Position numbers and translations under genes: made by a program | The notes under the pieces: generated by a model | What the model was told of the DNA's origin: nothing | Databases searched by the model: none | The model's input: only the letters and a program-made list of their open reading frames with translations | NCBI RefSeq assembly: GCF_044704955.1 | Contig: NW_027254520.1 | Coordinates: forward strand, 2,728,001-2,792,000 | DNA: 64,000 bases | Direction: 5' to 3' | Origin: Pristiophorus japonicus | Lineage: Eukaryota | In this document: in pieces, positions 1 through 64,000 of the stretch | Position numbering within the stretch: position 1 is the stretch's first letter | How the letters are laid out: every line of letters begins with the position of its first letter

Positions 1-12615: not shown

Positions 12616-12928
12616 GCTGCTATCACAGGATGCTGGCAACATTCCCACTGACATCAAACAATCAACGCGCTCTTTGCTTCTCCCTCTTGCATTCAATTTC
12701 TCTCTCACCCTCTGCCCTTATTTTTCCCAATCTTTGCTGCTCATTCTCCTGCTGCCATTGAAAGTCAAATGGGTCCACACACAACCAAACAAAAAATAAA
12801 GCAAAAAAATAACAGAGCAAATCAACACACCCAAACCAGTAAGTCTTTGTCATCCAAACCATCCTAGATCAAAGTCAGACATTGAGCTATAACTACCAGA
12901 CCGCAGCTCATTTCTGCAACAAAATAGG

Positions 12929-12983
12929 GACAGGTCTGATTTATACTTGGATAGGATTCTTAATACCAGGTGCTGGGCTTTTC
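12929..12983 (+). pseudogene. 5S-derived spacer pseudogene
   Basis: CAGGTCTGATTTATACTTGGATAGGATTCTTAATACCAGGTGCTGGGCTTTT. Confidence 0.65.
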
Positions 12984-13040
12984 CTTTTAGTCGAGGTTGT
13001 TGCTGCCTTCATTGAGCGCTCTATTTGCTGTTGTTTCCTC

Positions 13041-13170
13041 NNNNNNNNNNNNNNNNNNNNNNNNNNNNNNNNNNNNNNNNNNNNNNNNNNNNNNNNNNNN
13101 NNNNNNNNNNNNNNNNNNNNNNNNNNNNNNNNNNNNNNNNNNNNNNNNNNNNNNNNNNNNNNNNNNNNNN
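13041..13170. other. N gap at the microsatellite position of a type I spacer
   Basis: Run of N at the position where paralogous units carry (CT)n. Confidence 0.95.
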
Positions 13171-13384
13171 ACTTAGCAATGGAGGCTCTGGCTTCAACAT
13201 TGAGTGTGTGTTAGCGAGAGATGGCGCGAAGAGAGATTTGAAACAAGGTGGGAAGACAGGTAAAAGGACATGTAAGAAGTAGAAATGCTTCGGAGCTGTT
13301 AAGTAGCATTCATGTCTGAGCTGGCAGAAATCAGTAAGCAGCTGTCTGTCGCTCTTTGAATAAAGAGATAGCCAGATGTAATAT

Positions 13385-13496
13385 CGCTCTGGCCATGCAA
13401 GTCTGAAAATGTCTGATCTCGGATGCGGAGCAGAATAATGCCTTATTTGAACTTGGAAGGAAGACCGACTGGACATACCGGGTGCTGTAGACTTTT
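13385..13496 (+). pseudogene. 5S rRNA pseudogene
   Basis: GGCCATGCAAGTCTGAAAATGTCTGATCTCGGA...GACCGACTGGACATACCGGGTGCTGTAGACTTTT. Confidence 0.78.
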
Positions 13497-13756
13497 GCTG
13501 TCTCCACAGGCTGCTCGCAACTTTCATACTGCCATCAAACAATCAATCAGCTGTTCGCTTCTCGCTGCTGCGTTAAATTTCTCTCCCACCCTCTCCCTTT
13601 ATCTTTCCAAATCTTTGCTGCTCATTCTCCAGCTGCAACCCAACGTCAAGAGGGTCCACACACAACTAAACAAAAACACAGCAACAAAATAATCGAGCAA
13701 TACATCACACCCAAACCTGTATGTCCTTGTCATGCAAAGCATCCTAGATCAAACCG

Positions 13757-16306
13757 GTTGCTTCTGTCCCTGGCCGAAGCGACGCAGTACCGCCCGTTGC
13801 TGTCGCTGGCCGAAGGCCCATCGCCTAATCAGATCCATGATCAACATAAACATTGCCCTAAAACAGAACGGACAGCAGAAGCAGTTCCACAAAAAGTTAA
13901 TGCCGCGGAACTTAGAGAGCAAGCTAAGAGAGCCTTATACAGCCAGCGCCTCACAGCCAATCAGGTGTGCCTTGATGACACGGAGATGCTGAATCCCCAT
14001 CGCGCTTGGTCTGCCCCCCAGGCCTCTATAACCAGTGCCTGTGAAGAGACACTTCATCACTCAACCAGAAAACATCAAGAAAGGTTGATGAAAATGATCA
14101 GGAGATCGAAGAACTAATAAATTGCAAGCGCAATGCATTTTTGAGCATCAAGCAACAGCCCAACTCGAGAGCTGCAAAACAGCATTACAAACGGCTCAAG
14201 GCTCAGGTGCAACAAAACAACCGGGACCGAAAGAACAGGTGCTGGATGGAGAAAGCACAGGAGATACAACAACACGTCGACAGCCACGATATGTGAGGAT
14301 TCTTCGCTGTAGTCAAGCCACCTACGGACCAAACTCTGAAGGCTCCAACCCACTCCTGGCCAAGAACGAGGAAACACTCATCAAGGACACCGAGGCTGTC
14401 AGGGCCCGATGAAGAAGCATTTTTAACATCTCCTCAATCGAGACTCTGCCTTTGACTCGAGTGTTGTCGATTCCATCCCGCAGCATGCAACCCACTGTCA
14501 ACTCAGTGAAACTCCAACCTTGCACGAGATAGGCAAAACCATAAAACAGCTTAAGAATAAAAAGTCTACGAGTGTGGATGGAATCCATGATGAGGCGCTA
14601 AAATAAGATGGAGAGGCGCTGTTGGCGCGGAAACATGAACTCATCTCTCTCATCTGGAGGGAGGAGAGCATGCCTGGAGATCTGAGAGATGCAGTGATTG
14701 TGACCATTTTTAAAGGGAGAGACAAGTTCGACTGCGGCAACTACAGGGGAATCTCCCTGCTTTCATCCACTGGGAAAGTTGTCGCTCGAGTTCTCCTCAA
14801 TCATCTTCTCACTGTGGCTGAGGAGCTCTTCGCGGAATCACAATGCGGATTTCTTCCCCTACGGGGCACAACAGGCATGATCGTTGCAGCGCGCCAGTTG
14901 CAGGAAAACTGCAGAGAGCAGCGTCAACCCTTATACATGGCCTTTTTCTATCTAACAAAGGCCTTTGACACTGTCAACCATGAGGGTATTTGGAGCGTCC
15001 TCCTTCGTTTCGGATGGCCCCAAAAGTTGGTCAACATCCTTCGCTTGCTTCACGATAACATGCAAGCCGTGCTCCTTACCAATGGATCAATTACAGCCGC
15101 AATCCACGACCGCACCGGGGTCAAACAGGGCTGTGTAATCGCTCCAAACCTCTTTTCAATCTTCCTCGCCGCCATGCTCCACCTCTCAATCAACAAGCTC
15201 CCCGCTGGAGAAGAATTAAACTAGAGAACCCGTGGGAAGCTGGTTAAGCGACGCTGCGTCCAGATCAGGTCCAAGATCACCCCAACCTCTGTTATTCAAC
15301 TGCAGTATGTGGACGATGTCTGTTACTGTGCACATTCAGAGGCTAAACTCCAGGATATGGTCAATGTATTCACTGAGGCATATTGAAACATGGGCCTGAC
15401 GGTTAACATCCGTGAGACAAAGGTCCTTCACCAGCCTGTCATTGCCACACAGCACAGCCCTCCAATCGTCAAGATCTATGGCGCGGCACTGGACAAAGTG
15501 GACAATGTCCTACATCTCGGGAATCTCTTATCAACAAAGGCAGACATTGATGTGGAGATTCAGCGTCGCCTTCAGTGCAACAGCGCAGCCTTCGACTGCC
15601 TGCGGAAAAAGAGTGTTTGAAGACCAGGCCCTCAAATCTAACATTAATCTCATGGTCTACAGGGCTGCAGTAATAACCGCCCTTCTGTATGGGGCAGAGG
15701 TATGGACGATGTACAGAAGGCACCTCAAACCGCTGGAGATATTTCACCAACGATGACTCCGCAAGATCCTGCAAAGATCCTGGGAGGACAGGCGCACCAA
15801 CGTCAGTGTCCACGAGCAGGCTAACTTCCCCAGTATTGAAGCACTGACCACACTCGGTCATCTTCACTGGGCAGGACACATAGTATGCCTGTCAGATATA
15901 AGACTCCCGATTCAAATGCTTTATGCCGAGCTCCTTCATGGTAAACGGGCCAAAAGACGACAGTGGAAACGTTATAAGGACACCCTCCAAGACTCGCTGG
16001 TAAAGTAAGACTGCACCACTGACACTTGGGAGACCCTGGCCGGAGACTGCCCGAGGTGGAGAAAGTCCATCCGGGATTGAGCTTTTCGAATCTCAACGCA
16101 AAAGAGCATGAAGAGGCCAAGTGCAGGCAGCGCAAGGAGCGCTTGGCAGACCAGCCCCACCGAACCCTTCCCTCGCCGAATGTCTGTCCCACCTGTAACA
16201 GGGTCTGTGGCTCTCGTCTCGGACTGTTCAGCCATCAAAGAGCTCAGTTTTGGAATGGAAGCAAGTCCTCCTCGATTACGAGGGACTGGCTTTGATTGAT
16301 TGATTG
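13757..16306 (+). mobile_element. RTE-clade LINE, 5'-truncated, inserted in a 5S spacer
   Basis: RT ORF 14622-15224 (CGNYRGISLLS, ESQCGF, TGVKQGCVIAP), downstream QYVDD, C-terminal CPTCNRVCGSRLGLFSH; (GATT)n tail; imperfect TSD AGATCAAACCG (13746) / AGATCAATCTG (16307). Confidence 0.92.
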
Positions 16307-16369
16307 AGATCAATCTGAGACATTGCGCTATTACTGCCACATCGCAGCTCATTTCTTCAACAAGGTCTG

Positions 16370-16424
16370 GACAGGTCTGATTACTACTTAGATAGGAGAT
16401 CTAATTCGAGGTATACTCGGCTTG
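16370..16424 (+). pseudogene. 5S-derived spacer pseudogene
   Basis: CAGGTCTGATTACTACTTAGATAGGAG; continues the type I unit interrupted by the RTE. Confidence 0.55.
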
Positions 16425-16760
16425 GAGGTTGTCACTGCATTCATTCAGCGTTCCATTTGCTGTTCGTACCTGCGCTTTCAACTACTCTCTCTCGCTCTCG
16501 CTCTCCAATAGGGACAGGTCTTATTTGTACATAGCAATGTTGGCTCGGTTTAATAGTTTGTATGTGTGTTAGCGAGAGATGGCTCGAAGAGAGATAGAAA
16601 AGTAGATGGTAAGGCAGGTAAAAGGAAATGTAAGAAGTACAAATGCTTCCAAGCTGCTTGATCGCAAATAGCTGTTTGATAGCGTTCATGTATCAGCTGA
16701 CAGAAAGCTATAAACAGCTGTCTGTGTCTCTTTCAGTAAAAAGAGGGCCAACGGTTACAT

Positions 16761-16882
16761 ATGTACGGCCACACTACTCTGAAAAATCCTGATCTCATCA
16801 GATCTCGAATACAATGCAGAGTCGGGCCTGGTTAGTAATAGAAGGGAGACCGCCTGGGAATACGAGGTGCAGTAGGCATTTT
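16761..16882 (+). rRNA. 5S rRNA-like copy, full length, diverged (likely pseudogene)
   Basis: TACGGCCACACTACTCTGAAAAATCCTGATCTCATCAGATCTCG...GTCGGGCCTGGTTAGTAATAGAAGGGAGACCGCCTGGGAATACGAGGTGCAGTAGGCATTTT. Confidence 0.82.
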
Positions 16883-17735
16883 CTTCCACCACAGGCTGCT
16901 CATGGTTCTGCACACAAACTGCCGTTAATCCATCAACAACCTTTTTGCTGCTCTTTATTTCTCAGTTTCCTTACACCATTTCTTTTCTGCACCTTCTCCT
17001 GCTGCAATATAAATGCAAGGGAGTCGACGCAGGGGGCGAAGGAATGCAGAAGAACAAAATAAGATAGCAAAAAGCCACATGCTGGCGGAGGGGCACCAGG
17101 ACGCAGCAGCAGAGAGGAGAGACAAGGTGCATCGGAACTCGGAGGGACAAATAGGTACAGAACAAAGAATAATGTAGGAAGAGGGGCAATTCAATGCAGG
17201 AAAAAAGCAAAGCGAATTGACATGCTACTTGATTGCATGTGTGTTACAAACTAGATTGACGAGTTGCAGGTACCACTTGCACATGGGGATCTGAAATGTG
17301 GCTCGAACAGAGATCTGGCTTAAGAATGGAAAGGATTGGAAATTAAACAATCGTAGCGATTTGGAGGCGGTGGAAGTTTTTTTGGGGTGAGCTCAGATTT
17401 GGGGGTTGGGAGGTTTGCGGGAGAGCGATTTAAGGGGGTGAGAGATTTCGAGGTAGGCGAGCGTGAGATTTGCGAGTGAATGAATGAGTGATTTGGGGGT
17501 GAGTGAGGGAATGGTGAAAGTCAGGTACTTTTGCAGCTTGAGGCAAGGCAATGAAGGGGGTAGGGCTTTGTAGGTTTTTTTGTATGAGAGGAGAGCAGCA
17601 AGAGGTGTGGGTGGCGTAAGGAAAATGGTGCAATGAAAATTGAGTGCTGATTGCTTTGTGAATGCATGGAATGAGAAAATGAAATGAAGTTCAGCTGTAT
17701 GTCCATTTAAGTAAAGAGACAGCCAGCGTGCTGAT

Positions 17736-17847
17736 GCCAACGTCCACACTAGTCTGGAAACGCCTGATCTCGAAAACTAAGCAGAATCAGACGTGCTGAG
17801 TAGTTGGATGGGAGACGGCATGTGAATATCAGAGGCAGTCAGCTATT
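17736..17847 (+). pseudogene. 5S rRNA pseudogene (type II spacer)
   Basis: CCACACTAGTCTGGAAACGCCTGATCTCGAAAACTAAGCAG...TTGGATGGGAGACGG; internal deletion. Confidence 0.78.
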
Positions 17848-18678
17848 GCTGCCACCACAAGCCGCACATGGTTCTGCATGCACACTGAACGTAATCCATA
17901 AGCAAACGTTCTGCTGCTCTCTCTCTCTCATATATCGTTCGTGCAATTTCTTCTGCTGCAATACAAATGCAAGGGGGTCGACGCAGAACAACAAAATAAA
18001 ATAGCAAAAAACCACATAGGGGGCCGAGGGGCAACAGACAGGAGACACAAGGTGAATCGAAACCTGGGAGGGATAAATAGCAACAGAACAAAGAATAGTG
18101 CAGGAAGAGCAGCAATTAAATGCAGGAAAAAAGCAAAGGGAACTCGCATGCTGTTAGAATGCATGCGTGTTAATGTGATGAATGTTACAAATCAGATCGG
18201 CGTGTTGCAGGCGTCATTTGACACATGGGGTTATAAAATGTTGCTCTAACTGAGACCTGGATTAAAAATGGGTAGGATTTGAAATTAAACAATCTTGGTG
18301 ATTTGGGTCGGTGCAACCTTTTCTAAGCGGGAGGAGAGATATGGGCAAGGGGAGATTTGGGGGGAGAGCGATTTGATCTGTTGAGAGATTTCGAGTTTGC
18401 CGAGCGTGAGATTTGGGGGTGAGTGAGTGAGTGATTTGGGGGTGAGCGAAGGATTGTTGAAAGTCAGGTAGTTTTGAAGCTTGAGGCAAGGCAATGAAGG
18501 AGGTAGGGCTTGGAGTTTGTTTGTGTGGGAGGCAGAGCAGCAAGGAGTTGGGGTGGCGGAAGGAAAATGCTGAAATGAAAATTGAGTGCTGATTACTTGT
18601 ATGAATGCATAGAATGAGAAAAATAAATGAAGTACAGCCATACTTCCGTTTAAGTAAATAGAAAGCCAGTGTTGTGAT

Positions 18679-18799
18679 ACATATGGCCACACTAGTCTGA
18701 AAACGCCCGATGTTGTCTGATCTTAGAAACTAAGCAGATTCATAACTTGGTGGGGACTTGAATGGGAAAGCACCTGTTAAGACCAGATGCAGAAGGCTT
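18679..18799 (+). pseudogene. 5S rRNA pseudogene (type II spacer)
   Basis: ATGGCCACACTAGTCTGAAAACGCCCGATGTTGTCTGATCTTAGAAACTAAGCAG...GCAGAAGGCTT. Confidence 0.8.
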
Positions 18800-19652
18800 C
18801 TGCTGCCGCCGAGGTCCGCTCATGGATCTGCACACACACTGCCGTTAATCCATCAACACACTCTTTGCTACTCTCTCTCTCACTTTCCTTTCCCCATTTC
18901 TTTCTTGCACATTCTCCTGCTGCTGCACAAATGCAAGAGTGTCGACGTAGGGGCGAAAGAACGCAGAACAAAAATATGATCGTAAAAACCATACGCTTGT
19001 GAAGGGGCACCAGTACGCAGCAGCAGAGAGGAAAGACCAGGTGCATAGAAAACTGGGAGGGATAAACAGCAACAGAAGAAAGAATAGTGTAGGAAGAGCA
19101 GCATTTCAATACAGGAAAAAAGCAAAGCCATCTGGCATACTGCTGGAAGCATGTGGGTTAATGTGAGGAGTGTTACAAATCAGATTGATGAGTTGCAGGC
19201 GCCACTTGCCACATGAGGTTTTGAAATGTGGCTATGCCAGAGATCTGGCTTAAAAATGGGTAGGATTGGAAACTAAACAATCCTTGCGATTTGGGGGCGG
19301 TGGAAGCTTTTTTGGGGGAGGAGACATTTGGGGAAGGGGAGATGTTGGGGGAGAGCGATTTGAGGGGGTGAGAGATTTCGAGGTTGGCGAGTTTGAGATG
19401 TGGAGGTGAGTGAGTGAGTGATATGGGGGTGAGTGAGCGAATGGTGAAAGTCAAGTAATTTTGAAGCTTGAGGCAAGTCAATGAAGGGGGTTGGGCTTGT
19501 ACCTTGTTTGTGTGGGGGCAGAGCAGCAGGAGGTGGGTGTGGCGGAAGGAAAATGGTGAAAGGAAAGTTGAGTGCTGATTACTTGTATGAATGCTTAGAA
19601 ATGAATAGCAGCCGTATGTCCGTTTAAGTAACGAGAAAGCACATGTGCTAAT

Positions 19653-19774
19653 GGCTATGACCACACTAGTCTGAAAACGCCCGATCTCATCTGAATTCGG
19701 AACCTACGCAGAGTCAGGCCTGATTAGTATTTGGATTGGAGACCGCCTGGGAACGCCAGATTCAGTAGGCTTTT
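19653..19774 (+). rRNA. 5S rRNA-like copy, ~120 nt, among the least diverged here
   Basis: GGCTATGACCACACTAGTCTGAAAACGCCCGATCTCATCTGAATTCGGAACCTACGCAGAGTCAGGCCTGATTAGTATTTGGATTGGAGACCGCCTGGGAACGCCAGATTCAGTAGGCTTTT; boxes A and C carry substitutions. Confidence 0.85.
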
Positions 19775-19959
19775 GATGCCACCACAGTCTCTCTGTCGGC
19801 AGCCTGAATCCTTCACCAAATTAATTTCAGATTGAAATCATCTTTAACATCGCTTCTCGCCGCCAAATGTGATGCATTCACAGAGCCCAAGCACACACAG
19901 CTTTCTAACGTCGCAGGCAGCTCTGGGCAGTCTCTGGAACCTTCTGGTTCTGTTTAATT

Positions 19960-20095
19960 AAGGGATCAAGGGGTATGGATAGAAAGCAGGAAAGCGGTAC
20001 TGAGGTGAACGATCAGCCATGATCTTATTGAATGATGGTGCAGACTCGAAGGGCCGAATGACCCATTCCTGCACCTATTTTCTATGTTTCTACGT
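19960..20095 (+). mobile_element. CR1 3'-tail fragment at the centre of the inversion
   Basis: AAGGGATCAAGGGGTATGGA...CTCGAAGGGCCGAATG...TTCTATGTTTCTA. Confidence 0.8.
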
Positions 20096-20301
20096 ATTGC
20101 TCGGTTAAGTTGCTGCTCTGTTTTCTGGAAGCTTGTGTGCGGACCCTCTTGACTTTCGATGGCAGCAGGACAAGAAGCTACAAATCTTAGCATAATAAAG
20201 GGAGCGGGTGAGAGAGAACTTAAATGCAGGAGGGAAAAGTAAAAAGCTTGTTGATTGGTTGACGGCAGTGTGAATGTTGGGAGCAGCCTGTGGTGGCACC
20301 G

Positions 20302-20412
20302 AATGTGAACAGCATCTGGTATTCCAAATCGGTGTCCCTTCCAGGTACTAAGCAGTCATTATTCTGCTTCGCATTCGAGATCAGACTTTTTCGGACACGT
20401 ATGGCCGCACGT
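20302..20412 (-). pseudogene. 5S rRNA pseudogene
   Basis: Reverse complement reads GCGGCCATACGTGTCCGAAAAAGTCTGATCTCG...TTAGTACCTGGAAGGGACACCG...GAATACCAGATGCTG. Confidence 0.75.
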
Positions 20413-20631
20413 ATCTAATAGTTGGTTCTCTCTTTAAATAAAGAGCCACAGACAGCTGCTTATTGCTTTCTGTCAGCTCAAACAACAAAAATGGATTTGT
20501 ACTTCTTACCTTTCCTTTTCCCCGTCTTCCCACCTTCTTTTCTCTCTCACTTCCCTCCTTCTCTCGCGAACACACAAACAAACTATAAGCCCGAGCCACC
20601 AATGCTAATTACAAATTAGGCCTGTGCCTAG

Positions 20632-20667
20632 TGGAGAGAGAGAGAGCGGAACGGAGAGAGAGAGAGC

Positions 20668-20717
<50 letters not shown>

Positions 20718-20780
20718 AAGAGCAAGAGCGAGAAAGAGACGGAGAGCGATAGCGAGAGCGACAGAAAGACAGAGAGAGTT
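20632..20780. repeat. (GA)n microsatellite in a type I 5S spacer
   Basis: Imperfect GAGAGA tract; a shorter equivalent is at ~21563-21630. Confidence 0.9.
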
Positions 20781-20848
20781 GTAGAAAGCAAGCGAACGAA
20801 CAGCAAATGGATTGCTGAATCAAGGCAGCGACAACCTCGACTAATAGA

Positions 20849-20905
20849 AAAAGCCTAGCACACGTGATATTAAGACTCCTACCAAGAACTAATCAGAATT
20901 GTCCC
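20849..20905 (-). pseudogene. 5S-derived spacer pseudogene
   Basis: Reverse complement CTGATTAGTTCTTGGTAGGAGTCTTAATATCACGTGTGCTAGGCTTTT. Confidence 0.55.
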
Positions 20906-21215
20906 TACTTTGTTGCAAAAAAGAGCTATGATGTGGTAGTTATAGCGCAATGTCTGAGTTTGATCTAAGATGTTTTGGATGACAACGATTACTAGTTTGG
21001 GTGTGTTGTTTTGATCGGTTATTTTGATGCATTATTTTTTGGTTCGTTTTGTGTGGAACCCCTTGAATTTCTATGGCAGCAGGAGAATGAGCAGCAAAGA
21101 TTTGGAAAAATAAAGGGAAAGGGTTAAACAGAAACTGAATGTCGGAGCGAGAAGCGAACAGTTTGTTGATTGGTTGAGGACACTCTGAATGTGGCGAGTA
21201 ATCTGTGGTGCTACC

Positions 21216-21338
21216 AAATGTCTACAACACCTGGTATTCCCTGTCCATCAGCCTTCCAAATACTAACCAGGCATTATTTTACTTCAACATCCAAGATTAG
21301 AGGAGATTGGAGATTTTCAGACTAGTATGGCTGTAGTT
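21216..21338 (-). pseudogene. 5S rRNA pseudogene
   Basis: Reverse complement CTACAGCCATACTAGTCTGAAAA...GCCTGGTTAGTATTTGGAAGG...GGGAATACCAGGTGTTGTAGACATTT. Confidence 0.78.
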
Positions 21339-21704
21339 ATAGAACAGCTGGCTCTCTCTTTACTTAAAGAGCCACAGACAGCTCCTTACTGCTTTCTGTC
21401 AGCTGAATGCTATCAAACAGGTCAGAAGCATTTGTACTTCTTACATTTCCTTATACATGCCTTACACCTTGTTTTATTCTCTGTTCACGCCATCTCTGGC
21501 TAACACACTCGAACTAAAAACCCGAGCCACCATTGCTAAGTACAAATCAACCCTCTGCCTATTAGAGAGAGCGAGAGTGTGAGCGACAGCGAGCGAGAGA
21601 GATAGCGAAAGAGAGTGCGAGAGAGAGAGAGTTATAGAAAGAAATGCATGATCGAAAAGCAAATGGAGCGCTGAATAAAGGCTGCGACAACCTCGACTAA
21701 TAGG

Positions 21705-21762
21705 AAAAGCCTCGTACAACTTGTATTAAGACATCAATCCAAGTATTAATCAGACCTGCCCC
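21705..21762 (-). pseudogene. 5S-derived spacer pseudogene
   Basis: Reverse complement GCAGGTCTGATTAATACTTGGATTGATGTCTTAATACAAG...AGGCTTTT. Confidence 0.55.
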
Positions 21763-21968
21763 TACTTTGTTGCAGAATTGAGCTACGATGTGTTAGCTAT
21801 AGCGCAACGTCTGAATTTTATCTAGGATGCATTGGATGATCAGGAGTTACAGCTTTGGGTGTGGTGTTTTGCTCTGTTATTTTGTTGCTGTGTTTTTTGC
21901 TTGGATATGCATGAACGCCCTTGACTTTCTATGGCAGCAGGAAAATAAGCAGCAACGATTTGGAAAAT

Positions 21969-24904
21969 ATAGAAACATAGAAACATAGAAAATAGGCGGA
22001 GGAGTAGGCCATTCGGTCCTTCGCGCCATAACCACCATTCAATAAGATAATGGCTGATCACTCCATCTGTACGCCTTTGCTGCTTTATCCCCATACCCCT
22101 TGATCCACTTAGCCATAGGGGTCATATCTAACTCCCTCTTGAATAGATCCAATGAACTGGCATCAACAACTCTCTGCGACAGGGAATTCCACAGGTTAAC
22201 AACTCTCTGAGTGAAGAAGTTTTCTCATCTCTGACATAAATGGCCTACCCCTTGTCATAAGGCTATGTCACCTGGTTCTGGACTTCCGCAACATCGGGAA
22301 CATTCTTCCCGCATTTAACCTGTCCAGTGCAGTCAGAATCTTATAGATTTCTACGAAATCCCCTCTCATCCTTCGAACCTCCAGTGAATAAAATCGCAGT
22401 TGATCCAGTCTCTCTCATATGACATCCCTGGAATCAGTCTGCTGAACCTTCGATGCACTCCCTCATTAGCAAGAACGTCCTTCCTCGGATTAGGAGATCA
22501 AAACTGAGCACAATATTCCAGGTGATGCCTCACTAATGCCCTGTACAAGTGCACTAAGACCTCCTTGCTCCTATACACAAATCCCCCTGCTATGAAGGCC
22601 AACATATCATTTGCCTTTTTCACTGTTTGCTGTACCTACATGCCAGCTTTCAATGACTGATGAACCATGACCTCCAGCTCTCGTTGCACATCCCCTTTTA
22701 AAATCTGCCGCCATTCAGATAGTATTCTGCCTTCGTGTTTTTGGCCCTAAAATGGATAACCTCACATTTATCCAAATTATACTACATGTGCATTGGATTT
22801 GGCCAATCACCTAAACTGTCCAAGTCACCCTGCTGCCTCTTCGTGTCCGCCTCATAGCTCACACTGCCACCTAGTTTAGTATCATCTGCAAACTTGGAGA
22901 TATTACACTTAATTCCTTCATCTAAATCGTTAATAATATTGTAAAGAGCTGAGGTCCCATCACTGAGCCTGCGGCACTCCACTAGTCACTGCCTGCCATT
23001 CTCAAAAGGACCCTTTTGTCCCGACACTCTACTTCCTGTCTGCCAACCAGATCTCTATCCACGTCAGTACATTACCGTAATGCCATTCGCTTTAATTTTG
23101 CACACTAATGTCTTGTGCGGGACCTTGTCAAATGTCCAAATACACCACATTCACTGGTTCTACCTTGTCCACGCTGCTAGTTACGTGTTCAAAAAATTAC
23201 AGCAGATTCGTCAAGCCTGATTTCCCTTTCATAAATACATGCTGAGATTGAACGATCCTGTCACTACTTTCCAAATGCGCTGCTGTTTCATCCTTAATGA
23301 TTGATTCCAACATTTCCCCCCCTACTGATGTGAGGTTAACCGGTCTATAATTACCCGTTTTCTCTCTGCCTCCTTTTTTAAAAAGTGGTGTTACATTAGC
23401 TACCCTCCAGTCTATAGGAACTGATCCTAATTCGATGGACTGTTGGAAAATAATCACCAATGCCACTTCCTTAAGTACTCTGGGATGAAGATTATCAGGC
23501 CCCGGGGATTTATCGGCCTTCAATCCCATCAATTTACCTAACACAATTTCCTGCCTAATAAAGATATCCTGCAGTTCCTCCTTCTCCCGAGACACATTTT
23601 CCCCTAGTACATTCAAAAGGTTACTTGTGTCTTCCCTCGAGAAGATAGAACCGAAGTATTTGTTCAATTGGTCTGCCATTTCTATGTTCCGCATTATAAA
23701 TTCAGCTGAATCCGACTACAAGTGACTTACGTTTGTCTTCACTAATCTTTTTCTCTTCACATATTTATAGAAGCTTTAGCAGTCAGTTTTTATGATCCCT
23801 TCAAGATTCCTCTCTTAATCTATTTTCCCCCTCTTAATCAAACCCTTAGTCCTCCTCTGTTGAATTTTAAACCACGCGCAGTCCTTTTTCTAGCCAAATT
23901 ATATGCTCTTTTCTAGCCAAATTATATGCTCTTCGTTGGGTTTACCATTATCCTGAATTTCCCTTGTTAGCCACGGTTGAGCCACCTTCACCATTTTGTT
24001 TACTCCAGATAGAGATGTTAAATTGCTGAAGTTCATCCATGCGACCTTTAAATGTTACCATTGCTTACCACCTGCAACCCTTTATGTATCCTTTGCCAGT
24101 CTATTCTCGCCAAATCACGCCTCATAACATCGAAGTTACCTTTCCTTAAGTTCAGGACCATAGTTTCTAAATTAACTGTGTCACTCTCCATCTTCATAAA
24201 CAATTCTACCATATTACGGTCAGTCTTCCCCAAGGGGCCTCGCACAACAAGATTGCTAATGAGTCCCTTCTCATTACACATCACCCAGTCTAGGATGGTC
24301 AGCTCTCTAGTTGGTTTCTCGTCACTTTGGTGTAGAAAACAATCCCAAATACACTCCAGGAAATCTTCCTCCACCGCATTGCAACCTGTTTGTGTTCGCA
24401 CAATCAACATGTAGATTAAAGTCGCTCATGATAACTGTTTTACATTTATTGCACACATCTCTTTTTTCTTATTTGATGCTGTCCCCGTTCTCACTACTAA
24501 TGTTTGGTGATCTATACACAATTCCCACTAGCGTTTTCTGCCCTTTGCTGTTCCGCAGCTTCACCCATACCTATTCCAAATCATTCAGGTTAATGTCCCT
24601 CCTTACTATTGCATTAATTTCCTCTTTAATCAGCAACGACACACCGCCTCCTTTTCCTCTCTGCCTATTTTTCCTAAAAGTTGAATACCACTGGATGTTG
24701 AGTTCCCAACCTTGGTCACCCTGGAACGATGCCTCCATGATGCCAAATACATCATATCCGATAACTGCTGTCTGCGCAGTTAATTCGTCCAAAGTTTTCC
24801 GAATAATCCTCGCATTGAGGCACAGAGCCTTCAGGCTTGTCTTTTTAACACAATTTGTCCCTTCAGAATTTTGCTGTAATTTTGCCCTTTTTGTTTTTTG
24901 CCTT
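21969..24904 (-). mobile_element. CR1 LINE covering most of ORF2 (APE and RT), decayed, inserted in a 5S spacer
   Basis: APE start LKALCLNARIIR...GKGGGVSLLIKE, RT region KSPGPDNLHPRVLKE, NYRPVNLTS, KFADDTKLGG; tail ATAGAAAC repeats at 21969; short AAATA duplication at both ends. Confidence 0.93.
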
Positions 24905-25013
24905 GAAATAAAGGGAGAGGGTGAGAGAGAAATTAAATGCAGGAGGGAGAACCGAAAAGCTTGTTGATTGGTTGACGGTAGTGTGAATGTTGCGAGCAGC
25001 CTGTGGTGGCAGC

Positions 25014-25135
25014 AAATGCCTATTGCACCTAGCATTCCCAGGCGGTCTCCAATCCAAATACGAATCAGGCCTGACTCTGCGTAGGTTCCGAGATCAGATG
25101 AGATCGGGCGTTTTCAGACTAGTGTGGCCATCGGC
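25014..25135 (-). rRNA. 5S rRNA-like copy, full length
   Basis: Reverse complement GCCGATGGCCACACTAGTCTGAAAACGCCCGATCTCATCTGATCTCGGAACCTACGCAGAGTCAGGCCTGATTCGTATTTGGATTGGAGACCGCCTGGGAATGCTAGGTGCAATAGGCATTT; shares diagnostic changes with the 19653 copy. Confidence 0.85.
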
Positions 25136-25963
25136 ATCAGCACATAGGCTTTCTCTTTACTTAAACGGACATACAGCTGGTCTTCATTTCTTTTCTCATT
25201 CTATACATTCAAACAAGGAGTCAGCACTCAACTTACATTTCACCATTTTCCTGCCGCCACACACTCCTCTTGCTGCTCTGCCTCCAACGCAAACAAACTA
25301 CAAGCCCTATCCCCTTCATTGCCATGCCTCAAGCTTCAAAACTACCTGACTTGCACCATTCCCTCCCTTACCCCCAAATCTTTCACTTACTCACCCGGAA
25401 ATCTCATGCTCGCCAACGTCGAATCGCTCTTCCCCAAAATCTCCCCATCCCCAAATCTGAACTCACCCCAAAAAAGCTTCCAACGCAACCAAATCGCCAG
25501 CATTGTTTCAATTGCAATCCTACCCATTTTTAAGCCATGACTTTCTTGTAGCCACATTTCAGGACCCCATGTGGCAAGTGACGTTGCAACTCGTCAATCT
25601 GATTTGTAACACTCCTCACATTAACACACATGCATTCCACCAGCCTGCTGGTTGCCTTTGCTTTTTTCCTGCAATGAATTGCACTATTCTTTGTTCTGTT
25701 GCTGTTTGTCGCTCCAAGGTTTCGATGCACCTTGTCTTGGCTCTCTGCTGCTGCATCCTGGTGCCCCTCCGCCGGCGCGTGGATTTGTGCTGCTACCGTT
25801 TGATGTTCTGCCTTCTTTCACACCCTGCGTAGACCCCCTAGCAGAAGGAGAATGTGCAGGAAAGAAATGGTGAAAGGAAAGTGAGAGAGAAAGCAGCAAA
25901 AAGGTTTTTGATGGATTAACGGCAGTGTGTTTGCAGAAACAAGAGCGGCCTGTGGCGCCAACG

Positions 25964-26075
25964 AAAGCATACTGCACCTGCTATTTCCACGCGCTCTCCC
26001 ATCCAAATAATAACCAGGCCTGACTTTGCTCAGTTTCTAAGATCAAAGTTTTCAGACTAATCTGGCCACAGTCAT
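25964..26075 (-). pseudogene. 5S rRNA pseudogene
   Basis: Reverse complement GTCAGGCCTGGTTATTATTTGGATGGGAGAGCG...AGCAGGTGCAGTATGCTTT. Confidence 0.78.
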
Positions 26076-26274
26076 CAAGACGTTTGCTTTTTCATTACTT
26101 TAAATAATATGCGGCTGTTCTTCATTACTTTTTCTCATTCTATGCATTCATAAAGTAATCATGACTCAATTTATGGCGAGGGTGAGAGAGAAATAGAATG
26201 AAGGGGTGAGAAGCTAACTGTGTGTTTATTGGTTGAAGCCAGTGTGAATATTGTGAGCAGACTGTACTGGCAGT

Positions 26275-26385
26275 AAAAGTCTACAGCACCTGGTATTCAC
26301 TGTCGGTCTCAGTTCCAAATAGTTACCAGTTTTTAGGCTGCCTCGCCTCCGAGAATAGACTTTTTCAGACTGGCATGGCAGCAGT
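26275..26385 (-). pseudogene. 5S rRNA pseudogene, mirror partner of the 11534 copy
   Basis: Reverse complement GCCATGCCAGTCTGAAAAAGTCTATTCTCGGAGGCGAGGCAG...GAATACCAGGTGCTGTAGACTTTT; shares the CTCGGAGGCGAGGCAG variant with 11534. Confidence 0.78.
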
Positions 26386-26479
26386 GATATAGCAGCTGCT
26401 TCTCACTTTACTCAAAGAGCGACACACAGCAACTGATTGATTTCTGTCAGCTCAAACATGAATGCTATCAAACATTCGA

Positions 26480-27947
26480 ATAGAAACAATGAAACATAGA
26501 AATATAGAAAATAGGTGCAGAAGGAGGGCATTCGGCCCTTCGAGCCTGCACCATCATTCAATAAGAGCATGGATGATCATTCAGTCAGTACCCTTTCCTG
26601 CCTTCTCTACATACCCCTTTATCCCTTTAGCCGTAAGTGCCATATCTAACTCCCTCTTGACTATATCCAATGAAATCTAACTCCCTCTTGAATATATCCA
26701 ATGAATTGGCTGCAACAACTCTCTGGTGAAGGGAATGACACAGGTTAACACTGTCTTAGTGAAGACGTTTCTCTATAATCTCAGTCCGATTCGTTATCCT
26801 TAGAAGATGTACCCTGCTTCAGGACTTCACCAACATCGGGAGCATTGTTCCTGCATCTAACCTGTCCAGTCCCGTCAGTATTTTCTATGTTTCTGTGAGA
26901 TGCCCTGTCATCCTTCTAAACTGCAGTGAATACATGCACAGTCGATCCAGTCTCTCCTCCTCTGTCAGTCCTGACATCCCGGGAATCAGTCTGGTGAACC
27001 TGCGCTGCACTCCCTCAATAGCAAGAACGTCCTTTCTCAGACTGGGAGACCAAAACAGAACACAATATTCCAATTGAAGCCTTACTAAGGCCCTGTACAA
27101 CTGCATTAAGTTCTCGCTGCTCCTATACTCAAATCCCTCAGCAATGAACGCCAACATACCACTTGTCTTCTTCACCACCTGCATGCCAACTTGCAATGGC
27201 TGATGAAACATGTCACCCAGGTCTCGCTGCACCTATGCTTTTCCTAATATGCCGCCATTCAGATAACATTCTGCCTTCGGGTTTTTACCATCAAAGTGGA
27301 TAATCTCACATTTATCCACATTATACTGCAACTGCCAAGCGTTTGCCCATTCACCAAACCGGTCCAATTCATCCTGCAGCCTTTTAGCGTCATCCTCACA
27401 GCTCGCACTGCCATCCAGCTAAGTGTCATTTGCAAACCTTGAGATATTACACTCAATTCCATCATCCAAAATCATAAATGTATAATTTAAATAGTCGGGG
27501 TCCCAGCATTGAGCCCTGCAGTACCGCACTGGTCACGGCCTGCCAATCTGAAAAAGGACCCGTTAATCCCAAAACTCTCCTTCCTGCCTGCAAACCAGCT
27601 CTCTATCCACGCCAATACATTAACCACAATAACATGTGCTTTAATTTTGCACATCGATCTCTTGTGTGGGACCCTGTCAAAAGCTTTTTGAAAGTCCAAA
27701 TACACCGCATCCTCTGGTTCTCCCTTGTCCACTCTACCAGTTCCATCCTCAAAAATTTCGAGAAGATTTGTGAAGCAGGATTTCCCTTTCATGAATCCAT
27801 GCTGACGTGGACCGATCCCATCATTTCTTTCCAAATGTGCTGCTGTTTAATACTTAATAATTGATTCCAACATTTTCCCCTCTGCTGATTTCAGGCTGAA
27901 CGGTCTATATTTACCCGTTTTCTCTCAACCTCTTTCTTAAAAGTGGT
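26480..27947 (-). mobile_element. CR1 LINE, 5'-truncated (mirror of 10017-11432)
   Basis: [44 protein letters not shown]; same 5' truncation junction as the left-arm copy. Confidence 0.92.
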
Positions 27948-29204
27948 CAATTATATCTTCAAAAGGGAGTTGGATATGGATCTGAAGGGAACAAAATCCA
28001 CGTCGGCGGGCAAATGACAGGAGACTGAGTCTAGTTGATAGCTGGCATGGGTTCGACTGCCGAATGGTCTTCTTCCATGCTGTAACCATTTCATTATACT
28101 GTGATTATATCAGTTAGTGGCACATTTAATAGTGTGGATGGAAGCAGAATATTCCAAACGGACGTGGATTGTGTCCGCACAACTTGAGGCATCCGATTCA
28201 GAAGATTCCGGTGCGCGAAAATCGGGATTAATGACTATAAAAGCATAATTCTTGTTTGTGATGTTTCGGGCGGAGAAATATGTGGGAAAGGAATTTTCTG
28301 CTGGAAAGGACTCATCATTTAATCTTATTTGTGGCTGTTGATGTCACATTTGTTGTCGATGTACTTCTTCCAGAATGTATATATTCGTTGCTGTTTCAAA
28401 TAAACATTCCCTTGCTCGACAGTCTATCTCGCTGTTTCCCCAGCCCCAACTACATGTTACCATCAATGTACATGATGAAGCAGACCACTAAAGCACAGTA
28501 TCTAAACTGGTTTATGGTTTAATTGGTAAATTCCAGAACACAAGCAAATCATTCAATTAACGACTTTCCTTCAGTTAAAATTTCTATAGTTTTGCAAATG
28601 AAGATCATCAGTTAATTAATGAAGTTTTCCCGTGAAAGCAGGATAACATTTAACGATTATACATTTTCAATAGCGTGTATGGAAGCAGAATATTGCAAAG
28701 GGACATGGATTGAGTCGGCACAACCAGGGGCATCTACTTCAGAAGATTCGGGTGCGCAAAATGTCGGGTTTAATGTGTTTAAATGCATCATTGTTGTTTT
28801 GTGAAATTTCGGTCAGAGAAATGTTTGGGAAAGGGATTTTTTGCTGAAAGGGACTCAGAATTCAATCTTCTTTCAGGATGTTGTGGCCACATTTCTTTTA
28901 TATGTAATTCTTCCAGAATGTATATTTTCTTTGCTGTTTCACAATAACCAGTCCCTTGCTTTACATCTATCTCACTGCTTCCCCAGTCTTATATACATGT
29001 TACCACAACGAACATTTCGAAGCAAACCACTAAAGCACAGTTTTTATTGTTTAAGAGGTATATAGCAGTGCACAGACAAATTATTCAATTGAGGACACTC
29101 CTTCAGTTAACACTTCTTTAGTTGTGCAAATGAAGATCATCAGTTGATTAATGATGTTTTCCCGTGAAAGCAGGAAAACATTTAACTATTCTACATTTTC
29201 TAAA

Positions 29205-30475
29205 TTTTGAAAGGCACTGGTTAATCAGGACAGTCAGCAAGACTTGTTAAGGAAGTGTCGCGTTTGTCTAACTTGATTGCATTTTTGGAGGAAGTCATCA
29301 GGTGATTCGATGAAGTAGTGCGTATGATGTAGTGTATATGGAATTTATTAATGCTTTCGTTATGGTCCCACATGGAAGACTGGTGATGAAATTAAAAGCC
29401 CATGGGATCCAGGGCGAAGTGGCAAATTCGATCCAAATTTGGCTCAGACGCAGGAAGCAAAGGGTAATGTTTGATGGGTGTTTTTATAATGGAATCATAT
29501 TTCAAGTGTGGTTCCGCAGTTTTCAGTGCTAGGTCCAATGCATTTTATGGTATTTATCAATGATCTAAACATGGATATATGTGTTATGATTAAGACGTGT
29601 TCAGGTTATGGTAAAATAGGCAGTGTGGTTGAAAACGGAGACGAAACCTGGAGAATGCATGCAGATATCAATCAACTGGTAAGCTGGGCAGAACAGTGGG
29701 AAATGGAATTTAACACAGAGACGTGTGAGATCGTGCGTTTGTGGATGGGTAACAACGAAAGGGAATACACATCAACTGGTAGGACATTGAGAAATATAGA
29801 TAACAAAGAGAACTGGGATTGCAGTTAGCTGGCCAGTTGGATAAGGTGGTTAAGAAGCCAAACGGAATGGATGCATTTACTGCCAAGGCAAGGAACAGAA
29901 CAGCAAGTGGGGTATGTAAGAACTGTATAAAATTCTGGTTCGGCAATAGCTGGAGTACTGGGAGTACGGCGTGCAGTTCTAGTCACCTTGTTGAGGGAAG
30001 GATGTGATTGCGCTGGAGAGGGTACAGAGGAGATTTACATAGATGCTGCCGGGCGTGGAGCAACATTGCTATGAGGACAGGATTGGATCGTTGGGTTTCT
30101 TTTCCTTGGCACAGAGGAGGCTGATGTGCGACAGGTAAGTTGTTTAAAATTAGGATGGGGCCTAGTTATTTGTAATTAAAAGAGCCTATTTCCCATTTTA
30201 GAGGGGTCAACAACCAGGGGGTATAAATTAATAGTAATTAGTATAAGGGTTAAAGGAGATTTGAAAGGAACATTCTTCATCCAGATGTTTCTGGAGGTCT
30301 GGGACTCACTGCCTGAAAGATTGGTGGAGGCAGAAACCCTCACCACATTTAAAACGTTCTTGGATGTTCACTTGAAATATTGTAAAGTGCAGGGTTACAC
30401 ACCTGAAACTGGACATTTGGTGCAGATACTATGTGCCGAAAAGGACTCCTTCCAAGCTGTAAACTTCTATGATTA
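29205..30475 (+). mobile_element. CR1 LINE 3' fragment
   Basis: MVPHGRLVMKLKAHGIQG, PQFSVLGPMHFMVFINDL, VWDSLPERLVEAETLTTFK. Confidence 0.87.
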
Positions 30476-30556
30476 TATAATTATCATTTAGCATTATTTC
30501 ATGATACAAAACGAGACGATCAGCTAATTAATGGTGTTTCCAGTGAAAAAATGTTC

Positions 30557-30604
30557 GTGCATGCTGGGCTCGAACTCAGAAACCTGAGGTTAAAAGTTTT
30601 ATGC
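30557..30604 (-). pseudogene. tRNA-Lys 3' relic
   Basis: Reverse complement CATAAAACTTTTAACCTCAGGTTTCTGAGTTCGAGCCCAGC. Confidence 0.55.
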
Positions 30605-31090
30605 GGCTACTGTTCCGTGTACGGGGAGGTTTTAACTCGAATGGTTGCGTTTTGTAGCCCAGTGAAGGGCGGTAAACCACTGTTGATGCTGCATTCGCCG
30701 CTTTCCGCCTGCAGAGGGTGATTGGCGAGTGCGGGACCAGAATGTTGTGGCTTGTCACACACTCACTCACTCTGGAGCTGTGGAAGAGCGATTCTTCGAT
30801 GGGTTTGTTTGTGGCTTTGATTTTCGATGCGGAGCGGCAGAATCCTTTAATAATCTCTCACAGCTGAAATGAATGCATGGAATGTGCATCTTTGAGATGA
30901 GGTTTCTCCACCGTCAGGGCTGCAAACTGGAGGGAGTGAGAAACACTGTGTCGAGCTTGAGTATGTACTTAACTGTGCAGAGAAATCAGCAAATGCAACA
31001 GTGTCATGAGACACTGCATTCTGTTAATATTGAACCACGAATATGAATTATTCAATTTGTGACAATCATGAATGGAACACGTTTGCAAAA

Positions 31091-31163
31091 TGTTTCCGCC
31101 TGGTTTCGAACCGGGAACCTTTCGCGTGATAGGTGATAGTGATAACCACTACACTACAGTAAC
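31091..31163 (-). tRNA. tRNA-Val-derived pseudogene (anticodon changed to ATC, stem broken)
   Basis: Reverse complement GTTACTGTAGTGTAGTGGTTATCACTATCACCTATCACGCGAAAGGTTCCCGGTTCGAAACCAGGCGGAAACA then TTTT; A- and B-boxes intact. Confidence 0.82.
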
Positions 31164-32114
31164 GCTGTGGTAGCATCATTTTTGGGAACATAACCAGAGC
31201 TTTAAGCTCAACAGCTGGCCGACACTTTCGGAGCTCCCGGAATAAGAATAGAGTTACGGTGCTTTATTTCGCAAGGTTTTGAGTGTGGCAGGAATTGATC
31301 CTGTGTTTCTCAGTTTTATACAAAGTAACAAGAGTAGGCATTCCTCAGGAAGTGGTTAGAATCTGGAATACACTCCTTAAAAGGGCGTTGGGGGCAGACT
31401 CAATCTTATCTTTGAAAACGGAGTTGGATAAGTATCCGAAGGAATAAAATTGCACAGCTGTGGGTAAATAACGGGGGTGTGGGACGAGTTGAGAGTTGGC
31501 ATGGCCTCGACGGGCCGAGTGGCCTTTTTCCGTGCTGCTCTTATTCTGTGATTCTATAAGTTAGTGGCACAGTTAATAATGTGCATGGAAGTTGAATATT
31601 GCAAAGGGAAATGGATTGAGTTGGCACCACAAGAGGCATCTGATTCAGAAGATTCGGGCGCGCGAAAAGTCGGGTTGAATGACTTTAAAAGCATCATTTT
31701 TGTTTTGTGAATTTTTGGTCAGAGAAATGTTTGGGGAAGGAATTTTTTGCTGAAAGGGACTCAGCATTTAATCTTCCTTCTGGATGTTGTCGTCATATTG
31801 CTTCTCGAAGTTATTCTTCTAGAATGTAAATTTTTTTTGCTGTTTCACAATAACCAGTCACTTGCTCTACAGTCATTCTCACTGTATCCCCAGTCTCATG
31901 TATTGTTAACAGAAATGAACATTTTGAAGCAGACCACGAAAGCACAGTGTCTAAAATGGTTTATGGGTTAAATTGCAGAGCACACAGAAATTATTTTATT
32001 GAGGCCTCTCCTTCAGTTAACACATCTTTAGTTGTGCAAATGAAGGTCATCAGTTAATTAATGATGTTTTTCCCGTGAAAGCAGGATAGCATTTAACGAT
32101 GATACATTCTCTAC

Positions 32115-33400
32115 ATTTCGAAAGGCAATGGTTAATCAGGACAGTCCGCAGGATTTGTTAAGGTATGGTCGCGTTTGACTAACTTGAATGCATTTTTGGA
32201 GGAGGTCACCAGGATGGTCGATCAGTAGTGCATACGATGTAGTCTATATGGATTTCATTAATGCTATCGCTAAGGTCGCACATGGCAGAATGGTGATGAA
32301 TGTAAAATCCCATGGGATCCAGGGCGCAGTGACAAATTGGAATCAAAATTGGTTCAGATGCAGGAAGCAAAGCTTAATGTTTAATGGTTGTTTTTTTGCC
32401 TGGAAGGATATTTTCATCGTGTTCCGCAGTTTTCACTGCTGGGTCCATTGCTTTTTGTGGTTTTTTCAATGATCTAAACTTGAATATAGGGGTTATAATT
32501 AAGAAGTTTTCAGGTGAATGTAAAATAGGCAGTGTGCGTGATGATGAAGAAGAAATCTGGAGACTGCAGTAAGATAACAATCAACTGGTAAGTTGGGCAG
32601 AACAGTGGAAAATTGAATTTAATCCAGAGAGGTGTGAGATTGTGCATTTGTGGAGGGTTAACAACGAACGGGAATACACATCGACTGTAGAACATTGAGA
32701 ACTGTAGAGGAGCAAAGGCAACTGTCAATGCATGTCCACAGATCGCAGAAAGTAGCTGGCTATTTGGATAAGTTTGATTAAGAAGGCAGACCGAATGGTT
32801 GCATTTACTAGCAAAGTCATGGAATCGAAGAGCAAGTGGATTATGTCCGAAAAGTGCAACATTCTTGTTAGCCTACAGCTGGAGTACTGCGTGCAATTCT
32901 GGTCACCGTATTGAAGGAAGAACGTGATTGCGCTGAAGAGGGTATGGAGGAGGTTTATGTAGAATGTTGCCGGGAATGGAGCCACTTTACTATGAGGAGA
33001 TTGGATAGGCTGGGTTTGGTTTCATTGGAACAGAGGAGGCTGATGGGCGACAGCATTGTATTCTTTAAAATTATGAGGGGCCTAAAAATTGTTGATTAAA
33101 AGGGCCTACTTGCCATAGGAGAGTGGTCAACAACCAGGAGGCATAAATTAAAAGTAATTAGTATAAGTGTTAAAGGAGATTTGAAGGGAACATTCTTCAT
33201 GCAGATGTTTGTCGGGGTCTGGAACTCACTGTCTGAAAGTGTGGTGGCGGGAGAAACCTTCACCACATTAATAAAGTACTTGGATGTGCACTTGAAATGC
33301 CGTAAAGTGCAGGGTTACACTCCTAAAACTTGACATTTGTTCGCCGGTGCAGATACGATGGGCCGAAATGCTCTCCGTCCATGGTGTAATCTTCTATGAT
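32115..33400 (+). mobile_element. CR1 LINE 3' fragment
   Basis: DVVYMDFINAIAKVAHGRMVMNVKSHGIQG, RLDRLGLVSLEQRRLMGD. Confidence 0.87.
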
Positions 33401-33484
33401 TTTATAATTATAGGTTAGCATTACTTTCATGATGCAAAACGAGGCGATCAGCTAATAAATAGTGTTTTCAGTGATAACATATTC

Positions 33485-33533
33485 GTGTAAGCTGTGGCTC
33501 AAACTCAGGAACCTGAGATTAAGAGTCTTATGA
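33485..33533 (-). pseudogene. tRNA-Lys(CTT) 3' relic
   Basis: Reverse complement CATAAGACTCTTAATCTCAGGTTCCTGAGTTTGAGCCACAGCTT, close to tRNA-Lys(CTT) CATGAGACTCTTAATCTCAGG. Confidence 0.65.
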
Positions 33534-34021
33534 GGCTACTGTTCGGTGTATGGGAAGCTTTAGCTCGAACCGTGGCATGTTATAGCTCAGTGATGGGCGG
33601 GAAACCAGTGTTGATGCTGCATTCGTCGCTTTCCGCCGGCAGCGGCTGACTGGAGATACGGGACCGGAATGTTGGGGCGTATCCCGCCCTCACTCACTGT
33701 GGAGCAGGGGAAGAGCGATTAGTCGATGGGTTTGATTGTGGCTTTGATTTTCTGTTGTGAAGCGAGCAGGTGCGACTGGATCCTTTAAAAATCTCTCACA
33801 GCTGAACTGAAGGCAGGGAATGTGCAATTTTGAGATGGGGTTTCTCAACCGTCAGGACTGAAAACGCTAGGGAGTGAGAAATACTTTGTAGAGATTCAGT
33901 GTGTACAGAATTGTACAGAGAAATCAACAAATGCAACAACGTCATGAGACACTGCACTCTGTTAACAATATATATGAATTATTCAATTTGTTCTAATCAT
34001 TAATTGAACACGTTTGCAAAA

Positions 34022-34094
34022 TGTTTCCGCTTGGTTTCACATCAGGGATTTTTCGCGTGTTAGGCAAACGTGATAACCACTACACTACGGAAAC
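34022..34094 (-). tRNA. tRNA-Val(AAC)-like pseudogene
   Basis: Reverse complement GTTTCCGTAGTGTAGTGGTTATCACGTTTGCCTAACACGCGAAAAATCCCTGATGTGAAACCAAGCGGAAACA; 5' half near canonical, B-box/T-loop mutated. Confidence 0.85.
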
Positions 34095-34748
34095 GCTGTG
34101 GCAAAAGCCTTCTTGGGAACATAAATAGAGCTTTAACCTCAACAGCTGGACTACACTCCAGGAGCTTGCGTTCCAAGAATAGAATGATGGTGCTTTATTT
34201 AACAAGGTTGTGACTGCAGCAGCAATTGATCCTGTGTTTCTCAGACTTTACAGAAAGGAACTGAAGGAGGTAATTTCGCAGCAAGCAGTTAGAATCTGAA
34301 ATACAATGTTTTAAAGGTGGTGGAGGCAGATTTAATCTTATCTTTCAAAAGGCAGTTGGATAAGGATCTGAAGGAATAAAAATGCACATCTGCGGGTAAA
34401 TGACGGGGGAGTGGCAACAGTTGAGAGTTGGCATGTGCTCGATGGGCCGAATGGCCTTCTTCGATGCTGTAACCATTCCATTATTCTGTGATTATATAAG
34501 TTAGTGGCACATTTAATAGTGTGCATGGAAGCACAATATTGCAAAGGGACATGTATTGAGTTGGCACCACGAGAGGCATTTGATTCAGAAGATTCGGCTG
34601 CGTGAAAATTCGGGTTTTAGTACGATGAAAGCAACATTTTTTTGGGGGAAGTTTCGGTCAGAGAAATGTTTGTGGAAGGAATTTTTGGCAGAAAGGGAAT
34701 CAGCATTTCATCTTCTTTCGGGCTTTCGGCGTCACATTTCTTTTCCAA

Positions 34749-34940
34749 GTTATTGTGTTCCTAACACAGATGAGACTGCACACAGGGAGCTTAAAGTAAC
34801 AGTGATCTCAGGCTTTATTAAGACACTCTAGAGTGAGGAACAGGCCTTCGGGACCAAGGGATGATGGGATCACTGGGTCTTCAGGGGATGCAATCCCTGG
34901 TGTCGGAACATGGAAGTGCATACTTTATCGATACACAGCA
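34749..34940 (-). mobile_element. Gypsy 3' LTR (mirror of 3605-3816)
   Basis: Reverse-complement match with an internal deletion; PPT adjacent at ~34945. Confidence 0.75.
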
Positions 34941-35845
34941 TCACTTCCCCGAAGTCAAAGGGAAATATATTTAGAAGGTGAGGCGGTCGGGAGACTTTCT
35001 TTCTCTGGTTCACCGCCTCGGTATAAAGGTCTGTTCTGTTGTGTTGGCTGTGCCTTCGCTCTGTTGGAATGTTGTTGGCCCTGCAGGGCTGCTGGATGAG
35101 GCTGGCTTACCTGGGATGTTGGGCGTGATGGGTTCGATTTTATAGTCCGGGGTGGTGTCATTGATCCTTTCGTTGTGTGTTGTGGGCTCGAAAAAGGTGC
35201 TGTCTGCTGTGGGTTGTTCAGGGCAGTCTGTGCACCGCAGGCTCGTTTGGTCCAGGTGATTTCTGCAATTTTTCCATTGTCTCGGTTGACTACAAACTCC
35301 CTACTCCCTTCATTAAATATCAACGTGCCTGCGGTCCACTTGGGACCATGTCCATAGTTTAGCACATACACAGAGTGATTCAGAACTATTTCCCGTGACA
35401 CAGTGGCGCGATCATCGCTTACATTTTGTTGCTGCCGCCTGCTCTGTACCTGATCATGCAGTTTGGGGTGAACTAACGAGAGTCTCGATTTAAGTATCCT
35501 TTTCATGCGTAGCTCAGCCGGGGGCACCCCTGTGTGCGAGTGTGTCTCGTGCCATAGCTGAGCAGTACTCGGAACAGGTACGTTTGGAGTGAGGCTTGTG
35601 TGACTCGTTTAAGGCTCTGTTGGATTGTTTGTTCTAGCCGCTCTGCCTGCCCATTGTCGGCTGGTTTAAGCGGGTCCGACGTGACATGTTTGATCTCATT
35701 TCAGGTCATGAATTCTTTAAATTCGGTTCTGGTGAAACATGGCCCGTTGTAAGTGACCAGTATGTCAGGCAGTCCGTGGGTGGCAAACATGACCTTCAGG
35801 CTTTCAATGGTGGTGGTGGTGGTGTTTCTCGACATAATTTCACAT
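34941..35845 (-). mobile_element. Ty3/Gypsy integrase fragment (mirror of 2697-3604)
   Basis: PPAELRMKRILKSRLSLVHP...VYVLNYGHGPKWTAG; same junction with the satellite (GAGGCCTGAATGTGAAATTATGTCGA). Confidence 0.9.
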
Positions 35846-36256
35846 TCAGGCCTCACACACGGAGCACAGTGTAGGCAATGTGTGATTGAGTGTGCTATTA
35901 TTCACCCTAATCAGAGGCCTCACATAGGGAGCCCAGCGTAGATAGTGTGTGAGTGATTGTGTTAATATTCACCCTGATCACTTGCCTCACGCAGCGAGTC
36001 CAATGTAGACAGTGTGTGAGTGAGTGTGTTAATATTCACCCTGATCACATGCCTCACACAGGGAGCCCTGTGTAGACAGTGTGTGAGTTAGTGTGTTAAT
36101 ATTCACCCTGATCACAGGCCTCACACAGGGAGCCCAGTGTAGACAGGGTGTGTGTTAGTGTGTTAATATTCACCCTGATCACAAGCCTCATTCATGGAGG
36201 CCAGTGTGGAACGTGTATGAGTGAGTGTTTTAATATTCACTCTGATCACAGGCCTT
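35846..36256 (-). repeat. ~67-bp minisatellite, inverted, ~6 units
   Basis: Reverse complement of the 427-2696 unit. Confidence 0.92.
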
Positions 36257-36485
36257 CTGTTGCCCAGCTCTGGAACTCCCTGCATAAACCTCTCCATCTC
36301 TGCACTTCTCCATCATCCTTCAAGACGCTCCTTAAAATCGACCTCTTTAATGATGCTTTCAGTCACTTGCCCTAATTTTTCCTGATATGTCTCGGTGTCA
36401 AATGTTTTATTTCATCACACAACTGTGAAGCGCCTTGGGATGATTCACTCTGATAAAGGCGCCAAGTAAATACAAGTTATTGTGG
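36257..36485 (+). mobile_element. L2 LINE 3' tail
   Basis: QLWNSLHKPLHLCTSPSSFKTLLKIDLF then TGTGAAGCGCCTTGGGA...TAAAGGCGC...AAATACAAGTT, typical of an L2 3' end. Confidence 0.75.
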
Positions 36486-37144
36486 TTTTGAAATTGGACC
36501 TTCTTGAAATGCACCCTGGAGCTTTATTTGATGTTTATTATGGCGTCATTAACCTACATCGCTGCTTATAGTGATATGTGTATCTGCACCTCTCCGCTCC
36601 TCGACCCCGTTCAGTAAAGGCCACTTGCGCTAATTAATCGCCCGACACAAAATTGTTCATCGAATAATTTGTCCCAACTGGCCATCTCATGAGTCAACTG
36701 TGCGAGTGTAAATGTGTCTCTGGGTAAATGCGTGCCTGGCTAAGTGTAGGTTTATGTGAGTGTGAATGTGTGTATGAGTGGGTGAGTTTGTTTCTGCGTA
36801 AATGTTTGTGAGTGTGTTATTGTGTTTCAGTGTTTCAGTGTGTGCCTGAGTAAGTGTGTGTGTGTGTGTGTGCAAGTATGTGAGTGTGTAATTATGCCTC
36901 TGGATAAGCGTATGTGAGCGTGAGTGTGTAATTGTGTGTGAATGTGTCAGTTTATGACTGACTTAGTATGTGTGTGGGTAAGCATGTATGAGTATGAGTG
37001 TGTTATTGTGTGTGACTTTCTGTCTGGGTAAGTGTGTGTGCATTTGTGTGAGTGTGTATGTGTGCGTCTGGGTAAGTGAGTGTGAGTGTGTTAGTATGCA
37101 TGAGTGTATGTGCATGTGTCTGGGTAAGTGTGTGTGTGGGTAAT

Positions 37145-37317
37145 TGCTGGCTGGTGCAGAACAGTCATCACACGTTAAAAATATTCATGCACATTCATCT
37201 TCATCCTTGAAGATTTTGTTCGGACGTGGAATTTTAGGTGCTTCATTGAAGCACCTGTGAACGTTTTGACGTGGAAGCAATCATCCTCAATTCGAGCGAT
37301 TGCCTATGATGGATGGA
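37145..37317 (+). mobile_element. Short retroposon with an RTE-type 3' tail (probable SINE fragment)
   Basis: Ends GTGGAAGCAATCATCCTCAATTCGAGCGATTGCCTATGATGGATGG, homologous to the RTE end at 16255-16306, but the upstream body differs. Confidence 0.6.
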
Positions 37318-37800
37318 CTGTGTGTATAAGTGAGTGTGTGTAAATATGTGAATGTTTAAGTGTGTGTCTGGGTAAGTGTGTGTGAGTGTGAGTGTATTAT
37401 TGTGTTTGAGTGTGTGCCTGGGTAAGTGTGTGTGTGAGCAAGTGTTTGTGACTGTGTAAGTCTGCGAGAATGTAAATGTGTGAATGCGTGCCTGTGTAAG
37501 TGTGTGAGTCTGTGATTGTGTAAATCTGTGAGTGTGAGTGTGCGAGGGTGTAAGTGCGTGCCTGGGTACGTGTGTGAGTGCTTACATCTGTGTGTGTATG
37601 AGTGCATATGTGCATAAGCATGTGAGCGTGTAAGCCCGTGCCTGGGCAAGTGCGTGCGTGTGTAAATGTGTTAATGTGTGAGTGTGTATCTGTGTAAAAG
37701 TATGAGTGTGTAAGTCTGTGAGTGTAAGTGCGTGCGTGTGTAATTTTGTGTCTGGCTAAACGTGTCAGTGTGTCAGTCTCTGAATTTATGAGTGTGTAAA

Positions 37801-39234
37801 CATAGAAACATAGAAACATAGAAAATAGGTGCAGGAGTAGGCGATTCGGCCCTTCTAGCCTGCACCGCCATTCAATGAGTTCATGGCTGAACATTCAACT
37901 TCAGTACCCCATTCCTGCTTTCTCGCCATACCCCTTGATCCCCCTAGTAGTAAGGACCTCATCTAACTCCTTTTTGAATATATTTAGTGAATTGGCCTCA
38001 ACAACTTTCTGTGGTAGAGAATTCCACAGGTTCACCACTCTCTGGGTGAAGAAGTTCCTCCGCATCTCGGTCCTAAATGGCTCACCCCTTATCCTTAGAC
38101 TGTGACCTCAGGTTCTGGACTTCCCCAACATTGGGAACATTCTTCCTGCATCTAACCTGTCTAACCCCGTCAGAATTTTAAATGTTTCTATGAGGTCCCC
38201 TCTCATTCTTCTGAACTCCAGTGAATACAAGCCCAGTTCATCCAGTCTTTCTTGATAGGTCAGTCCCGCCATCCCGGGAATCAGTCTGGTGAACCTTCGC
38301 TGCACTCCCTCAATAGCAAGATTGTCCTTCCTCAGGTTAGGAGATCAAAACTGTACACAATACTCCAGGTGTGGCCTCACCAATGCCCTGTACAACTGTA
38401 GCAACACCTCCCTGCCCCTGTACTCAAATCCCCTTGCTATGAAGGCCAACATGCCATTTGCTTTCTTAACCGCCTGCTGCACCTGCATGCCAACCTTCAA
38501 TGACTGATGTACCATGACACCCAGGTCTCTTTGCACCTCCCCTTTTCCTAATCTGTCACCATTCAGATAATAGTCTGTCTCTCTGTTTTTACCACCAAAG
38601 TGGATAACCTCACATTTATCCACATTATACTTCATCTGCCATGCATTTGCCCACTCACCTAACCTATCCAAGTCGCTCTGCAGCCTCACAGCATCCTCCT
38701 CGCAGCTCACACTGCCACCCAACTTAGTGTCATCCGCAAATTTGGAGATACTACACTTAATCCCCTCATCTAATGTACAGTGTAAACAGCTGGGGCCCCA
38801 GCACAGAACCTTGCGGTACCCCACTATTCACTGTCTGCCATTCTGAAAAGTACCCATTTACTCCTACTCTTTGCTTCCTGTCTGACAAACAGTTCTCAAT
38901 CCATGTCAGTACACTATCCCCAATCCCATGTGCTCTAACTTTGCACATCAATCTCTTGTGTGGCACCTTGTCGAACGCCTTCTGAAAGTCCAAATATACC
39001 ACATCAACTGGTTCTCCCTTATCCACTCGACTGGAAACATCCTCAAAAATTCCAGAAGATTTGTCAAGCATGATTCCCTTTCACAAATCCATGCTGACTT
39101 GGACCTATCATGTCACCTCTTTCCAAATGCACTGCTATGATATCCTTAATAATTGATTCCATCATTTTACCCACTGCCGATGTCAGGCTGACCGGTCTAT
39201 AATTCCCTGTTTTCTCTCTCCCTCCTTTTTTAAA
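37801..39234 (-). mobile_element. CR1 LINE, 5'-truncated, relatively young
   Basis: Near-consensus RT ([34 protein letters not shown]); (CATAGAAA)x3 tail; TGTGTAA repeated at both ends (likely TSD). Confidence 0.95.
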
Positions 39235-39784
39235 AATGTGTAAGTGTGCACATGTGTTCCTGGGTAAGTGTTTGAGTGTGTACGTGTATGAGTATGTGAA
39301 TCTGTAAGTGTGTGCGAGTGTCTATGTGTGCGCATGTGTGTGCGTGATTGTGTATCTTTGAGTATATGCGTGAGTAAGTGCGTGAGTGTGTAAGAGAGTG
39401 ATTATATACATCTGTGCCTGGGTGTGTGGGTGAGTAAGTGCGTGACTTTGTGAATGTGCAAGTTTGGAAGTGTGTGTCTGTGTGTGTGTGTGTGTGTAAG
39501 TCTGTGAGTGTATAAGTGTGTGTATAAGTGTGTGTGTAATTGTGTGTGTGTGAGTGTGTGTGTGAGTGTGTGTCTGAGTGTCTGCGTATGAGTGTGTGTT
39601 CATAACCGTGTGTCTGTTTAAGTGAGTGAGTGTGTAAGTGTGTATGTGTGTGTCTGGTTATGTGTTTGAGTGTGTATGTCGGTGAGATTGTGCCTGAGTG
39701 TGTGTGTGTGTGTGAGTTTCTCTGTGTGTGTGTGTGTGTGTGTGTGTGTCTGTAACTGTGTATGTGAGTTGCTGTGTGCGTGCG

Positions 39785-42200
39785 GGCAGCGTTCAAGGCA
39801 TCACCCGCAAAGGCGCTGGTGGCCCAGACAAGATTCGGTATCTTGGACATTGTGTCAGTCAGGGCAAGCAATACATGACAGAGGTAAGACGGATGGCTAT
39901 TGAAGACATGCCTAAGCCCCAGAATGTCAGTGGAGTAAGAAGGTATTACGACATTTTAATCATAGTTGGAATGTTCACACAATAATAGCGGAACCCATAC
40001 AGAAATTAATTAAATGGACCGGGGGACCCCTACATCTGATAGATTGCGGACCGGAGCAGGACGAGGCATATGGTGAACTGAATGAGATCTGATGTCGTCC
40101 CCCGACCTAGATCCCAATAAACCTTTCCAACTACATTGTGATCAGGATGATGGAAGCTATTCAACCGGGGTAATGCAGGTACATGGTTGCCAGCAGGGAC
40201 CTATAGCCTGCTAATCGACGAAGAAAGTCCCAGTAGTCAGGGGAATGCCTCGATGTGTGGCTGCCCTGGACTGTGCGACTTGGGCGGTCAAAGTAAGCCA
40301 ACCAGTAGTGATGATGGGACAGGTGATTTTGCACCAACAACATAACCTTGTAGAACTACTAAATACTAGAAAGCTGCGGTCGATCTCGGACAGCCGAAAA
40401 GCTAAGTGGTAGGCGGTATTCCTGCCCAAAGAAAAGTCAGTAATAATCAAAAAGCATAATGCAATTAAGCTCGCTACCGGGGTGCTGACAAAAGGAGAAG
40501 AACATAGCTCTCGGGAACAAGTAGAGGGGGAAACGCATAGCGGGGGTAAGGAAGAACCATTGGACAATACTGATGAGTCTTTCAACGTGGATGGATCCAG
40601 AAAATACATTTATGGAGAATCCCATACTAGGTGGGCAGTGGTAACATAGGAGGGAGAGAAAATAATTTTAGGATCGCTCCGAGGAGACAAGTCACCTCAA
40701 GTGGCAGAACTGGTATAAAGGCTCTCGAGTCAGCGAAATGAAAGTGAGCAAACAAATATACAGATAATCAATTTGCCTTTGGAGTGCTTCACCACTATAT
40801 GGCAGCCTGGTCACGACGAGGGTATGTGAGATCTACTGGCGAAGTGGTAAAAGATGGAAAGCTAGCAGAAAGTCTAGTGAAACCAGAAAAGGAACCAAGT
40901 GGAGCAGCGGCAATAAAGGTAAAAGCACAAACAAAACTAACTGGTCAGGGCCAAAAGCACCCTCAAGACCTACTCATCAACGGGAATAGGTTTGCATACC
41001 TCGGAGCCCAACGACTGGCAGTTGAACGGCACCCAGAGCCATCATGTAGGGCTGAAATTCAACCAGTAATGACAAAAGTGTTCAGACTGATATAAGTATA
41101 GCAACGGTCCACAAGAGTGTCGAGCAGGAATAAAGACGTGAATGGAGTCCATGAAAAGGGTATCATGTGAGTATGGGTTCCCCATGAGCAAGTTGTGGCG
41201 CCATATCACGCGATAACACCTAACGGGAGAAGGAACATGCTGCAACTGATCTCGCAGTACTGGTAGTGGCCAGGAATGGGGAAGGATGTCGATAAATGTT
41301 GCCAAAGGTGCATTGTTTGTGCCCAACATAACGTAGGCAGGGGATGCAAGGCCGCAATGGGACATCAGCCAAGGTCATTGGAACCTCGGGACAATTTACA
41401 GATAGACTTCACCGGCCCCCTGCAAGAGGATAGGGGAAAAAGGTTTTGCCGTGTAATCATAAACCAATTCACACGGTGGGTGGAAGCCTTCACTATCAGG
41501 CATTACTCCACTCGGACGGTAGCAAAGATCCTGGCAAGCGAGGTGATATCTCGGTGGGGTGTATCCCTACAGATAGATTCAGACAATAGGATACATTTCA
41601 AGCGCAAATTAATGAAAGAAACATGTGCACTGCTGGGAATCAAACAGAGGTTCCATATACAATATCATCCCCAATGTTCTGGTATGGTGGAAAAAAGAAT
41701 AGGACCTTAAAAACGACACTTCCCAAAGCAATCCAGGAGACAGGCAAAGGATAGACAGGTCTGTTTGAGGCAATTTTAATGCGGCTCAAAGCCACTCCAG
41801 GGCGAACCACGGGACTAACACCACATCAGCTGGTGATTGGATGGGATATGAGGCTACCAGAGGACTTATCCGGAGGGACAGGTGAAGCAGGACCAATTTA
41901 GGAAAGGTTGAGGCGGTTCTTGATCCAGCTAAACCAAGAGATGCAGGCTATGAATAAAGAAGTTAGAAGCAGACAGCAGATCAGAGACCGAGAAATTCAG
42001 AATGAGGGAATGAGACCCGAAGCGCGAGCTAACATAGGAGAACAGGTCATAAAAATTTGACAGGGATCCGAAAGGGAATGGAGCCCCGATGGATGGGGCC
42101 ATACTCGGTACTAATGACAAGCGATACTTGTGTTTGTCTACAGAAGCCCACTGGGAATATATGCAAACACTGGACACAGGTAAAATCATATGACACTAAA
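39785..42200 (+). pseudogene. pol: Retroviral pol remnant (RT thumb, RNase H, integrase)
   Basis: YLGHCVSQG..MPKPQNVSGVR; NVDGSRK..SPQVAEL; IYTDNQFAFGVLH..WSRRGY..IKVKA..GNRFA; CIVCAQHN, LQIDFTGPL, FTRWVEAF, QIDSDN, YHPQCSGMVE, PRWMGPY..KHWTQVK; frameshifts and stops. Confidence 0.9.
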
Positions 42201-42228
42201 CAATTCCCGTCTGTTTTAACCCAAAGTG

Positions 42229-44257
42229 ATGGTGCGCCTGGTAACCACGGAAGCGTCCGATACAGAGCTTGCAGAACACAACGGATTGGACCTGTGGATT
42301 GTGCTGCTGGTGACTGGGTTAGTAGCCGCCATGACCTCCCAGTGCCTCAAGAGATACGTTTGGAAGGAAAAGGGCGTAGACGTTATTATATGTAGAAGGC
42401 CCACCTAGACGCAATTCTGGGACACTGTACATTGAAAATAGGTGCAGGAGTAGGCCAATCATGCTCCACCGGAATTAAATGTCATGTATTTGATTTTCGA
42501 TTAGACTATCAACGGTGGACCTATTCGGCACCACGCTGTGCCAATTTTATGCTGATCACCCATAAGAATGAGAATGTTACCTTCAACTTTACATGGATGA
42601 CCGACGGTCCAGGGATGATCTGTAAGCGAGGTTGTGACGATACTTCCCAGAATATAAACAAAATACTGAAAGAAGCCGGGAATACTAATAAAACGGAGTA
42701 TACCAATAGTGCAGAGTGGAGAAAGGGAATGTTGGATGAGGAGACTGGCTGTTGTGTAGGAATAATTCAGAGTTTGGCAGGAGGAGTACATGGCTCGTCA
42801 TGATAAGAGGAAAATATCTCCGTCCCAACGAGGAATGGATGCCACATTTACAAATGCTGCACGATACGTGTCTGAGCACACTGATAGCACCTGCAATAAT
42901 AAGTGCAACAATAAATATACAGCATCATCAATAGATGGTACCCAGGTATTATAAGAACCTGGATCTTGCTCTAAAGACAACCAAAGCTCACAATCGGCCA
43001 AATGTACTAGATGGAGTACTGGAACGGTTAGGAACGGGATTAGCAGTATTAATTCAATGGATATCGAAACGCTGCTGAATAAAATACAGAAAGCGGGACT
43101 ATTGACTAACGATGCCATAAGGCTGTCAGATGTGTGGCAAGAGAACTTACAGGCCAATAGCCTGCGGGGATGACTGTCAGACAAAATGATTTGGGAGTGG
43201 TCGAACAAAACTAACTGGGAACAGCAAAATGTATCGGCCAATTTAATGCGGGAAGCCAATGAGACTCACTGCCTTAAAATGGCCCTGATCAGCGAAGGAC
43301 ATCGGGCTGAATTCGAAAGGATAGCATTCACTGGAAATGCCCGACGATGGGCTAAACTGTTTCAGTTTGACCACCGAACGCTAACACTCAGGCCATATAT
43401 GAAGCATGCGCGATGTGATGAAGAGGGATGTAATATTGTTAGCTAATGTTGCTAACAGTCAGATATGTTGTACGTTTGTGGTCCTACCACAGCTATTCGG
43501 TAAAATCTTATGGAAGCCACAGTTTTAAGGAAAATGGATCGATCCGAATAATAAAACACACGAAGTGAAGGACTGGATAAAGTGGCCATTCGGGCAAGTA
43601 TGCCCACTACATACAGAAGAGGTGGAACCATTCTTCATCGAAGGCACAACAGGGGCTTTTGAATGGCAGCTGCATCCATTAAATGATACCGTAATAGATG
43701 AAATCGGACAAAACTACATATGTGTAACCAATACCCACACGGTATATTTGTACGCGGATCGATTGGAACCCCCGGTAAATGCATGCCAGAAGGAAATGTA
43801 TGTCATCTCCGACGGTAAAACGACCAAGTCCTATCAAATAGGAGAATGGAAAAGCAGTGCTCTATACAGGAGCAACAAAGGACTGTCCGTACTACCACCA
43901 TGGGTGAACTTGAGAAAGTTAAGGACCTTCCTTGAGAAACTCATTCAGGTGACCAAGTACCTGGGAGAAGAATGGGAACGGTTATTCAGACAAAAGGTCC
44001 TTATGAGTTACACAAAACAAGAACTTATCCGAGTGACGGAGGAACTAAATGCCCTGGTTCATCACTGGATGGACATTTTTAAGGGCTGGTCAGCTAAGGC
44101 CTACGCTGTCCACAAATTGATGTGGCGCAGAATTGTGGTAATAATGGTAGTGGTAGGCATATGTATCATGATCCAACTGTAACTTATGTGCAACAGTCGA
44201 GGGATACACAACCGCGTGGTTCAAGCCGAACAGGAAAAAGCCTTGTCAACTGTGTAA
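42229..44257 (+). pseudogene. env: Retroviral env remnant
   Basis: Hydrophobic signal LWIVLLVTGLVAA, Cys/N-glycan-rich SU, fusion-peptide-like NVLDGVLERLGTGLAVL then (frameshift) NSMDIETLLNKI, membrane-proximal HHWMDIFKGWS, anchor IVVIMVVVGICIMIQL; several stops and frameshifts. Confidence 0.8.
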
Positions 44258-44519
44258 CGTAGGTGTGATAGGGATGCGAATGATTATGTAACACATTAGG
44301 GAAACAACTAATACCCCCGAGCTTACGCTATATATGTACAAAAATTAAATATAAGTAACTAGCCTATAATTTCATGGAAATGGTCAGGGGTAGCAGTTAA
44401 AGACTCCAATAATGGAACGAACCAAAGGAAATTGAGTTGATCACCTTTTCCAGCAAATGGCTCAGAATATATGTGGTCGGCTGATTATTTAGAAATAATC
44501 AGCGACCAACAGGAGGGAC

Positions 44520-45013
44520 TGAAGAGGTAAATTACAATTCTTTATACTATTAATAATTGGGCCATTTTAAAATTAAGCTAACTGAGTTTAAAATGGAACC
44601 CAAGGACTGTGGTAAACATTTCACAGAGAAGCAAATGTTCTAGTTCACAGACCAAGGCCTTGGGATGCACGTACAGAGCGAGAAAACATAGAAACTGAAG
44701 CCACAACAAGATAAAGGTAGAATAGAAATGGACACTTTTGCAAGTGTACAGACTTACCAATTAAGGCATACGGAAGGCAGACAGAAAGAAGTGCTGTACC
44801 AATATATTAATCAATCATCTTGTATCAATTATCATGTATTAATTCAACTTGTGTATTTTTGTAATAACTTAATCTGAAATTGTATAAAGGAAGATGACTC
44901 CAGGCACATGTTTGAGCATTATTTCACAGAATAGCTCAGCTGACTGCTTGTATCTGTGAATGTAAAGTAACAGCATTTATCTTAAGGCTAACTGACTCCG
45001 AGAGGTGGTTTCA
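44520..45013 (+). mobile_element. ERV 3' LTR
   Basis: Follows PPT AACAGGAGGGAC, begins TGAAG, has a TATAAA box near 44883, and ends at TTTCA (TGAA...TTCA termini). The end is inferred because there is no second LTR to compare. Confidence 0.65.
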
Positions 45014-45031
45014 AGTTAACCCGAACAGAAA

Positions 45032-46210
45032 GTACGAGCGAGGTCAGTTATGTAACTGGATGGGTAGTGACAGTATGAGCGAGGTCAGTGATGTATCTGG
45101 ATGTCTAGTGATACTATGAGTGAGGTCAGTGATGTAGTTGGATGGATAGAGAAAGTTTGATTGAAATCTGTGTTGTATCTAGAAGGGTAGTGAACGTATG
45201 AATGAGGTCAGTAATGTATCTGGATGGGCAGTGACAGTATGAGTGAGGTCAGTGATGTAACTTGAGGGGTAGTGAAAGTATGACTGATGTCAATGCGGTA
45301 TTTAGAAGTTGGTGACGGTATGAGTGAGGCCAGTGGTGTAACTGGATTGGTCGTGACAGTGTGAGTGAGGTGACTGATGTGCCTGGATGTGTAGTGACCG
45401 TTTCGTTGAGGTCACTTATGTATCTAGATTGGTAGAGGCAGCATGAGTGTGGTCACAGATATATATGGATGGGTACTGACAGTATGAGTGAGATCAGTGA
45501 TGTAACTTGAAGGGTAGTGACAGTATGAGTTAGGCCAATAAGGTATTTAGGTGGGCTGACTGTATGAGTGAGATCAGAGATGTATCTGGATGGGTATTGA
45601 GAGTATGAGTGAGGTCAGTGATGGATTCGAATGGGCAGTGACAGTATGAGTGAGGTCAGTGATGGACTCGGATGGGCAGTGACAGTATGAGTGAAGTCAG
45701 TGATGTATCTGGATGTGTAGTGACAGTATGAGTGAAGTCAGTGATGTATCTGGATGGGTAATAATAGTGTGAGTGAGGTCAGTGATGTACCTCGATGGGT
45801 AGTGATACTATGAGTGAGGTCAGTGATGTATCTGGATGGGCAGTGACAGTATGAGTGAGGTCAGTGATGTATCTGGATGCGTAGTGACAGTATGAGTGAA
45901 GTCAGTGATGTATCTGGATGGGTAATAATAGTGTGAGTGAGGTCAGTGATGTACCTCGATGGGTAGTGATACGATGAGTGAGGTCAGTGATGTATCTTGA
46001 TGGGCAGTGACAGCATGAGTAAGGTTAGTGATGCAGCTGGATGGGAAGTAAAAGTATGAGTGAGGTCAGTGATGCACCTGGGTGGATAGTGACAGTATGA
46101 GTAAGGTTAGTGATGCACCTGGATGGGTAATAACAGTATGAGTGAGGTCAGTGATGTATCTGGATCGGTAGTGATAGTATGAGTGAGATCAGTGATGAAT
46201 CTGGATGTAT
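45032..46210 (+). repeat. 41-bp minisatellite
   Basis: Consensus GTATGAGTGAGGTCAGTGATGTATCTGGATGGGTAGTGACA, ~28 units. Confidence 0.93.
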
Positions 46211-46814
46211 TTTGAGAGTACGCTTGAGAGCAACGATAAACATTGAATGGTCTGTAACTGTTGATATTATGTCAGTGATATATCCAAATAGCCACCAAAT
46301 CTTACCGCATCTTCTATGTGAAGCGATGATTTCTGTTGTTGGAGTTGCAAATTCCAGTGAGTCTTTCAGATTTGATCACCATATTAGTACCAGTCGCTTG
46401 CACACAGCAGCATCAGGAATTATTCGCGGTCATGTTCATTAAACAACTGAATTTATTTATATGCAGATATCGAGAAGGGGCAATCAGTTTCACAAAAGGG
46501 CAGTTTCTGAACAAACCACATTTGCTAAAGTAGCATGATCGTTATATCGTACTGTAACAGATAATGTTCGTTGTGATCTGACTTGCTCCGTGGAGCATGG
46601 ACCGTCTTGAGTGCACAATGATCATTATCACGTACTGCCCCAGTGAATGTTCGTTATAAACTGACTTGCACCATGGTGCAAGGACGGACCTCGGTAAATT
46701 GGAAGGACAGTCGCTGAAATGGCAGGAACAATTTATTACTTAAATTCCCAAAAATCTCACTGGAAATCTGCCATTGCTGTCACACTGTAGTACCCACATG
46801 CGCTAAGCTTCCCA

Positions 46815-48950
46815 GTAGGTACTGAAATAGGTGGGTAGGCAATGGCAAACGTTTAAAGCTCACATGACAGTGACAGGATCGGTCCAAGTCAACAATTGTA
46901 CATCGTTGTCAGGAGTAAAAATAAAATGGTGAAGTGGCTGAACCGTTGCTGACTAGGAAAAGTAAGGATAGTGTTAAACCCAAGGAAGAGGCAGAAATAT
47001 TGGCCAGAAAAAGCAGCAAACCTGAGGACAGGGAGAATATTATTATTCAGCAGAGGAGGACAAAGTGTTTAATTTGGAGGGCGGAAATAGAGTATTTGTG
47101 GAAGCTTGATGGGAATATAAAAACTGGCTGCAAAAGCATCGATATATATGTGAAGAGAAAACGATTAGTGAAGACAAACGTAGGTCCCTTGCAGTCGGAT
47201 TCAGGTGAATTTATAACGGGGAGCAAAAAAATGGCGGACCAGTTGAACAAATACTTTGGTTCTATCTTCACGAAGGAAGTCACAAATAACGTTGCAGAAA
47301 TACAAGGGGAGAGAGGTTCCAGTGAGAAGGAGGAAGTGAAGCAAATGATTATTCGGCCGGGAATTGTGTTCAGAAATTGATGGGATTGAAGGCCGATACA
47401 TCCCAGAGGCGTGAAAGTCTGTGTCCCAGAGTATTAAAGAAGTGGGCCTAGAAATTGTGGATGCATTGGTGATCATTTTCCAACAGTCTAACGATTTTAG
47501 ATCAGTTCCTCTGGACTGGAGGGTACCTAATGTTATAGCACTTTTTAGGAAAGGAGTGAGAGAGAAAACGGCTATTTATCGCCCGGTGAGCCTGACATCA
47601 GTAGTGGGAAAAATATTGGAATCAATTATTAAAAATGCAATAGCAGCGCATTTGGAAAGCAGTGACAGGAGTGGTCAAAGTCAGCATGGATATACGAAAG
47701 GGAAATCATTCTTGACAAACCTTCTGGAATTTTTTGAGGATGTAACTGGTAGAGTGGACAATGTAGAACCAGTGGATGTGGTGCATTAGGACATTCAAAA
47801 GTTTTTTAACAAGGTCCCACATAACAGATTGCAGAGCAAAATTAAAGCACATGATATTGGGGGTAATATACTGATATGGATAGAGAACTGGTTGGCAGAC
47901 AGGAAGTCGAGAGTCGGTTGAAATGTGTCGTTTTCAGAATGGCAGGCAATGACTCGTGGGGTGCCGCAGGGCTCAGTGCTGGGACCCCAGCTGTTTACAA
48001 TAAACATTGATGATTTAGATGAAGGAGTAAAGTGTAATATCTCCAATTTTGCAGATGGCACTAATTTGGGTGCCACTGTGAACTGTGAAGAGGAGAATAA
48101 GAGGCTGCAGGATTATTTGAACAGGTCAGGTGAGTGGACAAACGCATGGCAGATGCAGTATAATGTGGATAAATATGACGTTATCTACTTTGATGGCAAA
48201 AACACAGAGGCAGAATATTATCTGAATGGCAGCATAATAGGAAAAGGGGAGGTGCATTGGACCTGATTGTCATGGTAAATCAGTCATTGAAAGTTGGCAT
48301 GCAGGTACAGCAGGCGGTGAAGTAGCTTGTGAATTTGAGTATGGGAGCAGGGAGGTCTTACTGCAGTTGTACAGGGCCTGAGTGAGGCCTCACTTGGGAT
48401 ATTGTGTTCAGTTTTCGTCTTCTAATCTGAGGAAAGACGTTCTTGCTATTGAGGGAGTGCAGCGAAGGTTCACCAGACTAATTCCCGGGATGGCAGGACT
48501 AACATATGACGAGAGATTGGATCTACTGGGCCTGTATTCACTGGAGTTTAGAAGGATGACAGGGGATATCATAGAATCATATAAAATTCTGATGGGACTG
48601 GATAGGTTAGATGCAGTAAGAATGTTCCCGATATTGGAGAAGTCCAGCCCCAGGGGATATAGACTAAGGATAAGGGGAAATCCATTTAGGACTGAGATGA
48701 GGAGAAACCTCTTCACTCAGAGAGTTGTTAACCTGTGGAATTCCCTACAGCAGAGAGTAACTGATGCCAGTTCATTGGATATATTCAAGAGAGAGTTAGA
48801 TATTGCCCTTCTGACTAAAGATATCAAGGGGTATGGAGTGAAAGCAGGAAAGTGGCATGAGGCGAATGTTCAGCCATGAACTTATTGAATGGTGGTGCAG
48901 ACTGGAAGGGTGGAGGGGCCTAATCCTGAACCTATTTTCTATGTTCGAGG
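46815..48950 (+). mobile_element. CR1 LINE, 5'-truncated
   Basis: [56 protein letters not shown]; 3' tail TTCTATGTT. Confidence 0.93.
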
Positions 48951-49711
48951 TTTCGATGATTGGAGCATCCTCCTTGCGAAATTTCAAAGCCACTCTAATT
49001 ATATGCGTATATATTATATACCTTCTGTTTTATATGAAAAGTGCCGGACCAGAATGGGTTAATATCCCCCTGTGTAATGACTGGAATTAATACTACTTTC
49101 TATGGGACCTAATTATTGATATTAATTCCAGTCAGTTGAACGCAGCAGGTTCATTCAGTATACTTGTCAATGTTTATTATTTTGGAATATATTTCGAACA
49201 TATTTCAGATATGCATGTTGCTCACGGCAATAAATCAATTCCTATCATTTAATCATTGAAATCCTGACTGTAAAGCACGAAGCGATGTTAATCTCACTCA
49301 GTGAGGTTGCATTGTGGGAATCGGGGTCACAGTGCAGGATTGAAGATGCAGACATTGTGTTGGACTGTTGTAAGCCATAGCAGGACTTCCAAAACACAGT
49401 TACAGCTTCTCCCATTTTAAAAGCAGCGTTCATAGTTTCACTGTTCATCTTTAAAATTTCAGTCTAAAGTGCATCAATTTGGAAATCCCCATTCCTACTA
49501 AAAAGACAGGAACCACAGAACACAACTGTCCCTCATTGTGGGGAGGGAGATTGAGCTGAAAGTTTGCCTACAATGGTGAAAATCTGGATCATATTTTTTA
49601 TTGCTCTGGCCCTGAGAGAAAACTGTCCAGCACAAGATCACTTTGATATTTCAAACACGAAGAGGGATACTGAATTCCAGCATTAAACACGTCAGGTTAC
49701 TGAACCGGCCG

Positions 49712-50215
49712 TATATGGATGTGTAGTGACACTATGAGAGAAGTCAGTGTTAAATCATGATGGATAGTGACAGTAGGCGTGAGGTCAGTGATATACCTGG
49801 ATGGGTAGTGACAGTATGAGTGAGGTCAGTGTCTGTAAGTGGATGGGTAGTGACAGTATGACTGAGGTCAGTGATGTAGCTGGTTGGGCGGTGACAGTAT
49901 GAGTGAGGTCAATGATGTATCTGGATGGGTAGTGACAGTAGGAGTGAGGTCAGTGATGTAACTGGATGGACAGTGAGAGTATGAGTGAGGCGAGTGATGT
50001 AGCTGGATGGGCAGTGAGAGTATGAGTGAGGTCAGTAATGTATCTGACTGAGTAGGAACAGTATTAGTGAGGTCAGTGATGTATCTGGATGGGTAGTGAG
50101 AATATGAATGAGGTCAGTGATGTACCTGGAAGTGCATTGACAATATGAATGAGATCAGTGATGTATCTGCATGGGTAGTGACTGTATGAGTGAGGTCAGT
50201 GATGTATCTCGATGG
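49712..50215 (+). repeat. 41-bp minisatellite, second block
   Basis: Same consensus as 45032-46210. Confidence 0.92.
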
Positions 50216-51350
50216 GTATTGGGGGTAATATACTGACGTGGATCGAGAACCTGTTGGCAGACAGGAAGCAGAGAGTCGGGATAAACGGGTCCTTTTCAGA
50301 AAGGCAGGCAGTGACAAGTGGAGTGCCCCAGGGCTCAGTGCTGGTGCCCCAGCTCTTTATAATATACATCAATGATTTGAATGATGGAATTAAGTGTCAT
50401 ATCTCCAGGTTTGCAAATGACATTAAAATGGGTGGCGGTGTGAACTGTGAGGAGGACGCTAAGAGGCTGCAGGATGATTTGGACATGTTAGGTGAGTGGG
50501 CAAATGCATGGCAGATGCAGTTTAATGTGGATAAAGGTGAGGTTATCCACTTTGGCGGAAAAAACACGAAGGCAGAATATTATCTGAATGGTGGCAGATT
50601 AGGAAAAGTGAGGTGCTACGAGACCTGCGTGTCATGGTTCATCAGTCATTGGAAATTTGCATACAGGTACAGCAGGCGGTGAAGAAGGCAAATGATATGT
50701 TGGCCTTCATCGCTAGTGGACTTGAGTATAGGAGCAGGAGGCCCTTGCTGCAGGTGTGCAGGGCCTTGGTGAAGCTTCACCTGGAATATTTTGTTCAGTT
50801 TTGTTCAACTAATCTGAGGAAGAACGTTCTTGCTATTGAGGGAGTGAAGCGAAGGTTCACCAGACTGATTCCCGCGATAGCAGGACTTACATTTGAGGAG
50901 AGACTGGATCGACTGGGCCTTTATACATTGGAATTTGGAAGGATGAGAGGGGATCTCATAGAAACGTACAAGATTCTAACGGGTCGGGACAGGTTAGATG
51001 CAAGTAGAGTGTTCCCTATGTTGGGGAAGTCCACGACCAGGGAACACAGTCTTTGGATAAGGGGTAGGCCATTTAGGACTGAGATGAGGAGAAACTTCTT
51101 CACTCAGAGAGTAGTGAAACTGTGGAATTCCCTGCCGCAGACAGTTGTTGATGCCAGTCCATTGGATATATTGTAGAGTGAGTTAGATATGGCCCATATG
51201 TGTAAGAGGATCAATGGGTATGGAGAGAAAGCAAGAAAGGGGTACTGAGGTGAATAATCAGCCATGATCTTATTGAATGGCAGTGCAGGCTCGACGGAAC
51301 GAATGGCCAATCCTTGCACCTATGTTCTATATTTCTTTGTTTCTATTTTC
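50212..51350 (+). mobile_element. CR1 LINE, 5'-truncated
   Basis: [42 protein letters not shown]; degenerate tail. Confidence 0.93.
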
Positions 51351-51980
51351 CCAATGACAAATGTTAGGCTAACTGGTCTATAGTTTCCTTATTTCAGTCT
51401 ACCTCCTTTCATAAATAGGGGCGTTATATATGTGGTTTTCCAATCCGGTTGGACCTCTCCAGAATCCTGGGAATTTTGGTAGATTACAACCAATGCATCT
51501 ACTATATCTGCAGCGACTTATTTTAATATCATAAGATGCAGACCGTCATGTCCGGGGTACATTTCCAACTTTAGTCCCATTTGTTTACCTGGTACGTTTC
51601 TCTAGCGATAGTGTTTGATCTAAGTTCCACCGTCCCAATAGCCACCGGATTATCAATTATTGGGATGCTTTTAGTGTCATCTAACATGATGAGCGATACC
51701 AAATTAATGTTGAAATCAGTGCCATTTCTCTGCTTCCCATGTTTCAATAAATCACCCCTCATTCTTCTATTCTCCAATGAGTACAGAACAAACCTGCTTA
51801 ATCATTGTTCATAAGACAGTCTGTTCGTCTCAGGAATCAACCTCGTGCATCGCTTCTTTCAAGATAATTTGAAACATAGAAACAGAGTAAATAGGTGCAG
51901 GAGTAGGCCATTCGGCCCTTCGAGCCTGGCACACCATTCAATAAGAACATGGCTGATCATTCCCTTAGAACCCCATTTTC
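51351..51980 (-). mobile_element. CR1 fragments (ORF2 piece and 3' tail)
   Basis: Reverse complement encodes NYRPVSLT-like sequence; tail GAAACATAGAAAC...AGGTGCAGGAGTAGGCCATTCGGCCC at 51871-51925. Confidence 0.7.
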
Positions 51981-52814
51981 TTCCCTTCATCGTTATAGAT
52001 CATGAATGATAAACTCGTCACTACGAAATTTCGAAGTTTACCTTTGCTTGGAGAGTACATGGATATTGCAGTTTGGTTACATAAAATACCGTTTGTCATT
52101 ACATAGTTATCGATTTCAGAGCCACATGAATAGGTTTATGCTGACCGACCATCCTGGAAAATGATTAAATAATATATAGAATACAGTTGCCCAATGAGCT
52201 TAAATGTTCTGCAAGGGGTCCCTTCCAAACGACATTTCACATTTTGAGGTTGTAATTATTTATGATTGAACTCCTTGCAGCAGTGAAAAAGTTGAGCCAT
52301 GTGTGCATTCTGCTACTGACAGTAAAACTGATATTAGAATGTCTAAATTATTCCTGTTACCTAAAGAAAGAAAGCAAGATTTTCTATAATTTCTTCTGAA
52401 CTGCCATTCTGTTGTCCTAGAATTTCTGATCCTGAGTTTTGTTACCTATACAGTGCAGAAATATCCTTTCGATGAGTTTTTTGGCATACCTGTCTACGCA
52501 GTCCAAATGAAGCCAGCACGACTCTTGCCATGATAACTATTATAGCTTCCATTTGAACCCTATCCTTCTCATATTTAAGGGGCCATTCGTGAAGAAGGGT
52601 GAGGCCGGGAAATAGCAGAATGTGGGAATCTGTGGAATGGAATTGGCAGATTGTAGGATACGAAAGAAAGAAAGGAAACCAGGATAGGGCGGCCACAATG
52701 AGAAGTAGCGCAACAAGAATTGAATACATAAAAGAGGGATGCAGCATCAGTTGAATTAATAAAATATCTAACCTATTTTGTTTTGAGCTTTTAAATATGG
52801 ATTGGTGAAATTAT

Positions 52815-53400
52815 ATTAACAACATCACAAGCAACATGATGTAATTCTACAGCGCCTTCTATTTAGTGAAACATCCCAAGGCGCTTCACAGGAATATTAT
52901 GCGATTGTAAAAATTTGGCAGCGAGACCCAGAGGGAGAAATTAGGGCAGGTTACCAAAACCTTGGTTAAAGACGTAGGATAGAAGATCGATTTCAACTAG
53001 AAAAGAAAGGTATCGAGGCGGAGAGGTTTAGGCAGGGAATTCCAGAGCTTATGGCCTAGGCAACAAAAGACACGGCCACCAATGGTTGAGTGATTATACG
53101 CATGCTGCTTAAGAGGGCAGAATTAGAGGAGCGCAGCTATCGCGGGGCTTAGTGGAGCTGGAGGAGATTACAGAAATAGGGAGGGGCGAGATCATGGAGC
53201 GATATGAAAGCAAGGATGCGAATTGAGAAATTCAGGCTTTGTTTAAACGGGAGCCAATGAAGGTCAGCGAGTACAGGGGTGATGGGTGTGCGAGACTTTG
53301 TGCGATTTAGGACACCGGCAGTCGAGTTTTGGGTCACGTAGTTTACGGAGGGTGGAATGTGTGAGATCAGCAGGAGCCGAGCGGTAACAAAGGAAAGTAT
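52815..53400 (-). mobile_element. L2 LINE 3' fragment
   Basis: QNSTAGVLNRTKSRTPITPVLADLHWLP...LHDLAPPY is the L2 ORF2 C-terminus; tail CATCCCAAGGCGCTTCACA. Confidence 0.85.
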
Positions 53401-53887
53401 GCGAGTTAACCCTGAATCAATAACATTGTAACAGTAAGGGATCCGTTTCAAAATGGAATTCCTTAAAATATTAAGATTCATTTTGCTTAACCTTAAATTG
53501 TTGGTTATACATAAAAATAAACACAAATCTTCTGACCTGAGCAAGAAAGAGTTCATGTATCGGTGGAGTGATCCGCATGTGAGTCCTCATTCAGACCTTG
53601 CTCACAGCCGATGAATGACTCGAAAATTGTCGACATGGCTGGTAGCTGGACTACTTCTCCATAAAGTAAAGTTTGAAAAGGGGAGATTGGTTCAATAATG
53701 TGAGTGTTTTTTAGCTCATAAGAAGGTATTTCTTCCAATGGCAGGAGGATAATAATCGTAGGAAATATATTTAAGGTAATTGGTAAAAGTGCCAGAGAGG
53801 AGATGAGGAGATATATGTTTACATGACGAACTTTTATGATCTGGAATGCATTGCGCGACAGGCTCATGGAAGCAGATTCGATACTGA

Positions 53888-54350
53888 AAACAAGAAAATC
53901 TTGCACATATATAGCTCCTTTCAAGGCCTGATGACGCCCTAAAGCGTTTACAGCCAATTAATTATGTTTGAAGTGTAGACACCGTTGTAATATAGGTACA
54001 TGGCAGGCAATTTGTGCACTGCATGGTCTCACAAATAGCAATGAAGTAATAACCAGATAATTTGTTTTAGTGATGTTGCTTGAGGGATGAATATTGCTCA
54101 GTACACTGTGGCGAACTCGACTGCTTGGGCTCGACATAGTGCTGTGAGATCTTTTATATCCATCTGAGAGATCAAACAAACTTCGGTTTAATTCCATTAC
54201 GAAAGACGGCACCACCAAATGTGCAGCGCACATTCAGTACTGCATTGAAGCGTCTGCACATATTTGGTGTCCATGTCTCTGTAGCGAGAGTTTAAACGAC
54301 TTACCTTTTGAATCACAGGCGAGAGTTATACCACAGAGCCACTGCTGACT
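53888..54350 (-). mobile_element. tRNA-derived Deu-domain-type SINE
   Basis: tRNA-like head at ~54290-54350 on the minus strand, central block GAAAGACGGCACC..GTGCAGC..TCAGTACTGCA, L2-like tail with TATATAGC..CTTT near 53910. Family recognised from memory, not from a search. Confidence 0.65.
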
Positions 54351-55329
54351 ACTTTCTAAAAATAGTCATGTTCTAAACGGAATTGGATATATACTTGAAA
54401 AGTAATGGATTGCTGGGATGAGACGGAAGAGCAACGGAGTTCGACAAATTGGATTCCTCTTACAAAGAGCCAGGAGAGGTACGATAGAGATTTCTAATTC
54501 TGTGAATCTATGCAGAATGCGTTACACACGATCTTCCGCCCATTAATATCAATGGAATGAAAGCTGCTGAAGATCTTCCATAATTGTCTCATAATGCGCC
54601 TGCAGTGTGTGTGAGACTCCGGCCATGGTGCAGATTAGGGAGAACCCAGTGCTGGAGTAGTCAATCGGAGAATAGCTAAGAAATTATTAATGAGTGTGGA
54701 TTAAAATGTACTTGTCCATTTGGAAGATAATAGGAGGCATTATCTCGGGATAATATTGTGGATGATAATAAAATCTTTTAAATTAGCCAACGAATATGGC
54801 AGTTAGACAGTAACGACTAGCAAAGGCCATGTGGTTAGGATTCGGAGGGCACACAAGTAAATCTTTGAAGAAAGTATGTGTGAGCGGCAGTGATGAAGTG
54901 GGGTTTTTAATTGTAGTTACAGTGTTCAACCACATAAAATAGGAATCTGAAATCCAGGAACACAGACACTAAGAAATAAAGGAATGGGGACCGGCGGGAG
55001 TGAAGGTTACTGACACTGCTGCAGGTTTCCTCAATTGTGCAAGAGAGTGGCAGAAATAATCCCAGTGTTTAAAATAAGGCTCGCAGAGATCGAGAGGGGG
55101 AGCACCAGGGATACGAGCAATGTAAAAAGGAGTTAGATTGATTTGAGGGAATTAATTTCAACTTTAACTAAACTTCTCGAATTTCTGAAACACATCACCT
55201 GAAGTGTGGGGAAAATATAGTTGGAGTGCAAAGTTTGATTTTAATGACTCAGCGGACAAAGCACCACATCTACTAAGGGTGAGGAATTATACGATGGGCT
55301 GGGAGATCAGGTACCGCACAGACAGCTCG

Positions 55330-55530
55330 TTCCGAAATGAAAGTAGGTTAAGACAGAGATATAGTTTCGTAACAGATAAGGGATTAAGTGATTATGGGGA
55401 GCGGGTAGGGAAGTGGACCTGAGTGCATGATCGGATCAAGCATCATTATATTAAATGACAGAAAGGCTCGAGGGACCTTATGGCCTACTCCTGTTCCTAT
55501 TTCTTATGTTCTTATGTTCGTATATTCTTA
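55330..55530 (+). mobile_element. CR1 3' tail
   Basis: GGCTCGAGGG..ATGGCCTACTCCTGTTCCTATTTCTTATGTTCTTATGTT. Confidence 0.7.
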
Positions 55531-57322
55531 TTTTATCTAGAAATTGGAACCTGTAAGTGACGGGTGACTATTGAACTATTGGAATCTCACTCCGGAACTA
55601 TTTATCTTTAACGTTTTGTTTAACAGATTCTCAATGAGGCGGAGGTTATCTTAGAAACAAATAGAAATGAAAATTATATCTACGTAAAGAAACATTAAAA
55701 AAACCATAGATACTCTGCGGGAGTAAGCCAACTGACCCATTCTATCTCTGCTGAGTTCTTTGGTACAGCGATCAGAAATTATACACACTGTCCTCCTCTC
55801 TCTCTCCAGTAATTCATCTTCCTCTGCTTCAAATATTCATCGACCCTTCCCTTAACTATGTCCTGAAGCAACCCTTTCATGAAAAAGTTTCGGCTAACCA
55901 TCTGCTTATTCGCTTTTTGCCCACTTTGTGTCGATCTCCCTTTATCAATGACTCTCTAATTAAATGGAATCATCTCTCCCTCATAATTGCGTAGAAACAG
56001 TTTAGAATGAGTTAAATTTCTATTAAATCGCCTTTTAATTTTCGTAGCTGTATTGTATATATTCCTAATAACTCGTCCCTAATCACAAGTATAGTTCTGA
56101 TCCATAGCGCCATTGTGCTAAATCGACACTACCCGTTCTCAGTGGATTTAATGGATTTTAAACAATGAGGGTCCGAATCTGTACCTGGTTTTGTAACGAT
56201 GGCCTCGACAGTAGTGTGTAAAGATGTATCATTCCTTGTGTATTATTATGATCTATGCCCATATCTATGATACAGAATTTATGTTTAAGTTATCATGGAT
56301 TTATCCCCCTGAAAACACACTTGCTATGAATTGAATATTTGTATTGCTATCGCTCGCTGTCCATCCAAACTCTTAGCTCCTTCCCATTGAGACTCTGCTC
56401 GCATTCCTTGGCATTTCCCAAACAATCAGGCGAGTTCTCCGATGGATAATATGTAAGTAAGCTCGTGTTCCTGCGATGAGTTCATTATTTTTTGGAAGAA
56501 TGTGCAACCACATCATAATTGATAATTGCCAAACATTCTTCCTACTGTCTGCAAATGTTCAGCAAAATACAGCAGAGTAAATATCAGTTTGATTTTAGCT
56601 GAATTTCTGGCTGTATTTTTGACAGATTAATTGCATCAATTGTAAGATTTTTAACATTTATGAAAATTATTATTTTTGCATTCCTTTACTCTATTTGAGG
56701 AGGGTCATTGATACAGAATATCAATAACATTACTCAGCACAATGCAACAATATACTCCATCTCTGTGTTAAGTGAGACACCAGTCGGTGCACAATCGACA
56801 TTTTCAGTCAGTATCCGGGACACACGAGGTGAAAGCTTCTATCGATGAATCGAGTTCCGACTACTTCCTCCATGCGAAAACTGATCACCTAAAAAAAAAA
56901 CGCACTATTTGTCAATGATAAATGGTGTACAATACGCCGGTATTATTCACACAAATTACTGGAAAGTTACCAATATCGGCAATCGCAAGACATTTGATTT
57001 TTTAGGCACCGACTGAAACTTTATTGATGAATTTAAATTGGGCCGCTCGATTCCTGTTCCTGCAGTATACGGCGTATGCCTGTACTATCCACATGTCCGA
57101 AACAGCTGCTGAATCTCATCATTGTTATCCTAGCTCCATGATCGTGATCTGTGCTAAATTTTCAGGACGAGATTATGTTTACTCAGCGAAACAAGCGCGT
57201 AAACTAAAGCAATGCATCAATCAAACACATGCTACAAAATGAATGAATCTTCACACAAGATCTCACCAATGTTTCAAATCACCAGAAAAGAAAGTACGTT
57301 CTACGGTGGAAACTCTCGTTTA

Positions 57323-60084
57323 TGTAGGCACCTTTAGTGATGACTCCACGAGGCAGGGTATGGCACTTAAACTGTGCAGACCTACAGTCCTTCACTAGCA
57401 GCTCCTGAGTGACGACAACAAGCTGTGAGTTCCCTTTTATACTGGGTTAGCTGCCCTGTGCAGGAAACACCTGGATCTCCAGCAACAGCACCCTCTGGTG
57501 TACTGGTAAGGTGTGTACAGTACAAGGGTACATTCAATGTGGCATAACAGTCTTACAGACATCGCACATTGAACAGGCATGCCTACACAGCAATATTCCC
57601 CCATGAGCATTTTTCATCTCCTTGTTGACATGACCAGGGGAGGTTATGTGTGGTGGGCTATGTGAGGTTGTGATGAGGGTTGTGTGTTTGCCAGGTGTGA
57701 CCCCTGTGCTTGAGGCTGGCCTGGGATGTTTCCCCTCCTTCACACACAAACCAAGTTGGTGTCACTGTTGTGGGATGCCTCAGGGAGGTGGACACGGCAG
57801 CAGTAGATGGTGTGTATACTCTGTGATGTGGGTAGTTGTGGGGTTGTGGGCAGGGCCACAAGACTGGATGGGCTTCTTGTCCAGCAATGAGGATTATGGT
57901 CAGGTCATCACAGGGTTTGCCAGGGAAGTTAGAGGGTATTGGCCTCATGCTTCTTTTATTGGCCCTGGTGGCCAGGGGCTGTAGGTCTGGTCTGGTGCAG
58001 GTTGCCATTGGTGGTGGCTGGGCTGCCCATTGAACACTGTCCCTCCAGTGGGTCTCACTGCCTGTGTGTGTGTCCTGCAAGGGACATCACATTCGTTCCA
58101 AAAGTCCAGGCTACATGGCCAGGTAGCCTACTGGACCAGGGGGTCTCCCACAGGGGGATTCCATTGGTATCAGCATGTTCCCTGTAGGACCCAATATCCT
58201 TTGGCAGTGTCGTATCGGTATACATGACATCTTGACTCTGATCACACATAGTCGAGCCTGCATTATACATTCTTGCATTTGCATCACTTATGGGTGTCCT
58301 GTTTTCAACAGACATGGTTACATTAGGCATTTCACAATCTCTCTCCTTACTGTTACGCATAATAAACGTGTTCTTAACATTCCTGAAACCTGTATTCATC
58401 TCTTTAGTCACATTAGTTAAACCAGCATCACAATCCATGGTTACATTGCATACATTTACATACTTGCACCCTTTAATTGTATTTTTAGTTTAAAGTCCGT
58501 GCACTCAAATAGTTGGAAGTTCCCCTTTATTTTTTTTTGCTTATCAGTCTCCTTTGCGGGACTCTTCAAATCCGATTGGCCGCTCGATGTCACATGATGC
58601 TCCTCCATGTTGACTTGTTGCATGGAGGAGGTCATTTTGATTACAGGTCTGCTGCTTGAGGTGCTGCAGCCATTTTGTGGTCTTGCTGCAGCTGCTGTGG
58701 TGCTCTTTTCTTCCAGGTGCTTGTGGTGCTGCAGCCACTTTGTAGTCTTGCTGCAGGTAGGCTGTCGTGCTCTTTTCTTCCAGAGTGCCACTTCGCCTGA
58801 TGTGGATCCGGTTCATCCTATTCCTGGCTAGCAGCATGGGACCGTCGCCGGCTACAATCCACAGGGTGAGTTTGTTCAACACGCCGCCCTGGGTGAACTG
58901 GACGTCTACTCTGCCACGATTTGGATTTTACCTTGTATAGGTGTGCAGCTTTGCCTGGACAGGAAACAGTTTTGGTCGAGGGGCAGGACTCCTCCAATTT
59001 TTTTCAAAGGTATTTTGGCTCATCACAGTCTGGCTCGCACCAGTGTCGATCACTATGCAGACTGGCAGTCCATCGATGTCCACTTCCATCATCCACAGAG
59101 AACTTCCGGTGGTGCAGGTAAAGATTTCCATACTCTTCTCCCAGGGATTGAGCAGCTTCATCTTCATTTGTGTCGGAGCCCCGGTGATTCGTCAACTCAT
59201 CAGAGCCTTTTCTGCACATTCTCTGAAGGTGCCCATTTTCTTAGCAGTCTTTGCATGCATTGTCTTTGTTGTGGCACTGGTGGGCCCTGTGGTTTCCTCC
59301 ACATCGCCAGCATGGGGCCATCCGGTTTTCCCCATGTGGCAGACTCAGGGTTGCGGGACTCGGCGCAGCATTTCTGCTTTTAGAAGCATCCATACAGTGC
59401 ACTGCGCTCGTCGGTTTAGAGTCCTGGGTCAGTATTCGCCTGGAGTCGTTGGCCGAAACTATGTAGACCTGGCTTACTTGAATTGCTTTCTGCAGGGTGA
59501 TCGTGAGGTCAACCGAGAGCAACTTGTGTAGGAGGCCTTCGTGGCCGATTCCGATGAAAAATATGTCCCTTAGCGCTTCATTAAGGTGGTCGCCAAACTC
59601 ACACGGTGCAGCTACTCTTCTTAAGTGTGCAGCATACTTGGCAATTTATTTGCCCTAAGGTCACCGGCAAGTGTAAAACCGATGCCTGGCTGTGAGGATG
59701 CTTTGCTTGTGTTTTAGTTGTTCCTGTGTGATTGCTACAAGTTCCTCATAACCCTTTGCGGTTGTCTTCTCCCGGGCTAGTATGTCCCTGATGAGACCGT
59801 AGATGGTGGGCCGACATTCTCGTCGGCAGTTGTCGTGTATGTAGGCAGGGTATGTCACTTAAACTGTGCAGATCTGCAGTCCTTTATTAGCAGCTCGTGA
59901 GTGACGACAACAACCTGTGAGTTCCCTTTTATACTGAGTTACCTGCCATGTTCAGGCAACCCCTGGGTCTCCAGCAATAGCACACTCTGGTGTACCGGTA
60001 AGCTGTGTAAAGTACAAGGGTACATTCAATGTGGCACAACCGTGTTACAGACATCGCACAGTAAACAGGCATGCCTAGACAACA
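57323..60084 (-). mobile_element. Ty3/Gypsy element with two LTRs, internally deleted (gag and protease kept; RT, RNase H and integrase core missing)
   Basis: Direct repeats 57323-57592 and 59842-60084 starting TG on the minus strand; PPT next to 57593; gag PTIYGLIRDIL..ARHRFY, CCHC knuckle CWRCGGNH...C, protease VIDTGASQTVMS and LWIVAGDGPMLL. Confidence 0.88.
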
Positions 60085-60159
60085 GAAATGGCGGTGAAAT
60101 TGAGCTTTAGTGATGAGGAAACTTTCTTTTTAATTGAATCGTTTTATTGCCTTTTCCTA

Positions 60160-61518
60160 TCTCATCTCAGAATGAGTGTCTATGGAGATTTCACCACATT
60201 CTTCAGATCTTCTCTGAATTTCATCTGGGTTATTGCATAAATACACGGGTTTTAAAAGCAAGTAAAAAATGTTCACATTGTTCCTGTTCCAGTGGCTATA
60301 TAACCAGGTTATGTGCTGTCACTTCGGTAATAATTGATGCTTGCCAGCTTGGTAGTTACCAAACTCACGGCTGTTGTCAGCCACAAAAATATAAAACTGC
60401 CCGAAATAGTGAAAAGTAAAATATGAATTTCCTTCGGTTCTCCTTCTCTGAATCGCTGTGGTCGTCACTCCTGTGCCCTCGGAGAGTCCTGCGGGATCTA
60501 CTGGCCACTAAAATACGTTTAATTGTCAAATAATTTAAAAAGGCAGTCAAAGTAAAAGGAAGCCAAACGACCCAGGCGCTGTGAAACCAGATGTACGCTG
60601 CACCTGCAGGTGATTCAATAAAAGCCGCAATTGTCTGGCAGCCTCACTGCACGTTGTTAATTATTTATTCAGGTTCCAATGCAAACAAAATAGGGATGTT
60701 CTTTAAAAATAGGAATATTGTGAACTTTGTTATAACCGCGGTCGCAGATGCTGGTGCAATACTTTGTTTTAAACTTCTGGCAGCAGATAACTACAAATCG
60801 GTCAAATGTGAAGGAGATGGTGAAGCAAACAGAGACATGTAAAGGATGAGCTTACACATGGGCGTGTGGTAAATGAATGAAAATGGAAAGCGATAACTGA
60901 AAATATTATACATTATTACATTGATGATCATGGCTAATAGATCGGCTGTTGCCATGGCCACAATGTAGACAGATATACATTTTGAAAGGCCGCAGTTACC
61001 TCGGGAGAGAATCACAATTGTCACCAAGCTTGTTGTAAGAAAAATGGAGGAGGAAAGAATGTTAGGGTGTGTGGTTGAAATATATATTGTGACACCTGTT
61101 GAGTGCATTAACTTAATTCAGTGTGATCATCAACACGGAGCAGTGTGAGAACAGAATTTGTATTGGTGCCATTTCTGGGGCAAACGACCCATACATTTTA
61201 ATTCGCTGCTGCAGCGCTCACTATGCCCGGGGTGACAAGACGATCCGAAAATCCTTGTGTTGGAGCTTCAGAGAACACAGTCACTTAATTCATGTTGTTG
61301 ATTTAAAGGGAGCGCAGAAAGAGCAGACACACATTTCGCGAGTTGTTTCCTGTCCCTTCCAATAGTGTGATGCTAGAAAACAAGTTACATTAACCAACAG
61401 GGATATGGTTAACAATCGATTAACAACACACATGTTACAATGGCTCACCGGGGATACCGACGGCTGCGAGAATCAGGTACAAAATATCTTTGATCAGTAC
61501 AATAGCTGGTCGCCCCAT
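60160..61518 (-). pseudogene. GPR139-like class A GPCR pseudogene, two exons (61449-61518; ~60160-61032)
   Basis: Exon 1 MGRPAIVLIKDILYLILAAVGIP with a GTGAG donor; exon 2 SLVTIVILSRGNCGLSKCISVYIVAMATADLL..., FTFDRFVVICCQKFKTKYC, ENRRKF, NPCIYA; acceptor is AA rather than AG, plus a frameshifting deletion in TM3 and in-frame stops. Confidence 0.85.
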
Positions 61519-61954
61519 TTTCTGTGAGAATGGAAAGTTTCTTTTGAAGTTGAAAGACACTGACTGGCGAACGGCTGAGGCAATGGAATGGAACCGGTAA
61601 TTATCCACGTGTCAATCATCCAGGGAGTCAATTAGCTGAAATCATCATTATCATTAGTTACAGACATTGAATACATAGACTTGAAGGTTGGAATTTTATC
61701 TCATACGTCAGGTTAAGAGAAATGTTTGAGTTTCTTATTGGAAATGTTTAAAAACCATTATTTTGAAGTAGAAAATTTATGCTCATTGCACTGCTGCTGA
61801 AACTATTCCCAAAGGAGTAGTGAAGACAGTTCCCCGAACAATAAACGTCCAGACCCAGCGCTTGACTCAATCCTCAAGCTGCAACTTCTCCAGAATATGC
61901 GATGCACCAAGTCTTGCAATTTGGTGAACATCATGGCGCTGCCGCATTAAGCAT

Positions 61955-62690
61955 AACGGTGCTCCTCCTGTTGTTATAGTACACCTACCCTTAAAGTAGA
62001 TGTGAGCGTGCTCCTCCTGTACGAATTGTCCCTTAAACTTATTCTACAGCTGACAGTGCTCCACATGCACTGATGGAAACCCTACACTTTAACTCGAGTT
62101 GATCGTGCTATTGCTGCACAAGGGGAAACAATTCACGTAAACTAGAGGAGAAAGGGCTCCATCGGTGCTCGTGACAAATTACATTTACAGGAGAGGTGAC
62201 AATCCTCCTCCATCACGAGTGGTAGCCCTGCACTTAAACTGGTGGTGAGTATTGGCGCCCTGGTAATAGTGATTCCCTGAACTTACACCAGAGGTGACCC
62301 TGCTCCGACACATCCACTAGTGCTCCTCCAGTAATAATGGTACACCCACACTTCCAATGGTACTGGCAGTGCTCTGCTCATACGTGCGCCAATCTACAAT
62401 TACAAATGAACTGATCATCTTCCTTCTGTACTGGCGGCAATCGTAAACATATATTAGTGGAAATTATGCTCCTTCGGTGCTCGTACTCCCTTACACTTGT
62501 ACTCGATGTGGCAGAGCTGCTAATGGCATCCTACACTTATATTCGAGGTGAGAGAGCTACTCCAGTGCTAGTGCTCCTCTACATTTATGCTAGTGGTGAC
62601 AGAGCTATTCCAGTGCTAGTCGTCCCCTACACTTACACTCGAGGTGACAGTGCGACTCCAGTACTAGCGCTCCCCTACACTTATGCTGAG
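61955..62690 (+). repeat. Highly diverged ~48-bp minisatellite
   Basis: GGTGACAGAGCTACTCCAGTGCTAGTGCTCCCCTACACTTACACTCGA-like units, clearest at 62530-62690. Confidence 0.65.
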
Positions 62691-63199
62691 CCTGGATACA
62701 CGGGGGAGTTTGATTTTTGCAAAAATATGGAAAGTGGAAATCTGACGAGTAATGGGTGACGGGGCACTTCATGAACATTAATAAATGAAGCTCAATCACA
62801 ATTAAAGTACTGAGCTATTGTTAGCGAAAGGTTTTCATTCAAGTTTTTGAACAATGGAGTGAGGCTTCGGAGGTTGTTTAATCACAGAGTATATTCAATC
62901 GTACTTAAACATACAATTAAAGGTAATACCTACAACCACAGCTGCCGACGGTTTGTTGGGGTTTCAAACGTGTCCCAGTTCTGAACTTAGTCTCGAAGTC
63001 CATTGCAAAGGCTCATTATGGACTGTATTGAGTGTCGATCCCCACAATTTTGCTTTATGTAAACTTATAAAACTTAAATTACAACTCGGTATAAGGATAA
63101 TGTAATCATGGAATCATCTTTTATCAACAATAATTTCTCTACGTAAAGAGAATTTTTTTCCCTGGGGCTAACACATATCATTCCCTCCGTTTGTTGTAT

Positions 63200-63700
63200 T
63201 AATAATAGTTTCAATCTTGGCCAATAATTTACCTTCAATTCTGTGAAATTTAAATTCAGCACACATTCACTTTCGTGGAACGCTATCGAATGCCTTTTGA
63301 ATTTCCATATAAGCTGCAAAGATATACTACGCCTATTACTCTTTTACTTTAGTTACTACCTAAAAATTCAATGAGGTTTGCTATGCAGTTCCTACCATTT
63401 ACACATACAGTAACTTCCCTGCAACAGATGCTAGACTAAAAGGTTTATAATGTCCTGGATTCTCTCTCGCAACTTTCCAGGGCAGTAGAGTACATTTGTA
63501 ATTTTCCAATATAAAAGCATAATTCCTTAATCGAGATTGCTTTGGAAAACTTCAGTTCCTTATGATTTCTCAGAGTTTAGTGTCTTTAATTTTTCTACTA
63601 ATTCTTTCTTGCTTACGTTATTTTGAGTAAGCTACATTCATTGATTCATTATTAATTTCCATGCAATATTAGGCATTATATTCTCTTTCTCAAATGTGAA
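63200..63700 (-). mobile_element. Old CR1-like fragment
   Basis: Minus-strand remnants of DIQKAFDSVP (near 63280) and NYKPFSL (near 63440). Confidence 0.5.
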
Positions 63701-64000
63701 TACTCAGTACTGATGGCAGTGTCTCGTGATATGGAACGCATCACTCGCAGACCAATCATTCAGCCACGTGATCACCTTTCTGGTCGAGTGTGGCTATGTT
63801 AATTGGCATATGGATCTTGTATTAATCCTGAGATTATCAGCTTTGATGACATGTTTTGTTATTTCAACTCCGAACTCCTCATAATCCCTCAGCAGGAACT
63901 GTTCTCTTTCTGCTCTTTGCCATTGCTTCCGACGTGAATCATGACATACTTCCTTGTCCAAGTTCTTTTCAGCTGTATCGTGCTGTCAATTTCATGCAAT

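Follow-up and report, generated by a model that had tools for sequence, protein, structure and literature searches.

A defunct shark provirus, truncated at its 5' end and likely SnRV-like, with an envelope predicted to be of the F type

F-type envelope proteins (Env) have been published for foamy viruses and lokiretroviruses, and we found no report of one for SnRV-like, epsilon-like, or ERV-L-like lineages in the open-access literature; subscription journals or Repbase notes may hold one. Foamy Gag lacks a zinc knuckle, and foamy Pol is made separately. Foamy Env is ~980 amino acids (aa) long with a large RBD insert and a leader peptide (PMC11468914). Lokiretroviruses, whose hosts are lampreys, bony fish, amphibians, and reptiles, are also retroviral elements with an F-related Env (PMC7947760). 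SnRV-like endogenous retroviruses (ERVs) are already known from cartilaginous fish, namely, the elephant shark (PMC4422223), and the proposal of the first-pass annotation that the element described here represents a new lineage, poorly described in such hosts, is not supported. In birds, Ovex1 ORF3 is a gonad-expressed gene whose envelope identity its authors considered uncertain in 2009, with no fold proposed (PMC2717909), and Ovex1-related ERVs are known from crocodilians (PMC4299795).

We analyzed a stretch of 64,000 nucleotides from Pristiophorus japonicus (here, the window). We conclude with good confidence that it contains a dead provirus that lacks its 5' part and comes from a likely SnRV-like retrovirus. 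Its Env is predicted to be F-type (paramyxovirus/foamy-like) and was likely exchanged with epsilon-like and ERV-L-like shark retroviruses by recombination. Its family resembles the SnRV clade, or clade Huo, and CmiERV lineage I (PMC4422223, PMC6001957) in its reverse transcriptase (RT) and RNase H motifs (SnRV, by eye), its primer site (CmiERV lineage I), and its cartilaginous-fish host, but its Env clusters with the envelopes of other retrovirus classes. That Env shares a predicted F-like core and a long TM with foamy Env (PMC11468914), which differs in its length, RBD insert, and leader peptide; unlike foamy viruses, the family has a zinc knuckle and an in-frame stop.

Layout and origin of the window copy

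The element spans positions 39782-45027 (Table 1) and comprises the end of RT, a tether, RNase H, integrase, env, a polypurine tract, and one long terminal repeat (LTR). The first-pass annotation had recognized a real element, but its bounds (39785..45013) needed correction at both ends, including the end of the LTR. No 5' LTR or gag was found within the window, and nucleotide matches of 79 to 81% to the two-LTR family members L029/L031 start at 39782/39791. The order first read from the letters, a retroviral pol with tether, second RNase H, and integrase followed by env, was confirmed by Pfam (rve, E = 1.8e-12, for the integrase core; Integrase_H2C2, E = 7.9e-5) and by alignment to P0004, a complete retroviral Pol of the same genome with which the late-RT, tether, and RNase H pieces are collinear and which carries Pfam RT_RNaseH_2 at 649-741. 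The integrase C terminus matched MLVIN_C at E = 2.4e-4, below the cutoff. The env is split over five frame segments with in-frame stops; this copy makes no virus and is only a degraded pointer to its family.

Table 1. Positions of the element's features and of its host flanks in the window
Feature	Position	Strand	Evidence or remark
TG-rich microsatellite (host flank, at 5' truncation point)	39230..39781	.	Sequence; alignments to L026-L028 and L037-L038 cross the flank into the element
Reverse transcriptase, C-terminal end	39782..40100	+	tblastn to Pol P0004 q576-675; element truncated upstream
Tether (degenerate first RNase H)	40116..40570	+	Aligns to Pol P0004 q676-841
Second (retroviral) RNase H, broken	40575..41040	+	Aligns to P0004 RNase_H domain; SnRV RNase H-like motifs by eye
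Integrase, broken: zinc-finger end, DDE core (41384-41671), GPY/F-type C terminus	41200..42191	+	Pfam, tree
env leader and SU, ~256 codons	42232..43000	+	Hydrophobic signal-like stretch 42292-42348; last ~60 codons are predicted F2-like strands
env TM subunit, ~419 codons	43001..44258	+	Fusion peptide, HRA, cysteine-rich beta domains, HRB, anchor, short tail; frameshifts and stops
Membrane anchor of env TM	44117-44173	+	
Polypurine tract	44508..44519	+	Sequence directly 5' of LTR; likewise in L029/L031
3' LTR, TG...CA, 508 bp	44520..45027	+	70-77% match to both LTRs of L031, L030, and L035
41-bp tandem satellite (host flank, common to duplicates)	45028..46250	.	

The genome search with the LTR that had been suggested at the outset did recover candidate copies: 646 on a first look, 40 of which were scored at 81 to 100%, the window's own LTR included. 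Family members with two LTRs (Table 1) have the order LTR-gag-TAG-pro-pol-env-LTR, and their primer binding site is that of tRNA-Ser(AGA), identical to that of the elephant-shark CmiERV lineage I. Both L029 and L031 have a CCHC zinc knuckle in gag and an in-frame TAG between gag and pro, the read-through of which would yield Pol; a 5-bp target duplication was found at L031. Further, identity to the window copy extends through both flanks in L026-L028 (93 to 95%) and L037-L038 (~78 to 86%), which shows that segmental duplication in the host copied the element along with its surroundings. The element has also lost its 5' half and accumulated stops and frameshifts.

Affinity of pol

The pol of the window family is likely SnRV-like. 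Over 75 RT columns compared by eye, the family matched SnRV in 51, HERV-L in 41, a lokiretrovirus in 39, simian foamy virus in 38, and WDSV in 37. In the RT tree, it formed a clade (SH-aLRT, 96) apart from ERV-L-like rows, from two Gypsy rows, and from the class I clade (99%), and the integrase tree placed the window's own integrase in its family at 99 and with sister families at 94. It is important to note that these trees, like the Env tree below, are quick-mode trees with SH-aLRT support only and long-branch warnings; L085 and L086 were left out of the RT tree (RT absent from the stretch examined), and matches shorter than 80 aa (L029, L031, L040, and P0159) were left out of the integrase tree. 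Integrase and RT thus separate the family from class I, ERV-L-like, and Gypsy elements. With no named virus among the rows, the labels SnRV-like, epsilon-like, and ERV-L-like were assigned by eye from the alignments of a published paper and from Pfam content. The best PDB matches of the family RT were foamy and MLV RT, and scans of IMG/VR with Env and Pol returned no relatives.

The tether with a second RNase H, the integrase downstream of RNase H, and the env before the 3' LTR place the element in Retroviridae and not among Gypsy elements. The RT position outside class I and the target duplication of 5 bp, not the 4 bp of gamma- and epsilon-type (class I) retroviruses (PMC4299795), set the family apart from Epsilonretrovirus, and the zinc knuckle and in-frame TAG set it apart from Spumaretrovirinae. 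The earlier assignment to an SnRV-like lineage is likely right for pol (RT and integrase trees, RT count, and primer site) but is not supported for env as a marker of that lineage: among the sequences compared, the nearest relatives of this Env lie in epsilon-like and ERV-L-like proviruses and not in the pol-sister families.

Architecture, fold, and relatives of the envelope

The fusion-peptide-like stretch begins at 43001; 256 codons lie upstream of this point and 419 downstream, in agreement with the short SU and very long TM (~255/~420) noticed at first sight. The TM ectodomain takes up ~372 codons, and a length of ~372 to 380 fits F1. A gamma-type Env would have an ISD and a CX6CC motif in a TM ectodomain of ~140 aa; here, regex scans found an ISD-type motif in 0 of 41 rows and CX6CC in 0 of 14 genome rows (the window row spanning only 43439-44221), and neither was seen by eye in the three-frame translation of the window env, as the first reading had also reported. 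A basic cleavage motif, R-X-K/R-R, was present in 33 of 41 rows, with no intact motif in the window copy or its family.

We consider the Env of the window family likely to be an F-type (paramyxovirus/foamy-like) fusogen because predicted models match paramyxovirus/pneumovirus F and foamy Env and a sequence profile matches henipavirus F. The short-SU, long-TM shape had been seen in the first-pass annotation, but the fold itself, of the F type and the point that matters most here, had been missed. The structure check proposed there was run on two stand-ins: L026, a duplicate of the window copy (92.6% nucleotide identity, X at stops; pLDDT, 70.8), and L023, an independent, natural, open Env (pLDDT, 71.4). 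Searched against 48,161 chains, the L026 model had only paramyxovirus/pneumovirus F or foamy Env in its top 12 rows (Z, 5.7 to 8.0), including 3maw (Z, 8.0; rmsd, 16.4; 288 aligned), 8tvb (Z, 7.0; rmsd, 4.6; 139 aligned), and foamy Env 8rm0/8rm1 (Z, 6.4 to 6.7). F or foamy Env made up 50 of 50 among the matches listed in a second structural search, and in a PDB Foldseek search with the L023 model, paramyxovirus/pneumovirus F filled every row among the matches listed (best E, 3.3e-7). All structures were monomer models with pTM of 0.52 to 0.54, and the middling Z (the tool's own grade) and large rmsd reflect a mixture of pre- and postfusion geometry in the models. Beta domains are predicted between HRA and HRB, with strands from the N-terminal subunit, as in F-type (class Ib) proteins, and the first F2 strands have their counterpart in model residues 13-44. 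Coronavirus S2, the TM of HIV, MLV, and Ebola, and SnRV Env were unranked among the matches listed except for short coiled-coil rows; they may nonetheless be related.

On the sequence side, profile A2 matched Angavokely henipavirus F in the cysteine-rich region (E = 2.2e-4). Neither profile A1 nor a single-sequence search gave a significant match in the PDB, and Pfam recognized the Env family in 0 of 34 database proteins, with only weak, unrelated matches for genome Envs. A profile match to PIV5 F1 (4gip) was discounted since it overlaps the added coiled coil/His tag of that structure.

Env of WDSV/WEHV (Epsilonretrovirus) gave the top viral matches of the full-length model (WEHV1, E = 1.7e-10; WDSV, E = 4e-8), but these weakened for the domain model, where WEHV1 dropped to E = 0.04 and WDSV was not among the matches listed. 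At 1,160 to 1,320 aa, with a long SU and a long tail, these proteins also differ from the window family. If WDSV Env is cleaved near residue 470, its first membrane helix at 850-874 (PMC3185748) implies a similarly long TM ectodomain. The initial statement that epsilon TM subunits are only about half as long probably does not hold for WDSV/WEHV.

Across vertebrates, the Env family had 107 matches in fish, frogs, birds, and mammals, taking in chicken Ovex1 ORF3, marmoset, koala, and echidna ORFs, and a toad herpesvirus gene; a word-indexed protein search returned nothing with a single Env and only 3 proteins with the Env profile. Ovex1 ORF3 is homologous (phmmer E = 5e-17 from L023; E = 3e-10 from L026 in a 41-sequence search) and shares the fusion-peptide and pre-anchor motifs, the lack of ISD and CX6CC, and an amber codon joining gag and pol (PMC2717909, PMC4299795), but its SU is about twice as long and it occupies a conserved host locus. 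Within the shark genome, one env clade stands behind SnRV-like, epsilon-like, and ERV-L-like pols: window-family Env is 32 to 45% identical to that of epsilon-like (L021-L025) and ERV-L-like (L040, L085, and L087) elements, with which it forms a 100% clade of 11 rows, but it has no significant pairwise match among the pol-sister Envs (best E, 0.09), and the AU test rejected grouping with these (p = 1e-53). This mismatch indicates env swapping, likely through recombination with shark retroviruses of the epsilon-like and ERV-L-like kinds.

If F-type env were instead native to and vertically inherited in all these lineages, the mismatch would reflect slow env evolution or tree error. The Envs of the pol-sister families do belong, if distantly, to the same superfamily (profile E, 8e-12 to 4e-4), and in invertebrate elements F-type env is said to follow pol for the most part (bioRxiv 2023.10.26.564294). 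Yet the Envs are that similar (32 to 45%) where RTs are only 32 to 36% identical and are pairwise unalignable where RTs are 57 to 61% identical, and with the AU result strict vertical descent is already largely refuted; we regard this account as improbable, while F-type env can be ancestral and still have been swapped later. The middling Z, high rmsd, and coiled-coil noise below rank 8 in one structural search, together with the lack of a Pfam Fusion_gly match, could also mean that long helices and beta-rich models mimic F and that Env is an unrelated glycoprotein or a gamma-derived one with an insertion. This is likewise improbable, given that two models from ~33%-identical sequences have the same family on top in three libraries, that the matches cover model residues 13-355, beta domains included, and that the henipavirus profile match is independent and ISD/CX6CC are absent from the genome rows.

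It is very improbable that the element is a shark lokiretrovirus, of a lineage already known for F-like Env, which would merely extend a host range. A tether plus RNase H does occur in lokiretroviruses, as does an Env similar to paramyxovirus F (PMC7947760), and their RT motifs overlap those of the window family, but their pol is probably of another lineage (39/75 for Loki-Lch versus 51/75 for SnRV, by eye), the motif before the FH/FN step differs, and their Env, in its published form, has a much shorter SU (~100 aa) and a different fusion peptide.

Under the preferred reading of an exchanged F-type Env, a precursor with a signal peptide would be cut at a basic site, as relatives suggest, into an SU of ~220 to 250 aa and a TM of ~420 to 460 aa. 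The SU is predicted to hold a small N-terminal beta domain, the candidate receptor-binding part, and F2-like strands that would remain in the fusion machine. TM would be long because F1-type cysteine-rich beta domains sit between HRA and HRB in place of a short gamma-type ISD/CX6CC loop. Once triggered, the protein would refold as F does, with HRA extending to insert the fusion peptide and HRB zipping back.

Implications for retroviral envelopes

A broader proposal, which we take seriously without yet favoring it, is that orthoretrovirus-type ERVs from sharks to primates carry a third class of envelope that has gone unrecognized, namely, a fusogen of the F type with homology to paramyxovirus F and foamy Env. 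This class would have passed between SnRV-like, epsilon-like, and ERV-L-like viruses by swapping, would probably include the walleye epsilonretrovirus Env, would have been captured by a toad herpesvirus, and would persist in intact genes, chicken Ovex1 ORF3 among them; retroviruses may have had this envelope ancestrally, with gamma- and beta-type Env taking its place later. The 2024 foamy Env structure paper treats orthoretroviral Env as a subclass apart from F and uses this to back the subfamily split (PMC11468914). If the proposal is true, the presence of F-type Env in proviruses with epsilon-like, SnRV-like, and ERV-L-like pols would break this split and bear on which envelope the first retroviruses had. 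Moreover, Ovex1 ORF3 would gain a fold and a testable function, and the intact marmoset, koala, and echidna ORFs are of a kind that would escape screens keyed on ISD/CX6CC.

The decayed copy and its relatives

Three-frame translation and family searches of the window identified a retroviral pol followed by env on the + strand. The first-pass annotation had proposed a tether, RNase H and integrase in this pol, and all were recovered, in order, by alignment to a complete Pol found elsewhere in this genome. The fusion peptide placed near 43001, between about 255 and 420 codons, also agreed with our count, and the LTR start was correct, but its end was measured at 45027 rather than 45013. The env is split over five frame segments with stops. 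The window holds no second LTR and no gag; the element begins inside RT, where it adjoins a TG microsatellite. This is a real but dead copy. The satellites in the window and its numerous CR1-like LINE and Gypsy-like fragments are typical of a repeat-rich, duplicated region.

Features of the window
Feature	Position	Strand	Remarks
Late RT	39830-39973	+	ordered alignment to complete Pol
Tether	40116-40598	+	ordered alignment to complete Pol
RNase H and integrase	40733-42191	+	ordered alignment to complete Pol
Fusion-peptide-like stretch	starts 43001	+	256 codons upstream, 419 downstream
Env membrane anchor	44117-44173	+	
LTR	44520-45027	+	508 bp; polypurine tract just upstream
67-bp and 41-bp tandem satellites	423-2750, 35780-36315, 45028-46330, 49752-50297		

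Searches of the 5.9-Gb genome returned at least 151 matches to the env piece (150 scored of 1792 first-look candidates) and at least 40 LTR copies (40 scored of 646). In the nearest copies, L026-L028 (93-95%) and L037-L038 (about 78-86%), the similarity continues across both flanks, which marks them as segmental duplicates sharing a single insertion with the window copy. The independent two-LTR members L029 and L031 (79-81% nucleotide identity) carry a gag with a CCHC knuckle, a TAG between gag and pro, and a YVDD RT; L031 has a 5-bp target duplication. The primer site of these members fits the genome's tRNA-Ser(AGA) genes (3 of 3 loci tested). The tRNA-Ser 3'-end pattern has 1022 exact matches genome-wide and occurs in long tandem arrays with ~1.95-kb spacing (G000:C23:17-20.5 Mb). 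LTR-pair distances in four family members (0.028-0.084) convert to ~6-19 My with a mammalian rate but to 63-190 My with the rate that PMC4422223 assumes for sharks, which leaves the age of the family poorly fixed.

Placement of pol

A quick-mode RT tree was built from 57 rows, with SH-aLRT support; in it, the window family and three sister families clustered with minnow, shark, and turtle RTs (96), separately from class I (99), two ERV-L-like loci, and Gypsy. The window's own integrase grouped with its family at 99 and with the sisters at 94. Because the RT tree was built without named viruses, these were compared by eye over 75 columns of the RT alignment in the supplement of PMC7947760, giving 51 identities with SnRV, 41 with HERV-L, 39 with Loki-Lch, 38 with simian foamy virus, and 37 with WDSV. 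The primer site is identical to that of CmiERV lineage I, an SnRV-like lineage of elephant shark. Judged from the trees, identities, and primer site, the pol probably represents a new family inside a known clade; the SnRV likeness first suggested is supported, and the suggested novelty does not extend to pol.

One sister SnRV-like family (L071, L072, L078) has open gag, pol, and env and LTR pairs that are 100% identical, and 12 of 139 scored RT matches have open frames of 1179-1204 aa; the identical LTRs and open frames mean that it inserted very recently. The gag-pol junction codon of L071 is TGA.

Probable exchange and range of the envelope

The window-family Env is 32-45% identical to those of epsilon-like (L021-L025) and ERV-L-like (L040, L085, L087) elements, labels given from where the elements fall in the trees and from their resemblance, by eye, to WDSV and HERV-L. 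RT identity between these elements and the window family is only 32-36% (among the ERV-L-like ones, RT was captured for L040 and L087, and L087 also yielded an LTR pair). For the epsilon-like proviruses, the LTR pairs captured at four loci (L021-L023, L039) are 97.6-99.2% identical. The pol-sister families have RTs 57-61% identical to the window family's and Envs of the same superfamily that are far more distant, detected by profile only. In the Env tree, window-family, epsilon-like, and ERV-L-like Envs came together in a clade with 100% support, and grouping of Env by pol was rejected by an AU test (p 1e-53). These comparisons indicate that env was probably swapped among the three groups.

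A search with the Env of L023, a natural open frame of 679 aa from a young relative (identity to the TM pieces in the window, 35-37%), returned 107 proteins from 1.84 billion. We identified 20 by name and looked up 4 more that carried none. The named matches span sharks, bichir, and teleosts; frogs, a caecilian, and turtles; owls and chicken Ovex1 ORF3 (NP_001159385), conserved across galliforms; echidna, koala, and marmoset; and Bufonid herpesvirus 1. One protein labelled sawshark is 99% identical to a relative's Env, and the next full-length match is from horn shark, which points to a shark as the likely host. R-X-K/R-R occurs in 33 of 41 Env rows, most rows having a basic site and then a glycine-rich fusion peptide. 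The ISD pattern was absent from all Env rows scanned, and CX6CC was found in 2 of 27 database rows. The authors of the Ovex1 study found the same motifs missing and left open whether the protein is an envelope (PMC2717909).

The herpesvirus protein (P0074, YP_009552989; 928 aa, hypothetical) clusters with frog ERV envs and is likely a retroviral env captured by the herpesvirus. Candidate co-opted fusogens are the long open Env-type ORFs (P0025, P0013, P0020, P0029) of echidna, of marmoset (601 aa), of koala, where several loci encode 603-630 aa, and of galliform birds, where Ovex1 ORF3 has 873 aa. A "Bacteroidales" MAG protein inside the koala Env cluster (P0126) probably reflects contamination by host DNA. 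A pipefish protein named "quaking-A isoform" (P0215) falls in an Env cluster as an env joined to a host gene model. Next to a family member with a deletion, a 494-aa frame in opposite orientation (L082:6599-8080, -) resembles the Env profile weakly (E 1e-4) and is possibly another distant F-type env.

Predicted fold and meaning of the envelope

No Env family was matched in Pfam. All PDB matches listed for the L023 model (pLDDT 71.4) were paramyxovirus or pneumovirus F (best E 3.3e-7). Its top match in a viral library was a 928-aa protein (E 1e-13), the length of the Bufonid herpesvirus 1 ORF, followed by the Envs of WEHV1 (E 1.7e-10; 0.04 with the second model) and WDSV (E 4e-8). The second model, of duplicate L026 with its env in a single frame and X at stops (pLDDT 70.8), had only F or foamy Env as its top 12 among 48,161 chains (Z 5.7-8.0) and in 50 of 50 rows listed in a second look. 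The final strands of SU line up with the beginning of F2, and a sequence profile alone matches a henipavirus F (E 2.2e-4). Counting against the match are the pTM of 0.52-0.54, high rmsd values, middling Z, and the fall in the WEHV1 match with the second model. The Env topology is predicted to be F-type. Following F biology (PMC11468914), the protein would be cleaved and form trimers in which HRA extends and HRB zippers; the long TM would be an F1-like subunit, and the short SU would combine a small beta domain with F2-like strands.

Earlier papers describe F-related Envs in lokiretroviruses (PMC7947760), in foamy viruses (PMC11468914, which places orthoretroviral Env in the other subclass), and in errantiviruses of invertebrates (bioRxiv 2023.10.26.564294). 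The Viro3D study anticipates that more retroviral examples will emerge (PMC12583693). Searches of the open-access literature found no paper giving an F fold to Env of the Ovex1 type or to that of SnRV-like, epsilon-like, or ERV-L-like elements. The pol lineage of the window element is already known; its envelope seems to be of a variant type that is widespread and, apparently, not yet described.
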